DNA from: Hydrogenophaga sp.
Lineage (GTDB): Bacteria > Pseudomonadota > Gammaproteobacteria > Burkholderiales > Burkholderiaceae_C
Direction of reading: 5' to 3'
DNA length: 64,000 bases
NCBI RefSeq assembly: GCF_030373245.1
Contig: NZ_JAUCZF010000008.1
Location: 49,865-113,864 of the forward strand
Part shown: positions 1 to 64,000 of the stretch, piece by piece
Layout: each line of letters begins with the position of its first letter
How positions within the stretch are numbered: the first letter of the stretch is position 1
Notes under the pieces: model-generated
What the model saw: only the letters and a program-made list of their open reading frames with translations
What the model was told of the DNA's origin: nothing
Database searches by the model: none
Translations under genes and position numbers: made by a program

Positions 1-582
1 GGCAGCCTGGACCTGGCGCTCATCAAGCGGCTCATGCCCTCGGTGATCGTGGGTGTGCTGGCCGGTTCGATCGCCAGTCGCTACCTCAGCGGTTCGGTGC
101 TCACCGCGGTGTTCGCCACGGTGGCGCTGGTGGTGGCGTTGAACATGGCATTCAAGCGCGAGGGCTTTGCACTTGCCGATGGCCTGCCGGGCCCGGTAGG
201 CACCTCGTTGCTGGGGGGTGGTATTGGTGGCATCTCGACGCTCATGGGCATCGGGGGCGGCACCCTGAGCGTGCCCATCCTCAACGCTTTGCGCGTGCCT
301 ATGCACACCGCTGTGGGAACGGGCGCCATGCTGGGCATGGTGATCAGCTTCCCTGGCGCGCTGGCGTTTTTGATCAACGGCCTGGGTGTGGCCAACCGAC
401 CGCCCGCGAGCCTGGGCTATGTGAACCTGCTGGGCATGGCCATGATCGTTCCCGCCACCATGGCCACCACCGGCTGGGGTGCGAAGCTCGCCCATGCCAT
501 CGACGCGCGCCGCCTGCGGCAGGTGTTCGCCGCCTTTCTCGCGCTCACCTCGCTGCGCATGTTTTACGGCCTGCTGCACTGA
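1..582 (+). CDS. Sulfite exporter TauE/SafE family membrane protein (5'-truncated by window)
   Basis: Frame is open from base 1. Hydrophobic helices with the TauE-type motifs GGISTLMGIGGGTLSVP and MHTAVGT. Confidence 0.8.
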   Translation, partial: GSLDLALIKRLMPSVIVGVLAGSIASRYLSGSVLTAVFATVALVVALNMAFKREGFALADGLPGPVGTSLLGGGIGGISTLMGIGGGTLSVPILNALRVPMHTAVGTGAMLGMVISFPGALAFLINGLGVANRPPASLGYVNLLGMAMIVPATMATTGWGAKLAHAIDARRLRQVFAAFLALTSLRMFYGLLH

Positions 583-698
583 GGGAGCCCTGCCAACTTC
601 ACAGCGAAAAGCGGAGTCCCGCCGCGGCCCGTAGCGCGGCACAAACACACGACAATCTGTGATTTGAATACCGACAACACCCCAAGGAGACTTTCCCT

Positions 699-2285
699 GT
701 GATTCAAACCCTCAAGGCCCTGGGCGGCATGCACGTGGCGCCCCACCACCTGGCTGCGCAAGCCGGGCGCGACGTGTTGCGCGACGGCGGCAATGCGGTG
801 GAGGCCATGGTGGCCGCTGCCGCCGCCATTGCCGTGGTCTACCCGCACATGAACGCCATCGGTGGCGACGGTTTCTGGCTGATCCATGAGCCAGGCAAGG
901 CGCCGGTGGCGATCGACGCCTGTGGTCCCTCGGCCGCGCTCGCCACGCGCGAGTTCTACGCCGGTCTGGATTCGATTCCCTCACGTGGCCCCACCGCCGC
1001 GCTCACCGTGGCCGGCACCATCGGCGGCTGGGCCAAGGCGCTGGAGGTGGCCGCTCCGTGGGGTGCAGCGCTGCCGCTTTCGCGCCTGCTGGGCGATGCC
1101 ATCCGCCATGCGCGCCAGGGCGTGGCGGTGACGACCAGCCAGTCGGCCCTGACGCGCGAGAAGTTTGACGGCCTGAAGGACGCGCCAGGATTTGCCGAGA
1201 CCTACCTGGTCAACGGCCAGCCGCCTGAACCCGGCCACATCCTGCGCCAGCCCGATCTGGCCAACACGCTGGCGCAACTGGCCGAACGCGGCCTGGACGA
1301 CTTCTACCGCGGCGAGCTGGCCGCGCGCCTGGGTGCCGAGCTGGAGCGCGTGGGCAGCCCCGTGCGTGCCAGCGACCTCGCGGCCTACCGCGCCCAGATC
1401 GTCGAGCCGCTGGCGGTTCGGCTGAACGACAGCACGGTCTACAACCTGCCGCCGCCCACGCAAGGCCTCTCGGCCCTCATGATCCTGGGCCTGTTCGAGC
1501 GCCTGGGCGTCACCGAGGGTGAAGGCTTTGCCCACCTGCACGGCCTGGTGGAAGCCACCAAGCGCGCGTTTCGCGTGCGCGAGCGCGTGGTGACCGACCC
1601 GCAACGCGCCCCGGCCGACCCACGCACTTTTCTCACCCCCGAAGCGCTGGACGAACTCGCAGCGCAAATTCACCCGCAGCGCGCCCTGCCCTGGCCCGAC
1701 ACCGCCGCGCCGGGCGACACGATCTGGATGGGCTGCGTCGACGCTCAGGGCCGCGCGGTCAGCTTCATCCAGAGCGTGTACTGGGAGTTCGGCTCGGGCA
1801 CCGTGCTGCGCGGTACCGGCGTGTGCTGGCAGAACCGAGGCACCAGCTTTTCGCTGAATCCGAAGGCACTCAACGCACTCAAGCCGGGGCACAAGCCTTT
1901 CCACACGCTGAACCCGTCGCTGGCGCTGTTTGATGACGGCCGCGTCATGCCCTTCGGCACCATGGGCGGCGAAGGCCAGCCTCAGACCCAGGCCGCCGTC
2001 TTCACCCGCTATGCGCGCTTCGGCCAGACGCTGCAGCAGGCGGTCACCGCGCCGCGCTGGCTGCTCGGCCGAACCTGGGGTGACGTGAGCACCACGCTCA
2101 AGCTGGAGAGCCGCTTCGAGCCGGCACTGGTGCAACAACTGCGCGGTGCCGGCCATGTGGTGGAAGAACTGCCCGAAGCCTTCAGCGACACCATGGGCCA
2201 TGCCGGCGCGCTGGTTCGCCACCCGAACGGCGTGATTGAAGGCGCGGCCGACCCGCGCAGCGACGGCCTCGTGGCCGCGCTGTGA
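699..2285 (+). CDS. Gamma-glutamyltransferase-family Ntn hydrolase, cytoplasmic, HpxW/YwrD-like
   Basis: GTG start after AAGGAGA. Motifs GGNAVEA..VVYPHMNAIGGDGF, autocleavage GD|TIWMG..SFIQS, FGTMGGEGQPQ and GAADPRSDG. No signal peptide. Confidence 0.88.
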   Translation: MIQTLKALGGMHVAPHHLAAQAGRDVLRDGGNAVEAMVAAAAAIAVVYPHMNAIGGDGFWLIHEPGKAPVAIDACGPSAALATREFYAGLDSIPSRGPTAALTVAGTIGGWAKALEVAAPWGAALPLSRLLGDAIRHARQGVAVTTSQSALTREKFDGLKDAPGFAETYLVNGQPPEPGHILRQPDLANTLAQLAERGLDDFYRGELAARLGAELERVGSPVRASDLAAYRAQIVEPLAVRLNDSTVYNLPPPTQGLSALMILGLFERLGVTEGEGFAHLHGLVEATKRAFRVRERVVTDPQRAPADPRTFLTPEALDELAAQIHPQRALPWPDTAAPGDTIWMGCVDAQGRAVSFIQSVYWEFGSGTVLRGTGVCWQNRGTSFSLNPKALNALKPGHKPFHTLNPSLALFDDGRVMPFGTMGGEGQPQTQAAVFTRYARFGQTLQQAVTAPRWLLGRTWGDVSTTLKLESRFEPALVQQLRGAGHVVEELPEAFSDTMGHAGALVRHPNGVIEGAADPRSDGLVAAL

Positions 2286-2307
2286 CCGTGCGCGCAGCCG
2301 CGGCACG

Positions 2308-2601
2308 ATGGCGCTGAGCTACCTCATCTTCGACGCCAGCGACGACGGCGAAGGCACGGGCAGCTGGGAGGCGATGGCCAGCGTGCGCGCCAGCGCACTG
2401 CCCGAGGTGATGGCCGAGGTGGCCTCGGTGATGTCCGCGGCGCAAACCGATGCCCCTGGACCACGCGGCGCGCTGGACGAAGGCGGCGCGTGGGACGCCG
2501 AGCATCAGGTGCAGGGCGACGGCGACTGGACCACCGTGACGCTGACGATCACCGGGCCTTGGGAGTGGGGCGAGGCGCTGGTGGAGCGCTTCGCCGACTG
2601 A
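2308..2601 (+). CDS. Small acidic hypothetical protein (97 aa)
   Basis: ATG 23 nt after the GGT stop, GC3-rich codons, sequence MALSYLIFDASDDGEGTGSWEAMASV. Confidence 0.7.
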   Translation: MALSYLIFDASDDGEGTGSWEAMASVRASALPEVMAEVASVMSAAQTDAPGPRGALDEGGAWDAEHQVQGDGDWTTVTLTITGPWEWGEALVERFAD

Positions 2602-2608
2602 CGCGCAG

Positions 2609-3436
2609 TCAGCAGCCCTTGAACACCGCCGCCCGCTTCTCGCGGAAGGAAGCCACGCCCTCTTTCGCATCGTCGCTCTGCGCCAGGCGTTGCTGCACCG
2701 CTTCAAACTCGCCCTGCGCCACGATGGGACCTTGTTCGACCGCGAGCACGGCGCTGCGCCGGGTTTCGATCACCGCGAGCGGCGCCTGCTCGGCAATGGT
2801 CTGTGCGATGCGAAGCGCTTCTTCCAGCTCGGTGCCGGCGGGCACGACACGCTGCACGAAGTTGAGCCTCATCGCCTCGGCGCTGCCGAACTCGTCGCCG
2901 GTGAGCAGGTGCAGCAAGGCGTTGCCCAGGCCCGCGCGCTCGGCCATGCGCAGCGTGGCGCCTCCGGTGGCCATGATGCCGCGCTTGACCTCGAGCTGGG
3001 AGAAGCGGCAGTCGTCCGCAGCCACCACGATATCGGCGGCGAGCATGAGCTCGATGCCCAGCGTGAAGGTGATGCCCTTGACCGCGACCACCAGGGGCTT
3101 GACGCGTCGGCGCCAGCGCGCGTCACCCAGGTCCACCGGGTCGACCCAGCCCTCGGGCACGGGCGATTCGCCGCGCTGCATCAGCGGCGCAAAACTGGGC
3201 AGGTCGAGCCCGGCGGTGAAGTGGTCTCCCTGGGCGTGCAGCAGGCCGACGCGCAGGCCTGGGTCGTCGTCCAGCCGGGTATACGCCTCGGCCAGGGCGC
3301 GCAGCATGGCGGGCGTGAATCCGTTGCGCTTGGAGGGCCGGTCGATACCGATCAGCAGCACACCGCCGCGTTGCTCGAAGGTGATGCGGCCCTCAGAGGG
3401 GTTGAGGTTGGCGCTGGGGTTCATGGCAGTCATCAT
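2609..3436 (-). CDS. Enoyl-CoA hydratase/isomerase (crotonase) family protein
   Basis: Motifs IDRPSKRNGF, HFTAGLDL, GIELMLAADIVVA and EVKRGIMATGG. Start uncertain (3448, 3436 or 3424). Confidence 0.9.
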   Translation of the reverse strand: MMTAMNPSANLNPSEGRITFEQRGGVLLIGIDRPSKRNGFTPAMLRALAEAYTRLDDDPGLRVGLLHAQGDHFTAGLDLPSFAPLMQRGESPVPEGWVDPVDLGDARWRRRVKPLVVAVKGITFTLGIELMLAADIVVAADDCRFSQLEVKRGIMATGGATLRMAERAGLGNALLHLLTGDEFGSAEAMRLNFVQRVVPAGTELEEALRIAQTIAEQAPLAVIETRRSAVLAVEQGPIVAQGEFEAVQQRLAQSDDAKEGVASFREKRAAVFKGC

Positions 3437-3483
3437 GACAAAGCCCACCGGTTCGCACCGGTCACGCAGGCGTCAAACACCGC

Positions 3484-4221
3484 TCACTCGACGCGCGCAG
3501 GAGCCAAGACCTCGGCAAGGTCGGCCTGGCGCAGCAACTCGTCAAACCAGAGGCGGTAGCCAGCGTCGCTGGGGTGCAGGCCGTCGCGCGCATGCAGGTT
3601 GGGGTCTTGCACGAAGGGATCGTCTTCGGGCGCCTGGAACAGGTTGATGTAGACCGCGCCATGGCGCTGGGCCGCAGCCTGGATGAAGCCGTGCAGGCGC
3701 TCTGCGCGCGTGGTCATGAGCGAGGACAGCGGCGGAAAAAAGAAAGGGGCATTGCCCACGTTGCCTGCCGGCATGAGCAGCACGCGATCGCTGCGCGCGG
3801 CAGCCAGTGCAGTGGCGCGATCGATGTCGGCGCGCACGGCATCGTCGCTGCGCAGGCGGATCACGTCGTTGCCACCGGCCTGGATCAGCACCACGTCGTA
3901 ACGTGCGCTGTCGACCTGCAGCTGCTGGACCACGCCCTCGAAGGTGGCGCCGTCGCGCGCCCGGTTGTCGATTCGCAGGCGGGGAAAAGCCTGGGCCAGC
4001 AGACCGGCCAGGCTGGTCTGGGGCGAGGTCGCGCCGGTGCCCACACCGGTGCTGTCGCCCACGATCAGCAGTCGCATGCTTGCATTGGCTGGCCTGTGCT
4101 GCAGGGGTTCGCTTTCGCGAGCGAGCTGGGCGGCCTGGCTGATGCGCGACGCGGCGCAGCCCCCCAGCCCCAGCACCGCGATGGCGGCCACCAGGCTCAT
4201 GAACAGCAGTGTGGTCTTCAT
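3484..4221 (-). CDS. SGNH/GDSL hydrolase family lipoprotein
   Basis: Block I GDST, block III GGND, block V DGLHPS. Lipobox-like LGGC. Confidence 0.88.
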   Translation of the reverse strand: MKTTLLFMSLVAAIAVLGLGGCAASRISQAAQLARESEPLQHRPANASMRLLIVGDSTGVGTGATSPQTSLAGLLAQAFPRLRIDNRARDGATFEGVVQQLQVDSARYDVVLIQAGGNDVIRLRSDDAVRADIDRATALAAARSDRVLLMPAGNVGNAPFFFPPLSSLMTTRAERLHGFIQAAAQRHGAVYINLFQAPEDDPFVQDPNLHARDGLHPSDAGYRLWFDELLRQADLAEVLAPARVE

Positions 4222-4284
4222 GCGGATCAGTCTAGGCCAGGCAGCGAGCTGGCCAGGACCAGGGGTCTTTCGCTTACCCTGCGC

Positions 4285-5091
4285 TCAGCTGGCTTCGGTC
4301 AGCGTGAGCAAGATGTCGGCGTACCAGGCGCAATTCAGGCCCAGCGATTCATCGAGCACCAGATCGCGGTTGCCCATGTCCATGCGCGAGGAGTGCACAC
4401 CCAGGAGGCGCCAGGGCAGCGCCTCGGTGGCGGGGCTGGTGGGCGCCGGGTCGCGCATGACCACGGCGGCGCCACTGATGCCACGGTGCGTGCGCGCGTC
4501 GGTCAGGAAATAGCCCTGCCCCTGGAAGCGGATGCCCAGCGGTGAGGCGATGGCCGCCAGCCGAACCACCGGCAGGTGGTGCACCACGTCGTGAAAACCG
4601 AGCGGAAAGCCGACCACCATGAGCGACGCATCGGCCGGCACCGCCGTGAACGCGGTCTGGATGTGGGCGGGGGTGAATGCGCGGTAGACGGCCGACGGCG
4701 GAAACGCCGCCCGCTCAAGCTCGATCACTGCCACATCGATCTCGCCCGCGCTGTCGCGGCCCTGGTGCCACAGCGCCTGGCCGTCGCGGTACAGCGGGAC
4801 CGAGAAGCCGGTCGACTTCGTGAGGTTGGTGGCATCCAGGTGCAGCTCGATCACCAGCCGGTCGGGTAGGTGCTCGCTGACCTCGTCGATCACCACATGG
4901 CGGCTGGTGACCAGGTAAAGCCGGTTCTCACGCTCAAAAAAGAAACCGCTGGCGTTGGTGAGCGCGAACTCGCCCAGGTAGGTCGAAACCTGAGGCGCGG
5001 CGAGAAACAGCGGATCGACAGGAACCGTGCGGTTCGCGGGACGCAGCGATTCGGGCTGGGCGATCGGGGTGGGCGAGATTTTGAGGGTCAC
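4285..5091 (-). CDS. Trypsin-like serine peptidase, no signal peptide
   Basis: Triad context VTSRH, DVAV and RGISG, plus ASGFFF and VGFPLG. Start uncertain; GTG at 5091 assumed. Confidence 0.8.
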   Translation of the reverse strand: MTLKISPTPIAQPESLRPANRTVPVDPLFLAAPQVSTYLGEFALTNASGFFFERENRLYLVTSRHVVIDEVSEHLPDRLVIELHLDATNLTKSTGFSVPLYRDGQALWHQGRDSAGEIDVAVIELERAAFPPSAVYRAFTPAHIQTAFTAVPADASLMVVGFPLGFHDVVHHLPVVRLAAIASPLGIRFQGQGYFLTDARTHRGISGAAVVMRDPAPTSPATEALPWRLLGVHSSRMDMGNRDLVLDESLGLNCAWYADILLTLTEAS

Positions 5092-5132
5092 CGCTGGAGT
5101 GTCGCACCAATGCCTGTGCAGAGGAAAAGCGC

Positions 5133-6428
5133 TCAACGCAGGCGCTGCACCGCCTGGGGTGGTACGGCCGAGGCCTGGTTGCCCCAGGACTGGCGCAGGT
5201 GGGTGACCACGGCGGCGATTTCGACGTCGGTCAGCAGGGTTCGGTAGGGTGGCATGCCGAAAGGCTTTGGATTGCCAGCGGTGGCAGGTGGAAAACCGCC
5301 GCCCAGCACCGCCAGCACCGGGTTCGCGGCAGACGCCTGGGTCACGGCTCGGTTGCCCGCCAGTGCCGGATAGATGCCTGCGGCGCCCTGGCCTTGTTCG
5401 CCGTGGCAATCTGCGCAGCGCTGCTCGTAGACCCGCGCACCCAGCTCGCGCTGTTCACTGCGCGCCGGCTCGAAGGCCACCGGCCTGACCGGCCGGGGAT
5501 CGAGGGCTTGCAGGTACGCGGCCATGGCGCGCAGGTCGGGCTCGGACAGGTGTTGCGTGCTGCCGTAGACCACTTCGGCCATCGGCCCGACGGCCGAGGC
5601 TTCGTGCGCGATGCCGTCGCGCAGCAGGTTCACGATGCGTTGCGTGTCCCATTGGGTCACGCCTCCTTCGGACGGTGCGTGCAGCGAGGGCGCATACCAG
5701 CCTGGCTCGGGCAGCGACCCACCCGTGAGCTCGCTGCCGGCGACCACGCCTCCCAGGGCGTTGCGCGTGGCGTGGCAGGCTGCGCAGTGGCCCAGCCCGG
5801 TGACTAGGTAGGCGCCGCGGTTCCACTCGGCGCTCTGATCGGTATCGGCCACAAACGACTGAGGTTCGAAGTACAGCGCGCGCCAGGCGGCCAGCGCGAA
5901 CTGGGTGCTGTAGGGCCAGCGCAGCGCGTGCGGCTGGGTGACCTGTTTCACCGCAGGCAGGCTCATCAGAAAAGCGAAGAGCGCGTCGCTGTCCTCGCGG
6001 GTGATGCGGGTGGTGCTGTCATAGGGAAAGGCGGGGACCAGCAGGCGGCCGTCTCGCGACTGGCCCCGGTGCATGGCGCGCCAGAAAGCGTCGGCACTCC
6101 AGCGCCCCAGCCCGGTGTCTTCGTCGGGCGTGAGGTTGCCGGCAAAGACGGTGCCAAAGGGCGTGACCAAGGGTCGCCCGCCCGCGTAGGGCATACCGCC
6201 GCGCGCCGTGTGGCAAGCCGCGCAGTTGCCTGTCCTGGCCAGGTAGGCACCGCGCTCTGCCAGCGCCGAGGTGGCGACCACACGGGTCGCTGGGTCCACT
6301 GGCGGCAAAGCGGGGGCGCCCAGGTCGCGTCCCAGCACCACCGCCACACCTGCCAGCAACACAGCGGCCGCCAAGGCCGCCAGCGCCAGCAGGCGCTTCA
6401 CCGTGAACAGGGAGGGTCGCCCAGGCAT
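5133..6428 (-). CDS. Triheme cytochrome c, membrane-bound dehydrogenase cytochrome-subunit type
   Basis: Heme motifs CAACH, CAACH and CADCH; N-terminal membrane anchor; NLTPDEDTGLGRWS. Start at 6428 or 6401. Confidence 0.88.
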   Translation of the reverse strand: MPGRPSLFTVKRLLALAALAAAVLLAGVAVVLGRDLGAPALPPVDPATRVVATSALAERGAYLARTGNCAACHTARGGMPYAGGRPLVTPFGTVFAGNLTPDEDTGLGRWSADAFWRAMHRGQSRDGRLLVPAFPYDSTTRITREDSDALFAFLMSLPAVKQVTQPHALRWPYSTQFALAAWRALYFEPQSFVADTDQSAEWNRGAYLVTGLGHCAACHATRNALGGVVAGSELTGGSLPEPGWYAPSLHAPSEGGVTQWDTQRIVNLLRDGIAHEASAVGPMAEVVYGSTQHLSEPDLRAMAAYLQALDPRPVRPVAFEPARSEQRELGARVYEQRCADCHGEQGQGAAGIYPALAGNRAVTQASAANPVLAVLGGGFPPATAGNPKPFGMPPYRTLLTDVEIAAVVTHLRQSWGNQASAVPPQAVQRLR

Positions 6429-6435
6429 CGAGCGC

Positions 6436-7161
6436 TCAGGGCACAGCACTGCCGCACCGCATGGGCATCGGCTTGTCGACCGGCGGCGCTGGCTTGCTGT
6501 TGGCGGGCACCGGGCGGGAAGATAGCCAGGCCGCCAGCGCGGCCACGTCCTCAGGCGGTAAGGCTTTGGCGATCTGCGCCATGCAGTCGGGCGCGTGGGC
6601 GTGGCGCAAGCCAGTCTGCCAGGCCCCCAGCTGACCGATCAGATAGTCGCGCGGCAGCCCCAGCAGGCCTGGCACAGCCGGGTTCACACCGGTGAGCGCC
6701 TGACCGTGGCAGGCCACGCAGGCCGGCAGTTGGCGCGCTGCGTCTCCATCGCGCACCAGGACTTCGGCGCGGTTCATCGCTGAGCCCGAAGCCTGCACCG
6801 GCTGTGGCGGCGGATAGGGCAGGTCAATGGCAGAGAAATGCGCAGCGATGTCGCGCAGGTAGGCGTCACTCAGGTGATCGAGCAGGTTGGCCATGCCCGG
6901 GTTCTGACGCCGGCCATCGCGGAAGTGGGTGAGCTGGTTGTACAGATAGCCGGCCGGCTTGCCAGCGATGCGCGGGAAGTAGCCGCTGCTGGTGGCGCGA
7001 CCCTGGTTGCCGTGGCAAAGGGTGCAGGCCATCATGCGCTGGTCCATGGTGTCCAGTACCGTGTGTTGGGGTGCTGCACTGGCCCACGCGGCCGGACCGG
7101 GGAGGCACAGCGCGAAGATGGCGGCGCCCACCCAACACAAGCGAAAACGGTTCAGGAACAT
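6436..7161 (-). CDS. Diheme cytochrome c4/c553
   Basis: CTLCH and CVACH, PRIAGKPAGYL..QL..F, signal peptide. Confidence 0.88.
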   Translation of the reverse strand: MFLNRFRLCWVGAAIFALCLPGPAAWASAAPQHTVLDTMDQRMMACTLCHGNQGRATSSGYFPRIAGKPAGYLYNQLTHFRDGRRQNPGMANLLDHLSDAYLRDIAAHFSAIDLPYPPPQPVQASGSAMNRAEVLVRDGDAARQLPACVACHGQALTGVNPAVPGLLGLPRDYLIGQLGAWQTGLRHAHAPDCMAQIAKALPPEDVAALAAWLSSRPVPANSKPAPPVDKPMPMRCGSAVP

Positions 7162-7223
7162 AAAGTGGGCGCAGCTCAGCATCAGGTCATTGAAAGTACC
7201 ACACCGATACACTGCCATCTGCC

Positions 7224-7457
7224 ATGTCCGACACACCCGCATCTCCATCCGATCCCAGCCGCTGTCCGCTCTGTGGTGGCGACAACCGCTGCGCGATGGA
7301 AATCGAGCGCGCCACCGGCCAGCCACAACCTGCGTGCTGGTGTATGTCACAGACCTTTCCACCTGCGTTGCTGGACCGCCTGCCGCCGCAAGCGCAGGGG
7401 CTGGCCTGCATTTGCGCCCGCTGCGTGGCCGTGGCTGTCGCTGGGGGCGGTGCCTGA
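7224..7457 (+). CDS. Cysteine-rich CWC family small protein
   Basis: Pattern CPLCGGDNRC..ACWC..CICARC. Confidence 0.82.
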   Translation: MSDTPASPSDPSRCPLCGGDNRCAMEIERATGQPQPACWCMSQTFPPALLDRLPPQAQGLACICARCVAVAVAGGGA

Positions 7458-7690
7458 TGCGCTGGCTCGACCGCATCCCATTGCTCTGGTTGTCGCTGAT
7501 CGCCGGCTGGTTGGCGGTGGCGCCAGTGGTTCCCGAGCCCCACCTGATTGAAAAGCTGCGCATGCTGACCCAGGGTCAGCTGACCCGGCCCATCGATATC
7601 TTTGACTTGTTGCTGCACAGCGTGCCGGCGCTGCTGCTGGCGCTGCGCCTTTGGCGCGACGCCAAGCGCCGCCAGTCGCGCAAGCCGTGA
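7457..7690 (+). CDS. Small two-TM membrane protein of unknown function (77 aa)
   Basis: ATG overlaps the CWC stop (TGATG). Sequence APVVPEPHLIEKLRML..IDIFDLLLH with hydrophobic segments. Confidence 0.75.
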   Translation: MRWLDRIPLLWLSLIAGWLAVAPVVPEPHLIEKLRMLTQGQLTRPIDIFDLLLHSVPALLLALRLWRDAKRRQSRKP

Positions 7691-9189
7691 ACACCTCGCC
7701 CGCGCGCGACGACTCGATCAGCGCCCTGCGCCAGCGCCACGGAGAGCGCTACCGCTGGCTGCTGCTGCTCTCGGTGATGGTGGGCACGATGGCGTCCATC
7801 ATGTCGGCGACCATCGTCAACGTGGCGATCCCCGACATGAGCCAGCACTTTGCGCTCGGCCAGGAGCGCGCGCAGTGGGTCAGCTCGGGCTTCATGGCGG
7901 CGATGACGGTCTCCATGCTCACCACCCCCTGGCTGCTCTCACGCTATGGCTACCGGCGCACCTACGAGGGTTGCATGTGGCTGCTGCTGGCCGGCGGCGT
8001 GGCCGGCGGGCTGGCGCAGCATTTCCCGCTGGTGCTGATCGCGCGCGTCGCCGAGGGTCTGGCCGCTGGTGTCGTGCAGCCGATCCCGGCCATCATCATC
8101 CTGCGCGCGTTCGAGCCGAGCGAGCAAGGTCGCGCCAGCGGCATTTTCGGCATGGGCGTGGTGCTTGCGCCTGCCATCGGCCCCAGCATCGGTGGCCTGC
8201 TGGTCGATGGCCTGGGCTGGCGCTCGATCTTCTACATGGTGGTGCCGTTCTGTCTGGTCTCGTTGTGGCTGGCGCGGCGCTATGTGCCCACCAACGCCCC
8301 AGGCGGTGCCGCGGCCGATCCGCGCGGTGCCACGCTGGACTGGCCCGGCCTGTTGCTGGCGACGGTGAGCACACTGTGCCTGCTCAACGGTCTGGTCGAA
8401 CTGCACGGCGGATCGGCAGGCCAGGCCACAGTGCTGCTGGGCAGTGCGGGGCTGGGATTGCTGGGTTTTGTGATGCTGCAGCGACGCATGTTGCGCTCAC
8501 ACCAGCGACAGGTCGACGGCGCGGTGGCACCGCTGATGAACCTCTCGCTGTTCGCCGACCGCCGGTTTGCCATGGGCAGCATCGTGGCCTTCATCTATGG
8601 GATTGCGCTGTTTGGCTCGACCTACCTGCTGCCGGTCTACATGCAGATGGGTCTGGGTCTGTCGGCGTCGTATGTGGGCGGCATCCTGCTGCCGGCTGGC
8701 CTGGTGCTGGCGGTCACGATCGCCATCGTCGGCCGCCTGACCGACCGGCAACCCACGCACCGGCTGGTGAGCATTGGCCTGGCGCTGCTGGCGGCCTCGT
8801 TTGCGCTCATGGTCACGATCGACCTCAACCGGCCCGGCGCCATCATTCCGCTGCTGGTGAGCTGGGCCATTCTCGGCCGCGTCGGCCTGGGCTTTATCCT
8901 GCCTTCGCTCAACATCGGCGCCATGCGGGGTCTGCAACACACGCACATCCCGCAAGGCTCCAGCGCCATCAATTTCCTGCGCATGTTGGGCGGCGCCGCC
9001 GGCGTGAGCCTGTGCGGCATCGTCCTCGAATGGCGCATCAGCGCCCACGGCTTCCGCCTCGACACCGCCAGCACCAACCCGGCCCGCCTGATCGCGTTCA
9101 ACGAAACCTTTCTGATGCTCGCCGCGGTGTGCGCGCTGGCGCTGGTGGCGGCTTGGCGGTTGCGCGAACAGAAGTCTGCAGCAAACTGA
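7687..9189 (+). CDS. DHA2 (EmrB/QacA) MFS efflux transporter
   Basis: GTGA overlap with the previous stop. About 14 TM helices; TIVNVAIPDM, ERGRASGIFG-type and APAIGPSIGG motifs. Confidence 0.88.
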   Translation: MNTSPARDDSISALRQRHGERYRWLLLLSVMVGTMASIMSATIVNVAIPDMSQHFALGQERAQWVSSGFMAAMTVSMLTTPWLLSRYGYRRTYEGCMWLLLAGGVAGGLAQHFPLVLIARVAEGLAAGVVQPIPAIIILRAFEPSEQGRASGIFGMGVVLAPAIGPSIGGLLVDGLGWRSIFYMVVPFCLVSLWLARRYVPTNAPGGAAADPRGATLDWPGLLLATVSTLCLLNGLVELHGGSAGQATVLLGSAGLGLLGFVMLQRRMLRSHQRQVDGAVAPLMNLSLFADRRFAMGSIVAFIYGIALFGSTYLLPVYMQMGLGLSASYVGGILLPAGLVLAVTIAIVGRLTDRQPTHRLVSIGLALLAASFALMVTIDLNRPGAIIPLLVSWAILGRVGLGFILPSLNIGAMRGLQHTHIPQGSSAINFLRMLGGAAGVSLCGIVLEWRISAHGFRLDTASTNPARLIAFNETFLMLAAVCALALVAAWRLREQKSAAN

Positions 9190-9294
9190 CAAAGACTTCT
9201 CTGCTCGGCCGACACACAATACGCAACACGACAACAACCAACCCCTTCCGCCGAAACGCAAAATCGCTGGAACGAGATGCCTCTTCCAGCACAC

Positions 9295-9372
9295 GCCGTG
9301 GAACCGGCTCAGCCGGGCCACAGGCGTGGTCCCCCCTTCCAAGGGGGGAAGCCGCAAAGCGGCGCAGGGGGG
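9295..9372 (+). repeat. REP-like element, family B, copy 1
   Basis: gaaccggctcagccgggccacagg-cccccc..gggggg-aagccgcaaagcggcgcagggggg. Aligns by eye with the five other copies. Confidence 0.75.
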
Positions 9373-9381
9373 ATTTCGAAA

Positions 9382-10146
9382 ATGTGCCAACTGCTAGGCC
9401 TCAACTGCGCTACGCCCACCGACGCCTCGTTCAGCTTCACCGGCTTTTGCCAGCGAGGCGGCGGAACCGACCACCACGCTGATGGCTGGGGCATCGCCTT
9501 CTTTGAAGGCAAAGGCATGCGGCTGTTCGTGGATCACCAGAGCGCCGCGGCCTCGCCGATCGCCCAGTTCCTGCAGCAGTACCCACTCAAAAGCCGCAAC
9601 ATCATTGCCCATGTGCGCAAGGCCACGATCGGGGAGGTCAGCCTGGAAAATGCGCACCCGTTCACCCGTTCGCTGTGGGGTCGGCACTGGGTGTTTGCGC
9701 ACAACGGCGATCTGAAGGACTACGAACCCCAGCTGCACGGCCGCTTCCAGCCGGTGGGCACCACCGACAGCGAGCGCGCGTTTTGCTGGCTGATGCAGGA
9801 ACTGACCCAGTCGCACGCCAGCCTGCCCAGCATCGAGGAGCTCACGCTCACCTTGCGCGAACTGGTGCCAAAGGTGGCGGCTTTCGGCAGCTTCAACTTC
9901 CTGCTCTCCAACGGCGACGCCATGTGGGCTCACTGCAGCACCCAGCTGCACTACCTGATCCGCCAACACCCGTTCTCCCAAGCCACGCTGATGGACCGGG
10001 ACTGGACGGTGAACTTCGCTGAGCTCAACCAGCCTGGTGACCGCGCCGCCGTGATCGTCACCACGCCACTGACCTCCAACGAGGCCTGGACGGCGTTTGC
10101 ACCGGGCGAACTGCGGGTGTTCGTCGACGGTCTGCACGTGGCCTGA
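9382..10146 (+). CDS. yafJ: Class II glutamine amidotransferase (YafJ/Dug3/EgtC-like)
   Basis: N-terminal MCQLLG (Cys nucleophile), HADGWG, AHVRKAT, FAHNG and GTTDSE. Confidence 0.88.
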   Translation: MCQLLGLNCATPTDASFSFTGFCQRGGGTDHHADGWGIAFFEGKGMRLFVDHQSAAASPIAQFLQQYPLKSRNIIAHVRKATIGEVSLENAHPFTRSLWGRHWVFAHNGDLKDYEPQLHGRFQPVGTTDSERAFCWLMQELTQSHASLPSIEELTLTLRELVPKVAAFGSFNFLLSNGDAMWAHCSTQLHYLIRQHPFSQATLMDRDWTVNFAELNQPGDRAAVIVTTPLTSNEAWTAFAPGELRVFVDGLHVA

Positions 10147-10268
10147 GCAGGCACCTTCGCGACTCGGTACTAGGGATGCCCCCGGGGACGGGCGCCAGGG
10201 GTTGCCGGTTAGGATGCAACGCTCAGGCTGCGCGCGCGGCCCTTGTATCCAACCAGAAGGAGACTCTC

Positions 10269-11288
10269 ATGCAAAGACGCCACCTGATTGCCGGCGCCAT
10301 CGCCGCCACCGCCCTGCCCCGCCTGGTACTGGCGCAAGCCATCGAAAAGCCCAAGGTCACCATCGCCGTGGGTGGCAAGAACCTGTTTTATTACCTGCCT
10401 CTCACCATCGCCGAGCAGCTTGGCTATTTCAAAGACGAAGGCCTGGACCTCACCATCGTCGACTTCGCAGGCGGCTCACGCGCACTGGCCGCCGTGGTCG
10501 GCGGCAGTGCCGACGTGGTCTCGGGCGCGTTTGAGCACACGGTCAACATGCAGTTCAAGGGCCAGCCCATGCGCGCCTTCGTGCTGCAGGGCGCTTCACC
10601 TCAGATCGTGCTGGGCATCAACCCCAAGACCATGCCCAATTTCAAGTCCGTCGCCGACCTCAAAGGCAAGAAGATCGGCGTGACAGCGCCGGGCAGCTCG
10701 ACCAACGTGATGGCCAACTTCGTGCTGGCCAAGGCAGGCCTCAAGCCCAGCGATGTGAGCTTCATCGGCGTGGGAGCCAGCAGCGGTGCTGTCGCCGCGA
10801 TGCGCTCGGGTCAAATCGACGCCATGAGCAACCTCGATCCAGTGATCACCCTGTTGCAGCGCTCGGGTGACCTGAAGATCGTGGCCGACACCCGCATCGT
10901 GGCCGAGTCGGAAAAAATCTTCGGCGGCCCCATGCCCGGCGGCTGCCTCTACACGCCGCAGCCCTTCGTCGACAAGAACCCGAACACCGTGCAGGCCATG
11001 ACCAACGCCATGGTGCGTGCCAACAAATGGATCCAGCGCGCTGGTCCGGGCGACATCATCAAGGTGGTGCCCGAGAGCTACCTGCTGGGTGACCGCGCGA
11101 TCTACATCGACGGCTTCCTGGCGGCGCAAAAGGCCTTGTCGCCCGACGGCACATTCCCCACTCGCGGCCCGGACACCGCGTTCCGCGCGCTGGGCAGCGT
11201 GGACGCCAAACTGGCCGCAGCCAAGCTGGACCTGGCGGCGGTATTCACCAACGATTTTGCGAAGATCGCGAACGCAAAATACCGCTGA
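10269..11288 (+). CDS. NitT/TauT-family ABC transporter substrate-binding protein
   Basis: AAGGAG RBS, Tat-like MQRRHLI leader, motifs LGYFKDEGL and KIGVTAPGSS. Confidence 0.88.
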   Translation: MQRRHLIAGAIAATALPRLVLAQAIEKPKVTIAVGGKNLFYYLPLTIAEQLGYFKDEGLDLTIVDFAGGSRALAAVVGGSADVVSGAFEHTVNMQFKGQPMRAFVLQGASPQIVLGINPKTMPNFKSVADLKGKKIGVTAPGSSTNVMANFVLAKAGLKPSDVSFIGVGASSGAVAAMRSGQIDAMSNLDPVITLLQRSGDLKIVADTRIVAESEKIFGGPMPGGCLYTPQPFVDKNPNTVQAMTNAMVRANKWIQRAGPGDIIKVVPESYLLGDRAIYIDGFLAAQKALSPDGTFPTRGPDTAFRALGSVDAKLAAAKLDLAAVFTNDFAKIANAKYR

Positions 11289-11289
11289 T

Positions 11290-11364
11290 CCCGGCGCCGC
11301 GTCTGTGGCGCGTCACCCCCCTTTAAGGGGGCAAAACCTGCGGCCCGGCAATGCCGGTTCCGCG
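11290..11364 (-). repeat. REP-like element, family B, copy 2
   Basis: Reverse complement is gcggaaccggcattgccgggccgcagg..cccc..gggggtgacgcgcc..gcggcgccggg. Starts 1 nt after the stop of the binding-protein gene. Confidence 0.7.
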
Positions 11365-11441
11365 CTGTTCTGGGTTTTGGATACGCGCGCCGCATTCGCT
11401 TTGTTCAACGGCCCTTGTCTGGCTTTGATTCACCTTTCCCC

Positions 11442-12254
11442 ATGACACCCGCCATCGAACTCAAAGACGTCGCCTGCACCTTCATCAGCAAGGACGCACC
11501 CGGCCAACGCTACACCGCGGTCGAACACGTGGACCTGACGGTTGGCGCTGGCGAGTTTGTGAGCGTGGTGGGGCCAACCGGCTGCGGCAAGAGCACCTTG
11601 CTCAATGTGGCGGCCGGACTTCTGGCGCCGAGCCAGGGCACGGCCCACATTTTTGGTGAGCCGCTGCGCGATGTGAACACACGCGCCGGCTACATGTTCC
11701 AGACCGAGAGCCTGATGCCCTGGCGAACTGCGTCACAAAACGTGATGGCGGGCCTGGAGTTCCGCGGCGTGGCCGATGCCGAGGCGCGCGAGCAGGCTGA
11801 AGACTGGTTGCGCCGTGTTGGCCTGGGGGGCTTTGGCGACCGCTACCCGCACCAGCTCAGCGGTGGCATGCGCAAGCGCACCAGCCTGGCGCAGACCCTG
11901 GTGCTGGACCCGGACATCATCCTCATGGATGAGCCCTTCTCCGCACTCGACATCCAGACCCGCCAGCTGATGGAAAACGAAGTGCTCGAACTCTGGAGCT
12001 CCAAGAAAAAGGCGGTGCTGTTCATCACCCACGACCTCGACGAGGCCATCGCCATGAGCGACCGCGTCGTGATCCTGAGCGCCGGACCTGCCGCGCGCCC
12101 AATCGGCGAGTTCACCATCGACATTCCGCGCCCGCGCGACGTGGCGGAGGTGAAGATGACGCCCCGTTTCCTGGAGCTGCACGCAGCCATCTGGTCTGTC
12201 CTGCGCGAAGAGGTGCTCAAGGGATACCAGCAGCAATTGCAGAAGGCGGCCTGA
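11442..12254 (+). CDS. NitT/TauT ABC transporter ATP-binding protein
   Basis: Walker A GPTGCGKST, signature LSGGM, Walker B ILMDEPFSALD. Confidence 0.93.
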   Translation: MTPAIELKDVACTFISKDAPGQRYTAVEHVDLTVGAGEFVSVVGPTGCGKSTLLNVAAGLLAPSQGTAHIFGEPLRDVNTRAGYMFQTESLMPWRTASQNVMAGLEFRGVADAEAREQAEDWLRRVGLGGFGDRYPHQLSGGMRKRTSLAQTLVLDPDIILMDEPFSALDIQTRQLMENEVLELWSSKKKAVLFITHDLDEAIAMSDRVVILSAGPAARPIGEFTIDIPRPRDVAEVKMTPRFLELHAAIWSVLREEVLKGYQQQLQKAA

Positions 12255-12256
12255 GC

Positions 12257-13084
12257 ATGTGGAACCTCATCAAACCGCGCCCTGCCACGCTGCGCCTCTG
12301 GCAGATCGGCATCCTGGTGCTGCTGTTCGTGTTCTGGCATGTCATGACCAAGCCCGGTCTGGTGCCAACGTTCATGTTCGACAACGACCGCCAGGCCGCA
12401 TTTTTCTTCGGTGAACCGCTGAAGATCTTTGAGCGCATCTGGGTCTGGTTCGTCACCGATGCCGACATCTACATCCACCTGTACGTGACGCTGGCCGAAA
12501 CCGTGATGGCCTTTGGCATCGGCGCCGGCAGCGGCCTGGCGGCAGGCCTCTGGCTGGCGCTCAGTCCCATGGCCTCGGCCATCCTGGAGCCCTACATCAA
12601 GGCGCTGAACTCCATGCCGCGCATCATCCTGGCGCCCATCTTCGCAGTGTGGTTCGGCCTGGGCATGGCGTCCAAAGTGGCGCTGGGCGTGACCCTGGTG
12701 TTCTTCATCGTGTTCTTCAACGTTTACCAAGGCGTGAAAGAAGTGAGCCCGGTGGTGCTGGCCAATGCGCGCATGCTGGGAGCCAACAAAAAACAGCTGC
12801 TGCGCCATGTCTATCTGCCCAGCGCCACCAGCTGGGTGTTCAGCTCGCTGCACACCTCGGTCGGACTGGCTTTTGTGGGCGCGGTGGTGGGCGAATACCT
12901 GGGCTCCAGCCGCGGCGTGGGTTACCTGATCTTGCAGGCGGAAGGCCAGTTCGACATCAACACCGTGATGGCCGGCATCCTGGTGCTGACCTGCTTTGCG
13001 CTGGTGCTGGACGCGGCGGTGGGTCGCATCGAGAAACGGCTGATGAAGTGGCAGCCCAAAGCCGGTGAAACCGAGAAGCTGTGA
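12257..13084 (+). CDS. NitT/TauT ABC transporter permease
   Basis: Multi-TM protein with EAA-like loop ANARMLGA and [15 protein letters not shown]. Confidence 0.9.
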
Positions 13085-13085
13085 C

Positions 13086-13418
13086 ATGAACGCCTGGCTG
13101 CTGCTTGCGCTGGCCATCGTGGCTGAGGTCATTGGCACCAGCGCGCTCAAGGCCAGTGAAGGCTTCACCCGGCTGGCCCCCTCGGGACTCGTGGTGGTGG
13201 GCTATGCGGTGTCGTTTTACTGTCTGTCGCTGGTGCTGCGCAGCATTCCGGTGGGGGTGGCGTACGCGATCTGGTCGGGCCTGGGCATCGTGCTCATCAC
13301 GCTGGTGGCCTGGGTGGTGTACGACCAGACGGTGGATCTCGCCGGGATGCTGGGCATGGGCTTGATCTTGGCGGGCGTGCTGGTGCTCAACCTGTTCTCC
13401 AAGACCTCCGCCCACTGA
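13086..13418 (+). CDS. SMR-family efflux protein (EmrE/QacE-like)
   Basis: 110 aa, four TM helices, conserved Glu in AIVAEVIGT and AYAIWSGLG. Starts 1 nt after the permease stop. Confidence 0.9.
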
Positions 13419-13448
13419 GCGGAGCAGGGCCTGGACGGGGCCTGACGC

Positions 13449-14021
13449 TCAAAGTACCTTGAAAAGCTTTTCCTTGAGCTCGGGCAAGCGCTTCTTGCCT
13501 ATGCCGTGGTCGGCCATGCTGGCCTCCCAGTCCCGGTACACCGCTCGCAGCGCATCGGTGGTCTTGGCGTCGGAGATGTTCTGGATCAGCGTGATGCGCA
13601 TCTGTTGCCCGATGATGGCGTTGATCGAGTTGATCATGAAGTTGCGCGCCATCTCGTTGTCTTTGACCGTGCGCTTCGCTGCGGGCACCAGGCCCGGAAT
13701 ATCGCCAGTGGCCGCCACCTCGCCTTCCACGGGTGTCGCGGTGGCCGAAGCATCGGCGTTGCGAGAAACCGCTGCGCTGGCGGGCTTGTTGCCGGCCTGG
13801 GCTTCGAGGCAGCCGTGATTGAGCAGTTGCTGCAGCACGGACTGGATGTCGTCGGCACTGGGCAGAAAAGCCGCCAGCTCGCCGCCACTCTTTTTCCCGT
13901 CGGCGAGCACGAGAATGCGCCGCACCAGGGGCGCGAGACCCAGAGCGCGCGATTGGATTTCCTGTTGACCCAGCTCGGTCTTGGTGAAGACGGCAGAAGT
14001 CAGGTCGAGCGTGTCGGACAT
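13449..14021 (-). CDS. Hypothetical two-domain protein (190 aa)
   Basis: N-terminal FTKTELGQQEI..RRILVLADGK..LLNHGCL segment, Ala-rich linker, helical C-terminus. Codon usage is coding-like. Confidence 0.7.
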   Translation of the reverse strand: MSDTLDLTSAVFTKTELGQQEIQSRALGLAPLVRRILVLADGKKSGGELAAFLPSADDIQSVLQQLLNHGCLEAQAGNKPASAAVSRNADASATATPVEGEVAATGDIPGLVPAAKRTVKDNEMARNFMINSINAIIGQQMRITLIQNISDAKTTDALRAVYRDWEASMADHGIGKKRLPELKEKLFKVL

Positions 14022-14220
14022 ATGGCGGATGAAAGATTCGAAATTTGCTCCCTGAGTCCAACGTTGTACCGTAGGCACCTTTCTCAGACAAGACGGGAAT
14101 GCCATGAAACGGGATGGACGTAGTCCATGGACAGGGTCAACGGAGTCCACCGCGGCAAATGACACGCTTGAGCCGTGGCGCGCTGACCGCAACCCCACTT
14201 TTCTTGTGGAGACTTTTGAA

Positions 14221-14763
14221 CTACTTTCGAGTCGATGTGCGCCGCTGCGCGCGCAAGGTCGCGAGATAAAGCCCCTCGACCTTCTCACGCGCCCAGGGGG
14301 TCTTGCGCAAGAAGCGCAAGCTGGATGACACGCTGGGATCGATGTTGAAACAGCGCACCGGAATGCGCTCACCCAGGCCGGCCCAGCCATGGTGCTCCAC
14401 CAGTGCAGCGACCATGGCTTCTAGTGTCACGCCATGAAGCGGATTGCGAGGTTGGGGGGGGTTATCGCCCCCACGCTCCACCGCTTCGCGGGTCGCTGCC
14501 CCCCAAGGGGGCTGACCTTGCTCGGGGCTGCCCTTCGCCGCGGTCGTGTCGCCCCCACGCTCCGCCGCTGCGCGGGTCGCTGCCCCCCGAGGGGGCTGGG
14601 CCTGCCTTGGGGGCGGCCCGGCGACAGGACCGTTGCCTCCACGCTCCACCCCTGCGCGGGTCGCTGCCCCCCGAGGGGGCTGGGCCTGCCTTGGGGGCGG
14701 CCCGGCGGCTGGCCCGTTGCCTCCCTCCACAGACACCTTCGAGTTCTGTGTATCTGCGCTCAT
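14221..14763 (-). CDS. VF530/DUF2132 family protein with a REP-derived 3x28-aa N-terminal repeat
   Basis: C-terminal domain [49 protein letters not shown] at 14763 overlaps the gshB TGA (ATGA). Confidence 0.8.
14464..14722 (-). repeat. Three tandem 84-bp REP-like units, family A
   Basis: The anchor ccacgctcc recurs at 14471, 14555 and 14639 (period 84). Shared core gggtcgctgcccccc(g/a)agggggctg. Confidence 0.92.
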
Positions 14764-15704
14764 GCGAGCGCCGCTTCCAGTGCATCCACAAACATCGCAG
14801 GCACATCGAAGCCAGTCTGGTCGTGGATCTCCTGGAAGCACGTCGGGCTGGTGACATTGATTTCGGTCACGCGGTTGCCAATCATGTCCAGCCCCACCAA
14901 CAGCAGGCCGCGCTCGGCCAGGGTGGGTGCGATGGCTTCGGCCACCCGGCGATCGGCGTCGGTCAGCGGCTGAGCCACACCCTTGCCACCCGCAGCCAGA
15001 TTGCCGCGCACTTCACCCCCTTGCGGAATGCGCGCCAGCACAAACGGCGCCACTTGCCCACCAATCAGCAGCAGGCGCTTATCGCCCGCTGCGATCTCAG
15101 GCAAGTAACGCTGCACCATCACGCTGGTGGCGCCGCCCTGGTTGAGCGTCTCGATGATGGCGCCCAAGTTCATGCCGTCTGGCCCGACGCGGAAGATGCC
15201 AGTGCCCCCCATCCCGTCCAACGGTTTGAGGATGATGTCTTGCTGCTCGGTGTGGAAATGCCGGATCGCCTCGGGCGAGCGCGTCACCAGTGTGGGGGGT
15301 GCGTACTGCGCAAATTCCATCAGCGCCAGCTTTTCCGGGTGGTCGCGCAGCGCACGCGGGCTGTTGAAAACCCGAGCCCCCTCGCGCTCGGCCTGTTCCA
15401 GCAAGTGGGTGGCGTAGAAAAACTCGCTGTCAAACGGCGGGTCTTTGCGCATGAGCACCGCGTCGAAATCGCGCAGGGCTTCGCGCCCCTGGTGCTCCAC
15501 GTGGTACCAGTCGCTGGCGTCGCCCGTCAGCGTGATGCGGCGCACCAGTGCCGACACCGGCTGACCGGACTGCCACTGCATGTGTTGCGGCTCGCAGGCG
15601 GCCACCGCATGGCCGCGGCGCTGAAGCTCGCGCATCATGGCGAAGGTGGTGTCCTTGTAGATCTTGAAGGTGGCGAGAGGGTCGGCGACGAAGAGGATGT
15701 TCAT
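14760..15704 (-). CDS. gshB: Glutathione synthetase
   Basis: [34 protein letters not shown] and EINVTSPT (ATP-grasp fold). Confidence 0.96.
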
Positions 15705-16885
15705 GGGCTTGGCTTTCTGGACCCGTACTGTTGCACAAACAGCGCCACGGCGCCGGCGACCACGCCCCAGAAGGCCGATCCGATGCCTGCGAGCGTGAGG
15801 CCACTGAGCGTGACCAGGAAGGTGATGAGGGCGGCCTCGCGGTGGGGTTCGTCCTTGAGCGCGGCGTGCAGTCCACCGCCGATACTTCCCAGCAAAGCGA
15901 TGCCAGCGATGGCCAGCACCAGCTCGCGCGGGAAAGCCAGCAGCAGCCCGGTGACCGCGGCGCCAAACAGGCCGATCAGCACATACAGCGCGCCGCAGGC
16001 CACGGCCGCGGTGTAACGCTTGTCCCGATCTGCATGGGCTTCCTCGCCCATGCAGATGGCGGCGGTGATGGCGCTGAGGTTGAGCGCAAAGGCGCCAAAA
16101 GGAGCCAGCACCAGCGTGACCACGCCGGTCAGGGTGATGATCCTGGAAATGGGCATGGGGTACCCGGCAGCACGGATCGCAGCCACACCCGGCAGGTTTT
16201 GCGACGCCATGGTGACCACAAAGAGCGGCAGGGCAAGACTGACCAGCGCCGACAGGCTGAACTCAGGCGCCGTGAAAATCGGGCGCGCCAGCTCCAGCAC
16301 CACCGTGCCTTGTTTGAACTGGCCATCCAGCACCACGTAGACCACCGCCACCAACAGCGTGAGCGGTACCGCGTAGCGCGCAAGCACTCGGCGCACCAGC
16401 AGATAGCTCAGCAGCATGAGCCCCACCATCGGCAGCGCGGTCTGCGCCGCTTCAAATGCCTGCAGGCCGAAGCGCGCGAGCACGCCAGCCAGCAGCGCGG
16501 AAGCAATCGCCACCGGTATGCGGTTCATCACCCGCTCGAACCAGCCCGTGGCACCCACCAGAATAATCAGCAGCGCGCAGGCCAGGAACGCACCCACGGC
16601 CTGCGCCATGGAGAAGCCGCCAGCCAGCCCGGCGGTGGCCAGCACCGCGGCACCGGGCGTGCTCCAGGCCACCATCACCGGCTGCCTCAGGATCAGCGAA
16701 GGAATTGCGGAACACAAGCCCATGCCCAGGCCCAGCGCCCACATCCAAGAGGTGATGAGCTCGGGCGTGGCGCCAAACGCCAGCGCCGCCTGGAACACAA
16801 TCGCCACCGAGCTGGTGAAACCCACCAGCACCGCCACAAAACCGGCGGTGGCCGCAGACAGGCTGAGATCGCGGAAAAAGGACAT
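15701..16885 (-). CDS. benE: Benzoate/H+ symporter BenE family transporter
   Basis: AGFVAVLVGFTSS, AWSTPGAA, MASQNLPG and NLSAITAAIC. Stop overlaps the gshB ATG. Confidence 0.88.
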   Translation of the reverse strand: MSFFRDLSLSAATAGFVAVLVGFTSSVAIVFQAALAFGATPELITSWMWALGLGMGLCSAIPSLILRQPVMVAWSTPGAAVLATAGLAGGFSMAQAVGAFLACALLIILVGATGWFERVMNRIPVAIASALLAGVLARFGLQAFEAAQTALPMVGLMLLSYLLVRRVLARYAVPLTLLVAVVYVVLDGQFKQGTVVLELARPIFTAPEFSLSALVSLALPLFVVTMASQNLPGVAAIRAAGYPMPISRIITLTGVVTLVLAPFGAFALNLSAITAAICMGEEAHADRDKRYTAAVACGALYVLIGLFGAAVTGLLLAFPRELVLAIAGIALLGSIGGGLHAALKDEPHREAALITFLVTLSGLTLAGIGSAFWGVVAGAVALFVQQYGSRKPSP

Positions 16886-16960
16886 CGGGCGATTGTGCCG
16901 CCGAGCAAGCGCATCGCAGAGCACGGCGTTGAGCGGGTCCGCAGGCCGCTCAACCCCAGG

Positions 16961-17034
16961 GCACCGCGGATCTGGCTCCGCCAGTCCGCCAGTCCGCCCC
17001 CGAGGGTGGTGACGGCGAAACCTGCGCGGGGGGA
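16961..17034 (+). repeat. REP-like element, family B, copy 3
   Basis: gcggatctggctccgccagtccgc..cccc..ggtggtgacggcgaaacctgcgcgggggga. Lies 2 nt past the kup stop. Confidence 0.65.
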
Positions 17035-17036
17035 GC

Positions 17037-18905
<1,869 letters not shown>

Positions 18906-19021
18906 ACAACAACCCCGGCCTGACGGCCCGAGGCTTCAATGATCCGAAGGGGTGAATTCTGCTCTCACGCCCTGATTACCAGCAACTGGGCAACCGTTCT
19001 AAATCGGCTCGCCGTGAGATA

Positions 19022-19037
19022 TGTTGCACCGCAGCAA
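19022..19037. promoter_or_regulatory. 16-bp motif TGTTGCACCGCAGCAA upstream of kup, candidate transcription-factor site
   Basis: 14/16 identical to 32728-32743, quasi-palindromic. Confidence 0.4.
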
Positions 19038-19067
19038 CTGCGACCTGTCGACGCGGGAGGCGTAGGG

Positions 19068-20360
19068 CTACTCGTACACCTCGGCGTCCGGATCGGTGGC
19101 TTCAAGCTCGTAGCTGGCCGCCAGCATGGCCAGGCGACCGATCACGCCGTACATGTAGAAGCGGTTGGGCAGGCTGGCACCGGGCTTGACGCCCGGTTGC
19201 GGCAGTTGCGCGCTTTGCTCAAACGCCAGCGGCACAAAACGCGCGCCCGGCGCGTTGAGGTTTTCGTCCACGCCGCGCTCGGCGTGCACGCGGTAAAAAC
19301 CACCGACCACGTAGCGGTCCATCATGTAGACCACCGGCTCGGCCACGGCCGCGTTGATGCGCTCGTTGGTCATCACGCCCTCCTGGATGATGACCTCGCC
19401 TGCACCCAGCCCGGTCTGAAGACCGGCCATGGCCTTGCGGTCGGCCGGCGTGAGGGCATCGATTTCCTTCGCGTCGCGCACGGTCATGATGCCCATGCCG
19501 CCGGTGCCGTTGTCGGCCTTGATCACGACAAACGGCTTCTCGTTGATGCCGTATTCCTTGTACTTGCGCCGGATCTTGCCAAGCAGGGCGTCGGTGTTGG
19601 TGCGCAGACAGTCCAGCCCGGCATCGGCGGTGAAGTCCACTTCGCCACACTGCGCAAACAGCGGGTTGATCAGCCAATGGTCCATGCCGAGCAGTTTTCC
19701 AAAGCGCTTGGCCACCTCTTCATAGGCCTTGAAGTGGCGGCTTTTGCGGCGCGTGCCCCAGCCGGCGTGCAACGGAGGCAGCAGGTACTGCTCGTGCAAG
19801 TCTTCCAGAATGCCCGGCACGCCGGCACTCAAGTCGTTGTTGAGCAGGATGGTGCAAGGGTCGAAGTCCTTTAAGCCCAGGCGGCGCTTGCTGCGCACCA
19901 GCGGCTCCAGCGTGACCGACTCGCCGCCTGGCAGTTCTATCGTCTTTGGCGCGGTGATGTCGTTGGACAGCGAGCCCAGGCGCACATTCAGCCCAGCCTG
20001 GAAAAAGATGCGCTGCAATTGCGCCAGATTGCTGAGGTAGAAGACGTCGCTCGTGTTTTCGGGCACGAGCAGCAGGTTCTTCGCTTCCGGGCAGATCTTC
20101 TCGATCGCCGCCATCGCCGCCTGCACGGCCAGCGGCATCATTTCGGGCGTGAGGTGATTCCAGCCGCCGGGGTAGAGGTTGGTGTCCACCGGCGCGAGCT
20201 TGAAGCCGGCGTTGCGCACGTCGACCGAGCAGTAAAAGGGCGGCGTGTGCTCCATCCACTCCAGTCGGAACCAGCGTTCGATCACCGGCGTGGATTCCAG
20301 GATCCGCTGCTCGAGTTCGTTGATGGGGCCGGTCAAGGCGGTGACGAGATGCGGAACCAT
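19068..20360 (-). CDS. gshA: Glutamate--cysteine ligase, betaproteobacterial GshA type
   Basis: MVPHLVTAL, PPFYCSVDVRNAGFKLAPVDTNLYPGG and EPVVYMMDRYVVGGFYRVH. Confidence 0.92.
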   Translation of the reverse strand: MVPHLVTALTGPINELEQRILESTPVIERWFRLEWMEHTPPFYCSVDVRNAGFKLAPVDTNLYPGGWNHLTPEMMPLAVQAAMAAIEKICPEAKNLLLVPENTSDVFYLSNLAQLQRIFFQAGLNVRLGSLSNDITAPKTIELPGGESVTLEPLVRSKRRLGLKDFDPCTILLNNDLSAGVPGILEDLHEQYLLPPLHAGWGTRRKSRHFKAYEEVAKRFGKLLGMDHWLINPLFAQCGEVDFTADAGLDCLRTNTDALLGKIRRKYKEYGINEKPFVVIKADNGTGGMGIMTVRDAKEIDALTPADRKAMAGLQTGLGAGEVIIQEGVMTNERINAAVAEPVVYMMDRYVVGGFYRVHAERGVDENLNAPGARFVPLAFEQSAQLPQPGVKPGASLPNRFYMYGVIGRLAMLAASYELEATDPDAEVYE

Positions 20361-20569
20361 GTAGGCCTTTTGATGAGAATTTCCCAACCCATTGTAGGGA
20401 GCGAAAATTGCATTTTCGTCATCCAAATGGGGACGAACGCGGCGACCGCAAGGCGCGCGCCGCGGATGGCCAAAATGAGCTTGGCGCTCAAGCGCAGCCT
20501 ACCCCCGGGAGCCCATGCACCGGCGGTCGGACCGCCAGCGCTGCGCGGCAACGTGCCCAGGAATGGTGG

Positions 20570-21850
20570 TCAGCCCCGGATTTCGCCTTCGCCCAGCACC
20601 ACGTATTTCAGCGAGGTCAGACCTTCCACACCCACTGGCCCGCGCGCGTGGAACTTGTCGGTGGAAATGCCGATTTCAGCGCCCAGTCCAAACTCGAAGC
20701 CGTCTGCGAAGCGGGTACTCGCATTCACCATGACGCTCGCCGAGTCGACCTCACGCAGAAAGCGCTGGGCGTGCCGGTGATCGGTGGTAAGGATGGCGTC
20801 GGTGTGGTGGCTGCTGTAGCGGTTGATGTGGTCAATGGCTTCATCCAGGCCGGACACCAGCTTGATGCTGATGATGGGAGCCAGGTATTCCTCGCTCCAG
20901 TCGGCCTCGGTCGCGGCGCTCAGGCGGGCGCCGGGCACCGTGGCCAGCAAGGCCATTGATTCGGGGCAGGCGCGCATCTCCACACCCTTGGCGGCGTAGA
21001 TCGCGCCAATGCGGGGCAAGAATTCGGCCGCCACCGCCCGCGCCACCAACAGGCTTTCGGTGGCATTGCAAGGGCTGTATTTCTGGGTCTTGGCGTTGTC
21101 AGCCACGGTCACCGCCATCGCGATGTCACACGGGTCGTCCACGTACGTGTGGCAGTTGCCGTCCAGGTGCTTGATCACCGGCACTTTGGCCTCGGCACTG
21201 ATGCGTTCGATGAGTCCCTTGCCGCCGCGCGGGATGATGACGTCCACATACTGCGGCATGGTGATGAGCTGGCCCACGGCGGCGCGGTCGGTGGTGGGTA
21301 CCAACTGCACCGCATCGGGCGGCAAACCGGCCGAGCTCAGGGCCTGCTGCACCAGGGCGGCCAGGGCACAGTTGGAGTCGATGGCCTCAGAGCCACCGCG
21401 CAGGATGGCCGCATTGCCGCTCTTGATCGCCAGCGACGCCGCCTCGATTGTCACGTTGGGTCGGCTCTCGTAGATCATGCCGAAGACGCCAAGGGGGACA
21501 CGCATCTGACCCACGCGGATGCCGCTGGGCATCTGGCGCAGGCCGATCACTTCACCGATCATGTCGGCCATGGCTGCGAGCTGTTCGCAGCCCTGCGCAC
21601 AGGTCTCGATGGCGCCCGGCGCAAGTTTGAGCCGGTCGACCAGCGGCTCGGCCAGTCCGGCGGCGCGTGCACGGTCAAGATCCTTGGCGTTTTCCACCTG
21701 CAGCCCGTCCACGTTGGCGCGCAACAGGGCGGCCAGACTGAGCAGGGCATGGCGCTTGGTGGCAGCGCTGGCACGTGCCATGAGCGCCGATGCAGCCTTG
21801 GCCTGGCCGCCTAGGGCATTCATGAGTTCGGTGGTGTTACTCGCGTTCAT
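20570..21850 (-). CDS. proA: Gamma-glutamyl phosphate reductase
   Basis: [23 protein letters not shown] and [22 protein letters not shown]. The longer ORF-track call is an upstream extension. Confidence 0.96.
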
Positions 21851-21982
21851 CAGCACATTTTCGCACCGGAGCCCGTTTCGCGCGACCGCGACGGGGATGC
21901 ACACCCGATACTGCCGGGTGTACAGTTGCATGACCATCGCGAGCAACCCTCGCTGGCCTGATTCACTCGACCCCACGCCACC

Positions 21983-22912
21983 ATGCGCCGTACCCGCCTG
22001 ATTCGCTCCCTGTTGCTGTTCTCCAGCGCGTTCTCTTTCCTGGCGCATGCGGTCGAAGTCCGATTCGAGCCTGTCGTTGCAGGCGTCTACGCATTCATCG
22101 GCGAGAAGGTGGGGCGCACCTACACCAACGAAGGACTGAACGCCAACATCGGCCTCGTGGTCACGCCCGCTGGTGCGCTGCTGATCGACAGTGGCGCGAG
22201 TTTTCAAGGCGCCCGGCAGATCCATGATGCGGTCAGGAAGGTCACCTCCCAACCGGTGAAATGGGTGATCAACACCGGGGGGCAGGACCACCGCTGGCTC
22301 GGCAACGGCTACTTCATCGCACAGGGCGCCGAGGTCATCGCCCATGCGAACGCCCGGGCCGACATGCAGAGCCGGGGCAACGACCACTTGCAGGCGCTGC
22401 GCAACGAGCTGAAGGAGAAGCTCGATGGCACGGTCCCGACCCTGCCCACACGCTACCTGACGGGCAGCGACGAGCGCTTGCAGCTGGGCGGCGTGAGCGT
22501 CGAAGTGAAGCACCGTGGCGGCGCCCACACCCCGGGCGATGTCATCGTCTGGCTGCCGCAACAGGACGTGGTCTTCAGTGGCGACGTGGTCTACACCGAC
22601 CGATTGCTGGGCGTGCTCCCGGTCAGCCATACCGGGCGGTGGCTGGACAGCTTTGCAGTGATCGAGTCCCTCAAACCACAGCGCATCGTGCCCGGTCACG
22701 GCGCTGTGAGCGACCTGGGCCGCGCACAGCGCGACACGCAAGACTACCTGCGGGCCTTGCGGGCACACATGAAGAAAGCCGTTGAAGACGGCACAGACAT
22801 CAGCGCTACGATCAAGGCGTTTGACCTCCAGCCCTACCTGCGCTTGCTCAACGCGGCCGAACTGCATCCAGGCAATGCCAGCCGCACCTACCTGGAGCTT
22901 GAGCGCGAATGA
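21983..22912 (+). CDS. Secreted MBL-fold metallohydrolase, SoxH-like subgroup
   Basis: Signal peptide. [12 protein letters not shown] replaces HxHxDH; GAHTPGD, FSGD and VPGHG are retained. Confidence 0.82.
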
Positions 22913-22955
22913 GTGCCTCGCTGCCGACATCCACCCCGACCTATTGAAGGAACCG

Positions 22956-23339
22956 ATGATGAAAAACGCCATGGACCTGGTGAGCGCAGCCAAAGCACGT
23001 GTCGCCGAAATCCCCGTCAGCGAAGCCGACGCCGCGATCCGCGAAGCGGATGTGCTGATCGATGTGCGCGAGGAAAGCGAATTCGCGAACGGCCACCTGC
23101 CGGGCGCCATCCACGCCTCACGCGGCATGCTGGAATTCAAGCTCAGCAGCACACCGGCACTCGCCTCGCGCGACCTCAAGGTGGTGCTCTATTGCAAGAC
23201 CAGTGGCCGCGCCGCCCTGGCCGCCGCCGCCATGCAGGAGATGGGCTACCTCAACGTCAAATCGATCGCTGGTGGGTTTGACGGCTGGGTGGCTGCCGGC
23301 AAGCCGGTCGCTAAACCCGAGCTGCCCAGCTTCGGCTGA
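22956..23339 (+). CDS. Single-domain rhodanese/sulfurtransferase
   Basis: [16 protein letters not shown], active loop YCKTSGR, and SIAGGFDGW. Confidence 0.9.
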
Positions 23340-23404
23340 CGCAGCGACCCCGCAAGCAGTTCTGGCAACGCCCCAGCGGGGCACCGAGCCCGGCACACTC
23401 CGTG

Positions 23405-23469
23405 ACACCGGCCCAGCGGGCCACAGGCGCAGTGCCTCGGGAAGAAGCCGCGTCAGCGGCGCAGGGGGG
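23405..23469 (+). repeat. REP-like element, family B, copy 4, overlapping the holA 3' end
   Basis: accggcccagcgggccacaggcg..gaagccgcgtcagcggcgcagggggg, closely similar to copy 1. The holA stop at 23453-23455 lies inside it. Confidence 0.75.
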
Positions 23470-24511
23470 TCAACTCGCGCGCCACCTTCATCGCCAGCTG
23501 CTGCAAGGCCTGCCAGGGGTCGGCCGGCCAGCTCGGCGCTTTGAGGCCTTTGACGATGCCGTCCACCGTGTGGGCATCGTCCAGCCAGCGCACCAGGGTG
23601 GATGCCGTCAGCAGCGGCAACGCGCGCTCCATCAGCTTTTCCTTCAGGCCCCAGACGCGGTTTTCACGCAAGGCCATGGGCAGAGGGCGGCCCGCATCCA
23701 TCGAAATGCGGATGCGGTGCAGGGTGCGGATGTCTTCGGACAGCGCCCAATGCACCAGCACCGCCGCTTCACCCTCGGCCTGCAAGCCGTCGAGCATGCG
23801 CTGCACCCGAGCCACCTGCCCGCCCAGCACCGCCTCGGCCAGCTTGAACGGCGTGTAGCGCGCCACATTGAACACCGCGTTCTCCACCTGCTCAAAGCTC
23901 AGCTCGCCGGCTGGGAAGAGCAGGCCCAGCTTCTGGATTTCCTGGTGCGCCGCCAGCAGGTTGCCTTCCACCCGATCGGCAAAAAACTGCAGTGTGCGCT
24001 GACCTTCTTCACCGGCGGCAACGCGCTGGCCCTGCTGCTGCAGCCTCTGGGCGATCCACTGCGGCAGGGCCTGGCGCTCCACCGGATCGACCTTGATCGT
24101 CACACCAAAGCTGTCGAGCGCGCCGAACCAGGCCCCTTTGAGCGTGGCGCTGTCCAGGCGCGGCAGCAACACCAGGGTCAGTGTGCTGTCGTTACCCTGG
24201 GCGGCCTGAGCGAGCTGCTGCAGGATCTGCGAGCCGTCCTTGCCGGGTTTGCCTGAGGGCACGCGCACCTCGATCAGCTGCTTGTCGGCAAACAGGCTGA
24301 GCGAGCCGCCACTGGCCAGCACAGCGCTCCAGTCGAAGTGCGCGCCAGCGGCGGTGTGAACGGTGCGCTCGGTGTAGCCCTGCTCGCGCGCCGCCTGCCG
24401 GATCGCATCACCCACCTCCTGCACCAGCAGCGACTCATCCCCGTGCACCGTGTACAGGCTTTTCAGCCCGCGCTGCAGGTGCTCCCGAATTTGCGCCGTA
24501 CCCACCTGCAT
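23453..24511 (-). CDS. holA: DNA polymerase III delta subunit
   Basis: LYTVHGDESLL, SLSLFADKQLIE and EGNLLAAHQEIQKL. Follows lptE. Confidence 0.94.
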   Translation of the reverse strand: MQVGTAQIREHLQRGLKSLYTVHGDESLLVQEVGDAIRQAAREQGYTERTVHTAAGAHFDWSAVLASGGSLSLFADKQLIEVRVPSGKPGKDGSQILQQLAQAAQGNDSTLTLVLLPRLDSATLKGAWFGALDSFGVTIKVDPVERQALPQWIAQRLQQQGQRVAAGEEGQRTLQFFADRVEGNLLAAHQEIQKLGLLFPAGELSFEQVENAVFNVARYTPFKLAEAVLGGQVARVQRMLDGLQAEGEAAVLVHWALSEDIRTLHRIRISMDAGRPLPMALRENRVWGLKEKLMERALPLLTASTLVRWLDDAHTVDGIVKGLKAPSWPADPWQALQQLAMKVARELTPLRR

Positions 24512-24518
24512 GTGGCGC

Positions 24519-25064
24519 TCAGGCCTGCACCGCCACCAGGCGGCGCATGACCTGCTGCACGATGTCGCTCTGCATGTCCCGGAACAGCAGCGCCTCCTCG
24601 GCCTCCTTGGCCAGCACAGCGGTCTCGGTGAAGCTGATATCTCGCTCCAGCAGCAGCTCGGTGTTGTCCAGCAACAGCTTGCCGGCGGCGTTGGCCAGGC
24701 GGAAACGAAAACGGGTGCGCAGCTGCAGCTCGCGCACCTGGCCGGCCGCGGTCTGGCCCACCACCGCGCGCTCACGCTGGTCAGTGAGCACGGTGAGCAC
24801 CACCTGACCGGTATCGCCCTCGGGGCTGGGCGGGGTGCTCGACTTGAACACCAGCACGCCAGCACCCGCCAGCGCACGAGCCAGCTCCACCGACACCGGT
24901 GTGGTCTCGCTGCCCGCCAGGCGCAGCGATTCGAAGCCAAATTTGGGCGCACCCCGAAGGGCAAAACCACAACCCCCGAGGCCAGTTGCAAGCAGCAGGC
25001 CCGCGCCTCGCAGCAGCGCGCGGCGTTGGAATGGGACTGATGGCAACGCTGCGCTCAAGCTCAC
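24519..25064 (-). CDS. lptE: LPS assembly lipoprotein LptE
   Basis: Lipobox [25 protein letters not shown], position between leuS and holA. Confidence 0.9.
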
Positions 25065-27739
25065 ACCACCACGTTGACCAGACGACCTGGCACCACCACC
25101 ACCTTTTTCGGTGGGACACCATCGGCCTGCTTGAGGAAAGCCTCACTGGTGAGCGCCGCAGCCTCGATGGCCGCTTTGTCGGCGCCAGCCGGCACGGTGA
25201 TGCTGCCGCGCAGCTTGCCATTGATCTGCAGCACCAGCTCGATCTGGTCGCGCTTCAGCGCGTCTTCGTCCACTTGCGGCCACGGCGCGTCGAGCAACTC
25301 GCCCCAGAGCTGGGCGTAGCCGAGTTCGGTCCACAGCGCATGGGTCAGGTGCGGCGTCGCGGGATAGAGACAACGCAGCAGGATGCCGAAACCCTCACCC
25401 AGCGCGGCGGCGTCGCCTTCGCTGCCCTCGCCCTTGAAATCTTCGAGGGCGTTGAGCATCTTCATCGCACCCGAGACCACGGTGTTGTATTGCATGCGCT
25501 GGTAGTCGTAGTCCACCTGCTTGAGCACGGTGTGAAGCTCCAGACGCAAGGCCTTGGCCGCTTTGCCGAGCTTTTGCGGGCTCAGGCTTTGTGCGGACTC
25601 CACCAGACCAGCCTGCGCCGACAGCTTGGCGCCAAAACTCCAGACGCGCTTGAGGAAACGGTAGCTGCCTTCCACCGCGGCGTCGTTCCACTCCAGCGTG
25701 GCCTCGGGCGGCGCGGTGAACATGGTGTAAAGGCGGGCGGTGTCGGCGCCGTGTTTTTCGATCAGATCCTGCGGGTCGACGCCGTTGTTCTTGGACTTGG
25801 ACATGGTGCCCACGCCCTCGTAGTCGATCACCGTGCCCGCTGGCAACGCTCCAACCGCCTTGTTCAGCTTCGCGCCGACGATCTTGCCGCCGTCATCGAG
25901 CACATGGTCGACATCGGCCGGCCAGAAGTAGTCCTTGCCACCTTTCTCGGTGCGGCGCGAATAGATGTGATTGAGCACCATGCCCTGCGTCAGCAGCTTG
26001 CTGAAGGGTTCGTCCACCTTCACCAGGCCGAGATCTCGCATGACCTTGGTCCAGAAGCGCGCGTAGAGCAGGTGCAGGATCGCGTGTTCGATGCCACCGA
26101 TGTACTGGTCCATCGGCATCCAGTAGTCGGCGCCTTCAGCCACCATCTGCTCGCTGTCGCTTGGGTCGCAATAGCGCATGAAGTACCAGGACGAATCCAC
26201 GAAGGTGTCCATGGTGTCGGTCTCGCGCCGGGCGGGCTTGCCACACACCGGGCAGACCACGCCGGCGTGAAAGCCTTCGTGTTTGTGCAGCGGGTTGCCC
26301 GAACCATCGGGAATGCAGTCCTGCGGCAGCACCACCGGCAAGTCGTTCTCCGGCACTGGCACCGCGCCATGTTCCTCGCAGTGGATCATGGGAATCGGCG
26401 TGCCCCAGTACCGCTGGCGGCTGACGCCCCAGTCGCGCAGGCGGAAGGTGGTTTTCTTCTCGGCCAGGCCTTTGGCAGCCAGCAACTCAGCAACCGTGTC
26501 TACCGCAGCCTTCTGGTTCAGGCCATCCAGCGCGCCGGAGTTGACACACACGCCGCGCTGCTTGTCGCCGTACCACTCGGCCCATGCCGAAGCAGAGAAC
26601 GTCTCCCCCTCCACCGCCACCACCTGCTGGATCTTCAAGCCGTACTTCAGCGCAAAAGCAAAATCGCGCTCGTCGTGCGCGGGCACACCCATCACGGCGC
26701 CGTCCCCGTAGCTCATGAGCACGTAGTTGCCGACCCAGACCTCCACCTGCGCGCCGGTCAGTGGGTGGGTGACGAACAGGCCGGTGGCCATGCCCTTCTT
26801 TTCCTGCGTGGCGAGTTCGGCTTCGGTGGTGCCACCGGTCTTGCACTCTTCGATGAACGCCGCCAGCGCGGGGTTGCTCAACGCGGCATGGTGGGCCAGC
26901 GGGTGCTCCGCGGCCACGGCGCAGAAGGTCACACCCATGATGGTGTCAGCGCGCGTGGTGAACACGTACATCTTGCCGTCGCCGATCAATGCGCCGTCAG
27001 CGTCCTGGATGCTGTGAGGGAAGGCAAATCGCACGCCCTCGCTCTTGCCGATCCAGTTCTCCTGCATCAGGCGCACCTTGTCGGGCCAGCCGTTCAGCGT
27101 GGCCTTCGGGTTGCCCAGCTGCACATGGTCAAGCAGCTCCTCGGCGTAGGCGGTGATGTTCAGGTAGTAGCCGGGAATCTCGCGCTTCTCGACCGTGGCG
27201 CCGGTGCGCCAGCCCTTGCCGTCGATCACCTGCTCGTTGGCCAGCACGGTCTGGTCCACCGGATCCCAGTTGACGACCTGGGTCTTGCGGTAGGCGATGC
27301 CCTTCTCCAGCATCTTCAAGAACAACCACTGGTTCCACTTGTAGTACGTCGGATCGCAGGTCGCCACCTCGCGGCTCCAGTCGATGGCCAGCCCCATCGC
27401 CTGCATCTGCTGCTTCATGTAGGCGATGTTCTCGTAGGTCCACTTCGAGGGCGGGACACCATTCTTCAGCGCGGCGTTTTCCGCCGGCAGGCCAAACGCA
27501 TCCCAGCCCATGGGCATGAGCACGTTGAAGCCCTTCATGCGCAGGTGGCGCGTGAGCATGTCGTTGATGGTGTAGTTGCGCACATGGCCCATGTGCAGCT
27601 TGCCGCTGGGGTAGGGCAGCATGGAGCAGGCGTAGTACTTCGGCTTGCTCGCGTCCTCGGTCACCCGGTAGGCGTCGGTGGCATTCCAGTGGGCGTGCGC
27701 AGCGCGCTCGACGGACTGGTGGGCGTATTTTTCTTGCAT
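25061..27739 (-). CDS. leuS: Leucine--tRNA ligase
   Basis: [11 protein letters not shown] (HIGH-like), MSKSK (KMSKS-like), editing domain TTRADT. Confidence 0.98.
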
Positions 27740-27850
27740 AGCGCGGGAAGGTCCGGGCGTCCGGGTGGGTTGGAGGCGGGCCGGTCACGCCCAGCACTGG
27801 CGCCGGGCAGCCGAAACCCTGGATTTTAGGCCGGGCGGCGCTTGCGCACC

Positions 27851-28300
27851 TCAGCGCGCAGGGGCGGATGGCGTGAGCGCGGCGGGATCGGCCACAAAGC
27901 CGATGCGAGTGAGCCCGGCCGCCTGGGCCAGCCCGATCACCTGCACCACCCGGCCGTAGGGAACAGCGGTGTCGGCGCGCAGCTGAACCTCGGTGGCCGG
28001 ATCGCGTCGGGCGGCATCGGCCAGGCGCTGTGCCAGCTGCTCGCCATCCACCGGCTGATCGTCCCAGAACGCCTGGCCGGCTGCATCGAGCCCGATCGAC
28101 ACCCTGGCCGCCACGCCGGTATCGGAAGCCATGGCGGCCGGGCTGCTTTGCGGAAGCTCCAAGGCCAGACGGCTGGCCATGATCGGCGCGGCGACGATGA
28201 AGATCACCAGCAGAACCAGCAGCACGTCGACCAAGGGCGTGACGTTGATCTCACTCATGGGCCGGTGGGCGGTGGGTTTTTCAAGCCGTCCGAAAGCCAT
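27851..28300 (-). CDS. exbD: ExbD/TolR family protein
   Basis: SEINVTPLVDVLLVLLVIFIV and LRADTAVPYG. Confidence 0.88.
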   Translation of the reverse strand: MAFGRLEKPTAHRPMSEINVTPLVDVLLVLLVIFIVAAPIMASRLALELPQSSPAAMASDTGVAARVSIGLDAAGQAFWDDQPVDGEQLAQRLADAARRDPATEVQLRADTAVPYGRVVQVIGLAQAAGLTRIGFVADPAALTPSAPAR

Positions 28301-28304
28301 GTGC

Positions 28305-28976
28305 TCAGTCTTTCGTCGGGTCAGGCCCTGCCGGATGCACCAGCAGTTCGCGCAGATCGCGCGCAAAGCCTTCCAGATCGGCCTCGATGCGCACGATCTG
28401 CCGACCCAGCACGTTGTAGGCCAGCACCGCGGGAATGGCCACCGCCAGGCCGGCAGCGGTCATGACCAAGGCCTCGCCCACCGGGCCTGACACCTGTTCG
28501 ATGCGGAAACTCCCGTCCATGCCGATGGCGGTGAGTGCGTGGTAGATGCCCCAGACCGTGCCAAGAAGGCCCACAAAGGGGGCGGTAGAGCCCACGGTGG
28601 CCAGCAACACCTGGCCAAACTGCAGCCGGTGCAGCACACCATGCAAGGCATCGCGCAGCACGCGCGTGAGTTGCTGCGAGCGGTCGCCTGCGGCGGCCAG
28701 GGTGTGGGGGGCAGTTTGCTCCAGTGTGCGGGCTGCGTGCACCAGCGGCACCAACAGGGCCTGGCTGTCGAAGCCTCCCAGGCGGCGCTGCGCGTCGTCC
28801 AGATCCACCGCCTGCCAGAACGCTGCAGCGCTGCGCTGCACGTCTGCCAGTGCCCGCCTGAGCATCCAGCCCTTCCAGAGAATGACCACCCAGCTCGCCA
28901 CCGACATGGCCAGCAGCAGCAAGGCGACGCTTCGGCTCAGCGCATCACCACTCCAGAAAGTTTCCCAGACACCCAC
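28305..28976 (-). CDS. exbB: MotA/TolQ/ExbB proton-channel protein
   Basis: LATVGSTAPFVGLLGTVWGI and GEALVMTAAGLAVAIPAV. GTG start assumed. Confidence 0.88.
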   Translation of the reverse strand: MGVWETFWSGDALSRSVALLLLAMSVASWVVILWKGWMLRRALADVQRSAAAFWQAVDLDDAQRRLGGFDSQALLVPLVHAARTLEQTAPHTLAAAGDRSQQLTRVLRDALHGVLHRLQFGQVLLATVGSTAPFVGLLGTVWGIYHALTAIGMDGSFRIEQVSGPVGEALVMTAAGLAVAIPAVLAYNVLGRQIVRIEADLEGFARDLRELLVHPAGPDPTKD

Positions 28977-28999
28977 GTGGCCGACCTTGCAACCTTGGC

Positions 29000-29821
29000 T
29001 CAGCTCAAACCGAGTACGTCGAACATGTCGTACAGGCCGCGCGTCTTGCCGGCCAGGAAACGCACCGCGCGCAGGCTGCCCTGCGCATAACCCGCGCGGT
29101 TGCTGGCCTTGTGCGAGATCTCGATGCGCTCGCCAGTCCCGGCAAACAGCACCGTGTGGTCGCCCACGATGTCGCCCCCGCGGATGGTGGCAAAACCGAT
29201 GCTCGACGGATCGCGCTCGCCGGTCACGCCTTCGCGGGCGTAGACGGCGCAATCCTTCAGGTCGCGCCCAAGCGCGCTGGCCACAACCTCGCCCATCTTG
29301 AGCGCGGTGCCGCTGGGCGCGTCCACCTTGTGGCGGTGGTGCGCCTCGATGATCTCGATGTCGTAACCGGTAGAGAGGGCGCGCGCAGCCATGTCCAGCA
29401 GCTTGAGTGTGACGTTCACGCCCACGCTCATGTTGGGTGCCATCACGATGGCGATGCGCTTGGCGGCCTGAGCAATCTCGGCTTTCTGTTCGTCCGAGAA
29501 TCCGGTGGTGCCGATCACCAGATTCACGCCCTGCGCCTCGCAAGCCCGCAAATGGTCCATCGTGCCCTCGGGGCGAGTGAAATCGATCAGGCACTGGCTG
29601 TGGGTCAGACCAGCCGCCACATCCGCCGTGATGTGCACACCGGTGTTCAGGCCCGCGTAGGCGCCGGCATCCAGGCCGATGGCCGGGCTACCAAACACGT
29701 CCAGCGCACCCGCGATGACGCAATCTTCACTGAGTCGTACCGCATCGATCAGCATTCGACCCATGCGGCCGCTGGCGCCGGCCACACACACGCGGTGCGG
29801 AACTGCAGGCTCCACACTCAT
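29000..29821 (-). CDS. dapB: 4-hydroxy-tetrahydrodipicolinate reductase
   Basis: [29 protein letters not shown] and RGGDIVGDH. Confidence 0.96.
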
Positions 29822-30408
29822 CGCGCAGACTCCAGCGGCGGGTAGCTGGTGGTCGGCGGAAGCGTTCGCGGCGCCTGCGGCGCCACGACCTTGTTGCGCT
29901 CCTGGAAAGCCTTGAGCTGCTCTTCGGTGGCCACAAGCGGAGGCACCTTCTCGAACTGACGGCGGTTGTCGAGCGAAGCGACGAACTCGATTTCGCTGGG
30001 CAGCTCGTCGGATTCGATGCGTTCCAACACCTCGCCCTTGAAGAAGATCGCGAGCTTGCGCTGCTGCAGGGGCTGACCCTGGCGGCGGAAGGTGAAGACG
30101 TAGTCCCAACGATCGGCGTGGAACACGCTGGTGAGCAATGGCGAGCCGAGGATGTCGCGCACCTGCAGCCGCGACATGCCAGGCTGCAGGGCCTGCGCCT
30201 GCTCGCGCGTGACCACATTGCCTTGCTGGATGTCGATCTTGTACGGCGTCACCAGGCTGCCGACGCTGGGCATGCTTGGCAGCCTGTCGCGCAAGCCAGC
30301 ACAGCCGGACAGGCTGACCAGCGCCATGGCCACGATCAAGGCGCTGGCCAGGCGGCGCGCAGGTGGCACTTGACGCGGAAAATCACAGCCATCAGATAAG
30401 GAGTGCAT
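29818..30408 (-). CDS. bamE: Outer membrane protein assembly factor BamE
   Basis: Lipobox [13 protein letters not shown] and [19 protein letters not shown]. Divergent from fur. Confidence 0.92.
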
Positions 30409-30551
30409 GGGGTCAAACGCGTAGGGGCTGGCGCACGGCGGCAGCAGGGAAATCGGCCCGCCGGCACAGCCCGACGATATGATGCGAACATTGTAGCCCC
30501 GGGGTGCCAGCAAGGCCTATGCGGGCGCGCCCCCCCACCGCCGCCTGAGAC

Positions 30552-30989
30552 ATGTCCAATATTGAAGAACTCAAGAGCACGGGCCTGAAGGCCACGCTGC
30601 CGCGGCTGAAGATCCTTGAGGTTTTCCAGAGCGCCAAACAACGCCACATGACCGCCGAGGATGTGTACCGGGTGCTGCTCGACGAGCGCTCGGACATCGG
30701 CCTGGCCACGGTGTACCGGGTGCTGATGCAGTTCGAGCAGGCCGGTCTGCTTTCGCGCAGCAACTTTGAGTCCGGCAAGGCGGTCTACGAGCTCGACGAA
30801 GGTCAGCACCACGACCACCTGGTGTGCCTGGACTGCGGGCGGGTTGAGGAGTTCTTTGACGCCGAGATCGAAAAACGCCAGCAGATGGTGGCGCAGTCGC
30901 GGGGCTTTGTGCTGCAAGAGCACGCGCTTTCGCTCTACGCGAACTGCAGCAAGACCGACTGCCCGCACCGGGCCAAGTCGAACGGCTGA
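30552..30989 (+). CDS. fur: Ferric uptake regulator
   Basis: [32 protein letters not shown]. Confidence 0.96.
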
Positions 30990-31039
30990 GCACCCTCTCC
31001 CGACACACTGTCAAAGCAGCCCGGTCACTCAACGGCATG

Positions 31040-31122
31040 CCCAGCCCCGTGAAGGGCAGCGACCCGCTCCAGCAGCGCAGCGTGGCGGGAACGACCCGCG
31101 AAGCGTAGGAACGTGGGGGTCA
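31040..31122 (+). repeat. REP-like element, family A, degenerate full plus partial copy
   Basis: cccagcccc..gggcagcgacccgc..gcagcgtggcggg, followed by gacccgcgaagcgtaggaacgtggggg. Ends 1-3 nt from the hprK stop. Confidence 0.72.
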
Positions 31123-31123
31123 C

Positions 31124-32074
31124 TCACTCCCCGCGCGACATCGCCGCCCGGTGCCGGGACACAAATTCCTGATAGGTGTCGATGCCGCGCAACTGCAGGA
31201 TGGTGTTGCGCACCGCGGCCTCGACCAGCACGGCGATGTTGCGCCCAGCCACCACTTGAATCACCGCCTTGCGCACCGGCACGCCCAGCACGTCCTGGTA
31301 CAGCGGCTCGTGCGGCATGCGGTCGTAGTCGCGCTCCATGGTTTCCTTGCGCACTAGGTGCACGATCAGCGCCAGACGCATCTTGCGCCGGACAGCCGTC
31401 TCGCCAAAGATGGCCTTGATGTCGAGCAGCCCAATACCCCGCACCTCCAGCAGGTTTTGCAGCAGCTCAGGGCAACGGCCTTCGATGCTGGTCTGGTTGA
31501 TGCGAAAGAGGTCGACGGCGTCGTCGGCCACCAGGCCATGGCCGCGCGAGATGAGTTCCAGGCCGAGCTCGCTCTTGCCCAGACCCGACTCGCCGGTAAT
31601 CATCACGCCCATGCCCAGGATGTCCATGAACACACCATGCATGGACGCCCGGTCAGCGAAGTGGCGAGACAAATAGGCGCGCAGCACATCGATCACGAAG
31701 GCCGCAGGCTGCGGCGTGGCGAACATCGGAATCTGCGCGCGCTCACACAAGGCCAGCAGGTCGTCGGGCGCTGTGCGGCCGTCGGCCACCACGAGCACAG
31801 GCGGCTCCAGCGTCACGATGCGCGCGACGCGCCGGCGGTTGTCTTCACCATCGGCGCTGGTGAGGTAGTTGACCTCGCGCTCGCCGCAAACCTGGACCCG
31901 ATAGGGGTGGATGTAGTTGAGGTAGCCGACCAGATCGGCGCCAGAGCGCGCTTCGCGCACCGCCACTTCGTCAAACCGGCGCTCTGACGCGCCCAGACCA
32001 GCCACCCACTGCCACTTCAGGGCTTCCCGGTGGTCTTCAAACAGGACGTCTGAGCTGACGACGGTCGGCTTCAT
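31124..32074 (-). CDS. hprK: HPr kinase/phosphorylase
   Basis: [40 protein letters not shown] and LLEVRGIG. Confidence 0.95.
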
Positions 32075-32167
32075 GCTGGAAATACCATCGGATTCACCAG
32101 GGTTGTACCGCCCCAGGCGAGCTCACCCGCGATGGCTGAAGACAGGCGGCGGGGTCGAATCAACGGA

Positions 32168-32638
32168 TCAGGCAGCGGCGTGGGCCGACTGCCAGCCGCT
32201 GATCAGGCCGTGCAGGCTCGCCGCCTGCGGGGCCTGCTTCATCTGTTCGCGCAAAGCGCTGTCGCTCAGCAGCTCGGCGATTTCAGACAGGATTTCAAGA
32301 TGCTTCTGCGTGGCGGCTTCAGGCACGAGCAGGAAGATCAGGAGTTGCACCGGTTGCTCGTCCGGCGCGTCAAAGCCGATCGGGCTGGCAAGCTGAAACA
32401 CCGCAGCCAGGGGCTGCTTGAGCCCTTTGATCCGGCCATGCGGAATGGCCACGCCGTGGCCAAGACCGGTGGAGCCCAGGCGTTCACGAGCGAACAGGCT
32501 GTCCGTGATGAGGGCGCGGTTGAGGCCATGAAGGGTTTCAAACAGCAGGCCCGCCTCTTCAAAAGCGCGCTTTTTGCTCGTGGCGTCCACGCTGACGAGC
32601 ACTTGCGCCGAGGGCAGAATGGCAGATAGTCGGTTCAT
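32168..32638 (-). CDS. ptsN: PTS IIA(Ntr) protein
   Basis: RERLGSTGLGHGVAIPHGR. Confidence 0.93.
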   Translation of the reverse strand: MNRLSAILPSAQVLVSVDATSKKRAFEEAGLLFETLHGLNRALITDSLFARERLGSTGLGHGVAIPHGRIKGLKQPLAAVFQLASPIGFDAPDEQPVQLLIFLLVPEAATQKHLEILSEIAELLSDSALREQMKQAPQAASLHGLISGWQSAHAAA

Positions 32639-32696
32639 GTGGTCCTCTTGGACCGCAAATTATGACGACTTGAGTGAGCTTGGCTAGAGCGCAGAG

Positions 32697-32730
32697 ACAA
32701 AAAAGCCGCTTGACATGCCAAGCGGCTTGT
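32697..32730 (-). terminator. Intrinsic terminator downstream of hpf
   Basis: Stem AAGCCGCTTG/CAAGCGGCTT followed on the minus strand by TTTTTG. Confidence 0.75.
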
Positions 32731-32743
32731 TGCAATGCAGCAA
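32728..32743. promoter_or_regulatory. 16-bp motif TGTTGCAATGCAGCAA, second copy
   Basis: 14/16 identical to 19022-19037. Confidence 0.4.
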
Positions 32744-32779
32744 TTTTACGGACCGCAGATCAGCGGCCCGTGAAATACC

Positions 32780-33109
32780 TCACATCAGGCGTTTGGCCGA
32801 CTCGTGGTGGTGGTCCTGGGCCTTGTCCTTGTGACGCAAAACCTGACGATCAAGCTTGTCGGCCAGCTCATCCACCGCGGCATAGAGATCGGCATGGGCG
32901 CTTTCGGCGAACAAATCCTTGCCTTTGACATGGATGTTGCACTCCGCTCGCTGGCGCAGGTCCTTCTCCTTCAGGTTGTCCACCGTCAGCAGCACCTTGA
33001 CGTCGACCACCTGGTCGAAGTGTCGGGATATGCGTTCGAGCTTGCTGGTGACGTAGCCGCGCAGGGCGGGGGTGACCTCGAGGTGGTGACCGCTGATCGT
33101 CAAGTTCAT
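32780..33109 (-). CDS. hpf: Ribosome hibernation factor HPF/RaiA
   Basis: [22 protein letters not shown] and DLYAAVD..DKLDRQV. Confidence 0.93.
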
Positions 33110-33191
33110 ACATGAGCCTCCTGTTGCTCCGGGTTGACACAAGCCGCCGGGCGTTGGGGCTTCCCGGCAGCCACGGGGAAGTCTTGAAACC

Positions 33192-33220
33192 ACTATGCCC
33201 ACGAAACACCGCAGGCGCAA
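33192..33220 (-). promoter_or_regulatory. Candidate sigma70 promoter for hpf (TTGCGC-N17-CATAGT)
   Basis: Hexamers at 33215-33220 and 33192-33197 with a 17-nt spacer. Confidence 0.4.
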
Positions 33221-33242
33221 GCCCGCACTGCAACAAAGGGTG

Positions 33243-34469
33243 CTATCCCGGCCGACCAGCGGCGGCGCCGTGCAGCACCAGCCGACGCGCCACCCAGATT
33301 GAGGCCAGGCTGGCCAGCGCGCCCACCAGACCCGAGACCCAGTAGTGCTGGACCAAGCCCGCCGCGTCGCGGCTGATGATGAGCCCGCCCAGGAACGCGG
33401 CCAGACCCATCGCTGCCGACTGCACCGCTGCGTTGAGCACCATGAAGGTTCCGCGCAGCGCGGGCTGAGCGGCCGAGGTGATGAGCGCCATGCCCGGAAT
33501 CATGCGGCCGCTCAGAAACACGAACAGCAGAGTGGAGACCACCAGAACCACCGGCAGCGGCGCCGACGGCAGCAAGGTGGTGGCCATCAGCGGCAGATTG
33601 ACGGCGACCGCCAGCATGCTGAAGGTGCGGACCTTGCCCAACCGGTCAGACAGACGACCAAACAAGCGTGCCGTGAACAGGGTCGCCAGGCCGCCGACCA
33701 GGTACAGCATGGGGATCTGTGCGTCGGTCAGACCGACATTCGTCTGCATGTAGATGGTGATGAAGGGAATCACCAGAAAACCGGCGAACATGAGCAGGGC
33801 GGAAAAACCGAAGGCTTCGAGGTGGTTGCGCTCGCTGAGCACCAGCGCTATGCCGCGAAAGGCTGAGGGCCGGTCAGCCACACGCAGGTGGTGGTCGAGC
33901 CTGGGCAGGGTCAGCGCCGCACCCACCGCCAGCAGCGCGCTCACCGCGGCGATGGCGAAAAAGGCCGCCTGCCAGCCCAGGTGATTGGCCAGGTAAAGAC
34001 CCATGGGTACACCGGCCACGGTGGAAAAAGAAAACGACGACATGACGATGCCCATGGCACGACCGCGGCGTTCGAACGGCACCACGTCGGCCACGATGGT
34101 TTGAGAGAGCGCAGACAGCACGCCACCGAACATGCCTGCAGCCACCCGCGCGGCCATGAGAAATCCGTAGTCGGTAGCCAGGCCACAGGCCAGCGTAGCG
34201 AGGGCGAACAAGGCGTACAGCACGAGCAGAAGGCGTTTGCGGTCGAAGCGATCGACATAGGTGGCCGCGGCCAAGCCAGACACGCCAGCCGACACCGTGT
34301 ACGCCGACACCAGCAAGCCAAACTGCGCGTCGCTGATGGCAAACAGGCGCGTGAACTGCGGCCCCAGCGGCATCATGATCATGAAATCCAGGATGTGCGT
34401 GAACTGGATCCCGGCAATGGTGAGCAGCAGCCAGCGCTCGCGCCGCGCAGATAGGGTGGGATGTGTCAT
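33243..34469 (-). CDS. MFS transporter, DHA1-like
   Basis: Motif [12 protein letters not shown], about 12 TM helices. Confidence 0.88.
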
Positions 34470-34534
34470 GATTTTGAGCCGCCTTGCACTGTACCCCCGC
34501 GCTGGCAGCGCCTCTGTCACAAGGTCTCAGCCCC

Positions 34535-35800
34535 GTGTCTCTCGATACCCTGATCTCGCGCAACCTGCTCGACACGGGGGCACCAGCCCCGCCCGACGGC
34601 GCCTGCGCCCTGGTGCTGATGGGGGGTGGTGCGCGCACCGCCTACCAGGCTGGCGTGCTCAAGGCGCTGGCCACGATGCTCGCCGCCCAAAGCCCGGGTG
34701 TGCAGGCCCCGCCGCCGTTTCCCTTTCGCTGGCTGTTTGGCACCTCGGCCGGCGCCCTCAACGCAAGTTACCTCGCGGGCTGCAGCGCCGCGGGCCTGCA
34801 AGCCCTGCCGCAGCTCGCCACGTTCTGGTCCGCGCTGCGCTCCGAGCGGGTATACCAGCTCGACGCGCCAAGCTGGGTGCGTGCCCATCGGCTGGTCGCC
34901 GGCCTGACGCTGGCGCGCCAGGTACGCCGCCACCGCGCGCTGCTCGACACCCTGCCGCTGGTGGACACGCTGCACCGCGCAATCAACCTGCCGGCTGTGG
35001 AGCAAGCTCTGACGCAGCAGCACATCGAGGTGCTCGGGGTCACGGCGTCAAGCTACACCACGGGAGAACACTGGACCTTTTGCCAGACCCGCACGGACCA
35101 TCCCGTCAAACCCTGGCAACGTCCCGGCCGCCGCGCGGCCTACCAGCCCATCACCATCGAGCACCTCATGGCCTCCAGCGCCATCCCGTTCCTGTTTCCG
35201 GCCGTGCCGCTCTGGGTCGACGGCCACAAGGAATATTTTGGCGACGGCTCGATGCGCCAGCTCTCACCGCTGTCGCCAGCCATTCATTTCGGCGCGCGGC
35301 GCATTCTGGTGATCGGCGTGGCACAGCCCCAGCGCGCCGGCATGGGCGTGCGTACCAACAACGAACCGACCGCCGGCACCATCGCTGGCCATGCCATGGC
35401 CAGCGTGTTCCACGACACCCTGCAATCCGACGTGGAGCAGGCGCAGCGTGTGAGCCAGACCCTGGCCAAGCTGCCGGCGGCCCTGGCTGCTGCCCTGCCC
35501 TACCACCCGGTGAACGTGATGGCCATCCAGCCCAGCTTCTCGCTTGACGAGCTGGCGCACAAACACATTGGCAGCTTACCCGCCGCCACCCGCAACACCC
35601 TCACCGGCCTGGGCGCGCTCGACCCGAGTCGCGGTGCCGCCGGTAGCGCCGCGTCGCTGGCCAGCTACCTGCTGTTCGAGTCCGATTTCATCCAGGCGCT
35701 GATCGAACTCGGTGAGGGTGACGCCTGGCGCCGCAAGGACGAACTGATGGCGTTTTTCGAGCCGTCCCCTCGCCTGGCCACCCACCCTGCGGTGACATAA
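34535..35800 (+). CDS. Patatin-like phospholipase
   Basis: GGGART oxyanion hole, GTSAG nucleophile, FGDG. Start uncertain. Confidence 0.88.
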   Translation: MSLDTLISRNLLDTGAPAPPDGACALVLMGGGARTAYQAGVLKALATMLAAQSPGVQAPPPFPFRWLFGTSAGALNASYLAGCSAAGLQALPQLATFWSALRSERVYQLDAPSWVRAHRLVAGLTLARQVRRHRALLDTLPLVDTLHRAINLPAVEQALTQQHIEVLGVTASSYTTGEHWTFCQTRTDHPVKPWQRPGRRAAYQPITIEHLMASSAIPFLFPAVPLWVDGHKEYFGDGSMRQLSPLSPAIHFGARRILVIGVAQPQRAGMGVRTNNEPTAGTIAGHAMASVFHDTLQSDVEQAQRVSQTLAKLPAALAAALPYHPVNVMAIQPSFSLDELAHKHIGSLPAATRNTLTGLGALDPSRGAAGSAASLASYLLFESDFIQALIELGEGDAWRRKDELMAFFEPSPRLATHPAVT

Positions 35801-35801
35801 T
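35793..35801 (+). promoter_or_regulatory. Candidate extended -10 promoter (TG-A-CATAAT) for the corA leader
   Basis: Overlaps the patatin stop and lies about 200 nt upstream of the corA ATG. Confidence 0.45.
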
Positions 35802-35829
35802 CTTCCTCTATCTTCCCCACGGAGCCCCC

Positions 35830-35883
35830 ATGGACAGCACGCCTCCCAGTTGCGTGCTTTCAGCCCCTGTGCCATCGGCTTGA
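35830..35883 (+). CDS. Putative corA leader peptide MDSTPPSCVLSAPVPSA (17 aa, 4 Pro)
   Basis: GGAG at 35821-35824, ATG at 35830, TGA at 35881. Contains one arm of the leader's alternative stems. Confidence 0.5.
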   Translation: MDSTPPSCVLSAPVPSA

Positions 35884-36003
35884 ACGCCGCCTTTGCGGCG
35901 ACACCTGCACCGGTGTCATGTCCGGCTGAAAGCGCACCATTCCGCTCAACGCTGGGCCGCAGAGCCCAGCCCCTTTCAGACCACCGCCTCCGGGAGCGCT
36001 ACC

Positions 36004-36990
36004 ATGCTCAACGTGTTCACCCTGGCCAATGGCCGCCTGTTCCAGGAAGAGATCGAATCGCTGGAAGCGCTGGCACGCGTCAAGCCGATCTGGGTTGACC
36101 TCGAGTCGCCCTCGCTGGAGGAACGGCGCTGGGTGAAGCAGCATTTTGGGCTGTCCATCCCCGAAGACGCGATGGACGACGATATCGAGGAGTCGGCCCG
36201 CTTCTTCGAAGAAGACAACGGCGAGCTGCACGTGCGCAGCGACTTCCTGATCGACGACCCCGATGACCCGCGCGCCATCCGCGTGGCGTTCATCCTCAAC
36301 GAGCACAACGACAAGCTCAAGAGCCAGGGCGTGCTGTTCTCTATACACGATGAAGACGTGCCGGTCTTTCGCCTGCTGCGCATGCGGGCGAGGCGCATGC
36401 CTGGCCTGATCGAAGACGCCAAAGACGTGCTGCTGATGCTTTTCGACGCCGATGCCGAGTACTGCGCCGATACGCTCGAGGACATCTACGACGACCTCGA
36501 AACCGTGAGCCGCCAGGTGCTGGCTGGTGACGTGACCGACAACAAGGCCGGCGAGGTGCTGGCCGCCATCGCGCGGCACGAGGACATGTCGGGCCGCATT
36601 CGCCGCAACGTGATGGACACGCGCCGCGCGGTCAGCTTCATGATGCGCAGCCGGCTGCTGAACACCGAGCAGTTCGAAGACGCGCGACAGATTCTTCGCG
36701 ACCTCGATTCGCTCGATGGCCATACCGCCTTTCTGTTCGACAAGATCAACTTCCTGATGGACGCCACGGTGGGTTTCATCAACATCAACCAGAACAAGAT
36801 CATCAAGATCTTCTCGGTGGCCAGCGTCGCACTGCTGCCCCCCACCCTGGTGGCCAGCCTGTACGGCATGAATTTCCGCTTCATGCCCGAACTCGAATGG
36901 CGGATGGGCTACCCGTTCGCGCTCGGGTTGATGGTGCTCTCCGCGCTGATCCCGGTGCTGTATTTCCGCAAGCGGGGATGGTTGAAGTAG
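36004..36990 (+). CDS. corA: Magnesium/cobalt transporter CorA
   Basis: LYGMNF signature and MPEL..GYP, two C-terminal TM helices. Confidence 0.95.
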   Translation: MLNVFTLANGRLFQEEIESLEALARVKPIWVDLESPSLEERRWVKQHFGLSIPEDAMDDDIEESARFFEEDNGELHVRSDFLIDDPDDPRAIRVAFILNEHNDKLKSQGVLFSIHDEDVPVFRLLRMRARRMPGLIEDAKDVLLMLFDADAEYCADTLEDIYDDLETVSRQVLAGDVTDNKAGEVLAAIARHEDMSGRIRRNVMDTRRAVSFMMRSRLLNTEQFEDARQILRDLDSLDGHTAFLFDKINFLMDATVGFININQNKIIKIFSVASVALLPPTLVASLYGMNFRFMPELEWRMGYPFALGLMVLSALIPVLYFRKRGWLK

Positions 36991-36996
36991 GTTCAT

Positions 36997-37068
36997 CCCC
37001 GCGTTGCCTGCAGCGTCACCCCCTCAAGGGAGCGATGCGTGTGGACCGGCAGAGCCGGATCCACCGCG
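36997..37068 (-). repeat. REP-like element, family B, copy 5
   Basis: Reverse complement is gcggtggatccggctctgccggtccac..cccttgagggggtgacgctgcaggcaacgcgggg. Starts 6 nt after the corA stop. Confidence 0.68.
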
Positions 37069-37161
37069 TCCTGAACCGAAGACACTTCACACTCCCGCGC
37101 ATGCGGGCCAGAGAAGCAGGATCCGCTGCGTTCTCGAATTAGCCCGTTCGCGCCGGAGCGG

Positions 37162-37920
37162 TCAATGGTTGAACAGTGCTTCGACGATGGCGCCGCTGTA
37201 GCGACTGGCGACTTCGCGCAGGAACTTCGGGAAGTCCACGTGCGCGGCATCATCGGCACGGTCGGAGATGGTGCGCACCACCGCCAGCGGCACGCCGAAG
37301 TCGTGACAGACCTGAGCAAACGCGGCGCCTTCCATCTCCACGGCCAGCGCGTCGGGCAGCTCGCGCTGCAGCGCCTGGCTCTCGTCAGTGGTGGCGACGA
37401 AACGGTCGCCGCTGATCAGCAGCCCCTGGTGCAGGCGGGGTGACAACAGACCAAAAGCGGCGACGGTGTCGGTGCCCAGTTGCTGCGGCAGGCGATGCAG
37501 CATGCGTTCGCAGGCCAGCTCCAGCGCATCGGTCAGGGCAGCGTCGGCCTCAAAACGGGCGCGGCCATACAGCGGCACTTCATGGCGAGGGAACAGTGGC
37601 GACGCATCCATGTCGTGCTGCAGAAAGCTGCGCGCCAGCACCACATCACCCACCTTCACGTCGGGGCTCAGGCCGCCGGCGACGCCGGTGAAGACGATGC
37701 GCTGCACCTTGAAGTGGTCGATCAGGAGCGCGGCCGTGGTGGCGGCTGCCACCTTGCCGATGCCCGAGAGCACGGCCACCACGTCTTGCCCGTGCAGATG
37801 CCCGACCCAGAACTCGCGCCCACCGACCACCTCCTTGTGCTCGTCGGGCATCAGCGCCAGCACGCTGGCGAGTTCGTCGTGCAGCGCGGCCACAACAGCG
37901 ACGCGAAAGATCGTTTTCAT
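37162..37920 (-). CDS. mtnN: 5'-methylthioadenosine/S-adenosylhomocysteine nucleosidase
   Basis: SGIGKVAAA, FTGVAGGL, SGDRFV, VEMEGAA and RTISDRAD. Confidence 0.93.
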   Translation of the reverse strand: MKTIFRVAVVAALHDELASVLALMPDEHKEVVGGREFWVGHLHGQDVVAVLSGIGKVAAATTAALLIDHFKVQRIVFTGVAGGLSPDVKVGDVVLARSFLQHDMDASPLFPRHEVPLYGRARFEADAALTDALELACERMLHRLPQQLGTDTVAAFGLLSPRLHQGLLISGDRFVATTDESQALQRELPDALAVEMEGAAFAQVCHDFGVPLAVVRTISDRADDAAHVDFPKFLREVASRYSGAIVEALFNH

Positions 37921-37976
37921 GCCCCGCATTGGACCAGAAGCCAGCGCCTGATCGAAGCGCATGTCTGGTTCGAGAA

Positions 37977-38051
37977 CGCGGCGGAACCGGCTCCGCCGGG
38001 CCGCATCCCGTTGTCCCCTGGCGGGGGTGATGCAGCAGGCGGCGCAGGGGC
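37977..38051 (+). repeat. REP-like element, family B, copy 6
   Basis: gcggaaccggctccgccgggccgca..cccctggcgggggtgatgcagcaggcggcgcagggg. Abuts the fadD stop. Confidence 0.75.
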
Positions 38052-39728
38052 CTACTTTTTATCGCGAAGCTCTCGGCGCAAAATCTTGCCCACCGGCGTC
38101 TTGGGCAGCTCGGTGCGGAACTCGATCAGCTTGGGCTGCTTGTAACCGGTGAGGTGGCGTTTGCAATGCTCACGCACCTGTTTCTCCGACAGCGCCTCGT
38201 CTTTTTTCACGATCACCAGCTTGAGCGCTTCGCCGGATTTCTCGTCGGGCACGCCAATCACCGCGCACTCCAGCACACCAGGGAGCTGGGCCACCACGTC
38301 TTCGACCTCGTTCGGGAAGACGTTGAAGCCGCTCACCAGCACCATGTCCTTCTTGCGATCGACAACACGAAAATAACCGCGCTCGTCCTCGATCCCGATG
38401 TCGCCCGTCTTGAAGTAGCCGTCGGCCGTCATGACCTTGGCCGTCTCGTCCGGTCGCTGCCAGTAGCCTGCCATCACCTGCGGCCCGTGGATGGCGATCT
38501 CGCCCGGTTGGCCCAGCGGTACCTGCACCCCGGCATCATCCAGGCACTTGAGCCAGGTTCCAGGCAAAGGTACGCCGATGGTGCCGGTGTACTCGGCGTT
38601 GGTCACCGGGTTGCACGTGGCCGATGGGCTGGTCTCCGACAGGCCATAGCCCTCGCAAATCGGGCAGCCGGTTTTCTCCAGCCAGAGCTGGGCCACAGCG
38701 CCCTGTACCGCCATACCGCCGCCCACCGACACCTTGAGGTGGCTCCAGTCCACCGTGTGGAAATCGGGGTGATTGGCCAGCGCATTGAACAGCGTGTTGA
38801 CCGCCGGGAGGCTGTGAAAGCGGTGCCGGCGCAGCTCCTTGAGCATCGCGGGAATGTCGCGCGGGTTCGGGATCAGGATCACCTGGCTGCCGGTTCGCAG
38901 GCCCAGCATCATGTTTACCGTGAACGCGAAGATATGGTACAGCGGTAAAGCGCACACACTGGTGGGCTGCTCGCCCGGCGGCACCTGCTGCATCACCGGC
39001 GCGTTCCAGGCCTCGGACTGGAGCACGTTGGCGATCACATTGCGGTGCAGGAGCACCGCACCCTTGCTCACGCCAGTGGTACCGCCGGTGTACTGCAACA
39101 CAGCCACATCGTCGGGGCCTAGGCTCGGGCGCTGGAGGGTAGCGCGCGTGCCGCGCGCAATGGCCTCGTTGAACCGCACCGCCTGCGGCAGCTTGAAGGG
39201 CGGCACCAGCTTCTTCACGTTGCGCACCACGTGATTGACCAGCCCACCCTTGAACAGGCCAAGGCGGTCTCCCATGGCGGCGAGGATGACGTGGCGCACG
39301 GGGGTATTCGACAGGCACTGCTCGAGCGTGCTGGCGAAGTTCTCCATGATGACGATGGCCTTGGCGCCCGAGTCCCGCAGCTGGTGCTCCAGCTCGCTGG
39401 CGGTGTAGAGCGGGTTGACGTTCACCACCACCAACCCGGCGCGCAGGATGGCCGCCACCGCCACCGGGTACTGCGGCACGTTGGGCATCATGAGCGCCAC
39501 CCGCTCGCCGCGTGCCAGCCCCACGCCCTGCAGGTAGGCCGCCAGAGCCTCGGACAGACTGTCGACTTCAGCGTAGCGCACCGCCTTGCCCATGAAGCTG
39601 TAGGCCACCTGCTGGCGGTACCGCTGGAAGCTCTCTTCCATGAGGTGCACCAGCGAACGATAGGGGCTCAAGTCCACGTCGGCGGGCACACCTGGCGGGT
39701 AAGCGCTGAGCCAGGGGCGGTGATTCAT
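38052..39728 (-). CDS. fadD: Long-chain fatty acid--CoA ligase
   Basis: QYTGGTTGVSKG, EGYGLSETSP, TGDIG and PKTPVGKILRR. Confidence 0.88.
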   Translation of the reverse strand: MNHRPWLSAYPPGVPADVDLSPYRSLVHLMEESFQRYRQQVAYSFMGKAVRYAEVDSLSEALAAYLQGVGLARGERVALMMPNVPQYPVAVAAILRAGLVVVNVNPLYTASELEHQLRDSGAKAIVIMENFASTLEQCLSNTPVRHVILAAMGDRLGLFKGGLVNHVVRNVKKLVPPFKLPQAVRFNEAIARGTRATLQRPSLGPDDVAVLQYTGGTTGVSKGAVLLHRNVIANVLQSEAWNAPVMQQVPPGEQPTSVCALPLYHIFAFTVNMMLGLRTGSQVILIPNPRDIPAMLKELRRHRFHSLPAVNTLFNALANHPDFHTVDWSHLKVSVGGGMAVQGAVAQLWLEKTGCPICEGYGLSETSPSATCNPVTNAEYTGTIGVPLPGTWLKCLDDAGVQVPLGQPGEIAIHGPQVMAGYWQRPDETAKVMTADGYFKTGDIGIEDERGYFRVVDRKKDMVLVSGFNVFPNEVEDVVAQLPGVLECAVIGVPDEKSGEALKLVIVKKDEALSEKQVREHCKRHLTGYKQPKLIEFRTELPKTPVGKILRRELRDKK

Positions 39729-39772
39729 GTCAGGCACCTCCAGCCGCGCGGATCGTCACATGCTGTGCCGAT

Positions 39773-41191
39773 TCAGGCCTTGAGCGCTGTCAGCACCTCG
39801 TCCAGCATCTTCTTGGCATCACCGAACAGCATGCGGTTGTTGTCCTTGTAGAAGAGCGGGTTGTCCACGCCCGCGTAGCCGCTGGCCATGCTGCGCTTCA
39901 TCACGATGGAGGTGCGTGCCTTCCACACTTCCAGCACCGGCATGCCGGCAATCGGGCTGGTCGGGTCGTCCTGAGCAGCCGGGTTCACGATGTCGTTAGC
40001 GCCGATCACCATGGCCACGTCGGTGTCGGGAAAGTCGTCGTTGAGTTCATCCATCTCGAACACGATGTCGTACGGCACCTTGGCCTCGGCCAGCAGCACG
40101 TTCATGTGGCCGGGCATGCGGCCGGCCACCGGGTGGATGCCGAAGCGCACGTTCACGCCCTTCTCACGCAGGAAGCGCGTGATCTCGAACACCGTGTGCT
40201 GCGCCTGCGCCACCGCCATGCCATAACCAGGCACGATGATCACGTTCTTGGCTTCGCGCAGCATCTCGGCGGTCTCGGCGGCGAGGATGGGGCTCACTTC
40301 GCCAGCGGGCTCGGCAACACCGCCGGCCGGCTTGGGCGCGGCACTGGTGGTACCAAAGCCGCCTGCGATCACGCTGATGAAGCTGCGGTTCATCGCGTTG
40401 CACATGATGTAGGACAGGATGGCGCCACTCGATCCGACCAGCGCACCGACCACGATGAGCAAGTCGTTGGACAGCATGAAGCCGGTGGCCGCTGCCGCCC
40501 ACCCCGAGTAGCTGTTGAGCATGGACACCACCACCGGCATGTCCGCGCCACCAATGGCCATCACCATGTGGATGCCGAACAGCAGGGCGATGACGGTCAT
40601 CACGAACAGCGGGAACATGCCGTCGGCAATGGTTTCGGCCTGCAGGAACATGCGGCCAAAGAAGATCACCGCCAACAGACCCGCCAGGTTCAGCCAGTGC
40701 CGGCCGGGCAGCAGCATCGGGTTGCCACCGATGCGTGCCGACAGCTTGCCAAAGGCAATCACCGAGCCCGAGAACGTGATGGCGCCGATAAAGATGCCGA
40801 CGTAGATCTCCATCGCGTGGATGGTGTGGGCAGCGCCCTCGAAGCCTTTGGTGGCCTCGGGATCGACGTAGGTGGCGTAACCCACCAGCACGGCCGCCAT
40901 GCCGACCATGCTGTGCATCAGCGCCACCAGCTCGGGCATTTGCGTCATCTGCACCGTGCGCGCTGCATACAGGCCAATCACCGCGCCGATCAGCATGGCG
41001 CCGACGATCCACGGAACGCCTGCTGAGGTGACCTGGGGACCGAACACCGTGGCCAACACGGCCAGCGCCATGCCGACCATGCCGTACAGGTTGCCGCGCC
41101 GCGCGGTTTCCTGGTTGGACAAGCCCCCCAGGCTGAGGATGAAAAGAATGATGGCTCCGATGTAGGAGACCGTGGCCAGACTGGAAGACAT
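39773..41191 (-). CDS. pntB: NAD(P) transhydrogenase beta subunit
   Basis: [44 protein letters not shown]. Confidence 0.97.
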
Positions 41192-41209
41192 GTTGCTCTT
41201 GCCTCTTTC

Positions 41210-42826
41210 TTATTTGCGGAACATCGCCAGCATGCGCTGGGTGACGGCAAAGCCGCCAAACATGTTGATGGCGGTGAGCACCAGTGCCACCGCAGCCAGC
41301 ACGCCGATCAGGGTGTTGGGCCGCTCGGCGGCGTCGGCGAGCGGCGATATCTGCACCAGCGCACCGATGGCGATGATGGAACTGATGGCATTGGTCACGC
41401 TCATGAGCGGCGTGTGCAGCGCCGGCTTCACGTTCCACACCACCATGTAGCCGACGAAGCAGGCCAGCACGAACACCGTGAAGTGCGAGAGAAATTCGGC
41501 GGGCGCGTAAGCACCCACGAGCAGGAACAACACCGCAGTGATCCCCGCCACGATGGCCAACTTGCCCGCCGGCATCGGGCCCGAGGCCTCGCCGTGGCCA
41601 TGGGCCTTCTTCGCAGCGGGTGCGGCAGCTGGCTTGGCCGGTGGCTTCGGAGGTGCGGCCAGCGCAGGGGCCGGCCAGGTGACTTCGCCGTCCTTCACCA
41701 CTGTCAGGCCGCGGATCGCATCGTCTTCCATGTTGACATGGATGACGCCGTCTTTGGTCTTGCACAGTTCCTCGCTCAGGCGGAACAGGTTGTTCGCGTA
41801 CAGCGTGGACGATTGCTGTGCCATGCGCGAGGCCAGATCGGTGTAGCCGACGATGGTCACGCCGTGCTTCACCACCGCCTGTCCCGGCTCGGTGAGCTCG
41901 CAGTTCCCGCCTTGCTCGGCCGCCATGTCAACGATCACGCTGCCCGGCTTCATGCTTTTCACCATGTCGGCGGTGATGAGCTTGGGCGCCGGCTTGCCAG
42001 GAATCAGCGCGGTGGTGATGATGATGTCGACCTCGCGCGCCTGTTGCGCGTACATCTCGCGCTGCGCGGCCTGGAAGCCTTCGCTCATCACCTTGGCGTA
42101 GCCACCGCCGCCCGAGCCTTCTTCCTCGTAGTCCACTTTGACGAATTCACCGCCCAGCGAAACCACCTGGTCGGCCACCTCGGCGCGCGTGTCGTTGGCA
42201 CGCACGATGGCACCCAGGCTGGAAGCTGCGCCCACCGCAGCCAGACCCGCCACGCCCGCACCGGCGATGAACACCTTGGCCGGCGGCACCTTGCCCGCGG
42301 CCGTGATCTGGCCATTGAAAAAGCGGCCAAACGCATTCGCCGCCTCGACCACCGCGCGGTAGCCGCTGACGCCAGCCATGGAAGTGAGTGCATCCATCTT
42401 CTGCGCGCGGCTGAGCGTGCGCGGCAGCGCATCGATGGAGAGCGCCGTGACCTTCTTTTCGGCCAGCTGCTGCATGAGTTCGGGGTTCTGGGCTGGCCAG
42501 ATGAATCCGATCAGCGTCTGACCTTCGTGCATCAGGGCCACCTCGTCGCGCGTGGGCGCCCGCACCTTGAAGACGATGTCGCTGCCACTCCACAGCTCAG
42601 CCGCCGAGCTGGCGATGCTGGCGCCGGCAGCCGTGTACGCCTCATCGCTGAGGTTGGCCAGTTCGCCCGCTCCGCGCTCCACCAGCACGGCAAAGCCCAG
42701 CTTCACCAACTTGGCCACGGCCTCGGGCACACTGGCCACCCGCTTCTCGCCGGGAAAAATCTCGCGCGGTATGCCGATGCGCTGCGGTGTCGGTGCGGCT
42801 GTTTCGTGAGGTGCGCCAGAAGTCAT
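41210..42826 (-). CDS. pntA: NAD(P) transhydrogenase alpha subunit (dI and dII in one chain)
   Basis: [30 protein letters not shown] and [13 protein letters not shown]. Confidence 0.96.
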
Positions 42827-43067
42827 GGGAGAAGTCCTCGATGCAGAAATGGAAAAAAGGCGAAGGTCCGGACGGCGCATCGGCGCCGCGAAGATCACGA
42901 CCACGCACCCACGGGGCGCTTGCACCACGGCGGGCTTGCGGGGCCAGAGCACCCTGGGATTGTGCGGGATTGTGCCGCAGCTGCTCATCAGGGTCTGCCC
43001 CGTGAGAGACCGCCCGTCTTTGCCGCTAGGGTCGAAGCGCCTGCCGGCACGCCTGGATAATGCCTGC

Positions 43068-43553
43068 ATGCACACCCGATGGAAACCCAGCGTCACCGTG
43101 GCCGCCATCATCGAGCAAGGAGGTCGCTACCTGCTGGTGGAAGAGCACACGCCCGAAGGACTGCGCCTGAACAACCCGGCCGGTCACCTCGATCCGGGCG
43201 AGAGCCCGGTGCAGGGCGTGGCGCGCGAAGCGCTGGAGGAAACCGCCCACCTATTCACGCCCAGCGAGCTGGTGGGCGTCTACGTGTCGCGCTTTCAGCG
43301 CGAAGCCACAGGCGAAGACATCACCTACCTGCGGTTTGCGTACTCGGGCGAGCTGGGTGCCCGGGAAGAGGGGCGCGCTCTGGACGACGGCATCGTGCGC
43401 ACGCTGTGGATGACGCTGGACGAGGTGCGTGCCAGCAGCGCACGCCACCGAAGCCCGCTGGTTCTGCGCTGCATTGAAGACCACGCTGCCGGCCAGCGCT
43501 ACCCGATGGCGTTGGTGTTCACCGATGCATCGGTGATGGCTGGGCCGCGCTGA
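43068..43553 (+). CDS. nudJ: Nudix hydrolase, NudJ-like
   Basis: [11 protein letters not shown] and Nudix box [20 protein letters not shown]. Confidence 0.82.
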
Positions 43554-43559
43554 ACCGGC

Positions 43560-43973
43560 TCAGTCGGTCCCCGACACTCGGGCACGCAGCGTCTTGACCT
43601 GGCCGCGGCTGACCTTGCCCTCGACTCGGCGGCGCTGAGAGCCCAACGTGGGGCGCGTGGGCTTGCGCGGCTTGGGTACGACGGCCACGCTGTCAATGAG
43701 CGCCTGCAACCGCGCCAGCGCATCGGCCTTGTTTTGCTCCAGGCTGCGACTGGTCTGGGCCTTAATCACCACCACGCCTTCGGTGGTGATGCGGTGGTCG
43801 CTCAGTGCCAGCAGGCGCTGCTGAACCGCCTCGGGCAGGGACGAGCCATGGATGGCAAAGCGCAGGTGCACCGCGTTCGACACCTTGTTCACGTTCTGCC
43901 CGCCCGCGCCCTGAGCCCGGATCGCGGTGAACTGGACCTGATCTTCGGTGATGCGGGGCAATGGCGGGGTCAT
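43560..43973 (-). CDS. arfB: Alternative ribosome rescue factor ArfB (YaeJ)
   Basis: RAQGAGGQNVNKVS (GGQ motif) and basic tail PRKPTRPTLGSQRRR..K. Confidence 0.92.
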   Translation of the reverse strand: MTPPLPRITEDQVQFTAIRAQGAGGQNVNKVSNAVHLRFAIHGSSLPEAVQQRLLALSDHRITTEGVVVIKAQTSRSLEQNKADALARLQALIDSVAVVPKPRKPTRPTLGSQRRRVEGKVSRGQVKTLRARVSGTD

Positions 43974-44015
43974 GGTCACCAGTCTGGCACAAGACAAGCG
44001 TCAAAGGCCTTGCGC

Positions 44016-44576
44016 TCAGTAGCGCTCTTTCACACCCGTGACCATGGCCCTGACGAGCCGCGTGCGTTCGATACGCCCCATCACCAGCGCCGCTGCCGCG
44101 TGCAGCCCGGCGGAGGCGATCAGTGCATTGGCCAGGAATTCATGCAGGTCCTGCAACCATTCCTCGCCAAAGTAGGTGTCCGTACCTTGCATCCAGCCCG
44201 TCAAGCCGAGGGCGAGCACGAGAGCCATCATCAGCAGCATCATGACAGCGCCCAGCGGGTTGTGTCCCCAGTGGAGTACCGCTCGGCCTTGTCGCATTGC
44301 GCGCAGATGCTCCATCAAGCGCGAGGGTGTAGGGAAAAAATCCGAAAACCGTGCGTGGCGCGAACCGATGAACCCCCACGCGATGCGGGCCACCACCATG
44401 GCCGAGGCCAGGTAGCCGGTCCATTCGTGCGGCCACTCACCTTTCTCCAGGGCGAAGTAGTTCAACAACACGCAGCTCACCAGGGTCCAGTGAAACACGC
44501 GCACAAAGCGGTCCCACACGAGGCGACTGCAATCACCGGCTTGCGTGGGCCTCATCGGACCAACGCGATGGCTCAC
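44016..44576 (-). CDS. Cytochrome b/b6-domain membrane protein
   Basis: WDRFVRVFHW, HEWTGY, GHNPLGA, HEFLAN and LHAAAA. GTG overlaps the PepSY stop. Confidence 0.87.
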   Translation of the reverse strand: MSHRVGPMRPTQAGDCSRLVWDRFVRVFHWTLVSCVLLNYFALEKGEWPHEWTGYLASAMVVARIAWGFIGSRHARFSDFFPTPSRLMEHLRAMRQGRAVLHWGHNPLGAVMMLLMMALVLALGLTGWMQGTDTYFGEEWLQDLHEFLANALIASAGLHAAAALVMGRIERTRLVRAMVTGVKERY

Positions 44577-44824
44577 TTCTCGACGCGAGCGCCGGTTTCC
44601 GGATTGAACCAGTGCTCAACGTTCTTGCCATCCTTCTTGCCATAAACCTCGTAGCACTGGCCTTTGTTGACCTTGAAGGTCTTGATGGCATAGCCCTGCC
44701 CCTCGACCATCTTCTTGAAGGCTGCTTCAGGCATCCACTTGTCCTTGGGCACCTGGCACGAGGGTTCGGCAAGCGCAAAGCCGGCAACAGCGATCAGACT
44801 GGCGGCAACAATCCATTTTTACAT
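44573..44824 (-). pseudogene. PepSY-domain small secreted protein with TAA at codon 2
   Basis: Minus strand reads AAAGGA-N6-ATG TAA AAA TGG ATT GTT GCC. The frame continues KWIVAASLIAVAGFALAEPSC..KTFKV..GQCYEVYG..E.WFNPETG to TGA at 44573. Confidence 0.75.
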
Positions 44825-44883
44825 CACACATCCTTTGAAATGACTTCCAGCACATGCTGGCGAACGTATTTCATCGGCCCAAC

Positions 44884-44900
44884 TTGAAGTCAGCCTTAAG
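44884..44900 (-). promoter_or_regulatory. Candidate OmpR-family (QseB/PmrA-type) direct-repeat box CTTAAG-N5-CTTCAA
   Basis: 60 nt upstream of the PepSY ATG. Resembles CTTAA-type direct repeats from memory; not tested. Confidence 0.35.
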
Positions 44901-44939
44901 CGCTGGTGTCACCGCGGTAACCAGATGGGTGGTGGCGTG

Positions 44940-45740
44940 TCAAATTGCAGCGGCCACCCCCCCGAACACGTAGCCATCCATGGACAGCACGCCGTGGCGA
45001 ATACCGCCATCGATGCGCTCGGCAGCGACCTGCTGGCCGGCTGCGCCGGCAGCCACCAGCAGCGGCCAGAGGTGTTCGGCCGTGGGATGGGCACGCTGCG
45101 CATGCGGTGCAATCGCCACGAGCTGCCGAAGACGGTCGTGGTCGCCAGCGGTCACGACCTGCTGGATCCAGCCCGCGAACTCGGCCACGTAGGTCTCACC
45201 TGGCGCGTCGGGTGCATCGAAACGCACCTCGTGCAGGTTGTGCGTCAGGCTGCCCGATCCCACGATCAGCACGCCCTCGGCGGCCAGCGGTGCCAGCGCC
45301 TGGCCGAAGGCGTAGGCGCGTTCGCCGTCCAGCCGCGCCGGCAACGACACCTGAAAGACCGGCACGTCGGCCTGGGGATACAGGTAGAGCATCGGTACCC
45401 AGGCGCCATGGTCCAGTCCCCATTCGGCGTCGGCCTCGGCGGGGTAACCCGCTTCGCGCAGCAGCGACACGGCGCGCACCGCCACGTCCGGCGCACCCGG
45501 TGCGGGGTATTGCAGCTCGTAGAGCGCGGGCGGAAAACCGCCGAAATCGTGGATGGTCTGTGGCCGCGACGTGATGGCCACGCGAGGCTCCCGCGTCATC
45601 CAGTGCGGCGATACGATCAGGATCGCCTTCGGGCGCGGCAGCGACTGGCCGAGCGCGGTGAGTGCCAGGCCCGCTTTGCCGGGATCAATGGCGAAGGTGG
45701 GGGACCCGTGGGAAATGAACAGGGTGGGCAGGCGCGACAC
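44940..45740 (-). CDS. DODA-type extradiol dioxygenase (YgiD/LigB family)
   Basis: LFISHGSP, VSPHW, HDFGGFP, GLDHGAW, GSGSLTHNL and HPTAEH. Confidence 0.9.
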   Translation of the reverse strand: MSRLPTLFISHGSPTFAIDPGKAGLALTALGQSLPRPKAILIVSPHWMTREPRVAITSRPQTIHDFGGFPPALYELQYPAPGAPDVAVRAVSLLREAGYPAEADAEWGLDHGAWVPMLYLYPQADVPVFQVSLPARLDGERAYAFGQALAPLAAEGVLIVGSGSLTHNLHEVRFDAPDAPGETYVAEFAGWIQQVVTAGDHDRLRQLVAIAPHAQRAHPTAEHLWPLLVAAGAAGQQVAAERIDGGIRHGVLSMDGYVFGGVAAAI

Positions 45741-45899
45741 GATGACTCCATCGTTGAGAACGAACAGACACTGTAGGCTTCACGGCAGCGCGCCGGATTC
45801 AGTCGTTTGCCACGCCGTATTCAATCCAGTTGAAGTCCACCTTTCGTGAGGTCGGGTAACCGCCGAGCAGCCAACCGGAGCAGGCGGGATAATCGCACG

Positions 45900-47063
45900 A
45901 TGACAGGCAAACAGCGCGTGGTGGTGGGATTGAGCGGCGGAGTGGACTCTGCAGTGAGCGCGCACCTGCTCAAATCTCAGGGCTACGAGGTCATCGGCAT
46001 CTTCATGAAGAACTGGGAGGATGACGACAACAGCGAGTACTGCTCGTCCAACGTCGACTTCGTGGACGCCGCGGCCGTGGCCGATGTGATCGGCATCGAG
46101 ATCGAACACGTCAACTTCGCCGCCGAGTACAAGGACCGCGTATTTGCCGAATTCCTGCGTGAGTACCAGGCCGGGCGCACGCCCAACCCCGACATCCTGT
46201 GCAACGCCGAGATCAAGTTCAAGGCCTTCCTCGACCACGCGATGCGCCTGGGCGCCGAGAAGATTGCCACCGGACACTACGCCCGCGTTCGCGAACGAAA
46301 TGGCGCGTTTGAGCTGCTCAAGGGACTGGACCCGCTGAAGGACCAGAGCTACTTTTTGCACCGGCTCAACCAGACGCAGCTGTCCAAGACGCTGTTTCCG
46401 GTGGGTGAACTGCCCAAGACTGAGGTGCGCCGCATCGCCGCCGAGATCGGCATGCCGAACGCGAAGAAAAAAGACAGCACCGGCATCTGCTTCATCGGCG
46501 AGCGCCCGTTCCGCGATTTCCTGAATCGTTACATCGCCAAGGAGCCGGGCCCGATCAAAGACCCCAATGGCCGCACCATTGGGCAACATGTGGGCCTGAG
46601 CTTCTACACCCTGGGTCAGCGCCAGGGCCTGGGCATCGGGGGGGTCAAAGCCAAGGGCGCGCAAAAAGGTGGCAACGAACATGCACCCTGGTTCGTCGCG
46701 CGCAAAGACATCGAACACAACACCTTGTGGGTCGTTCAAGGCCACGACCACCCCTGGCTGCTCGCAGCCGCGCTGCGCGCGCAGGACGCCAGCTGGGTGG
46801 CAGGTCACGCGCCGGCCGGCGGCGACTTGGCCGCCAAGACGCGATACCGCCAGGCCGATGCACCCTGCACGATGGAAGCGGCCGACGACCACCATTTCAC
46901 CCTGAGATTCAGCGATCCGCAATGGGCTGTGACACCCGGGCAAAGCGCGGTGGTCTACGACGGCGAGGTCTGCCTAGGCGGTGGTGTGATCACCAGCGAC
47001 GCGGCCAGTGTGGCCTCGCTGGGCACAGCTTCGAGCGAGTCCAGCCGCACGGCCATGGCCTGA
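45900..47063 (+). CDS. mnmA: tRNA-specific 2-thiouridylase MnmA
   Basis: [38 protein letters not shown] and VTPGQ. Confidence 0.97.
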
Positions 47064-47089
47064 TCCCTGGCGAACCGGCCCGCAGTGCG

Positions 47090-48424
47090 TCAGGTCTGGT
47101 CAGGTCCGCGCAGCTTCTCGTGAATGCGCCGGGTGGTGCGCCAGGCACCCCAGAGAACCAGCGGAATGAACGATCCAGCCAGGATTTCCGGGTTGATGGG
47201 TAAGCCCGCAGCCTTGCCCGCCTTGCCCAGGTAAAGCAACAGGCTGACCACGTAGTACGAAATGGCCGCGATCGACAGGCCTTCCACCGTGGTCTGCAGG
47301 CGCAGCTGCAGTTCCTGCCCGCGGGTCAGCTTCTCCAGCAGCTGCTGGTTCTGTACTTCGGTGGCGATATCGACCCGTGTGCGCAAGAGGGCGCTGGCGC
47401 GGCTGACACGTTCAGACAGCGAGGCCAGCCGCTGCGCCGTGGCCGCCACCGTGCCCATGGCCGGCGAGAGCCGGCGCTGCATGAATTCGCCGATGGTCTG
47501 GGTGCCAGGGATCGGCTGCTCGCGCAGCTCGGCGATGCGCTGGGTCACCAGGGCATCGTAGGCGCGGGTAGCCGAGAAACGGTAGGCGTGTTCGGCTGTG
47601 GCTCGCTCCACGCCGGCGGCCAGCGACACAAGCGTGTCCAGCAGCGCCTGGTCGGTCGCGCCTTTGTTTTCCAGCTGGGCGGTGATGTCGGCCAGCTGCC
47701 GCTCGCTCTCGGCCAGCAACGGGCCCAGCTGCTTGGCCACCGGCAGGCCGCGCAAGGCCATCAGTCGGTAAGTCTCCACCTCCAGCAGGCGTTGGGAGAT
47801 GCGGCCAGCACGGGTCTCGGTGGTCTCCGGCGGCGCCACCACCAGCATGCGCTCAAAGCCGGTGTCGCGCAGCATGAAATCGGTGGCCACGATGGAGTGG
47901 CCGTTGTTGCCCATCTGTGAAGCTACCACGGTGTGCTCGCCAAGCCAGGTGCGCGCCTGGGCCAGGGTCTGCTGCGGATCGCTCAGGTCGCCGTGCAACA
48001 TGATGAGTTTGATGGCCACAAAGGTGCGCCCTGGGATGTTCGCCAGCCAGTCGACCGGCAACACCAGGTGCGACAGCAGCTCGGGGTCGCGGGTGCCCAG
48101 GTGGGCCTCGTCGGGCAGGGGCTGCACGAGCGAGTAGCGGCTGAATTCGGTGTGGCGCTCCCACTTGAGCGTGTAGCCCGGCAATCGCAGCCGCAGGAAG
48201 TGGCCTTGCAGATCAGCCGGCGTCAGCCCGTCCTGGCCCGGCAGGCCACGCAGGTGCTCACACTCCTGCTCGCGGCTGACACCGTCGTTGAACACCGCGA
48301 CAAACACCACCAGCGCTGGCAGACGGATACGCGCCGGCGGGCGAGCGTGCACCTCGTTGTGCAGTTCGGTGCGCAGGCCGTCATCGGCCGGCAAGGGGCG
48401 GTAGGTCGTGGCGGAGGCGGACAT
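47090..48424 (-). CDS. DUF3422 family membrane-anchored protein
   Basis: ELHNEVHARP, KWERHTEF, LLEVETYRLMALRGLP, RLQTTVEGLSIAAISYY, two C-terminal TM helices. Confidence 0.85.
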   Translation of the reverse strand: MSASATTYRPLPADDGLRTELHNEVHARPPARIRLPALVVFVAVFNDGVSREQECEHLRGLPGQDGLTPADLQGHFLRLRLPGYTLKWERHTEFSRYSLVQPLPDEAHLGTRDPELLSHLVLPVDWLANIPGRTFVAIKLIMLHGDLSDPQQTLAQARTWLGEHTVVASQMGNNGHSIVATDFMLRDTGFERMLVVAPPETTETRAGRISQRLLEVETYRLMALRGLPVAKQLGPLLAESERQLADITAQLENKGATDQALLDTLVSLAAGVERATAEHAYRFSATRAYDALVTQRIAELREQPIPGTQTIGEFMQRRLSPAMGTVAATAQRLASLSERVSRASALLRTRVDIATEVQNQQLLEKLTRGQELQLRLQTTVEGLSIAAISYYVVSLLLYLGKAGKAAGLPINPEILAGSFIPLVLWGAWRTTRRIHEKLRGPDQT

Positions 48425-48480
48425 GCGCCACATTGTGCCGCCACTTGCCCGGCCCGGGCCCATCTGCATCCGGCCGCCCA

Positions 48481-48517
48481 CAAGAAAAGACCCGCCGGGC
48501 CGAAGCCGGGCGGGTCA
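48481..48517 (-). terminator. Intrinsic terminator after ssb
   Basis: GACCCGCC(G/C)GGC stem with a CGAA/TTCG loop, followed on the minus strand by TTTTCTT. Confidence 0.7.
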
Positions 48518-48564
48518 AGGGCCACGTCCAGGGAGGACGGGCGTGGCCATCATGCGGATTTGTA

Positions 48565-49062
48565 TCAGAAGGGAATGTCGTCGTCCATGTCGTCAAAGCC
48601 GCTGGACTGGCGCGCGGGCGCAGCGGCGGGGGCTTGGCGCGGCGCGGGAGCCGGTGCGCGAGCTGCCGAGGCAGGGCGCGAGTAGCCACCGCCACTTTCT
48701 TCGCCGCCACCACCACCCATGCCCTCTCGGCCACCGAGCAGCTGCATTTCGGTGGCGATGATATCCACCGTGTTCTTTTCCACCCCGGTGGCCTTGTCCA
48801 CGTAGGTTCCGTACTTGAGGCGACCTTCCACGTAGATCGGGCGACCCTTTTTCACATATTCGCCAGCGATCTCGGCCAGGCGGTCGTAAAAGGTGACGCG
48901 GTGCCACTGCGTGTCTTCGATCATTTCGCCGCTGTTCTTGTCCTTGCGGCGGCTTGATGTGGCGACGGATACATTGGCCACCGCCTGACCTGAAGGCAGG
49001 TAACGGATTTCGGGATCGCGGCCGCAGTTGCCGACGAGGATGACTTTGTTGACGGAGGCCAT
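48565..49062 (-). CDS. ssb: Single-stranded DNA-binding protein
   Basis: [24 protein letters not shown], Gly-rich linker, C-terminal DDDIPF. Confidence 0.97.
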
Positions 49063-49184
49063 GGAGGTTCCTTGGAGGGACTTGAATGAGAGGCAGCGGC
49101 GCCACCGCCGCCCGACTTGGCATTGTGCCGCAAGCCCGCGGCCAGAGGTCAAGTGCGCGGGATGCCACAATGGACCGCTGCGCC

Positions 49185-50636
49185 ATGAATCGCGAACCCG
49201 ATTTTTTCCAGAACCTGCAGGACGAACTGTCCGACGGTCGCGCGTGGCTGGACCGCAGCATCGTGCTCGGCTACGCGGTGCTGGCGGGCCTGTTCGTGGT
49301 GGCATTCACCTACATGAGCGAGCACGCGTTCGAGTGGTTCAAACACCTGCACGCCTCCTCGCCCTGGGTGGTGCTGATCTGGACGCCGGCCCTCACCGCC
49401 GGCATCGTCTGGTGCACTCGGCGCTACTTCCCGGGTGCCTCCGGCTCGGGCATTCCCCAGGTGATCTCGGCACTGGACCCGCAAGTGAGCTCCAGCGCAC
49501 GGCGCCATTTTGTTTCGCTGCGCCTGACCCTGGCCAAGATGGTGCTGGGTGCTGCGGGCCTGCTGGCCGGGCTCTCGGCTGGGCGCGAAGGCCCATCGGT
49601 GCAGGTCGCCGCCGGTGTGATGCACGACGCGCGGCGCTGGCTGCGTCCGGGCTCGGCGATGAACGATCAGGCGCTGCTGGTGGCCGGCGGCGCGGCAGGT
49701 ATCGCCGCCGCCTTCAACGCACCACTGGCCGGCGTGGTGTTCGCCATCGAGGAGCTGTCCAAGCGCATGGACTCGCGCACCAACGGCGTGATCATCTCGG
49801 CCATCGTGCTCGCCGGCCTGGTGTCCATTTCCTTTTTCGGCAACCTGACCTATTTCGGCTCCATCGCCGTGCCAGGCCTGAGCTGGCAGGTGTTTTTCCC
49901 TGGCCTGGCCGTGGTGCTGCTGTGCGGCGTGCTGGGTGGCCTCTTCTCGCGCCTGCTGGTTGCCTCCATTGAAGGCATGCCCGACCGATGGAGCCGCTAC
50001 CGCCGAGCCAAGCCGGTGCGGTTTGCGGCGGGCGCCGGGCTGGCGATTGCGGTCATCGGCCTGGTCAGCGGCGGCGCCACCTTCGGCGCCGGCGCCGAAG
50101 AGGTGCGCAGCATGCTCGCTGGCGAGAGCGATGTCACGCGCCTGTATGTGCTGCTCAAGCTGGTGGCGACCTGGCTCACCGCCTGGAGCGGCGTGCCAGG
50201 TGGCATTTTTGCGCCCTCTTTGTCGATCGGTGCCGGCGTGGGCAACGACATGGCGCAGCTGTTTCTAGGCAGCGATGCGCGCATGCTCGCGCCGATCCTG
50301 ATTGCCCTGGGCATGACGGCCTTTCTTGCCGCCACCACCCAGGCCCCGCTGACCTCGTTCATCATCGTGATGGAAATGATCGACGGCCGGGCCATGGTGC
50401 TCAGCCTGATGGCCGCAGCCATGCTGGCCAACCTCATCGCGCGCCTCATCAGTCGCCCGCTCTACTCCACGCTTTCCTCGCTGATGATCCAGGCCGCGAT
50501 CAAGACCGGCGAGCCCGCGCAACGGATGGAGACGACCGCTGGCGACACGGCCGTGGCCGAGCCCCCTGAAGCGGGTTCAGACCCCGCGACACCCCCGTCC
50601 CCTGAAACACCTCCAGCGTCGGGCTCGCCGCGCTGA
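49185..50636 (+). CDS. ClC-family chloride/H+ transporter without CBS domains
   Basis: GSGIP, GREGP (gating Glu) and GGIFAP. Confidence 0.9.
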
Positions 50637-50651
50637 CTCCGGGCGAAAAAC

Positions 50652-51821
50652 TCAGAGCGACTTGCCCGAAGCCTTCATGGGCCAGGCGAGCAGCAGCCAC
50701 AGCAGCATGAGCGCAGCGCTCAGTCCAAAAATGCCGCTGTTGCCCCAGGCCTTGAGCACCAGGCCGCCCAGGCTGCCGCCCGCGAAAATGCCGAGCGACA
50801 TCAGCGTGTTGTAGACACCGAGTGCAGCGCCACGCTGGTGCGGCCTGGCAAGTCGTGACACCAGGCTGGGCTGGCTCGCCTCCTGGGTGTTGAAACCCAG
50901 GAAATACAGGCCCAGCAACAGGCCCACGCCCCAGGCCGATGGCGTGTCCAGGCTGAACAGTAGGCCGATCTGCACCAAGGCAATGAGTGCAATGGCGCCC
51001 AGATACACCGCTCGGAAATACCCCTGCCGCTCCAGACGGAACAGCAGCCCACCCATGACCAGCAACGAGCCCAGCACCGCGGGCAGGTAAATGTGCCATT
51101 GCTCGGCAGTCGCCACGCCCGCTTCGCGCAGCAGCGCGGGCACCGACATCCACATCGCGATCTGCACGGCGTGCAGCACAAACACGCCCAGGTCCACGCG
51201 CAGCAGCTCCGTGTCCCGCAGCACCTCGCGCAAGCCGCCGCGCTCGACCGCCTGGTGCTGCGCCGGCTCAGGCGGCACCACCCAGGCCACCACCGCCATG
51301 CCCACCAACGCCAACACACCGGTGAGGGCGAACAGGCCAGCCAGCCCGATGTGGGGCACGAGGGCCGGCGCCATCACCAGCGAGAGCGCGAACATCAGCG
51401 CGATGCTGATACCGATCAAGGCCATCGATTTGGTGCGCACCTGGTCGCGCGTGAGGTCCGCCAGCAGCGCCGTGACCGCGGCCGAAATGGCGCCGGCACC
51501 TTGCAAGGCCCGGCCCACGACCAGCCACATCAGGTTGGGAGCCCAGGCGGCGATGAAGCTGCCCAGCACGAACACCACCAGCCCAGCCAGGATCACCGGC
51601 TTGCGGCCAAAGCGGTCCGAGGCGATGCCCATCGGCATTTGCAGCAGCGCCTGGGTCAGGCCATAAATGCCCATGGCCAGACCCACCAGCGCGGGGTCGT
51701 CACCACCGGGATAGTTGTGGGCCTCCAGCACGAACACCGGCAGCACCAGAAAGAGGCCCAGCATGCGCAGCGCGTAGATCGACGCCAGCGACGCGCTGGC
51801 GCGCCGCTCGCCGGCCGTCAT
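50652..51821 (-). CDS. yajR: MFS transporter, YajR-like
   Basis: ERRASASLASIYALRMLGLFLVLP and SDRFGRKPVI. Start could extend to 51896. Confidence 0.82.
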   Translation of the reverse strand: MTAGERRASASLASIYALRMLGLFLVLPVFVLEAHNYPGGDDPALVGLAMGIYGLTQALLQMPMGIASDRFGRKPVILAGLVVFVLGSFIAAWAPNLMWLVVGRALQGAGAISAAVTALLADLTRDQVRTKSMALIGISIALMFALSLVMAPALVPHIGLAGLFALTGVLALVGMAVVAWVVPPEPAQHQAVERGGLREVLRDTELLRVDLGVFVLHAVQIAMWMSVPALLREAGVATAEQWHIYLPAVLGSLLVMGGLLFRLERQGYFRAVYLGAIALIALVQIGLLFSLDTPSAWGVGLLLGLYFLGFNTQEASQPSLVSRLARPHQRGAALGVYNTLMSLGIFAGGSLGGLVLKAWGNSGIFGLSAALMLLWLLLAWPMKASGKSL

Positions 51822-52012
51822 GCGCGTGGCGGTGCTGGTGTCTGCAGCGCGGGCAGAGGGGGCTGGGTTCAGGGCGGACACGTCGGCTGTAGGCAAAGCC
51901 GGTATTGTGGCCGAACCCTGGGTTGCACACGGGCGTTACGCCTGCAGCGCCAGCCCGCTCGGCTTATCATGCTCGGTTGCCTTTCTTTCGGCGGTTGCAC
52001 CCGTCCTTCCCC

Positions 52013-55189
<3,177 letters not shown>

Positions 55190-55198
55190 GACCGGGGC

Positions 55199-55756
55199 TC
55201 AGAGCCGACCAAGGTCCTCGATCGCATCCACCACCAGGCTGGTGCCGATGGCGATCAACAGGATGTCAGAGGCCACACGCACGAACTTGTGGCCCTCCGG
55301 TGGTACGCCCAGACGAACCTGCACCGCAGCGGGGACAGGGTAGTACACCACCGCCGTCGGCAAGGGCTCGCCACGGCTCCACCCCTTGGCCTGGCCAGGG
55401 GGCTGACAGCCGTTGCCCTTCTTCTTCAATCCGGGAGGACACTTGCCCGCCTTCATGCGGGGTTCGTAGTAGTCCCTCACGACAACGCGCTGCGAATCAC
55501 GGAAATAGCCACCGATCTGGATGCTGACCGACACGTTTCCCTCCGCCTGGCGCACCGCGGGGGACGCCACTTCTCGGCCACCTGAACGGTCGCTTTCCCG
55601 GCGGTCGTCGCGGTCGTGCTTCTGCTGCTTGGCCGGCTTGCCGGACTTACCCTCGTCCACCCACTCAGGCTTTTCGGCGAGGCTGGGCAAACTCGACAGC
55701 GCCAGGCAGGCGGCCAGCAACAGGGATTGAGATCGAAGGCAAGACGAGTCGGCCAT
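55199..55756 (-). CDS. Secreted RcnB-like periplasmic protein
   Basis: Signal peptide, CPPGLKKKGNGCQPPGQAKGWSRGEPLP and PPEGHKFVRVASDILLI. Confidence 0.7.
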   Translation of the reverse strand: MADSSCLRSQSLLLAACLALSSLPSLAEKPEWVDEGKSGKPAKQQKHDRDDRRESDRSGGREVASPAVRQAEGNVSVSIQIGGYFRDSQRVVVRDYYEPRMKAGKCPPGLKKKGNGCQPPGQAKGWSRGEPLPTAVVYYPVPAAVQVRLGVPPEGHKFVRVASDILLIAIGTSLVVDAIEDLGRL

Positions 55757-55963
55757 GGCGTGGTTTCGAAGATTGGGAACAAAGAAAAGGAAACGTGATG
55801 CTGACAGCAACGCCAGCAGTATGCCCCCACGCGCCAAAGGATTCGTTACGACATGTCCATGTGGGAGCGCCTTGCTCGGCGAGACTTTCGCTGTCCTACT
55901 GCCACGGTGGCAACCTATCGAAGTCGATGGCAGACTGCGCAATCTGTTTCGAATTGCCCGCAC

Positions 55964-57505
55964 ATGTCAGAGGAAACCGAACTCAAGCTCAGCCTGCGCC
56001 GCCAGGACGTCCGCCGGTTGCTGGCCCATCCGCTGTTGCGCCAGCAAAAGCCGGCGCGCCAGCGCCTGGTCAACACCTATTTCGACACGCCCCAGCTCAC
56101 ACTCATGGGTCAGCGCATCGCTGTGCGCGAACGCCGCATCGGGCGCCGCACCTTGCTCACGGTGAAAACCGCCGGCAGCACCCAGGGCGGCGTCTCGCGC
56201 CGCGGCGAATGGGAAGGCCCGACCCGACCGGGTGAGATGGACTTTGCCAAGCTGGTGGACGATACCCAGCTGGCCCGGACACTGTCCAGCCTAACTGGGC
56301 AGTTGGTGCCCCTTTTTCGCAACGACTTTGTCCGGCTGAGCTGGGAGCTGGAGTACGCAGGCGCTCACATCGAAGTCGCGCTCGACCGGGGCCAGATCAC
56401 TGCCGGACACGCCTCCAGCCTGTCCCCTGACGCCGCTCAACGAGACATCCTGGAACTGGAACTGGAGCTGCAATCCGGGCCGGTGGAGGCGCTGCTGGAT
56501 CTGGCCCAAGCCCTGACCCAGGGACCCGACGGCAAGGCGAAGCGCGGTCTGTGGCTGTACCCGAGTGCGCGCAGCAAGGCCGAGCGGGGAATGGCCTTGT
56601 TTCTGGGCCAGCAGCCCGTGCCGATGAAGGCCGAGCCGGTGCCTCTTTGCGATCGGCTGTCTCGTACAGAGGCTTTCCGCACCATTGCCCTGGCCTGCCT
56701 GGTGCAGTGGCAGGCTCATGTTGCGCCCTGGCTGGAAGTCGAGGGAGACGCGCCAATAGACCCCGAGTTCGTGCACCAGGCCCGCGTGGCGCTTCGTCAG
56801 CTTCGCGCTGGTCTGCACCTGTTTGCGCCGGCCCTTCCTGCCCGTTTTGCCAGCCACTGGAATGCACGCTGGCAGCACGCTGCCAGGGCGCTCGGTGAGG
56901 CGCGCAACTGGGATGTGCTGGCCACCGAGGGCTGGGTCGACTGGCTGGGACCGATGGCAGATGACCCGGCGCTGCAACCTGTGCTCGCCTGGATTCAAGC
57001 GCAACGACAGCAGGCCAACCAGCGGGCTCGCGCCTGTCTGCACGAACCTGCCCATGCGCTGGACCTGCTCGCCTTCAGCCGGGCGGTGCTCGCGTGGCCC
57101 ACCGCGAAACGCCCACCGCGTTCCAAGTCGTTGTCCCGCTGGGCTTTGCGCCGGCTGCAACACCAGCATCGCCGGTTGCTGTTGAAGACCCGCAAGGCCT
57201 CCGGCAAAGGGACCAAAAGCCGCCATGCCCTGCGCGTGGCGCTCAAGAAGCAGCGTTACGCGCAAGAACTTCTCGGTGGCCTGCTGCCCAAGCGCTCTCG
57301 GCGCGACACTGCCCGCCTGGTCCAGGCGCAATCGCTGCTGGGCGAACTCAACGACCTGAGCACCGCACAGGCTTTGCTGGCCGACTGCCCGCTCGAGGAG
57401 GCAGCCGTGGTGCTCGCCAAGATCGATGCGCGACTGACGAGCCGGCTGCAGGGACTGAGAGCCGTGGAGCGGGCGCTGCTGAAGTCCCGTGCGCCAGGCG
57501 CCTGA
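55964..57505 (+). CDS. CYTH plus CHAD domain protein (inorganic triphosphatase YgiF-like)
   Basis: ExExK motif ETELKL, NTYFDTP, ELELEL. CHAD motifs VHQARVALRQLR, HALRVALKKQRY and LGELND. Confidence 0.88.
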   Translation: MSEETELKLSLRRQDVRRLLAHPLLRQQKPARQRLVNTYFDTPQLTLMGQRIAVRERRIGRRTLLTVKTAGSTQGGVSRRGEWEGPTRPGEMDFAKLVDDTQLARTLSSLTGQLVPLFRNDFVRLSWELEYAGAHIEVALDRGQITAGHASSLSPDAAQRDILELELELQSGPVEALLDLAQALTQGPDGKAKRGLWLYPSARSKAERGMALFLGQQPVPMKAEPVPLCDRLSRTEAFRTIALACLVQWQAHVAPWLEVEGDAPIDPEFVHQARVALRQLRAGLHLFAPALPARFASHWNARWQHAARALGEARNWDVLATEGWVDWLGPMADDPALQPVLAWIQAQRQQANQRARACLHEPAHALDLLAFSRAVLAWPTAKRPPRSKSLSRWALRRLQHQHRRLLLKTRKASGKGTKSRHALRVALKKQRYAQELLGGLLPKRSRRDTARLVQAQSLLGELNDLSTAQALLADCPLEEAAVVLAKIDARLTSRLQGLRAVERALLKSRAPGA

Positions 57506-57597
57506 GCGTGTCGCGTCGCATTGCGGCAACCGCTCTTTGCCAAGTCGGGTTCGGGGCGCCACAATCGCCGATATCCTGTCACCCAAGGGAAGTCGTC

Positions 57598-58044
57598 ATG
57601 TCATCGGTCACCTTGCGTTTTTTGGTCGAATCCAGCCACCTGGGGCACGGTGAACGGGTTCACGGCGGCACCGTGCTGCAGTGGATCGGGGAGGCCGGTT
57701 ATGCGTGTGCCACCCGCTGGGCGGAACGGCCATGCCAGCTGGTCTACATCAGCAGCGTGCGCTTCCGTCGCTCGGTACGGGCCCATGCCTTGGTCGAGGT
57801 CCAGGCCCGGCTGGCGTTCACTGGCGACACCAACATGAACATCGCAGTGGAGTTGCGCAGCGGCGACCTCACCGGCAGCCGCCAGGATCCGGTGGCCGAA
57901 TGCCTGGCGGTCTATGTCGCGCTCGGCGACGACGGGCGACCGCTGCCCATCACCAGCTGGACACCTGAAACTCCGGGCGAAATGGCCCTGGCCAGCACGG
58001 CACGCTCACACTTCGAAAACACGGCAGCGTCACCGCTGGAATAG
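57598..58044 (+). CDS. Acyl-CoA thioesterase (hotdog fold)
   Basis: GERVHGGTVLQWIGEAGYACA, V.FRRSV and YVALGDDGRP. Confidence 0.85.
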   Translation: MSSVTLRFLVESSHLGHGERVHGGTVLQWIGEAGYACATRWAERPCQLVYISSVRFRRSVRAHALVEVQARLAFTGDTNMNIAVELRSGDLTGSRQDPVAECLAVYVALGDDGRPLPITSWTPETPGEMALASTARSHFENTAASPLE

Positions 58045-58050
58045 CGCGCC

Positions 58051-58668
58051 TCAGGCCGCTGCGCTGGGGCGCTGCGCCACCCGATCACGCCAGGCCTGCA
58101 GGGCGTGCAAGCCCGCATCGGCTGGCCTGAGCTTGAGCAGCCGCGCAAATTCGAGCGTGCAGAACGCGGTGATGTCGGCAATGGTGAAGCGGTCGCCGGC
58201 CACCCAGGGCTGCGCCTGCAACAACCGATCCAGCCAGGCGGCGGTGTCCAGACCCTTGGCCTGCTGGGATGCTCCGAAGTCGGGGAACTGCGGCTGCTCC
58301 AGCAACGCCAGGCCCGGGTGCTGGTGGCGAATGGCATTGGCCAGCGGCAGCATCAGGTACCACTCCACGCGGCGGTCGGCCATTTCGATGAAGGCGCGCT
58401 CCTCCGAAGTAGCGCCCATGAGATTGGGCGCTGGGTACAGGCCTTCAAGGTAGGTGCAGATGGCACGGGTTTCGCTGAGCATGCGGCCATCGTCCAGCTC
58501 CAGGACCGGAATGCGAGCCAGCGGGTTGCGCTCGCGAAACGCGGCGCTGCGGTGTTCGTGGGCATTGATGTCCACCAGCACGGAATCGATACCGGTGATC
58601 TCCTTTTCGGCGATGAACATCTGGACCCTTCGCGGGTTGGGTGCGCGCTGCGACACGTAAAGCTTCAT
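58051..58668 (-). CDS. Glutathione S-transferase
   Basis: APNPRRV, NPLARIPVLELDDG..LSETRAI and FTIADIT. Confidence 0.9.
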   Translation of the reverse strand: MKLYVSQRAPNPRRVQMFIAEKEITGIDSVLVDINAHEHRSAAFRERNPLARIPVLELDDGRMLSETRAICTYLEGLYPAPNLMGATSEERAFIEMADRRVEWYLMLPLANAIRHQHPGLALLEQPQFPDFGASQQAKGLDTAAWLDRLLQAQPWVAGDRFTIADITAFCTLEFARLLKLRPADAGLHALQAWRDRVAQRPSAAA

Positions 58669-58844
58669 TTCCGAGAGACCTCTCAAGCGCCCGCCACGGT
58701 CATCCATGCGTGATGCATGCTCAGACCCCGCCAGGCGACTTAGTGTTTGAGCCCACGATCTGGGCCTTAGGCCCATGGTAGCCATCAGGCCCGCGCTTGT
58801 CGCGCCAAGCCTGTCCCGCACGGAACCGGTGGACTGGCGAGCCG

Positions 58845-60296
58845 TCAGAGCATAAAGCCGAGGTTGGTCGGGTAAGCGCCGCCGAAGTTGCCCAGATTCG
58901 GTGCGATCGCAGACATCTCGTTGCCTTCGACACCAAACCAGGTGGCCAAGGTGGCAGCGTACTGGTCGACCGAGGTGCTGGGCAGCAAGCGGCCCTGGCC
59001 CACATGCCATTGGTCGTTGGAATCGGTGCTGCTGTTGGTCACGCTCACGGGTGGCGCACTGCCGTAAAAGGCCTTGCCGCGCACCGCGCCACCCACCATC
59101 AGGTGGTGTGAGCCCCAGCCGTGGTCGGAGCCGTCACCGTTGCTCTGCAGGGTGCGACCAAAGTCGGAGGCGGTGAAGGCCGTGACCTTGTCGGCCACAC
59201 CCAAAGCCACCGTGGACTGGTAGAAAGCGGTCATACCAGCGCTCAACTGACCCATCAGATTCGTCTGGTTATTGATCAGGTTGTCGTGCAGGTCGAAGCC
59301 GCCCATGGAAACAAAAAACACCTGGCGTTTGGTACCCAACGTGTCGCGCGCCGCGATCATGCGCGCCACCAGCTTGAGCTGATCGGCCAGGCGGTTGCCC
59401 GCCGGGAAGGCGGCAAAGTCAGTCCCGCTCGCAGGGAATGCGTTCAAGGCATTGGTGACTGCGCTTTCGGTCGAGAAGGAGCGCGCGGTGACCAGGTTGT
59501 ATTCCCTCTCCAGCAGCTGGCTGCGCTCTTGCAAGGCCAGCGCCGTCATGGCGGCGCGCACCTCGGCTGAGTTGTACACGTTGCCGTTGAGACTGTTGAT
59601 TTTGACCGCACCACCGGTGCCGACCTGGTACGACAAGGCCTGGTCACCCGAGAGGAATACCGTGTTACCCGACACCGATATGCAGCTGAGCACGGGGTTG
59701 ACGCCATTGGACGACAGCGCGAGATCGCCCATCTGGCCACCCCAGCCGGTGCGTGCGCCTTCCGCGCGGGAGCTCTGCCATACCGACTGCTGATCGTTGT
59801 GCGAAAACAGCTTGGGCGGGCGCGGCACGCTGCCGTTGCTGTATTGGGTTCGCGTCATCGGTGCGATGAGGGGGCCGACGTTCAGTTGCACCGCAGCCGA
59901 GCCGCTGTTGAACAGGCCTGCCAGGCCAGTCATGGCCGGGTGCAATGCGTATTGCACGCCACCGGGAAGTGCCGTGGTCGGGCTAAGCAGCGTCGAAGCC
60001 AGCTCGGCACGCGGGATCGCGATGCCGCCACCGCTGAAGTCGGTGCGGCCGCCGCGGATGGTGTTGTACCGCTCGTAGCTGGTGGTGTCGTAATTGACCA
60101 CCGTATTGGCGTAGTCGTTGCCACCAAAAAGGAAAACGCAAACCAGCGCTTTGTAATCGTTTGCGTTGAAGGCAGCGGCCTCGCCCATGGCAACCAGGTT
60201 CAGCGCGGTGGGCAGGGCGGCGCCGGTGAAGGCGAGCTGGCCAGCGCGGCGCAGAAAGGCACGGCGGCTGTGTTGGTCAGGCTGGATGAAATGCAT
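58845..60296 (-). CDS. DUF1501 family protein, Tat-exported
   Basis: SRRAFL twin-arginine leader, YKALVCVFLFGGND, SHNDQQ, GGFDLH, SDFGRTL and GSDHGWG. Confidence 0.88.
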   Translation of the reverse strand: MHFIQPDQHSRRAFLRRAGQLAFTGAALPTALNLVAMGEAAAFNANDYKALVCVFLFGGNDYANTVVNYDTTSYERYNTIRGGRTDFSGGGIAIPRAELASTLLSPTTALPGGVQYALHPAMTGLAGLFNSGSAAVQLNVGPLIAPMTRTQYSNGSVPRPPKLFSHNDQQSVWQSSRAEGARTGWGGQMGDLALSSNGVNPVLSCISVSGNTVFLSGDQALSYQVGTGGAVKINSLNGNVYNSAEVRAAMTALALQERSQLLEREYNLVTARSFSTESAVTNALNAFPASGTDFAAFPAGNRLADQLKLVARMIAARDTLGTKRQVFFVSMGGFDLHDNLINNQTNLMGQLSAGMTAFYQSTVALGVADKVTAFTASDFGRTLQSNGDGSDHGWGSHHLMVGGAVRGKAFYGSAPPVSVTNSSTDSNDQWHVGQGRLLPSTSVDQYAATLATWFGVEGNEMSAIAPNLGNFGGAYPTNLGFML

Positions 60297-60309
60297 GATA
60301 AGGCTCCGC

Positions 60310-62085
60310 TTATTTCTGGACCAGATACTCTGGACAACCCATGACCATCAGGACGGCCGCCCAGACCCGTCGGTTCCTGTCGGTCGCGGAACTGTTGGCC
60401 GTGATGGCCCTGGCGTTGAGCGCGTTGACCATGATGGTCCGGCTCGCGTCCGACACCTGGCCCGCCGCCAGCGTCAGGCACAGGTGATCCACCAGCGCTC
60501 TCGCGTCCGTCACCAGGGCCAGCTCCCGGCTGTAGTTGGCCGTGACGTTGTTGGATGTGCCCAAACCCCGCTCGATCGTGCTCTGCATGAAGTTCAGGTA
60601 AGCCCCCACCGTGGTTTCGTTGACGATTTGAAACTCGGGCGCTGTGGCGCCTGCCTGAGCGAGCGAGGTGGAGGGGGGCACGTAACCCGGCCGGAAAAAA
60701 TTGAACACCGACGGGGAGCGCAACGGACTTTGCCCGAGCGACCCGCTGAGGTCATCCAGAAGCCAGCGGCCGTTGGACGAACTCGCGCTGAAGGTTCGCG
60801 CCCATTGGATGAATCGAACCATGGGCTCGCGCAACTTGCCCGCTGAGGGAGCGCTCAAGTTGTCAGGGCCGCGGGCCTCGTCATCGAGCAAGATCGCGGT
60901 CCAGACCGCTTGCAGATCTCCGCGAATACCGGCTCCGTTGTCGTTGAAGCGCCTCGCCACCCGAGCCACATAGGCAGGGCTGGGGTTGCTGGTCACCAGG
61001 CGCTGGATCATCTGGCGGGCAAAGAATGGGCCTACATTGGGATGGTTGAACAGCGTATCCATCGCGATGCGCAGGGCTTCAGGAGCAGGCGTGTTGGCTG
61101 GCACCACGGCGCCGAGGAAGCGCGCTTCAAGCGTGGAGTGGTCGCTGGCCTTGAGCGACATGGGCTTGCGTGCGAAGTCCTTGGTCTCAATGGTGCCACC
61201 ATTGGGCCGATTGAGGCGCACACCGTCGGAGCGGTCGAAATCGTAGCCCGTGAACACGCGCGCCAGGTTGCTCACGTCGTCCTCGGTATAGCTGGGAGTG
61301 CCCTGGCTGGTGCCATCCAGGTTGAGATTCACCAGGCCGATGGTGAACAGCTGCATGACCTCGCGCGAGTAGTTCTCGTCAGGCACGCGTCCGGTTCGCG
61401 TGTCTTCCTTGCGGTTGCCCTTGGTGTTGAGAAAGTACCCCATGGCCGGATGCAGGGTCACGTCTTCCAGCAACTGACGGTAGTTGCCAAACGCGTTGCG
61501 CACCAGCATGTCCCACCAGGACGCATAGGCGTGGCTGCGCCAGGTGAACTCGGCTGAACTCATGGAGCTCACGAAAAACTCCGACAAGGCCAGCGCCATG
61601 CGCTTGCGCATCGGGTCTGGGCCGCTGAGCAGCTGGCTCCACAACATGTTGCCCGCGGGCTGGGTCCTGAAGTACCACTCGTTGCTGTCCACGATCCCGT
61701 AGCCTTGCGACTCCAGCCAGCTCCATCCAGTGGGGCCTTGAGGTGTCTGATACTGCCGCGCCAGCCACATGGCGTAGCTGTCGCCCCGCACCGCGTTGAT
61801 CTCGTCGCGGGTCGAGGAAAACTGTGCCTGCTGCAGGAATCTGGCGGCGTCTTCGTCGGAACTGGCGCGAGCAAAACGGACTGCGCCAACCTGCTCGGCG
61901 GGCAGCGGGACCACCACCAGCGGTGGCGGGTCAATGCTGCCGGTGCCGCCTCCGCATGCCGCCAGCAAAGCAGCTGCTGACGCGGCGGCGGCCACCGCAG
62001 TCGTGCCAGCGCCAGCCTGTTGCACGTCCTCGCGTGCGGTGGCCGGTGGTTGAGGCAAGGTGTCGAGAACTTCGGAATCCCTCAT
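60310..62085 (-). CDS. DUF1800 family protein
   Basis: DPMRKRMALALSE, LLEDVTLHPAMGYFL, PDENYSREVMQLFTIG, KLREP and RSPSVFNFF. Confidence 0.88.
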   Translation of the reverse strand: MRDSEVLDTLPQPPATAREDVQQAGAGTTAVAAAASAAALLAACGGGTGSIDPPPLVVVPLPAEQVGAVRFARASSDEDAARFLQQAQFSSTRDEINAVRGDSYAMWLARQYQTPQGPTGWSWLESQGYGIVDSNEWYFRTQPAGNMLWSQLLSGPDPMRKRMALALSEFFVSSMSSAEFTWRSHAYASWWDMLVRNAFGNYRQLLEDVTLHPAMGYFLNTKGNRKEDTRTGRVPDENYSREVMQLFTIGLVNLNLDGTSQGTPSYTEDDVSNLARVFTGYDFDRSDGVRLNRPNGGTIETKDFARKPMSLKASDHSTLEARFLGAVVPANTPAPEALRIAMDTLFNHPNVGPFFARQMIQRLVTSNPSPAYVARVARRFNDNGAGIRGDLQAVWTAILLDDEARGPDNLSAPSAGKLREPMVRFIQWARTFSASSSNGRWLLDDLSGSLGQSPLRSPSVFNFFRPGYVPPSTSLAQAGATAPEFQIVNETTVGAYLNFMQSTIERGLGTSNNVTANYSRELALVTDARALVDHLCLTLAAGQVSDASRTIMVNALNARAITANSSATDRNRRVWAAVLMVMGCPEYLVQK

Positions 62086-62223
62086 CGCACTTCTCCTGAT
62101 TGGAAGTAGCGAGTGTAGAAAGTCACGACCGCGTTCGGGACTCCTGGTTGCAGGCTGTTACCGGCGAAGCGATGGAAGGCGAGCTTTGTGGCACCAGCGG
62201 CAACGCGATGCCGCTCATCGGCT

Positions 62224-63069
62224 TCAGGCCAGACGGGCGGCGGCCAACAAGTCGCGAGTGCGCAAAGCCTCGCGGCGGGCGGCGGCCGCGAAGTCTTCAC
62301 CGGCCGACGCGTACAGGATGGCGCGCGACGAATTGACGATGACCGCCCCCGTCGTGCGCCCAGCCGCATCAGCGCGATGCCCCGCGCGCACCGTGGCCAG
62401 CGCATCACCACCCTGCGCACCCACACCAGGAATGAGCAGCGGCAAGGTGGGCGCCAGCTCACGGACACGGGCAATTTCGTTGGGGTAAGTGGCACCCACC
62501 ACCAGGCCGAGTTGTCCGTTCAGATTCCAGGGCCCCTGTGCCAGCTGGGCCACGTGTTCGTACAGCAGGGGCTGCCCAGCGACAGAGGCCAAGCGCTGGT
62601 TCTGCAAATCGTCACCGCCGGGATTCGAGGTGCGGCACAGCAAAAAGGCGCCCTTGCCGTGGTGTTTCAGATAGGGCTGCACCGAATCGAAACCCATGAA
62701 CGGAGAGAGCGTGACAGCGTCGGCGCCATAGCGCTCGAAGGCTTCGATGGCGTACTGCTCGGCGGTGCTGCCGATGTCGCCGCGCTTGGCATCCAGGATC
62801 ACCGGCACCTGCGACGCCACGCGCTTCATGTGCGCCATCAGCCGCTCCAGCTGGTCCTCAGCGCGGTGCGCCGCGAAGTAGGCGATCTGGGGTTTGAATG
62901 CGATGACCGCGTCGGCTGTGGCCTCCACGATGGCAGCACAAAAATCGTAAATGCGACTGGCGTCGCCCTTGAGCGCACCTGGAAAACGGGCCGGGTCCGG
63001 GTCCAGGCCGACACACAGCAGGGACCGGTTGCGCACCTCGGCAGCGCCGAGCATCTCGATGAACGTCAT
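62224..63069 (-). CDS. pyrF: Orotidine-5'-phosphate decarboxylase
   Basis: [35 protein letters not shown] and NSSRAILYA. Confidence 0.96.
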
Positions 63070-63147
63070 GGGGCTGGATTTTACGGTTGCGCCCTGAGCG
63101 TCAGCGCCGAGACCACGCGAACCAAGACACACCACTACCATCGCGGC

Positions 63148-64000
63148 ATGCAAGCCCTCACCCGTCAGCAACTCACGTTGCTCGTTCTCATCACGCTGTT
63201 GTGGGGCGTCAACTGGCCGATCCTCAAGCTCGGCGTCTCCAGCTTCCCACCGCTGAGCTTTCGCGGTCTGAGCATCTGGATGGGCTTACCGGTGATCGCC
63301 ATGGTGCTGGTCTGGCGTCGCGTGCCGTTCACCGTGGGTCGGGCGCACTGGCGCCAGCTGGCGCTGCTCACCTTGTTCAACATGTTCTTCTGGCACACGC
63401 TGGCCATCCTCGCGGTGCAGTCCCTCTCCAGTGGGCGCGCGGCGATCCTGGGCTACACCATGCCGGTGTTCTCTGCCGTCTTCGGGGCGCTCTGGTTCGG
63501 CCAGCGCCTGATCCCACGCGCCTGGGTAGGCGTGGCCGCCGCCGCGCTGGGGGTGGTGCTACTGCTGTGGCATGAGATCACCCAGTTTTCAGGGCGCCCG
63601 CAAGGCGTGGCCATGATGCTGATGGCCGCCGCCGGCTGGGCCGTGGGCACGCAGCTGATGCGGCGCACGACCATTCCAGCGCCGACGCTGACGCTCGCTT
63701 TCTGGATGACGCTGTTCACCGCAATCTGGATGACACTGCTGGCCGTGCTGTTTGAACGCAACGCCTGGAGTTGGCCCGCGCCACCGGTCTGGGGCGCGGT
63801 GATCTACAACGCGCTGGCGATTTTTGCGTTTGCCCAGGTCGCCTGGCTGATGCTGGCGCGCGACCTGCCACCGATCGCCTCCACCCTCTCGGTGATGTTC
63901 ATTCCAGTGCTGGGCGTGTTCAGCGGTGCCTGGTGGCTGGGCGAAACCCTGCACTGGCAGGACTGGGCGGCAGTGGCACTGGTGGTCCTGGCGATCGGCA
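63148..64000 (+). CDS. DMT/EamA family transporter (3'-truncated by window)
   Basis: [32 protein letters not shown]. Frame is open to the window end, so the ORF track omits it. Confidence 0.85.

Follow-up and report, generated by a model that had tools for sequence, protein, structure and literature searches.

The principle that a dispersed palindromic repeat can lie inside a gene is not new: work on Rickettsia palindromic elements (RPEs) established it in 2000, and work on intragenic REPs in 2013. RPEs (Ogata et al. 2000, Science 290:347; Ogata et al. 2002, Genome Res 12:808; cited from PMC10969869) are the classic in-frame selfish elements of about 100-150 bp, AT-rich and carried by an obligate intracellular alphaproteobacterium; they occur as palindromic repeats in many unrelated conserved genes, where they encode a recurring, tolerated peptide. 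Di Nocera, De Gregorio and Rocco (2013, BMC Genomics 14:522; PMC3733652) reported that REPs lie mostly within 20 bp of the 3' ends of ORFs, that some of them supply stop codons, and that a minority are entirely intragenic, with uvrA and other repair genes prominent among the hosts. They also described REP clusters encoding 43-82 aa in the betaproteobacterium Thauera, and discussed REP copies at N-termini, most of which they judged doubtful as coding sequence; N-terminally decorated Rickettsia proteins are, according to the same study, expressed.

In the window, the 64,000-nt stretch of a Hydrogenophaga sp. genome that was analyzed here, a tandem array of such a repeat stood between the start codon and the domain of a VF530/DUF2132 gene. 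This array was clearly a new example of the known phenomenon of a repeat inside a gene, and not a new kind of system. It is distinguished as an N-terminal case with comparative evidence of translation, by variation in the copy number of a dispersed element within a gene, and by a share of in-gene copies that is unusually high for a free-living bacterium. For Hydrogenophaga, no account of such repeats turned up in the literature searches.

The family to which the array belongs resembled REPs in having many dispersed palindromic copies, present as singletons and clusters and located mainly just after the 3' ends of ORFs. It differed from them in its unit, which is ~80 nt long with three hairpins where the classical REP is a palindrome of 20-40 bp; in its consensus, GCCGGGCCGCCCCCAAGGCAGGATCAGCCCCCTCGGGGGGCAGCGACCCGCGCAGCGGCGGAGCGTGGGGG, which is without a GTAG or CGTC tag or complement; and in its N-terminal copy at VF530, for which coding is argued from comparative data. 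A REPtron (a RAYT gene flanked by the repeat) was not found, as nhmmer placed no copy within 1 kb of the only Y1_Tnp gene in an assembly that is 91% complete and from which a second such gene could be missing. With neither the tag nor a REPtron, the element was REP-like yet departed from classical REPs in two defining respects. As with RPEs, insertion was in frame, with Pfam domains left intact on both sides or split in two. However, the Hydrogenophaga family is 80% GC, belongs to a free-living betaproteobacterium, is mostly intergenic at stop codons and forms tandem arrays; the resemblance was functional only, and homology between an 80% GC element and an AT-rich one is not expected. The array also shared with coding VNTRs a unit that is a multiple of 3 and a copy number that differs between near-identical genomes, but its unit, one copy of an element dispersed throughout the genome, did not evolve locally, and no frame-switching phase variation was seen.

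The VF530 locus and its repeat array

The glutathione synthetase gene gshB (14760..15704, minus strand; 314 aa in the ORF list; Pfam GSH-S_N, E 6e-43, and GSH-S_ATP, E 9e-69) and the VF530/DUF2132 gene (14221..14763, minus strand; ORF list and Pfam) overlapped on the same strand. The ATG of the latter (14761..14763, minus strand) and the TGA of gshB (14760-14762) formed an ATGA, and from this coupled ATG the VF530 frame encoded 180 aa, consisting of a repeat-derived tail of ~105-106 aa and a domain region of 74 aa. The VF530 domain itself (PF09905; 14263..14448, minus strand) occupied aa 106-167.

Tandem Repeats Finder (TRF) returned a single array at 14467-14721, with a period of 84, 3.0 copies and 84% matches. 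Unit 1 (14638..14721, minus strand; TRF; nhmmer 55.0 bits) was of the young type and belonged to the stem-1 subfamily GGGCCAGCC..GGCAGGCCC, as did unit 2 (14554..14637, minus strand; TRF and nhmmer); these two were identical at 79/84 nt and their peptides read ..(G/A)(V/A)ERGG. Unit 3 (14470..14553, minus strand), defined by TRF and by comparison with relatives, belonged to the stem-1 subfamily GACC..GGTC, was the ortholog of the single unit found in relatives, and had diverged, being identical to units 1 and 2 at 58-60/84 nt. Directly upstream of unit 1, a partial repeat-like remnant read from the sequence, GTGTCTGTGGAGGGA (14722..14736, minus strand), resembled the 3' end of a unit, and many single copies elsewhere in the genome were preceded by a similar partial 3'-end-like motif. 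Over its BLAST positions 15-84, unit 2 was 98.6% identical to intergenic copies at C1:146593 and C1:472427. Because unit 3 shared the stem-1 type and the diagnostic bases of the relatives' unit, while units 1 and 2 belonged to another subfamily, the locus points to at least two probable acquisitions at the VF530 site, followed by one duplication.

An earlier note on this DNA had described three 84-bp units between the start codon and the domain, two of them alike and the third diverged, with an ATG at 14763 that overlaps the gshB stop, and all of this anatomy was recovered here. A codon scan of the frame also bore out its statement that no other ATG precedes the NPLHG at which the domain begins, and listed in-frame GTGs at codons 10, 12, 39 and 95. 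The GTG at codon 95 (14479..14481, minus strand), within unit 3, was the sole candidate internal start near the domain; it lay 12 codons upstream of NPLHG and would give a product of about 86 aa. The note had placed this codon near 14482, so that its existence was correct while its position had to be amended to 14481. Two units had no stop codon in any of the six frames, as had been claimed, and the remaining unit had one antisense stop.

A dispersed repeat family

The genome comprises 3.86 Mb in 10 contigs (C1 onward) at 64.7% GC, and its closest named relatives are Hydrogenophaga sp. S07.Bin178 and H. flava NBRC 102514. BLAST and iterated nhmmer searches detected 88 copies of the repeat in 64 clusters on all 10 contigs, and the repeat is therefore not a chance occurrence. 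The element is about 80 nt long, is 80% GC and has three hairpins, of which hairpin 2 is a conserved CCCCC-TCG-GGGGG and hairpin 3 is CCCGCGC..GCGTGGG. The stem sequence of hairpin 1 differed among copies yet stayed complementary: among 60 full-length copies, pair 6-33 was UA in 28 and CG in 24, and pair 10-29 was CG in 27 and GC in 18. The pairs AU, GC, UA and CG thus interchanged at the same positions, while the loop and hairpins 2 and 3 were conserved. Such compensatory changes in stem 1 define the subfamilies and imply selection for the hairpin itself.

The location of clusters was assigned with a codon-usage model trained on this genome and applied to the flanks, and the counts are approximate. 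In 35 of the 51 non-genic clusters, the repeat followed a stop codon at a distance of 2-20 nt. Their polarity was fixed, with the G-run end turned toward the stop and the ..GAGCGTGGGG end pointing to it on the opposite strand (e.g., C1:472368-472496, C5:49209-49521 and C6:157910-158230). This docking with fixed polarity suggests that the element is targeted to gene ends. The other clusters included 2 that supply a stop codon, 2 of reverse polarity, 12 of unclear placement and 13 in frame within long ORFs. At C1:341548-341614 and C1:663448-663597, a reading frame ran 44 nt into the repeat, which formed the C-terminus and the stop codon.

Four contig ends lay within repeat copies (C2:2-51, C2:549307-549351, C3:446230-446382 and C6:1-66), which indicated that the family limits assembly and that array lengths elsewhere may be unreliable. 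The periods of intergenic arrays ranged from 53 to 113 nt; they were multiples of 3 in 7 of 18 and often exactly 84 nt. Both in-gene arrays had a period of exactly 84 nt, but 3n periods were not special to genes. A 3n period was rejected as a mark of gene location since intergenic arrays are often of 84 nt also; the period belongs to the family as such, and its fit to the reading frame is incidental.

Conservation of the start codon and reading frame across Hydrogenophaga

Among 131 Hydrogenophaga genomes searched, both the end of gshB and the VF530 domain were located at 39 distinct loci (two repeat rows excluded). An [A/G]TGA overlap with gshB was present in nearly all of the Hydrogenophaga loci, with or without the repeat. 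In repeat-free congeners (e.g., G002) the gene started at the ATGA and ran through 8-25 variable Pro/Ala/acidic residues before reaching QPRNPLHG, and the tail ahead of the domain was likewise short and unconserved in other Comamonadaceae, the normal tail of the family being 6-30 aa. As the repeat-free congeners start at the same ATGA, the repeat sits inside the ancestral coding sequence, and the gshB-overlapping start is the ancestral start of the gene in the genus.

A unit detectable by nhmmer lay between the coupled start and NPLHG in 13 species, in amounts of 0.5 to 3 units. In all 13, the unit had the same orientation, the start was in frame with the domain and there were no stops. The spacers measured 90, 117, 120, 123, 132, 153, 231 or 318 nt, all multiples of 3, and reflected at least five length changes other than unit duplications, every one of them 3n; the probability of this by chance is about (1/3)^5 = 0.004, with the 13 species not being independent and probably sharing one ancestral insertion. 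In 8 of the 13, the frame ahead of the domain offered no further ATG, GTG or TTG, so that these species have no way of making the domain other than by translating the repeat. In H. flava NBRC 102514, a single unit follows a GTG start, and no alternative start is present. Comparison of unit number and start site across relatives, which had been proposed as a check, thus favored read-through, with the frame kept in 13 of 13 species across eight spacer lengths.

One ortholog, in a MAG that is 72% complete (G137; L128 1720-1840, minus strand), was frameshifted between the ATGA and the domain and lacked any in-frame start ahead of NPLHG; either this ortholog is a pseudogene or an indel in a G/C run arose during assembly. 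A second genome (G138) had a run of N in the array and was left out of the judgement of frame. Some tblastn rows that reached query residue 14-35 with an internal TGA were considered as candidates and rejected, as they were spurious read-through into the alternative frame of gshB and not repeat units. A 111-nt tandem duplication that included the start codon was observed in G098 (L113, minus strand, upstream of 1815). It took in the gshB end and the ATGA together with the N-terminal codons and a single repeat unit, and left two in-frame starts of the coupled type (..PEMTEDDD..RGGCPEMTEEDD..).

Copy-number variation

The number of units among relatives ranged from about 0.3 to 3.5, and the tail of variable length that the earlier note had envisaged was found to vary in steps of 84 nt between near-identical contigs. 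Metagenome proteins of the same clade had 1.4 to 3.5 units with a 28-aa period, all behind the ancestral MS-acidic N-terminus, and a single cluster at 90% identity held members of 132, 160 and 188 aa. The contigs encoding these three lengths (L165, L167 and L162) had the gene order of the window and flanks that were 99.7-100% identical, and differed solely by 0, 84 or 168 nt, i.e., by whole 84-nt units; they are short-read metagenome assemblies in which some collapse of repeats is possible. The species they represent is sister to that of the window, with gshB DNA that is 88% identical, and it was in this sister species that copy number changed in 3n steps between near-identical genomes, as in a coding VNTR. 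Exact-protein look-ups placed the 180-aa protein on record in no other assembly, and its count of three units rests on a draft assembly of a genome whose contigs often break at this repeat.

Copies inside other genes

Twelve further in-frame clusters were located within the long ORFs of 11 other genes. About one fifth of all clusters were in frame inside genes, and several of the host genes are essential. The conserved Pfam domains flanking or split by the repeat were those of a Mur ligase, Fmt, GlnE, two acyl-CoA dehydrogenases, a xanthine-dehydrogenase-type FAD subunit, an ABC ATPase, a biotin carboxylase, a UvrA-like protein of 2260 aa, RecQ and UvrA. The FAD subunit carried two in-frame copies, and the copy in RecQ sat within the zinc-binding domain. 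The uvrA copy is in the window (52785-52851, in the ORF at 51893-55186, plus strand), where it encoded aa 298-320 just after the Pfam stretch of the UvrA interaction domain, which ends at aa 296. In glnE (C1:1058701-1058933; nhmmer and Pfam), the repeat ran in the opposite orientation as three 84-nt units that kept the frame (TPTLPAARGALPPEGVAADLGRPGDGGL x3); they separated the GlnE domain from the nucleotidyltransferase-associated region downstream of it.

In fmt, an insertion of 23-27 aa in a loop of the catalytic N-domain (C1:1022886-1022953) was full length only in this genome among the congeners compared, with LILPQWVLDAMGT[AGPTQGAQAPVGGSAPREAGNVG]ARRLGC in place of the relatives' LILPQWVLDAPRLGC. 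None of the 15 congeners had the full unit, and two (G006 and G003; L137 and L138) had short in-frame remnants, AMGPLAPEGS.. and AMAGDRRARGLA.., which show decay by in-frame deletion. With regard to MITEs, which carry terminal inverted repeats and a target-site duplication, comparison of the filled and empty fmt sites revealed an old, partly deleted insert with no obvious duplication, and no clean boundaries emerged for the element. The 12 further in-frame copies, together with the absence of the full fmt unit from the 15 congeners, supported the earlier suggestion of an element able to enter a gene and leave it unbroken.

Among the 10 in-gene copies of the same orientation, 8 shared one reading phase at the 5' anchor (binomial P ~0.003, or ~0.01 when the choice of phase is allowed for). 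This sharing is a hint that copies are filtered on the peptide they encode. At VF530 the copy had the common phase at its 5' end and, owing to a middle segment that is 1-2 nt longer, a different phase beyond it.

Predicted protein product

The VF530 domain matched positions 2-63 of the 63 in the Pfam model at 107.6 bits, against a cut-off of 27, and the solved VF530 structure 2jvw_A matched aa 104-176 (E 3.6e-22). In an AlphaFold2 model built with an alignment of 23 sequences, residues 1-110 lacked secondary structure (block-mean pLDDT 45-68), whereas residues 114-178 formed four helices, with a block-mean pLDDT of 82-93 from residue 111. The model therefore predicts a disordered tail of ~105 residues ahead of a confident four-helix domain. 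Pro, Gly and Ala together make up 52% of the tail, whose net charge is +4 and in which there are two PPP motifs. As 2jvw has just 6 residues ahead of the domain, an N-terminal extension is unlikely to disturb the fold, and the site would be a permissive one. Literature searches found nothing on the function of VF530.

Probable translation of the array

Several sequence tests did not tell the candidate starts apart. The composition of the DNA alone gives a probability of finding no stop of 0.53 for 84 codons at 80% GC and of 0.28 for the 105 N-terminal codons, as the earlier note had anticipated in its caveat that high GC makes stops rare. The open frame alone is therefore no more than chance would give, and missing stop codons were rejected as evidence of coding. 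Shine-Dalgarno pairing was -2.3 kcal/mol for the GTG at codon 95 and -3.5 kcal/mol for the ATG, neither of which beat background, and the energies of all five candidate starts (-3.9 to +0.2 kcal/mol) were discarded as non-discriminating, being no better than those of random 17-mers. The codon-usage log-likelihood of the array was negative in all six frames and its GC by codon position (0.86/0.78/0.74) was not coding-like; both measures were set aside as uninformative for a young insert. The gshB-VF530 array region folded more stably than shuffled sequence (z = -3.0), which left the choice between the ATG and GTG starts undecided. Promoter and terminator scans found no promoter-like or terminator-like sites at the VF530 locus, and a search of 14100-14900 against Rfam gave no hit with an E of 1 or below.

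Our comparison of relatives was more informative, and suggested that the array is probably translated from the gshB-coupled ATG, with read-through into the VF530 domain. In this it supported the model that the earlier note had preferred, on the grounds of the ancestral start, the 13 of 13 conserved frames and the 8 species in which no alternative start exists. A REP-like repeat with three hairpins probably entered the DNA for a short, unconstrained N-terminal tail, downstream of the coupled start codon. Unit 3 would be old and common to relatives, and a second subfamily would have come later and been duplicated into units 1 and 2. The ORF would have stayed intact through these events because the sense frames of the repeat are free of stops and its 84-nt period corresponds to 28 codons. 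Ribosomes starting at the coupled ATG would read through the array to give a 180-aa protein with a disordered tail and a four-helix domain, and the number of units would shift by slippage or unequal recombination in steps of 84 nt.

It is rather improbable that the array is instead an untranslated leader in this genome, with translation starting at the GTG of codon 95 (14481) to give ~86 aa and the long ORF being an accident of GC content. Such a start exists, its 12 codons before NPLHG fall within the 6-30 aa range of the family's tails, and gene callers choose the corresponding GTG where contigs are truncated (P0127 and P0133); Di Nocera et al. (PMC3733652) moreover considered many REPs at predicted N-termini to be probably extragenic, and stop-free frames are expected by chance. 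An untranslated leader is, however, at odds with the retention of the ancestral start in frame over eight spacer lengths in 13 species, 8 of which have no internal start, and the GTG itself lies in a GC-rich hairpin region and pairs only weakly as a Shine-Dalgarno start (-2.3 kcal/mol). A ribosome coupled at the ATGA would translate from the ATG anyway, so that the GTG would at most add a second, shorter isoform. Far less credible still was the proposition that assembly produced the three-unit array artefactually, or that the gene is decaying, and that the long ORF has no biological meaning here. Repeat copies coincide with contig ends at four places (C2 at both its ends, C3 at its end and C6 at its start), which would fit an artefact, as would the lack of the exact 180-aa protein in any other assembly on record, and one relative is frameshifted. 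Against this, units 1 and 2 differ at 5/84 positions and unit 3 at about 25, which allows reads to place the units; arrays of 1.5 to 3.5 units in the sister species were assembled independently in several metagenomes; and the VF530 domain is intact and conserved, at 107.6 bits.

Read-through from the coupled ATG is compatible with another reading, in which the repeat acts mainly at the level of RNA or DNA (mRNA stability, gyrase binding or coupling) and its translation is a tolerated by-product. This reading concerns function only, and we hold it to be possible though somewhat unlikely. The compensatory changes in stem 1 and the fold z of -3.0 speak for it, as does the docking of 35 clusters 2-20 nt after stops with fixed polarity, which is typical of REPs thought to act on transcripts (PMC3733652). 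However, the polarity at the VF530 site is the reverse of that of the stop-docked copies, stem 1 of unit 2 is degraded, and neither a promoter-like or terminator-like site at the locus nor an Rfam match was found. We consider doubtful, as a combined proposal, that the family is an active, coding-compatible mobile module whose in-gene copies are filtered or selected for one phase and that the number of VF530 units tunes activity or expression. In the same doubtful proposal, the phase would encode a Gly/Pro/Ser-rich linker (AGPPQ.R.AP.GGS.PR..G.VG), and the tuning could conceivably operate through, e.g., Arg-rich DNA contacts or EF-P-dependent PPP motifs. If it were true, the array would be an evolvable protein module derived from a repeat, rather than tolerated junk.

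N-terminal repeat insertions are usually dismissed as errors of start annotation, and the comparative record here makes a strong case for translation, one that is built on the conserved coupled start, the eight spacer lengths, the relatives without an alternative start and the change in copy number by whole units. This genome could serve the study of how selfish repeats seed disordered segments, how these are later trimmed in frame, and how gene callers handle them.

A Y1 gene with its own repeats

The only Y1_Tnp gene in the assembly was matched at C2:131472-131798, with an open frame from about C2:131373. This gene (IS200/RAYT-like; C2:131370-132244) was flanked by AT-rich inverted repeats of 23 nt, TAATCGGGGTCAGATTCCAATTA, that are unrelated to the family of the VF530 array. 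About 15 further copies of TAATCGGGGTCAGATTCCAATTA were observed, clustered on C4 (C4:269.6-274.9 kb) and also present at C7:144760-144822; these copies represent a small, distinct family of TIRYT-type repeats.

Follow-up and report, generated by a model that had tools for sequence, protein, structure and literature searches.

The Mg2+ channel gene corA was long held to be constitutive. To our knowledge, its control by corL, a short frame in its leader, has been established in Salmonella and Escherichia coli only, and the corL-corA leader of E. coli and Salmonella enterica was reportedly described by Kriner and Groisman in 2015 and 2017 and by Vezina Bedard et al. in 2024. Two candidate routes of Mg2+ sensing are considered for enterobacterial corL (ysgD/b4799 in the annotation of E. 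coli K-12), direct binding of the ion by the RNA or translation of corL itself. The enterobacterial leader is responsive to both Mg2+ and Rho; in E. coli corL is a translated frame, corL translation and corA expression show an inverse relation, and the CorL N-terminus is reported to be conserved, with a single proline (PMC11552253). The comparisons presented here, made at the level of sequence, point to a corL-type leader upstream of corA in Hydrogenophaga and related genera, a new lineage of a known device that is apparently undescribed outside the enterobacteria.

The locus lies in a window of 64,000 nucleotides of Hydrogenophaga DNA, the whole stretch that was analyzed, and all of the features described below are on its forward (+) strand. 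The corA gene (36004 to 36990) encodes a Mg2+/Co2+ channel (Pfam PF01544 CorA, E value of 1.8e-52) that is 46% identical to E. coli CorA, and it is monocistronic, since the next gene is on the opposite strand. The corA Shine-Dalgarno (SD) sequence, GGGAG, is found at 35992 to 35996 with the ATG 7 nt further on, and it is conserved among aligned leaders as GGGAG or AGGAAG. Further upstream, a promoter-like extended -10 element (TGACATAAT, 35793 to 35801) contains the TAA stop codon of the preceding gene. Transcription is predicted to start at approximately 35807 to 35809, which would give a leader of about 196 nt (35808 to 36003). The element is kept as TGnCATAAT or TGCGATAAT in all aligned leaders, 37 to 40 nt 5' of where the upstream open reading frame (uORF) starts, and in 112 of 119 named loci; 5' of it, no conservation was seen among the aligned leaders. 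The uORF itself (35830 to 35883) is corL-like. It is preceded by a GGAG SD sequence (35821 to 35824), opens with an ATG at 35830, 5 nt past that sequence, and encodes MDSTPPSCVLSAPVPSA in 17 codons before a TGA stop at 35881 to 35883. An SD-like motif at the same spacing precedes the uORF start in 108 of the 119 named loci. The extended -10, the GGAG, the uORF, and the three complementary segments taken up below had all been noted in a preliminary description of this DNA, and each was recovered at the same position.

The leader is widespread among relatives of the window. It was kept in 29 of 30 Hydrogenophaga genomes, and covariance-model matches were obtained in 50 of 401 genomes of the family, representing 31 of 201 genera. 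In all 19 newly inspected matches corA lies directly 3' of the leader, which occurs once per genome and before corA only. A pattern search of named records gave 119 matches, three of them false, with a corA start no more than 450 nt downstream in 111; the 116 true leaders came from Hydrogenophaga, Polaromonas, Macromonas, Malikia, Tepidimonas, Limnohabitans, and Rhodoferax. The earlier suggestion of a leader in which a uORF sits among mutually exclusive stems ahead of corA is supported, and the leader is conserved in this genus and well beyond it. The motif was absent from all 20 corA upstream regions inspected in other families of the class, and in other families of the order (G045 and G041) the corA 5' untranslated region is short and has no uORF. 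A degenerate pattern of the E. coli type was also tried elsewhere in the class and gave 13 matches, about as many as the reversed control, all of which look like coding sequence or chance.

The uORF carries the signature of a translated frame. Variation over its first 10 codons is dominated by the third position (9, 2, and 62 for the three codon positions), and the same holds for the six bases left unconstrained by the search pattern (2, 2, and 33). Indels between leaders are whole codons, and an in-frame stop follows after 7 to 18 codons in every leader. Start codons in the named loci are ATG (48), TTG (44), and GTG (26), and CTG was never found among the true leaders. On the basis of this coding signature, the short ORF looks translated. 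Its peptide follows the consensus M[DE]STPPS[CR]VLS[AV]x5 in Hydrogenophaga (29 of 30 loci of the genus) and M-[DE]-S-x-P-S-[R/C/W] across genera, many of which have a uORF of only 7 codons. Conservation of the uORF and its Pro codons had been proposed as a test; it holds for the uORF and not for the Pro-Pro pair, which is restricted to Hydrogenophaga, a single proline being found in the other genera. The wobble base of the proline codon is seen as all four nucleotides, and the serine codon that follows is invariably AGT. Residue 7 is Arg, Cys, or Trp, encoded by YGN, and this looks like a constraint on the nucleotides and not on the peptide. No amino acid other than proline (Pro-Pro) is encoded by repeated codons in the uORF.

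The uORF also provides strands for two alternative helices. Segment 0 (GACAGCACGC, 35833 to 35842; consensus GGAMAGCACR) comprises uORF codons 2 to 5, is a near copy of segment 2, and forms the 5' strand of a hairpin that we call P0. In the P0 loop (35843 to 35851) are what remains of the Pro-Pro codons, the AGT that never varies, and the Cys codon's first base. Segment 1 (35852 to 35865, uORF codons 8 to 12) is the shared strand; positions 35852 to 35861 are the 3' strand of P0, in which codons 2 to 5 pair with codons 8 to 11, and positions 35854 to 35865 are the 5' strand of a second helix, P1, in which codons 9 to 12 pair with GGCTGAAAGC. Segment 2 (GGCTGAAAGCGC, 35924 to 35935), about 60 nt 3' of segment 1, is the 3' strand of P1 and also the 5' strand of a helix with segment 3 (CTTTCAG, 35973 to 35979), which lies about 40 nt past segment 2. 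P0 and P1 are mutually exclusive because the segment 1 strand is common to both. The perfect complementarity of segments 1 and 2 that had been pointed out was confirmed, the segment 1 core GCTTTCAGCC (35856 to 35865) being the exact reverse complement of GGCTGAAAGC (35924 to 35933), and the helix was found to extend to 12 bp, pairing 35854 to 35865 with 35924 to 35935. Predicted energies are -23.0 kcal/mol for the P1 duplex, -10.5 to -12.3 kcal/mol for the P0 hairpin (35833 to 35842 with 35852 to 35861), and -13.4 kcal/mol for the 2:3 duplex. Three small hairpins proposed earlier are all present in the minimum free energy (MFE) fold. Two of them, at 35885 to 35900 and 35900 to 35917, lie inside P1, a region that differs in length and sequence between genomes and is a simple loop in the 7-codon variants; the third, at 35952 to 35969, sits farther downstream.

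Comparison of the leaders argues for both helices. P0 is paired at 92.5 to 93.8% and P1 at 93.4 to 96.5% across leaders, and compensatory changes, which the preliminary description had proposed to look for in the stems, were found in both. The P0 pair 26:38 occurs as AU in 14 leaders, GC in 12 to 13, and GU in 2, with no mismatch, and pair 24:40 occurs as AU, GC, and UA. In P1, compensatory double changes were found at 6 of 12 pairs, in 31 cells across 56 leaders, a count not based on a tree. None of 2,000 shuffles matched the observed covariation of P0, and none of 2,000 that of P1. In leaders L075 to L077, one position has changed together in segments 0, 1, and 2. The GCTTTC of segment 1 is nearly invariant, and a C.U mismatch is present within P0 in half of the leaders (the GAC variants). 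The leader of the window has an MFE of -80.3 kcal/mol compared with -66.2 ± 4.3 kcal/mol for shuffled sequences (z = -3.2), and none of 200 shuffles was as stable. Averaged over 36 leaders, the P0 and P1 states have the same predicted energy, -74.0 kcal/mol each. Folding the window's leader stepwise, as segments are added, gives P0, then P1, then P0 plus 2:3, and then P1 again; a transcript ending at 35985 folds to P0 plus 2:3 and not to P1.

Segment 3 had been put forward as the alternative partner of segment 2. This pairing is present in the window, where it flips the predicted fold, but an equivalent segment (a complement of 5 or more nucleotides to the segment 2 core) was found in only 21 of 55 leaders, or about 38%, against 3.8 expected, and as a universal alternative helix it gave mean z scores of +0.4 and -0.2. 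It is thus recurrent in a minority of leaders, reaching 13 bp in six Hydrogenophaga genomes. The conserved alternative is instead segment 0, previously unnoticed within uORF codons 2 to 5, which alternates with segment 2 for segment 1; this choice between P0 and P1 is the switch that is conserved universally. Downstream of segment 2, positions 35936 to 35991 form a C-rich, G-poor tract, a candidate Rho loading region by its base composition, which also contains the third hairpin. Between segment 2 and the start codon of corA, with a tract of 70 nt after the switch, the window is 46% C and 24% G, the mean over 55 leaders is 47% C and 24% G, and such a tract is universal among them; the upstream regions of 20 other genes of the window average 34% C and 31% G. 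Pairing of the G-rich flank of segment 2 with its C-rich flank was tried and rejected. It gave strong energies because of base composition, with a mean z of -0.5 and no defined helix. No intrinsic terminator was predicted on the + strand between 35400 and 36300. Within the genus, Rho was found in 9 of 9 genomes examined for it, and no match to it was seen in the window's own assembly, which is 91% complete.

The resemblance to corL-corA is one of layout and of peptide start. Both elements occupy a corA 5' leader of approximately 200 to 240 nt, and in both the frame begins with one acidic residue and a single proline, M-D-T-P-S-R in E. coli and M-[DE]-S-x-P-S-R here, with two prolines in Hydrogenophaga. 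E. coli CorL reads MDTPSRYW..., and its CCC AGT codons are also used here. The uORF lies within a 5' stem (enterobacterial A, P0 here) whose 3' strand can re-pair with a downstream copy of the 5' strand (enterobacterial C, P1 here), and in the 7-codon variants the second helix starts at the uORF stop codon, as it does in E. coli. In the E. coli leader (L091), GCC at nt 24 to 26, GGC at nt 84 to 86, and GCC at nt 105 to 107 form stems A and C around the start and stop of corL, positions that agree with mutations described in PMC5314796. A further alternative stem (enterobacterial B, the 2:3 helix here) and pyrimidine-rich tracts follow, and neither leader has an intrinsic terminator; enterobacterial stem B is flanked by a pyrimidine-rich rut site, and Rho terminates within that leader, and of the corresponding elements here the 2:3 helix is present in the window but in only 21 of 55 leaders and the C-rich tract in all. 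The two differ in that the helices are of unrelated sequence (GAAAGC/GCTTTC here and GCCTT/AAGGC in E. coli), the uORF has 7 to 18 codons instead of 18, and it usually has a strong ATG or extended SD sequence instead of TTG. Most of the leaders lack a counterpart of stem B, and some lineages have an anti-SD sequence in addition. The response to Mg2+ and Rho has been demonstrated for the enterobacterial leader, whereas the present one is known from its sequence. No nucleotide homology to the E. coli leader was detectable (covariance model R1, 2.4 bits, E value of 2.9, at the corL start), so the common motif could be convergent. In Rfam, the E. coli corA leader likewise belongs to no family and gave only two subthreshold matches, both to unrelated families. 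The preliminary description had seen an analogy to the enterobacterial leaders and a possibly undescribed element. The analogy stands; since the CorL N-terminal motif and the layout are common to both, however, the element is of a known kind.

Other described systems are less similar. The mgtL-mgtA leader (Rfam Mg_sensor) likewise has a leader peptide with acidic and proline residues near its N-terminus and alternative stems, A plus B or C, and its control of a Mg2+ importer works through Rho and through how efficiently the uORF is translated, as may be the case here by analogy. However, MgtL is far richer in proline (MEPDPTPLP...), and its gene is a P-type ATPase under PhoPQ instead of corA. 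The attenuators of the trp, his, leu, and thr operons also use four segments, whose pairing is selected by a ribosome on the leader peptide, 1:2 plus 3:4 or 2:3 there and 0:1 plus 2:3 or 1:2 here, but the present leader has no series of regulatory codons specifying a single amino acid and no G+C-rich hairpin with a U tract, and it precedes a channel gene and not a biosynthetic operon. The M-box (ykoK) riboswitch likewise precedes genes for Mg2+ transporters, corA and mgtE among them, in other phyla; the Hydrogenophaga element has no large conserved aptamer, and its conserved core is a translated-looking frame. A cmscan search of 35600 to 36200 against Rfam 15, also proposed earlier, gave no match at an E value of 10 or below, Mg_sensor and M-box included.

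Taken together, these features are probably those of a corL-type regulatory leader of corA, in which a uORF and a P0/P1 switch would connect a Mg2+ signal to a Rho output. By analogy with the enterobacterial leader, we infer the signal (Mg2+), the direction in which corA responds, and the output (termination by Rho, or translation). Because segments 1 and 2 are shared, the leader would toggle between P0 plus 2:3 and P1. With P0 formed, its loop would contain the Pro-(Pro)-Ser codons that are conserved, and segment 2 could pair with segment 3 only if P1 is unformed. Ribosomes on the uORF would cover segments 0 and 1, so that the efficiency of uORF translation would decide the fold. With sufficient Mg2+, efficient translation would cover segment 1 and leave segment 2 and the C-rich tract free, and Rho would terminate before or early in corA. 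At low Mg2+, the acidic, proline-containing N-terminus would be poorly translated, P1 would form, and corA would be expressed. P1 hides segment 2 only and not the C-rich tract, and regulation could run in the opposite direction.

The same sensor might instead act on translation initiation of corA, with an anti-SD sequence or a long-range helix masking the corA ribosome binding site (RBS) and uORF translation or P1 freeing it, so that corA would be coupled positively to uORF translation. Perfect anti-SD matches of 6 to 10 nt, located either in the interval from segment 1 to segment 2 or at the stop codon of the uORF, were found in 11 of 55 leaders from at least seven clades (P ≤ 0.05 each; 20% compared with 5% expected). 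In L053, for example, CTTCCTGAAG matches CTTCAGGAAG, and in L086 CTCCCGG matches CCGGGAG; the change from L033 to L037 at the helix between uORF stop and SD sequence is compensatory. The frequency of these matches suggests that the output in some lineages is, at least in part, control of translation. As a general account, however, masking of the RBS is unlikely, since an anti-SD sequence is lacking in 80% of leaders and the C-rich tract is present in all. An anti-SD inside P1 is not borne out as a universal feature, and the window is among the leaders without one, its longest Watson-Crick match being 4 nt (P = 1.0). The predicted accessibility of the corA SD sequence is also about equal in the P0 and P1 states (0.38 and 0.34), with no consistent difference. 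The full-length MFE fold of the window does pair the Pro codons with GGGAG, and such pairing with the corA RBS had been proposed; it amounts to five contiguous pairs only (CUCCC with GGGAG), needs a CCT wobble base, present in about 6 of 29 members of the genus, and as a conserved anti-SD is at chance level (mean z of +0.1).

The uORF might also sense a signal other than Mg2+, such as the status of prolyl-tRNA or EF-P, translation capacity, or ribosome-targeting antibiotics, with only an indirect link to corA. Its conserved codons are indeed Pro and the wobble-decoded Ser AGT, the Pro-Pro of Hydrogenophaga is a classic EF-P-dependent motif, and the mgtL of Salmonella responds not only to Mg2+ but also to proline (summarized in PMC11552253). 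We nevertheless regard this explanation as quite improbable, since the element is found only before corA and once per genome, the single proline of most genera has no need for EF-P, and the enterobacterial counterpart responds to intracellular Mg2+ (PMC11552253). That the short frame is untranslated and the block is an RNA-level element, a metal riboswitch or a protein or small RNA site with a frame open by accident, would fit the invariant AGT, the YGN at position 7 that disregards amino acid class, and the fixing of AGC and GCTTTC by base pairing, but it is very unlikely given the restriction of starts to ATG, GTG, and TTG, the properly spaced SD sequences, the invariable stop after 7 to 18 codons, the whole-codon indels and third-position bias, the encoding of the same Arg as AGA in E. 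coli, where corL is translated (PMC11552253), and the lack of an Rfam family at E values up to 10.

If the leader is of the corL type, as we favor, the device extends beyond the enterobacteria, and no fewer than 31 genera of Comamonadaceae have the same layout and the same beginning of the peptide. It is possible, and we put it forward only tentatively, that the nascent M-[D/E]-x(1-2)-P-S-R is an old in-ribosome sensor, of Mg2+ or of translation capacity, and that the corA leaders of Burkholderiales and Enterobacterales share common descent. If so, the 7-codon versions (MESSPSR-stop, with the P1 hairpin at once after) would be the minimal working unit, and sensing would take place within the first six peptide bonds and at termination, not in the rest of CorL or through RNA-bound Mg2+. 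For genome annotators, the locus offers two items that Rfam lacks, a small ORF and a model of the leader. The leaders also amount to over 100 variants from nature, among them minimal uORFs of 7 codons and compensatory changes in the helices, which point to Glu/Asp2, Pro, Ser (AGT), the YGN codon, and the triplet of segments 0, 1, and 2 as the essentials.

Between a patatin-like gene upstream (34484-35800) and corA (36004-36990; Pfam CorA, E 1.8e-52), all of the elements listed in the preliminary description were found in the same positions. These are an extended -10, TGACATAAT (35793-35801); a GGAG 5 nt ahead of the ATG, at 35830, of a 17-codon short frame (uORF, 35830-35883) with the product MDSTPPSCVLSAPVPSA and a stop; the core of segment 1, GCTTTCAGCC (35856-35865), within the uORF; the core of segment 2, GGCTGAAAGC (35924-35933), its exact complement; and segment 3, CTTTCAG (35973-35979). 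Three small hairpins are likewise present. The leader has a minimum free energy of -80.3 kcal/mol, against -66.2 +/- 4.3 kcal/mol for shuffled sequence (z -3.2). An Rfam search of the leader matched zero families at E <= 10, and no intrinsic terminator was predicted on the plus strand. The TAA stop of the patatin-like gene sits within the -10 hexamer CATAAT (35796-35801) of the leader promoter.

Both the uORF and the stem between segments 1 and 2 proposed at the outset are conserved upstream of corA in relatives. Among 30 same-genus loci obtained by a CorA search, 29 carry the leader, the sole exception (L009) having a different short frame. A family survey by pattern scan, and then by a covariance model (R1) built from 36 leaders, found it in 50 of 401 genomes, representing 31 of the 201 genera, and all 19 of the new, higher-scoring matches inspected had a corA starting MLNVFTLANGRLFQEE directly downstream. 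The conserved sequence falls into four blocks: TGnCATAAT, the uORF, GGCTGAAAGC, and the Shine-Dalgarno (SD) sequence of corA. An exact-pattern scan of named genomes yielded at least 119 loci; among the 119 matches listed, 116 are apparently genuine leaders and 111 have a corA start no more than 450 nt downstream. No comparable uORF precedes corA in the other families of the order that were examined, or in 20 corA upstream regions from other families of the class.

The pattern of conservation within the uORF argues strongly for its translation. Start codons among the matches listed are ATG (48), TTG (44), and GTG (26), with CTG never used in genuine leaders; a correctly spaced SD is present in 108 of the 119, and the frame stops after 7 to 18 codons without exception. 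Over the six bases left free by the search pattern, variation at the three codon positions is 2, 2, and 33. At the peptide level, M-[DE]-S-x-P-(P)-S-[R/C/W] is conserved, and in 57 of the 116 leaders listed the frame stops right after this motif (e.g., MESSPSR-TAG), so that the "VLS" of the window peptide is kept as RNA, namely, segment 1, and not as peptide. The uORF had been described as proline rich; in the conserved motif, two Pro occur in the Hydrogenophaga records, with their 17-codon uORF, but only one in Polaromonas, Macromonas, Malikia, Tepidimonas, Limnohabitans, Rhodoferax, and further Comamonadaceae records, the two groups differing by exactly one codon. Residue 7 (window codon 8, 35851-35853) is Arg, Cys, or Trp across leaders and is invariably encoded by YGN; for Ser6 the rare codon AGT is used throughout, as it is in Escherichia coli corL (ysgD), the uORF of the enterobacterial corA leader, where the Arg is AGA. 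What is under constraint may be the peptide, the speed of decoding, or the RNA.

The proposed helix between segments 1 and 2 (P1) is real, with 12 bp and -23.0 kcal/mol. It is 93% paired over 56 model-aligned leaders, and six positions show compensatory double changes, a level reached by none of 2000 column shuffles; the alignment was itself fitted to P1, with unambiguous core columns. Its conserved competitor is not segment 3 but a second hairpin, P0, in which segment 1 pairs with segment 0 (uORF codons 2-5, GGAMAGCACR), a near copy of segment 2, around a loop holding the Pro-Ser codons. In P0, the codon 4 wobble (G/A) faces the codon 8 wobble (C/T) as G-C in 12 to 13 leaders, A-U in 14, and G-U in 2, with zero mismatches, and pair 24:40 occurs as A-U, G-C, and U-A. 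At three loci (L075-L077), one position is altered jointly in segments 0, 1, and 2. Enforcing P0 or P1 gives the same mean energy, -74.0 kcal/mol (36 leaders). The element is very probably a genuine cis-regulatory leader of corA that is translated and has two states.

Segment 2 is followed in each of the 55 leaders by a tract of about 70 nt that is rich in C and poor in G (C 47%, G 24%), whereas the regions upstream of 20 other genes in the window have on average 34% C and 31% G. This composition, combined with the absence of a terminator hairpin, favors Rho-dependent attenuation, and by analogy with enterobacteria Rho is a possible, though tentative, output. Rho was found in all nine same-genus genomes checked; the window's own assembly, which is 91% complete, gave no Rho_RNA_bind (PF07497) match, and its rho gene probably lies within the missing 9%. 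P1 leaves the C-rich tract uncovered, an argument that the enterobacterial mechanism is not simply copied here. Translational control of corA must be taken seriously as a competing explanation, or as a further layer, since about a fifth of the leaders have a clear anti-SD, located either at the stop codon of the uORF or within the P1 domain; the window is not among them.

Segment 3 had been proposed as the alternative partner of segment 2. In successive truncation folds of the window transcript it does play that part: P0 gives way to P1 once segment 2 is made, P0 returns with the 2:3 helix once segment 3 is made, and the full leader folds into P1. As a conserved switch it fails, since a downstream complement of at least 5 nt to the segment 2 core is present in only 21 of 55 leaders (3.8 expected); a long 2:3 helix is found only in six Hydrogenophaga genomes. 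The suggested pairing of the Pro codons with the corA ribosome binding site is at chance level.

The corA leader of E. coli K-12 carries the annotated corL, TTG GAC ACA CCC AGT AGA ... (MDTPSRYWLTILSSRINS), which shares its N-terminal start and its CCC AGT codons with the Comamonadaceae peptide (e.g., MESTPSR at L037); a conserved N terminus with a single proline is reported for corL (PMC11552253). There, GCC directly before the corL start pairs with GGC directly after the stop, and a downstream copy, GATAGCCTTAG, also pairs with the GGC region in an 11-bp hairpin. These positions coincide with nt 24-26, 84-86, and 105-107, the sites of the mutations by which Kriner and Groisman defined stems A and C (PMC5314796). 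The arrangement is that of P0 and P1. In the 7-codon variants and in E. coli alike, the second helix starts at the uORF stop codon. The enterobacterial leader alternates between A+B, with rut exposed and Rho termination, and C+D; corA expression varies inversely with corL translation, and the signal is intracellular Mg2+ (PMC11552253). We consider the Comamonadaceae leader likely to be the same kind of device, and by analogy Mg2+ may well be its signal. Because there is no nucleotide-level similarity to the E. coli leader (R1, 2.4 bits) and CorA is only 46% identical, common descent and convergence are indistinguishable. A full-text literature search returned no corA leader or corL described outside enterobacteria; the Comamonadaceae corA leader represents a known device in a new lineage and variant form, and its main use is the natural variation on offer.

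Several individual loci deserve mention. L009 (G017:C46, minus strand, about 2485-2700, in a 2.2-Mb genome) has upstream of corA a 15-codon frame, MPSKCPACKLAPQQK and a stop, that includes the palindrome GCAAGCTTGC, and R1 gives no match there. In another genus of the family, the corA leader of L096 (G244:C1:4941543-4941913; CorA 75% identical) extends over about 330 nt. Its uORF begins MDSDHPRRPSTP..., which is related to the motif but diverged from it and is missed by the model. A Comamonadaceae-type single-Pro corA leader occurs in "Pantoea sp. 18069" (NZ_CACSJA010000028.1, 249-276, minus strand), a contig that is probably a contaminant or from a mislabelled co-culture member. R1 also matches weakly at 56885-56939 of the window (minus strand; E 0.0015, 20.2 bits). 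This site is distant from corA, and instead of a second leader it probably represents a REP-like repeat or a G+C-rich hairpin.
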